Under the pieces are notes generated by a model, which saw only the letters and a program-made list of their open reading frames with translations, did not search any database and was not told the origin of the DNA. The position numbers and the translations under genes were made by a program. A stretch of 12,056 nt of DNA from Archangium sp. (GTDB taxonomy: Bacteria; Myxococcota; Myxococcia; Myxococcales; Myxococcaceae). Shown here piece after piece: positions 1 to 12,056 of this stretch (the stretch's first letter is position 1; each line of letters begins with the position of its first letter). The stretch lies in assembly GCA_031367385.1 (NCBI GenBank), contig JANLPS010000122.1:1-12056 (forward strand), written 5' to 3'.

Positions 1-485
1 GAGGCGAGCGGCACTCGGCAGCTGACCCACGTGTTCGCGCGAACCTTGCCGCCATCGCACGAGGCGCCGAGCGAGACCGCGACGCCGAACTTGCCGCCGC
101 TCTCGGCTTGAACCGCGAGGCTCGCGCCGTCGTACTGCGTACCGCCGTGCACCATCATCACCAGGTGCGTGAAGCCGCTCGTATTGAAGGCGGCGTTGTG
201 AAGGTAAATGCCAGTCCACGGTGAATACCGTACGGCGATCGACTTCGTGCCAGTCGCAATCGGGCTCGTGTTCGAGAGGTTTCGCGTGGCCCATGACCAG
301 TCGGCCCAACCAGACGCGAGGCCATCGGCATAGACCGGAGCGGTCACCGTGCCCACCGCCAGCGCCGACTCGACGCTCGACGATTCATCAACTGCGACAT
401 CACCTGCGACGCCGGTACCGCAAGCGCTTGCTGCGACGACACTCGAAACGATCAACGCACACCAATTCAAAGAGGGTCTCTGCAT
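1..485 (-). CDS. Putative lipoprotein with N-terminal carbohydrate-binding-module-like domain (3' end runs off the window)
   Basis: Manual translation from ATG at 485 is open to the window edge: MQRPSLNWCALIVSSVVAASAC-GTGVAGDVAVDESSSVESALAVGTVTAPVYADGLASGWADWSWATRNLSNTSPIATGTKSIAVRYSPWTGIYLHNAAF...ANTWVSCRVPLA. Hydrophobic signal with ASA-C22 (non-canonical lipobox); GGAG 5 nt upstream of ATG. The VYxDxLxxGWxDWSW...GxxSI...W pattern resembles beta-sandwich CBM-like modules attached to secreted glycoside hydrolases. Not in the ORF track because no stop lies in the window. Confidence 0.8.
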   Translation of the reverse strand, partial: MQRPSLNWCALIVSSVVAASACGTGVAGDVAVDESSSVESALAVGTVTAPVYADGLASGWADWSWATRNLSNTSPIATGTKSIAVRYSPWTGIYLHNAAFNTSGFTHLVMMVHGGTQYDGASLAVQAESGGKFGVAVSLGASCDGGKVRANTWVSCRVPLA

Positions 486-489
486 CACT

Positions 490-519
490 GCTCCGTTGTT
501 TGGGGAAAAACTTCGGAGC
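490..519 (-). promoter_or_regulatory. 5'-leader hairpin containing the Shine-Dalgarno of the 1..485 gene
   Basis: mRNA GCUCCG-AA-GUUU-UUCCCC-AAAC-AA-CGGAGC: 6-bp stem, 2x2 A/A internal loop, 4-bp stem, 6-nt loop; the 3' arm carries GGAG. Confidence 0.4.
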
Positions 520-780
520 TACAACGCTCACGTTTCGATGTGCTCTGTCGACCACCTCTCCCCGAACGAGCCTGAAGACAAATGGACCGCCGCACGCGCA
601 ACAGTGCCGAGATGTGGGTGCCACGATCGCTCTCGCACGATTTTTACAGAGCGCTCAGGTGGGAGGCCGGACGAGACGGAATTTTCGCTGCTCGCGGACG
701 GTGTTTTTTCACAAGCCCCGCACACGCTCGAAGAGGCAGGTGCCTCACGGCGCGTAACGTCATGAATGTGTCAGCGAGCG

Positions 781-1404
781 TTAGCTCTGGAGCAGCGCCT
801 TGCTGCCTTCGAACACGAATTGCACCGCGATCGCAGCGAGAATCAGCCCGAAAATGCGCTCGAGAATCGCGATGCCCGTCAGTCGCAGCACGCGCTTCAC
901 CTGACCTGCACTCCGCAGAACGACGTACGTCAGGCTCAGCGTCAGCACGATCGCCCCAATGACTGGCACGGCTGCCTCGAGCCCGGCGCCATGTTCAGCC
1001 ATCAAGACCATCACCGTGGCGATGGCTCCGGGGCCCGCGAGCAACGGCAGCGCGAGGGGCACGATCGCGATGTCTTCTTGCTCGAGCCCTTCTTGCGTCT
1101 CGGCCGCGCTGGTCTTGGTGGTGGGCCGCTGCGCGCGCAACATGTCGAGCGCGGTGAGCATCAACAACAACCCACCGGCGACGCGAAACGCGGGCAGGGT
1201 GACGCCGAAGACCTTGAAGATGATGCCGCCGAAGAGCGCGAAGAACGAGAGCACTGCGGCGGCGGTGAAGCACGCGCGCAAGGCCATGCCACGGCACTTC
1301 TCGGGCGAATCGCGGCCGGTCATCGCGACGAACACCGGCACCACGCCGATCGGGTCGACGATGAAGAGCACCGCCGGCAGCGCCAAGATGAACGTCGAGA
1401 GCAT
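781..1404 (-). CDS. marC: MarC family inner membrane protein (207 aa)
   Basis: IVDPIGVVPVF, FRVAGGLLL, DIAIVPLALPLLAGPGAIATV and ILERIFGLILAAIAVQF are MarC hallmarks; about six hydrophobic segments. Start moved to ATG 1404, which overlaps the upstream stop as TAATG. Confidence 0.93.
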   Translation of the reverse strand: MLSTFILALPAVLFIVDPIGVVPVFVAMTGRDSPEKCRGMALRACFTAAAVLSFFALFGGIIFKVFGVTLPAFRVAGGLLLMLTALDMLRAQRPTTKTSAAETQEGLEQEDIAIVPLALPLLAGPGAIATVMVLMAEHGAGLEAAVPVIGAIVLTLSLTYVVLRSAGQVKRVLRLTGIAILERIFGLILAAIAVQFVFEGSKALLQS

Positions 1405-2108
1405 TACTTGCCCAGCCGCAGCTTCCACACCACGGTGAAGGCCTCGAGAAAGATTTTGCGGCTCATCTTCGACTGACCGACCCGTCGATCTTCGAACACG
1501 ATCGGTACCTCTTTGACGGTGAAGCCCTTCTGAAGCGTGCGGTAGGTCAGCTCAATCTGAAAGCCGTACCCTGCGCTCTGCACGTGGTCGAGGTCGATGC
1601 CCTCGAGCACCCGGCGGTTGAAGCACTTGAAGCCGCCGGTCAAATCGCGAATGCCGACGCCCAAGATGGTGCGCGCGTAGAGCGAGCCCCCCTGCGAGAT
1701 GAGCTGGCGGGCAACGCCCCAGTTCACGGTGCCTCCTCCGGTGACATAGCGGCTGCCGAGCACCAGGTCGGTGCCGCTGGCGGCCTCGTCGATCAGGGTC
1801 GGCAGGTAGCGCGGGTCGTGGCTGAAGTCGGCGTCCATCTCGATGATGTACTGGTACTTCTTCTCGAGGGCCCACTTGAAGGCGGCCAGATACGCGCGGC
1901 CGAGGCCCTCCTTCTTCTCTCGGTGCAGCACGCGAATTCGGGGCTCTTTGGCGGCGAGCTCGTCGGCCAACTGGCCTGTGCCATCGGGGCTGTTGTCGTC
2001 GACAACGAGCACATCGACCCGGGGGTCGGCGGCGAGGGCCGCGGTGCTGATCGGGCCCAGGTTGTCGCGTTCGTTGTAGGTGGGGATGATGACCAGCGCG
2101 GGGTTCAT
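1404..2108 (-). CDS. Polyprenol monophosphomannose synthase-like glycosyltransferase (GT2, Ppm1/DPM1-like)
   Basis: VIIPTYNERDN, VVDDNSPDGTG, GLGRAY, EMDADFSH (DxD), GSRY, DLTGGFKCF, GYGFQIE, EVPIVFEDRRVGQSKMS motifs; 234 aa with no C-terminal TM. Sugar specificity not provable from sequence. Confidence 0.9.
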   Translation of the reverse strand: MNPALVIIPTYNERDNLGPISTAALAADPRVDVLVVDDNSPDGTGQLADELAAKEPRIRVLHREKKEGLGRAYLAAFKWALEKKYQYIIEMDADFSHDPRYLPTLIDEAASGTDLVLGSRYVTGGGTVNWGVARQLISQGGSLYARTILGVGIRDLTGGFKCFNRRVLEGIDLDHVQSAGYGFQIELTYRTLQKGFTVKEVPIVFEDRRVGQSKMSRKIFLEAFTVVWKLRLGK

Positions 2109-2167
2109 TGGGCGCTGGGCCTTAGCATGGCCAAATGACGGTGTAAGTGGGGTATAGAGCGCAGCTC

Positions 2168-3913
2168 ATGTCTGACTCGCTGGGCCCTTACGAGCTGCAG
2201 AAGCGCATTGGTGCGGGTGGCATGGCCGATGTGTTCTTGGCCACGGGCCCTCAAGGGGTCTGCGTCATCAAGCGGCCGCACGCCCACCTGTGTGCGAACG
2301 CCGAGTTCGTGCGCATGTTTCTCGATGAAGCGGCGATCTTGGCGCAGCTGCACCACCCGAACATCGCGCAGATCTTCGACCTGGGTGCCGCCCAAGGCGC
2401 CTACTACCTGGCGATGGAGTACGTGCCCGGCTTCGACCTGATGACCATCAGCCTCGAGCACGAGCGCCAGGGCGAGATCATGGCGGCCGAGCTGTGTGCG
2501 CGCATCGTGGCTGACGTCGCGGGCGCGCTGCACTACGCGCACGAAGCGAAAGATCGGGCGGGCAACGCGCTGGGCATCATTCACCGCGACGTGAGCCCGC
2601 ACAACATCTTGCTGTCGACCCAGGGGGTCGTGAAGCTGATCGACTTCGGCGTGGCCCGCTCAGCAGGCGGCGTGCACCGAACCCAAGCCGGGCTGGTCAA
2701 AGGCAAGTACGCCTACATGAGCCCGGAGCAGATCACCGGCGGCGAGATCGACCGGCGGGTCGATGTGTATGCGCTGGGGCTGGTGCTGTACGAGCTGCTG
2801 ACCAATTCGCGAGCGATTGCGGGCACGACCGAGATCGAGCAGATCGACGCGGCGCGGGTAGGGCGCATTCGGCCGGTCGAGCAGCTGCGCCCGAACCTGA
2901 CGATGCCGCTGCGGCAGATCATCGGCGGGTGTCTTCACCCCGAGCCAGGCGGGCGCTACGCCACGGCGCTGGCGGTCAAAGAAGATCTCGAGAAGTACCT
3001 CTCATACGAGCGGCATGTGGTCGGTCAAGAAGACCTGCTGCGGTTGTTTCGGGTGGTGGCGGCCGAGAGTGGGCACCTCTCGCCGACCGACCCGAGCTCA
3101 GAGATACCGAATCGGCTCACCGACCAAGAGGCCCCGCTGGTGCTCTCGGGCCCGGAGTCGCTCGACGACGTGGCAGGCGGCCTGTCGCCGACTGCGCCGA
3201 GCCAGCGGGCGACGAACCCTCCCAGGCCGGTTCACGTGCCGCCTGACGTCGGTGCGATCTCGCTCACGCAGCAGATCGCCACGCCCAAATCGAACGCCAA
3301 GTGGGTGATCGTGCTGGTGCTCGTGGTGCTGGGCGCCGGTGGGTTCTCGCTGACGCAGCTTCGCGGGCATGAGGCGGTGGTCGAGACCGTCGATGCGGGT
3401 GAGGCGATGAGGGCGGTGGTGGTGCCCGACGTGCCGGTGTTGATCGCCGACGCTGATGCGGGTGAGGCCATGCCTGAGGTGCCGATGAAGGCGTCGGTGC
3501 TCTTTACTGACATCGACCCCCCATGCGACATCGCGGTCGATGGGCAATCGTATGGGCGGCTGCCTGAGCTCGAGCTGATGCCGGGCAGCCACACCATCGT
3601 GATGTCGAACAAGGCGCTCGGCTTCACGCGCACCATGATGGTCGACTTGAAGCCGGGCGATCGAAAGCCGCTCAAGCTTCGTGCCGGCAAGGGCACGGTT
3701 GAGGTGACCATCGTGCCGTTCGGTGAGCTGAAGGTCGACGGGGCGGTCGTGGCGTCGGGCACCTCGTACAAAGAGCTCTCTTTGTGGGACGGCCGGCACG
3801 TCTTCGAAGCATCGATCGATGACGGGTCAGGGCGCCCGAAGAAAGAGAAGCAGTTCGTCGACCTGAAGCGCGACGAGGTGCAGAAGGTCACGCTCAACTT
3901 GATGAAGCAGTGA
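2168..3913 (+). CDS. Membrane Hanks-type Ser/Thr protein kinase with C-terminal extracytoplasmic PEGA-like repeats
   Basis: IGAGGMADV (Gly loop), VIK, HRDVSPHN, DFG, GKYAYMSPEQ, DVYALG; Pro/Ser-rich linker; TM WVIVLVLVVLGAGGFSL; two PEGA-like units (PPCDIAVDGQSYG...LELMPGSHTIVM; PFGELKVDG...LSLWDGRHVF). ATG 2168 preferred over GTG 2147. Confidence 0.93.
   Translation: MSDSLGPYELQKRIGAGGMADVFLATGPQGVCVIKRPHAHLCANAEFVRMFLDEAAILAQLHHPNIAQIFDLGAAQGAYYLAMEYVPGFDLMTISLEHERQGEIMAAELCARIVADVAGALHYAHEAKDRAGNALGIIHRDVSPHNILLSTQGVVKLIDFGVARSAGGVHRTQAGLVKGKYAYMSPEQITGGEIDRRVDVYALGLVLYELLTNSRAIAGTTEIEQIDAARVGRIRPVEQLRPNLTMPLRQIIGGCLHPEPGGRYATALAVKEDLEKYLSYERHVVGQEDLLRLFRVVAAESGHLSPTDPSSEIPNRLTDQEAPLVLSGPESLDDVAGGLSPTAPSQRATNPPRPVHVPPDVGAISLTQQIATPKSNAKWVIVLVLVVLGAGGFSLTQLRGHEAVVETVDAGEAMRAVVVPDVPVLIADADAGEAMPEVPMKASVLFTDIDPPCDIAVDGQSYGRLPELELMPGSHTIVMSNKALGFTRTMMVDLKPGDRKPLKLRAGKGTVEVTIVPFGELKVDGAVVASGTSYKELSLWDGRHVFEASIDDGSGRPKKEKQFVDLKRDEVQKVTLNLMKQ
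3392..3472 (+). repeat. 18-nt direct repeat (17/18 identical) encoding DAGEAM twice
   Basis: gatgcgggtgaggcgatg at 3392-3409 and gatgcgggtgaggccatg at 3455-3472, 63 nt (21 codons) apart. Confidence 0.8.
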
Positions 3914-5033
3914 GCTTCGCGACGATCTCGGCGGCCCGCTTCGAGGCGCCGGGCGACCCGAGCGCTACGCGCACCTCGTCGAGACCGGTCAGACAGGCTT
4001 CGCGGGCTGGGCCTGCCCACAGGGCCTCGAGCTCTTTGACCACCCGCTCGACGGTCACTTCGCGCTGCAGCAGCTCAGGCACCACCGCGCGCTTGGCGAG
4101 CAGATTCACCAATGAAAAGAAGGGCAACCGCACCATCGCGCGGCCGACGAAGTAGGTCAGCCATGAGACGCGGTAGATGACGACGAGCGGGCGGCGCATG
4201 AGCCCGGCCTCGAGGGTGGCGGTACCAGAGGCGACCAGCGCGACGGTGCTGGCTCCGACGACCTCGGGGGCTCGGCCAGCGACGAGGGTGACCGGCACGT
4301 CGGGTGGAAACGTTGCGCGAATCGCGTCGGCGTCGAGCCCGGGGGCGACCGGCACGACGACCTGGAGCCCCGGGTGCAGGCGACACTGCTCGCGAGAGAC
4401 CTTGGCCATCAGTGGCAGGAGCCTGGCGATCTCCGAGCGGCGGCTCCCCGGGAGCACGGCGAGCACGGGCCGTGACGGGTCGAGGCCCAGCGCGGTTCGA
4501 AAGTGCTCCGGAGGCGCTGGCGGAGGCACCTGATCGAGCACCGGGCTGCCGACGAAGGTGGCGTTGACTCCGCGCTCGCGAAGAAAGGCCTCTTCGAAGG
4601 GCAAGATGCAGAGCAGCTCGTCGGTGCGCTCGGCGATGATCTTGGTGCGGCCCGCGCGCCAGGCCCAGACCATCGGAGCGACGTACCAGACGACGGTGAC
4701 CCCGAGCTTCTTGAGCCGCTTGGCCAGGCGCAAGTTGAAGTCAGGCACGTCGACGAGAATCGCAAGCGATGGTTTTCGTCGTTCGACCTCGGCCACGATG
4801 TCGCGCAGCACCTTGAGAATACGGGGTATTTTCGGCAGCACCTCGCCGATGCCCATCACTGAGATTTCGTGCGCACCGTGCACGAGCTCGACGCCCTGGG
4901 CTTGAAGCTTGGGGCCTCCCATGCCGAAGAAGGTGAGCGTGGGTTGCAGGCGCTTGAGCTCGGCGAGCAGGTCGGCGGCGTGCGCGTCACCCGAGGCTTC
5001 ACCGGCGACGACGAGAACCGAACGCTCAGGCAC
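3894..5033 (-). CDS. lpxB: Lipid-A-disaccharide synthase
   Basis: VAGEASGD, GMGGPKL, SVMGIGEVL, VDVPDFN, YVAPMVWAWR, ILPFE, LPGSRRSEI, ASGTATLE, SLVNLL, PELLQ; 379 aa, GTG start. Confidence 0.96.
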   Translation of the reverse strand: MPERSVLVVAGEASGDAHAADLLAELKRLQPTLTFFGMGGPKLQAQGVELVHGAHEISVMGIGEVLPKIPRILKVLRDIVAEVERRKPSLAILVDVPDFNLRLAKRLKKLGVTVVWYVAPMVWAWRAGRTKIIAERTDELLCILPFEEAFLRERGVNATFVGSPVLDQVPPPAPPEHFRTALGLDPSRPVLAVLPGSRRSEIARLLPLMAKVSREQCRLHPGLQVVVPVAPGLDADAIRATFPPDVPVTLVAGRAPEVVGASTVALVASGTATLEAGLMRRPLVVIYRVSWLTYFVGRAMVRLPFFSLVNLLAKRAVVPELLQREVTVERVVKELEALWAGPAREACLTGLDEVRVALGSPGASKRAAEIVAKLTASSS

Positions 5034-5063
5034 CGCGCGCTCGTACTACAGTCGCCCGGGCCC

Positions 5064-6851
5064 GTGAATGCACCATCGACACTCTGGCAGGCCATGCGTC
5101 GCCTGCTGCTGATGGGGCGACCGCACTGGCCGGTGCTGGGGCTCTCATTCATCTGCATGGTGATGGTTGGGGTGAGCACGGGCGCGTACGCGTGGCTGAT
5201 GGGGCCGGCGCTGCGCTTTTTGCTGACCGGTGGTACCGAGGGCTTGGGCCTGGTCGCAAGAGTGTGGCCCGACATCGCGACCTGGTCTCGGGAGCAGGGG
5301 CTGGTGGCGTTGCCGGTGGTGATCATCGTGATCGGCGCGGTGAAGGCGGTCGGGTATCTCGGCCAATTTTACTTCGTCGGGTTGTTCGGGCAGCTGGTGG
5401 TGGTTGATCTGCGCCGGCAGGTGTTCGTGCGGCTGCTGGGGCTCTCTCCGATGCAGCGTTCGACCCGGCTCAGTGGAGACCTGCTGAGCCGGTTCACTGC
5501 CGACGTGGCCGCGGTCGAGCTCGCCGCGACCTACACGGTGGCCTCGTGGCTGCGCGACACGTTGCAGGTGGCGATTCTGGTGGTGGTGGCCTTCGTGCTG
5601 AGCTGGAAGTTGTCATTGGTGGCGCTGATCGTGGTGCCGATCGCCGTGTGGCCGACCTCGCGGCTGACGCAGGCGCTGTTTCGCCGGGCCCGTTCGAGCC
5701 AATCATCGCTGGGGCTCCTCGCGGGCCAGGTGCAAGAGGGGCTGGGTGCGCTCAAGACGATTCAGGCCTTCAATGCCGAGCACGCGGAGCTGATGCGGTT
5801 CTCGACCAAGGCGCAGTCGGTCGAGCATGCGTTGACCAAGGCTGGGTGGTCTCGCGCGGCGGTGCCCGGCATCATGGAGATTCTCGCCTCGGCGGCGATC
5901 GCGGGCGCGATGGGCTGGGCGTCGGCCAGCCGGGCGGTCGAGCCTGACGCGTTGGTCTCGTTTTTGGGCGCGCTGATCTTGCTCTACCAGCCCGCGAAAG
6001 ACCTCGGCCGGGTGAGCCAGTTCGCGGTGCAGGCCGCGTCGGCGCTCGAGCGGCTCAATGAGATGCTGACGTTGGCTCCAGCGGTGGTCGATTCGCCTGG
6101 GGCGACCGCGATGGCACCCTTGGCGTCGTCGATTTCACTGAAAGACGTGCACTTTTCATGGGGTGAGCGCGCGGCGTTGAATGGCGTGAACCTCGAGCTG
6201 AAGGCCGGGCAGGTGACCGCGCTGGTGGGCGAGAGCGGCAGCGGCAAGAGCACATTGGCCTCGCTGCTGTTGCGCTTCGAGGTGCCGCGGCAGGGCACCC
6301 TCGAGATCGACGGGAGAGACGTAGCGGGGGCGACGGTGGCCAGCGTGCGAGGTCAGTTCGCGCTGGTGACGCAAGACGCGTTGCTGTTCTCGGCGACGGT
6401 GCGAGAGAACGTGCTGGTGGCCAAGCCTTCTGCGACCCAAGCCGAGCTCGAGGCCGCGGCCGCGGTCGCCCATGCGAGTCAGTTCATCGCGGCGCTGCCC
6501 CAGGGGTGGGACACTCCGATTGGCGAGCGCGGGGTGACGCTGTCGGGTGGGCAGAAGCAGCGGTTGTGTCTGGCCCGCGCGGTGTTGGCCCAGGCGCCGG
6601 TGCTGATTCTCGATGAGGCGACGAGCAACCTCGATACCGAGAGCGAGGCAGAGGTGCAATCGGCGCTCGACGACGTGCTGCGTGAGCGCACCGCGCTGAT
6701 GATCGCCCATCGCTTGTCGACGGTGACCCGTGCGAACCTGATCGTGGTGATGGCGGCCGGCAAAGTGGTCGAGCAGGGCACCCACGGTGAGCTGCTCGCG
6801 CGGCGCGGCGCCTACGCGGCCCTGTGGAGCGCCCAACACGCACACGAATGA
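5064..6851 (+). CDS. msbA: MsbA-like ABC exporter (fused TMD-NBD), probable lipid A flippase
   Basis: N-terminal multi-TM domain (GDLLSRFTADV, LLYQPAKDL), Walker A GESGSGKST, Q-loop VTQD, signature LSGGQKQR, Walker B LILDEATSNLD, IAHRLST; adjacent to lpxB. Start set at GTG 5064 (alternative ATG 5094) because the ORF-track start 4869 lies inside lpxB. Confidence 0.85.
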   Translation: MNAPSTLWQAMRRLLLMGRPHWPVLGLSFICMVMVGVSTGAYAWLMGPALRFLLTGGTEGLGLVARVWPDIATWSREQGLVALPVVIIVIGAVKAVGYLGQFYFVGLFGQLVVVDLRRQVFVRLLGLSPMQRSTRLSGDLLSRFTADVAAVELAATYTVASWLRDTLQVAILVVVAFVLSWKLSLVALIVVPIAVWPTSRLTQALFRRARSSQSSLGLLAGQVQEGLGALKTIQAFNAEHAELMRFSTKAQSVEHALTKAGWSRAAVPGIMEILASAAIAGAMGWASASRAVEPDALVSFLGALILLYQPAKDLGRVSQFAVQAASALERLNEMLTLAPAVVDSPGATAMAPLASSISLKDVHFSWGERAALNGVNLELKAGQVTALVGESGSGKSTLASLLLRFEVPRQGTLEIDGRDVAGATVASVRGQFALVTQDALLFSATVRENVLVAKPSATQAELEAAAAVAHASQFIAALPQGWDTPIGERGVTLSGGQKQRLCLARAVLAQAPVLILDEATSNLDTESEAEVQSALDDVLRERTALMIAHRLSTVTRANLIVVMAAGKVVEQGTHGELLARRGAYAALWSAQHAHE

Positions 6852-6870
6852 CGCCCATGCCTGCCGCCGC

Positions 6871-6895
6871 GGCCATCGTGAACGCATGGTCTTTT
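6871..6895 (+). terminator. Possible weak intrinsic terminator after msbA
   Basis: GGCCAT-CG-TGAA-CG-C-ATGGTC followed by TTTT, about 20 nt after the msbA stop, in a 58-bp convergent gap. Confidence 0.35.
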
Positions 6896-6909
6896 GGGCT
6901 CGGCTCGAG

Positions 6910-7566
6910 CTACCTGGTCGATTTCTTCGTGGGGAGCGGCACGAACCCCACCTTCGCGACGCGTGGGTCTTTGGTCGCTGCGTCGAGTGCGCCTGCGATG
7001 TCGGCAGCGTCGAGGTCGACCTGCAGATACATCGGGTTCGCGAAGCGCTTCGTCATGCGCGAGTGCCCGGCGATGAACTCGTCGGCATCGATGCCGCCGT
7101 TCAATGTGAACTGAAGCGCCGGGAGCGAGTAGGTGACTTGACCGCTGACTTGATCACGCGTCACCAGCATCGCCTGCGTGCCTCCGTTGACGCCCACGGT
7201 GTCTTTGGTGCCGAGTACGACATGCGGCCGGCCATCGTGGGTGTAGCGGTGGTCGCCAGTCAGCACGCGAGTCAGCTTCAGGTCAGCCAGCTCGGTTGAC
7301 GACATGGGTTTGATGTTGATGGGGCTTGAAGCCGGCGCACCTGCAGCGACAACCGCCGCAGGTGCAGCCGCTCGAATACCCTCATCTTCAACAACAGGCA
7401 CTCGGGCCGCGGCCACTGGTTGAGCTGCCGCCGGTGCAGCCGCCACCACAGGTTCGGCCCGAACTTCAGTCGCGGCCTGTGTTGACGGCTCGCTCGGCTT
7501 CATCAGCCAGAAACCCAGACCCGCACCGATGGCAATGACTGCAACCGCGACGAGTGCCGTTCTCAT
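6910..7566 (-). CDS. Membrane-anchored protein, putative trans-encoded propeptide-like chaperone/inhibitor of the adjacent S8 protease
   Basis: N-terminal hydrophobic anchor (ALVAVAVIAIGAGLGFWLM), Ala/Pro-rich linker of about 60 aa, C-terminal alternating beta/alpha region (LQFTL-DADEFIAG-YLQVDL-DIAGALDAATKDPRVAKVGFV) and basic tail TKKSTR; ATG overlaps the protease stop (TAATG). The CDS is well supported; the function is inferred. Confidence 0.7.
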   Translation of the reverse strand: MRTALVAVAVIAIGAGLGFWLMKPSEPSTQAATEVRAEPVVAAAPAAAQPVAAARVPVVEDEGIRAAAPAAVVAAGAPASSPINIKPMSSTELADLKLTRVLTGDHRYTHDGRPHVVLGTKDTVGVNGGTQAMLVTRDQVSGQVTYSLPALQFTLNGGIDADEFIAGHSRMTKRFANPMYLQVDLDAADIAGALDAATKDPRVAKVGFVPLPTKKSTR

Positions 7567-9638
7567 TACAGGCTGAACGAGGTCAATGTCGGGGTGAAGT
7601 CGAGACCCTTGCCCGTGTCGCCCGAGCTGTTCGACAAGTCGATGATGCGCACTTCATACGCGCCAGCGAGCTTCTCGCCGTAGAACGCGTTGGTGTGCAT
7701 GCGAAACTGCTGCATGCCCGCGGCAGGAATCTGGTTCGTCTTGCCACCCGCGTAGAACGAGGTGAAGGCCGGCAAGAGAATCGACCGAGTACCGGTCATC
7801 ACGTTGCGAATTTCGAACTGCAACTGACCGGGGTTCACCGCGACTCCGGTGTTGTTCACCACCGTGAGGTCGACGCGAATCGGGCCCGAGGTCGCCGCCG
7901 GGTCAGCAAACGTAGCGGTCGCGGTGTTCACGCCGGCGCCATTGAGTTTGCTGGTCGCAGAAGCGGCCCCCGCTGCCGTGAGGCCGGTCGTACGACGGCC
8001 AGCAGGAGTCGCAAACCCAACCGACATCTTCACCGCCGCATCGGCATCGATGAGCCCAAAGCCGTACCGGTTTTGAAAGTTGAAGCCAGCGCCGTTGGTG
8101 ATCCACGGCAGGTCCAACGCCCAGGCGACGGCTGCGCCAGTTGCGGTGAACGTGGGCGCGTTGGCGGTCGTATTCGAATAGTCGGCGTCAACTTTGCGCG
8201 CGGTCTTGGCCAAGATGAACCCAACGTCTTGCCAGGTCAGTGCAGGGTTCGCTTCGAGCATCAATGCAGCGATGCCTGACACTGACGGAGTCGCCGCCGA
8301 GGTGCCGTTGAAGCGCCCGGTGTAGTTGCAGTTCGGGTCGATGGTGCCCGCGCCGAACGTGTCGGCAACCAACGCGCTGATGCCTGCTCCAAGCTCGGTC
8401 ATGAGCGCCGCTTTGTTCGCAAGGTTGTTGGTGCCGCTGTCGCAGCCGGTGTTGTCGATGGTGACGATGGCCGCCTCAGTCGTACCGTATTCGCCGCCGA
8501 AACCGGTGACCCACGAAGCCGATGAGGCGCTCGAGTAAGACGACGCCTTGCCGGTGTTGTGAATCGAGGCCACTTGGTAGAAGTACGGCTTGTTATTTGG
8601 GTCTTGATTCGCGCTACCGCAAGTGATCGAGGCCGCGTTCGCGATCGTGCCGCCGAGCAACGCAGCATCAGCCGCGAGCACTTCAGCGCAGGTCACCTGG
8701 TTGGTGGTGTTGTTGGGCAGCGCGCCTTTCTGCGCTTGAAACTCGTTACCCGTCGCTTGAAAGTAGATGGCGCCCTTGCCGCCGCGCAACGTCTTCGTGC
8801 CCTCTTTCGCAGCCAAGGTTTGCTCATCGGTGTCGCTCACGGCAGTCGGTGCGCCGTAGTCTGCACCTGCGCTGTAGTTGAAGACGCCAACGCCATCTGC
8901 GCGCGCGCCGAACGTCGCCACGACGGCTTCGGTGCCAGCGAGCGTCTTTGCGCCGAACGAAAGGTACGTCATCGCCGCATCAGAGGTGCCCGCCATCTTG
9001 GTCACGCCGACGGTGGGGTAGCCGACCACTGAAGCCAAGGGCCCCGTGCCGCGCGAGCCCTTCCCGTTCCACCCGCGGCTGGCTGCGACGCCGCCAACGT
9101 TGGTGCCGTGGTCGCCGCTCGCTTGCGCGGCTGCAGGGCTCGGGTCATCAGAGTTGTTCGCGAAGTTGAACGATTTGCCGGCGACGACATTGTCTTTCAA
9201 ATCTTCGTGGCCAATCTCCAAGGCGCTGTCGACGATGGCGATGGTGACGCCGAGACCAGTGCACCCCTTGCCTGCCTGGTGCGCTGCGTCGACCCGGGCA
9301 TCGATGCCAGCTTGTGCGCCCGCGTTGCCGACGGCCGAGACGACTTGCGCCGAGCCGGTGTTCTTGATCTGCCACGAGTTGACCGCGAGCGGGTCGTCAG
9401 CGCCGACCGTGTTGGCCATCTTGCCGTCGGCGCACGTGACGGTGAGGGCGCCACCGTCGACGTGGTGCAGGTCACCTGCGTCGGTGATGGTCGAGCCTGA
9501 GTCGGTCTGCCCTCCAGTCATGCCACTGTCGGTGGCAGCGCCTGCGTCGGCGTTGGTATCACCGCCACCGCATGCACCAAGAGTACAGACAGCAATCGCA
9601 GCCAAGCTCACGCGGAGCGCAGAGAATCGAAAAGCCAT
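7566..9638 (-). CDS. S8 family kexin-like serine protease lipoprotein with C-terminal P-domain-like region
   Basis: Lipobox LGA-C23; DPL..SWQIKNTG; triad D137 (AIVDSA), H177 (DHGTNVGG), S447 (NGTSAATP); oxyanion N298 (ATGNE); EANPALTWQDV, YGFGLIDA; P-domain-like GTRSILL...TNAFYGE...YEVRIID. Confidence 0.92.
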   Translation of the reverse strand: MAFRFSALRVSLAAIAVCTLGACGGGDTNADAGAATDSGMTGGQTDSGSTITDAGDLHHVDGGALTVTCADGKMANTVGADDPLAVNSWQIKNTGSAQVVSAVGNAGAQAGIDARVDAAHQAGKGCTGLGVTIAIVDSALEIGHEDLKDNVVAGKSFNFANNSDDPSPAAAQASGDHGTNVGGVAASRGWNGKGSRGTGPLASVVGYPTVGVTKMAGTSDAAMTYLSFGAKTLAGTEAVVATFGARADGVGVFNYSAGADYGAPTAVSDTDEQTLAAKEGTKTLRGGKGAIYFQATGNEFQAQKGALPNNTTNQVTCAEVLAADAALLGGTIANAASITCGSANQDPNNKPYFYQVASIHNTGKASSYSSASSASWVTGFGGEYGTTEAAIVTIDNTGCDSGTNNLANKAALMTELGAGISALVADTFGAGTIDPNCNYTGRFNGTSAATPSVSGIAALMLEANPALTWQDVGFILAKTARKVDADYSNTTANAPTFTATGAAVAWALDLPWITNGAGFNFQNRYGFGLIDADAAVKMSVGFATPAGRRTTGLTAAGAASATSKLNGAGVNTATATFADPAATSGPIRVDLTVVNNTGVAVNPGQLQFEIRNVMTGTRSILLPAFTSFYAGGKTNQIPAAGMQQFRMHTNAFYGEKLAGAYEVRIIDLSNSSGDTGKGLDFTPTLTSFSL

Positions 9639-9868
9639 GGGTATTTTGTTTCAGTCTGAACGACGGGTTGAGTGTTCGGGTCGGGGCTCGGGTTCGAAGG
9701 CCACCAAACCGTGGGGCAACCTTCGCACAGGTTTTCAAATGGTCGACTGAAATCAGAAAATTCAAAATCGGGAGATGGGCCGACCGTGAGCTGTGGCTTC
9801 GCGCACCAGCAGTGAGTGTGCACCATCATGAGGCGCAGCCAAACACGCACACGAGTGACGTGAAGGCG

Positions 9869-9905
9869 CGGGTGAGCGGCTCAAACGCAAAGGCGCCGCT
9901 CCCCG
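9869..9905 (-). terminator. GC-rich hairpin just downstream of the 9921..11540 gene (terminator or 3'-stabilising stem)
   Basis: cggg(t)gagcggc 9869-9880 pairs with gccgctc-cccg 9895-9905 (11 bp, one bulge, 14-nt loop), starting 16 nt after the stop; no U-tract. Confidence 0.4.
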
Positions 9906-9920
9906 GGCCCGACCTGAGGC

Positions 9921-11540
9921 TTACTGGTCGTCGCTGACCATGACGGTGCTGTCGACCGTGCCGTCGCCATCGGCATCGACGCCGACGCTCATCGGCATGC
10001 CGTTGCCGCTCCACTGGGCGTAGTCGAACGAGACGACCGCGGTGGCCGCGATCGAGTTGCCGGCGTGGGTGAACACGCTGGTGGCCGCGGTGTCGCGGCG
10101 CTCGACGCGAACGTCGTAGCTCGCCGTGCCGTCGTTCGCTTTGACCGACACCTTGAGCTTGCCGTGCGCCGCGTCGAGCTCGAGCTTCACTTCGACGCCT
10201 CCGGTCTCGGCCGCCGACTTCACCTCGAACAGATAGTCGGCGCCGTCAAACGACACACCGAGGTCAACCCGAGGCGTCTCGCTGGCGGTGGTCTTGTATG
10301 AAACCGACTCGGTGCCTGCCGAGAACGAAATGGTGTCTTTCTGAAGCGGGTGCACCAGCACGTCTTCGACTGAGAAGGCATACCCCGGAGCGGTGAGCGT
10401 CACGCTCGAAGTACCGGCGGTGGTCAGGGCCGTGCCGTCGAGCGTGATCGTCAACGGCACGTTCAACGGCAACCGGTAGGTCGGGTCGGCGACGCTGTTG
10501 TAGGTCAAGGGCGAGCGCTTGATCGGGCTGGTCGTCGCCTGGGGAATGGTGTTCACGAAGGCGCCTGCGACGAAGCCGAGCTGGTGGTTGGCGTTGTCGG
10601 TGATCAGCACGTGCGCATCGCCGTTCAACGACACTTCGCGAAAGCTGACCGCGGAGCCTTTGACGCTCTTGCCGTCGGCCGCCACGGTGCCGCAGGTGGG
10701 GCACGTCTGCTGAACCATTCGCTGGCTGTTCGGGGTGAGGGTCAAGGTGCCGGTGGTCGCGTCGCCGTCATAGGTGGCGCCCGGCTCGTTGGGGTTCGTG
10801 GCGGCAAAGTATTTCCACGTGTTCGCGGTCGGGTCGATCTCGAACTCCCGAATCTCGTTGGGGAAGTTGTTCTCGTAGACCTTGATGAATTGCTTGCCGC
10901 CGCGCTCCTCAGTGGAGATGGGCGTCACGGCGTGGCCGCCGCTCATGTCGCGCTTGTACAGGCCGATCGACCAGACTTCGCCGCCCGACGCGACCATCGT
11001 CGCGATTCGCGAGACGACCTCGGTGGGAGCAATCTTGCTCGCGCCCTTGGTCTCGGAGCTCTGGGTGGGGGCCGCCGCCTGCGTGGCCCACCAGTAAGCG
11101 ATCTCTCGCTGCAGCTTGGTGTTGTTGGCCAGCGTCAGCTGAAAGGCGGTCTCCGCGCCGAAGTCACTCGCCTTGAGGGTGTGGGCCGCGAACATACCGG
11201 CCAACACCGCCATGCCTTCGCAGTGCCCGCCGTTCATCGCGCCGTTGGTGGCCTCCATCCATTTCTGGGCGGCCGGGGTGAGCGCACACGAATCGGTGGT
11301 GAGGCTGCCGGCGCAGGCCGTGTCGCCGAACATGCGGCGCACCTCGACCTCGGTCAGATTCGTGATGCCGGGGGTGTTGGTGTAATTCTCGAAAGCGAAG
11401 CTGTGGGTCTTGTGCACGAAGACAAAGCCGCCGTCGACGCCGCCGGTGATGACCCCACCGTCGGTGGTCGTGGTGACAGGGCCACCGGGGCACGCAGCGA
11501 GATTAAGACCAACCACTCCAGCAACAAAGGATTTTTTCAT
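9921..11540 (-). CDS. Uncharacterised lipoprotein, putative papain/transglutaminase-like cysteine hydrolase domain plus beta-rich C-terminal region
   Basis: MKK + hydrophobic stretch + LAA-C17; FAFENY; GGHC107EGMA; GGH203AVTP; KVYE223NNFP; CPTC; beta-strand-rich C-half; terminal DADGDGTVD motif; strong GC3 bias in this frame. Confidence 0.8.
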   Translation of the reverse strand: MKKSFVAGVVGLNLAACPGGPVTTTTDGGVITGGVDGGFVFVHKTHSFAFENYTNTPGITNLTEVEVRRMFGDTACAGSLTTDSCALTPAAQKWMEATNGAMNGGHCEGMAVLAGMFAAHTLKASDFGAETAFQLTLANNTKLQREIAYWWATQAAAPTQSSETKGASKIAPTEVVSRIATMVASGGEVWSIGLYKRDMSGGHAVTPISTEERGGKQFIKVYENNFPNEIREFEIDPTANTWKYFAATNPNEPGATYDGDATTGTLTLTPNSQRMVQQTCPTCGTVAADGKSVKGSAVSFREVSLNGDAHVLITDNANHQLGFVAGAFVNTIPQATTSPIKRSPLTYNSVADPTYRLPLNVPLTITLDGTALTTAGTSSVTLTAPGYAFSVEDVLVHPLQKDTISFSAGTESVSYKTTASETPRVDLGVSFDGADYLFEVKSAAETGGVEVKLELDAAHGKLKVSVKANDGTASYDVRVERRDTAATSVFTHAGNSIAATAVVSFDYAQWSGNGMPMSVGVDADGDGTVDSTVMVSDDQ

Positions 11541-11613
11541 TCTCCGCGGTTATCAGCAGAGAGAGGTGACGACCACCCATTTCGGCAGGTCACGAACGCC
11601 CCCGTTGTGTGTT

Positions 11614-11631
11614 GGGCGCTTGGTCGCGCCC
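11614..11631 (-). terminator. Short GC hairpin downstream of pth
   Basis: gggcgc-ttggtc-gcgccc (6-bp stem, 6-nt loop) about 28 nt after the pth stop; no U-tract. Confidence 0.25.
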
Positions 11632-11659
11632 GTCGCAGCTGCAACTGCAAAGAATGCGT

Positions 11660-12056
11660 TTACTTGCGATTGAACTTGTTCATCGCGACCTGCATGCCCA
11701 GCTGCGCCCACCACTCACAGCCCTCCATCGCCTTGCCGATGAACTCAGGCATCGCCGCGTTCTCTTCTTTCGAAAAGTCACCCAGCACATGGCCGACGAC
11801 CCGCTCTTTCGCGTTCGGCCCATCGGGCTTGCCGATGCCAAATCGCAAGCGGCCGTAGCTCTCTTCGCCCCACGACTCTCGAATCGAGTTGAGGCCGTTG
11901 TGCCCACCGGTACCGCCGCCGGCCTTGAGCGCCAGCTTGCCGAACGGCAAATCAAGCTCGTCGTGCACCACCAGCACCTCGGCCGCGGGTACCTTGTAGA
12001 ACCTCGCCGCCCCGCCGAGTGACTGCCCCGACAAGTTCATGAACGTCATCGGCTTG
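11660..12056 (-). CDS. pth: Aminoacyl-tRNA (peptidyl-tRNA) hydrolase, 5' end outside window
   Basis: [52 protein letters not shown]; the frame continues to the window edge, so ATG 12049 is internal. Confidence 0.97.

Follow-up and report, generated by a model that had tools for sequence, protein, structure and literature searches.

A lipobox-bearing kexin-like protease and its separately encoded propeptide-like partner: a predicted variant of the ASP/ORF2 system

Two overlapping genes in the window (the entire 12,056-nt stretch of Archangium sp. contig JANLPS010000122.1 that was analyzed) code for a kexin-like S8 protease without a cis propeptide and a small partner protein, which, on the evidence of sequence comparisons and structural models, constitute a new variant of the ASP/ORF2 system with a predicted function. 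We propose, with a probability of roughly 0.7, that the partner is a propeptide acting in trans, i.e., a dedicated folding chaperone and temporary inhibitor of the protease that is probably anchored in the inner membrane. The initial annotation had likewise read the pair as a two-gene system of the ASP/ORF2 type, a view sustained by ASP being the nearest solved relative of the protease, the lack of room for a cis propeptide, the predicted prodomain-like fold of the partner and its indirect link to ORF2, the co-occurrence of the genes and the predicted tail-in-cleft complex, with the chaperone role being a prediction. It had also placed both ORFs correctly and recognized the TAATG overlap between them, which lies at 7568-7564 (Table 1) and through which we infer the two genes to be translationally coupled. 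A search of the locus for a sigma-70 promoter gave no match, terminator-like sites occur there at a frequency no higher than chance, and no RNA holding the locus is among the matches listed.

Table 1. Features of the protease-partner locus in window coordinates
Feature	Position	Strand	Basis
Kexin-like S8 protease gene, 690 aa, without a cis propeptide	7566..9638	-	Pfam, PDB, Foldseek
Signal peptide of the lipoprotein type (residues 1-23), with Cys23 of the lipobox, then Gly-Gly	9570..9638	-	sequence; lipidation predicted
Disordered Gly/Asp/Thr/Ala tether, residues 24-65	9444..9569	-	pLDDT <50, without secondary structure
Catalytic domain, ~66-545 (D137/H177/N298/S447); approximate boundaries	8004..9443	-	sequence, alignment
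P-domain, ~546-690	7569..8003	-	ASP alignment; all-beta in predicted model
TAATG stop/start overlap (protease stop, partner start)	7564..7568	-	sequence
Partner gene, 218 aa; candidate stand-alone propeptide-like protein	6910..7566	-	sequence, fold, complex model, co-occurrence
Uncharged hydrophobic run, residues 3-22, F-W-L-M at its end; likely uncleaved signal anchor	7501..7560	-	heuristic
Ala/Pro/Val-rich linker, residues 23-86 (33% A, 14% P, 14% V)	7309..7500	-	
Beta-hairpin unit, ~87-147, with conserved R-D-x-x-S-G-Q hairpin; predicted clamp on P-domain 637-642	7126..7308	-	
Prodomain/I9-like alpha-beta domain, ~148-209	6940..7125	-	VIA-align Z 7.4-8.0, RRM/ACT tied
C-terminal tail, 210-218, Arg last; predicted within the active-site cleft	6913..6939	-	complex model
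Left 23-bp direct repeat, sharing bases with the stop codon of an msbA-like gene	6831..6853	+	
Right 23-bp direct repeat, upstream of the protease gene	9838..9860	+	

The protease has no room for a cis propeptide

The protease belongs to the Pfam Peptidase_S8 family (PF00082; E 3.5e-22, over the cut-off), and its closest solved relative by sequence in a PDB search is the Aeromonas ASP (3hjr; E 1e-45). The top Foldseek rows for its predicted model are ASP (3wqb_A/3hjr), furin and Kex2. The triad D137/H177/S447 and the oxyanion N298 are intact and invariant across a 39-row alignment. A Pfam scan gave no match to a P-domain. The sequence alignment with ASP stops at query residue 672 and ASP residue 558 of 600; beyond this point the protease continues for 18 residues and ASP for 42. 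Because the C-terminus is shorter than that of ASP, the occluding Arg566 segment of the latter likely has no counterpart here.

At the N-terminus, C23 sits within an L-G-A-C motif and is probably lipidated, while the DPL motif begins at residue 82. The intervening 58 residues had been described as a low-complexity stretch: the positions of C23 and DPL and the composition (13 G, 9 D, 9 T and 9 A, amounting to 40/58) are as claimed, but the true linker comprises residues ~24-65 only, with ~66-81 forming a T-C-x-x-G arm conserved among the relatives. AlphaFold assigns residues 18-65 a pLDDT <50 and no secondary structure. A Cys-Gly-Gly lipobox motif is present in 80 of the 82 relatives with an intact N-terminus. 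The tether following it varies widely in length, with a Cys-to-DP spacer of 14-80 aa in 73 of these 80. A spacer that goes down to 14 residues is too short for a cis propeptide, and Pfam detected no propeptide family in the seven relatives with long spacers. The unstructured linker and the short spacers thus corroborate the earlier proposal of a propeptide-less protease. Two acidic residues, D260 and D346, lie near the predicted S1 site, and the protease likely prefers Arg or Lys at P1. Among the proteases whose partner ends in K/R, D260 is found in 32/36 and D/E346 in 35/36, counts that are confounded with clade; co-evolution of the partner tail with the S1 site was discarded as a signal on that ground.

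The partner resembles subtilase prodomains and is distantly related to ORF2

The folded core of the partner spans ~134 aa (85-218; mean pLDDT 92.8) and is composed mostly of beta-strands with short helices. The initial annotation had envisaged a ~90-aa beta/alpha region with a basic tail; the tail and the kind of fold stand, but the core is larger and its likeness to prodomains is limited to the last ~70 aa (148-217), the first ~60 aa being the beta-hairpin unit. VIA-align matches this terminal part with two prodomains of subtilisin, 3bgo_P at Z 7.8 (rmsd 2.1 over 65) and 3cnq_P at Z 8.0, and further with POIA1 (Z 7.5) and the PC1/3 prodomain, the prodomain/POIA1 range being Z 7.4-8.0; RRM, ACT and MESD folds tie with them within 1 Z (Z<8.1). 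Foldseek returned no row at E<=0.001 for the partner, and ORF2 chains are not among the matches listed in the three fold searches.

Direct sequence matches of the partner to families or PDB entries are likewise absent. A Pfam scan recovered no ORF2, propeptide or Lif-type family, with no match to PF18492 (ORF_2_N; gathering cut-off 29.2), and a profile of the close-clade partners retrieved nothing from the PDB. Weak NCBIfam matches, including BamI (E 0.006), are far under the cut-off and involve the helix and linker only; they were set aside. The connection with ORF2 emerges through more distant forms. PF18492 is matched at any score by 5/51 aligned partners, and its cut-off is passed by 7/31 scanned distant relatives found with the partner profile; HH-align of that profile with one of these distant relatives gives a probability of 95.6. 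Further, a widened profile ranks ORF2 (2mk4, 3wqb_B) first in the PDB, at E 0.02. By these profile comparisons the partner is a distant homolog of the ORF_2_N family and not a member of it. The propeptide-like nature claimed for the partner thus holds as far as the prodomain matches and the ORF2 link via distant relatives go, and is tempered by the RRM/ACT tie and the missing direct Pfam match. These last two points would also be accounted for if the partner were an unrelated membrane protein of the ferredoxin-like (RRM/ACT) kind, or the substrate of the protease, with the linker or general chaperones taking care of folding. We regard this as very improbable in view of the indirect ORF2 link, a tail of fixed length among the partners, a terminal K/R in 43/46 close partners, the gene pairing in 39/41 close loci and a complex score far over that of the controls.

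The partner tail is predicted to occupy the active site

In the model of the complex, the partner tail lies in the protease active site with an ipSAE of 0.93 (best control 0.00), a like complex having already been solved; the runs show 100% contact agreement and a partner pLDDT of at least 91. The ipSAE mark used is attained by 116/157 solved pairs and 2/215 mismatched pairs. The modeled interface includes D137, H177, N298 and S447, and K215 of the partner is placed against protease residues 257-259, so that R218 would be P1. Because the model resembles the solved ASP-ORF2 and protease-prodomain complexes, its score may reflect memory of ASP-ORF2, a caveat that applies to the docking proposed in the initial annotation.

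Such a model is blind to the distinction between inhibition and chaperoning. Hence, the partner could be an inhibitor or safety cap only, similar to I9/POIA1, SUB1-ProM or PopD, acting on a self-folding protease in the periplasm. POIA1, a stand-alone inhibitor, scores like the prodomains, a stand-alone propeptide-like inhibitor of SUB1 has been described (PMC6993865), and 45/96 distant loci are without a detected downstream partner. We nevertheless consider a purely inhibitory role improbable: the nearest studied protease requires its partner for maturation, as described in PMC5638518 and PMC13492141, the present protease has no other propeptide, and PopC, as portrayed in PMC6434023, differs from it in having no signal peptide.

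Gene pairing and host range

With a non-circular profile, built from the partner in the window and three close homologs, a partner homolog is found downstream of the protease in 39/41 close loci, in agreement with the co-occurrence anticipated earlier. This count replaces one of 41/41, which was circular, its profile having been built from the same loci. The non-circular profile matches 43/4544 ORFs in 153 loci, none of them on the opposite strand. In the distant loci, a downstream partner goes undetected in 45/96, five of which have the partner upstream or on the other strand. Several natural variants exist: in loci L005-L007 a single partner accompanies two proteases, in L003 and L028, which are the nearest relatives, a long partner adjoins a short one, and in L022, L033, L084 and L087 a lipobox protease is paired with a short, cleavable-looking partner. 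No fused partner-protease form is found among 8000 longer candidates, which is weak evidence. Three long rows among 150 listed profile matches were rejected as fusions, as only short repeated stretches match, as was a 1122-aa open frame in one genome (G163), which holds a separate 205-aa partner.

The supposition that the host is a probable myxobacterium is borne out by 11 MYXO-CTERM matches over the cut-off, with 0/14 control genomes having any. Many other bacteria also have the gene pair, and the clade of the protease and partner is mostly betaproteobacterial in a quick tree. The partner core as a single-sequence query has no match in 300 genomes of the order, and the partner profile finds nothing but distant forms there. 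By these comparisons the pair is not a myxobacterial speciality. The flanking repeats are identical at 21/23 positions with a spacing of 3007 bp, and the stretch that they enclose has the appearance of an imported ~3-kb cassette; both genes likely came together in it from a betaproteobacterium-type source. An empty-site allele with a repeat-to-repeat joint was sought in three runs, and none is among the matches listed. In a same-genus genome the upstream lipoprotein gene is present in a different context.

The N-terminus of the partner and a proposed mechanism

By a heuristic applied to the sequence, the N-terminal helix of the partner is likely an uncleaved membrane anchor. A Trp at the helix end is found in 31/46 close versus 7/64 distant partners and a Trp/Tyr cap in 38/46 versus 14/64; a strict A-x-A motif occurs in 9/46 versus 26/64. 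These counts are not independent as the rows are related. It is alternatively conceivable, if unlikely, that a trans propeptide is released by cleavage of the helix as a signal peptide, leaving a chaperone that is soluble in the periplasm, as ORF2 is, and carries a disordered N-terminal extension. T29-Q30-A31 is a possible site, with candidate cleavage after A31/A32, a loose signal-peptidase motif (27/46 versus 47/64) does not separate the groups, and the hydrophobic run is comparable between close and distant partners (mean 17.8 versus 15.7 residues, KD 2.62 versus 2.52). The short, apparently cleavable partners of the same clade further imply that anchoring is not required throughout it. What speaks for retention is the enriched cap and rarer strict A-x-A of the close partners, the long Ala/Pro linker, which would suit a tether as that described for LipH (PMC13381987), and the joint presence of long and short partners in L003 and L028, suggesting that the two forms differ.

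Under the anchored trans-propeptide reading, both proteins would be exported by Sec across the inner membrane, the protease being lipidated at C23 and the partner retaining its helix, so that both would be held on ~40-60-residue flexible tethers at the periplasmic face. The partner would then steer folding of the protease and plug its active site, its hairpin gripping the P-domain, and would subsequently detach or be broken down, in the way that ASP degrades ORF2. Once active, the protease would stay in the envelope via its lipid anchor. More speculatively, and with considerable doubt, the partner might be a reusable membrane-fixed Lif-like foldase derived from a subtilase prodomain that serves many lipid-anchored proteases, even paralogs, with the soluble second copy in L003 and L028 acting as an inhibitor or escort, and the whole forming a self-sufficient 3-kb cassette moving between phyla. 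The natural variants with anchored, soluble or both partners, or with one partner for two proteases, could show whether the propeptide acts catalytically or is consumed once. Expression of such proteases would likely require the downstream gene, and hundreds of hypothetical proteins likely gain a role.

Comparison with known systems

ORF2 is small, soluble and located in the periplasm. To our knowledge, as far as the literature was searched, ASP/ORF2 is the one structurally studied bacterial example of a trans-encoded propeptide. Both it (3HJR, 3WQB, 2MK4; PF18492) and the present pair combine a protease of catalytic and P-domain, without a propeptide, with a small gene directly downstream, and C301-C326 of ASP aligns with C399-C437 of the protease. 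In both, the last residue of the partner is basic, its contact with the catalytic Ser being described for ORF2 and predicted here. The present protease differs in its lipobox and tether, ASP being a secreted enzyme, and in probably missing the Arg566 region; its partner comprises 218 aa, among them a probable anchor and a 64-aa linker, against 133-148 aa in the solved ORF2 constructs, and has no PF18492 match. According to PMC5638518, ASP depends on the downstream ORF2, which ends in Gln-Pro-Lys with its terminal Lys contacting the catalytic Ser, and asp/orf2 operons are named there in Aeromonas, Vibrio, Shewanella, Chromobacterium as well as Pseudoalteromonas; the hosts here are outside these five genera. 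The present forms are a separate clade with both halves apparently membrane-tethered, the partner side of which is missed by Pfam and NCBIfam.

With the cis propeptides of subtilisin, kexin and furin and I9 inhibitors such as POIA1, the partner shares the predicted fold of residues 148-217 and the tail-in-cleft binding. It differs from the cis propeptides in being a separate downstream gene product with its own export signal and no scissile bond to the enzyme, and in its extra beta-hairpin unit, the predicted P-domain binder. An adjacent gene, an N-terminal helix (here with an anchoring role predicted), an unstructured Pro/Ala-rich linker and a periplasmic chaperone domain are shared with Lif/LipH and the Acinetobacter CpaB, whereas the folds differ, LipH being helical and CpaB annotated as SRPBCC-like, and the Lif/CpaB clients are described as soluble type II secretion substrates, unlike the lipobox-bearing client here (PMC13381987, PMC4713064). 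The Myxococcus xanthus PopC/PopD pair also joins a subtilase with a dedicated partner protein in a myxobacterial host, a likeness drawn by description only; PopC is said in PMC6434023 to have no signal peptide and PopD to block its secretion. The pair from the window would thus combine a propeptide mechanism with the anchored-chaperone layout of Lif and CpaB.

A lipoprotein-type protease without a cis propeptide

The protease (P0001, a kexin-like S8 enzyme) has a Pfam S8 match and retains D137, H177, N298 and S447. Among solved structures the closest is that of the Aeromonas sobria serine protease ASP, whether judged by sequence (E 1e-45, with Kex2 and furin behind at 1e-16), profile or fold. 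The lipobox, L-G-A-C23, is followed by 58 residues, 40 of them Gly, Asp, Thr or Ala, before the DPL at residue 82. The homologue search gave 285 proteins at E ≤ 1e-30, 120 of them listed; excluding 38 with a short or unrecognised N-terminus left 82. Among the matches listed, a lipobox followed by Gly occurs in 80 of these 82, and the Cys-to-DP spacer measures 14-80 residues in 73 of the lipobox relatives and 203-531 in seven. Because its length varies so freely, we infer that the spacer cannot be a folded prodomain, upholding the initial annotation; AlphaFold likewise leaves residues 18-65 without secondary structure (pLDDT <50). Pfam detects no propeptide family in the seven long-spacer relatives or in three further long-spacer proteins. 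In seven homologues (P0016, P0075, P0076, P0082, P0086, P0096 and P0098), the lipobox is separated from the enzyme by an additional 200-530 residues with unassigned domains.

The TAATG overlap said to join the protease and partner reading frames is present on the minus strand. One contig of run X1 covers 5500-11000 and one of run X2 covers 6220-9717; the junctions are therefore not peculiar to the window's assembly, although either run may be the source of this DNA and the runs are not independent.

Coordinates of features in the window and in two related loci
Feature	Position	Strand	Remark
Block of genes for a membrane protein, glycosyltransferase, Ser/Thr kinase, lpxB and msbA-like ABC transporter	781-6851		flanks the gene pair
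Left 23-bp direct repeat	6831-6853	+	over msbA stop; 21/23 identical to right copy
Partner, P0002, 218 aa	6910-7566	minus	ORF reading
Protease, P0001, 690 aa	7566-9638	minus	ORF reading
Right 23-bp direct repeat	9838-9860	+	other side of gene pair; 21/23 identical to left copy
P0003, probable lipoprotein, 539 aa	9921-11540	minus	ORF reading; outside the repeats
Direct repeats, locus L010	3983-4003, 6734-6754		repeat contains the protease start codon
Direct repeats, locus L087	3341-3552, 6594-6805		

The partner is a distant relative of ORF2

The partner (P0002) has no useful sequence match in Pfam, NCBIfam or the PDB. The ESM atlas links it, at 0.92, to clusters of ORF_2_N and Fervidolysin_NPro-like type, in which fewer than half of the members carry the family. 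Residues 85-218 are predicted to fold with a mean pLDDT of 92.8 (51-row alignment). In the predicted structure the segment 148-217 resembles the subtilisin BPN' prodomain, with Z 7.8-8.0 and an rmsd of 2.1 over 65 aligned residues; POIA1, the PC1/3 prodomain and chain B of the PAM protease entry match as well. This fits the prodomain-like C-terminal end proposed earlier, but MESD, RRM and ACT domains tie within 1 Z, so the fold alone is not decisive.

Kinship emerges from the partner profile, which finds 228 representatives at E ≤ 0.001. The cut-off of PF18492 (Pfam ORF_2_N) is passed by 7/31 chosen more distant members, and 5/51 aligned partner rows match that family at any level; a widened profile ranks ORF2, the external chaperone of ASP, first in the PDB, weakly (E 0.02). 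Since distant members pass PF18492 and ORF2 ranks first, the partner is, on profile evidence, a distant ORF2 homologue lying outside PF18492.

Pairing of protease and partner genes

The survey covers 74 loci from genomes and 79 from metagenomes, some of them near-duplicates; L030 and L095 were unparsed, and the short fragments L145 and L154 were assigned by hand to the distant group. Leaving out four close loci with fewer than 700 bases downstream, 41 close loci (at least 42% identity) remain. A profile built from only four seed sequences, and hence non-circular, matches 43 of 4544 ORFs, every one on the protease strand, and places a partner in 39 of the 41, in line with the expected co-occurrence. 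The partners of L087 and L088, missed by this profile, are recovered by a wider one, and L030 has a partner too. Among 96 distant loci, a partner is detected downstream on the same strand in 51, on the opposite strand in three (L104, L105 and L119, convergent) and upstream in two (L038 and L099).

Copy number also varies: in L005-L007 a single partner accompanies two tandem proteases, and tandem paralogues in L077 have one common downstream partner. Two of the nearest relatives, L003 and L028, each have two tandem partners after one protease, the long one of anchored type and the short one of signal-peptide type (L003:2082-3381; L028:3802-4960); the short partner of L003 extends eight residues beyond the usual tail end. 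The similar next gene in both, of ~390 aa, resembles one for an M48 peptidase. Another family of the same order has several distant pairs per genome with signal-peptide-type partners (L156-L166, L172-L174).

The partner tail and the active site

Partner tails are of fixed length across aligned homologues and end in Lys or Arg in 43/46 close and 13/64 distant representatives (14/60 close and 15/79 distant ones were skipped for length or lack of a hydrophobic run). A complex model of protease 64-690 with partner 85-218 scores 0.93, the best of three controls 0.00; contacts agree 100% between runs, with a pLDDT of 91 or more for the partner. The score mark is reached by 116/157 solved complexes and 2/215 mismatched pairs, counts that are rough here, own alignments having been used. 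In the model, partner residues 210-218 contact D137, H177, 256-261, A295, N298 and 445-447 of the protease, and the conserved partner hairpin 138-143 contacts the P-domain at 637-642. Because K215 pairs with 257-259, R218 would be P1. The model thus places the tail in the active-site cleft, as anticipated, but the pass may reflect memory of known structures, since ASP-ORF2 and many protease-prodomain complexes are already solved.

D260 occurs in 32/36 proteases whose partner ends in Lys or Arg; in L017 the partner ends in His and the protease has Gly at this position. L013 and L078 lack D260 although their partner tails end in Arg, and the pattern follows clade. In SAR86-type marine and related loci (L040, L053, L054, L118-L127, L139, L140), large S8 proteases accompany partners with Glu or Asp as the last tail residue, which may point to different P1 preferences.

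A probable membrane anchor

Partner residues 3-22 are uncharged, with F-W-L-M at their end; an Ala/Pro/Val linker of 64 residues comes next. Judged by our own sequence heuristic rather than a signal-peptide predictor, a Trp at the helix end marks 31/46 close against 7/64 distant partners, and a strict A-x-A 9/46 against 26/64. A loose cleavage motif fails to separate the groups (27/46 against 47/64), and hydrophobic run length and hydrophobicity are similar in both. T29-Q30-A31 could be a cleavage site; provided that the rest of the interpretation holds, we put the probability that the N-terminus is a membrane anchor at about 0.75-0.8. Anchoring appears optional, because the partners of four lipobox proteases (L022, L033, L084, L087) are short and look cleavable. 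Several Bdellovibrionota-type distant partners have long linkers after the hydrophobic helix. Judging from the TAATG overlap, protease and partner are probably made in a coupled fashion and in similar amounts, a point against a chaperone that acts only catalytically. A reusable tethered foldase seems unlikely.

Origin of the cassette

The host is a probable myxobacterium, as first proposed: its genome has 11 above-threshold MYXO-CTERM matches, whereas 14 control genomes have none. The myxobacterial setting fits the host but not the protease's nearest kin: a quick, midpoint-rooted protease tree of 46 rows, with SH-aLRT as its only support measure and without a one-clade test, places the enzyme beside Ideonella/Burkholderiales sequences (98) within a 38-row clade (100) whose 28 named rows are 26 betaproteobacterial and two Desulfuromonadales/Geobacteraceae. 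A search of 145 same-family genomes with the protease's C-terminal 377 residues yields nothing at E ≤ 1e-25, and ten other genomes of the order hold relatives at 34-42% only; the partner profile matches 8 of 400 other genomes of the phylum, all distantly or weakly. Same-family genomes largely preserve the gene order of the 781-6851 block, and no protease or partner hit follows msbA within the fetched stretch in the five relatives (5/5) with readable DNA there.

Allowing three mismatches, the genome has no copy of the 23-bp repeat besides the two that bracket the gene pair (the ~3-kb cassette); the best of 100 shuffles reaches 17/23. Upstream of them weak similarity continues for ~70 bp, and the right copy resembles a decayed msbA 3' end. 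A check of 27 close loci reveals bracketing repeats in L010, perfect over 21 bp, and in L087/L088, 92% identical over 212 bp; 23 have none, and the L077 repeat reflects tandem paralogues. An integrase-like ORF lies ~3 kb upstream in L010. The cassette contains no recombinase gene. GC3 is lowish (protease 0.78, partner 0.70, with 371 and 162 of 2537 long ORFs at or below). The cassette was likely gained laterally.

P0003 has no above-threshold match in Pfam or NCBIfam; its atlas clusters are unnamed, from Actinomycetota and Chloroflexota, and a same-genus genome has an orthologue (75%) in a different context. Its Cys, His and acidic motifs are reminiscent of a papain-like triad.

Comparison with known systems

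ORF2 is soluble and periplasmic, and Sec, Lgt and LspA are the assumed steps of lipoprotein export and lipidation. According to PMC5638518, ASP maturation requires ORF2, whose terminal Lys meets ASP Ser336 and which ASP breaks down; the operon list there covers five genera, gammaproteobacterial or Chromobacterium. The window's pair shares the testable genetic features of that system and has ASP as nearest solved relative, but its partner falls outside PF18492, its protease carries a lipobox, its partner is probably anchored and the host range differs; the divergent ASP/ORF2 assignment stands for the system, not for that family. In the mainly open-access literature covered, neither a lipoprotein form nor an anchored one is described, and more homologues may be named outside it. 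By analogy, the pair is predicted to work like ASP/ORF2. The partner's layout matches that of two membrane-anchored steric chaperones: LipH, with a helix, an unstructured linker and a chaperone kept from co-secretion (PMC13381987), and CpaB (PMC4713064).
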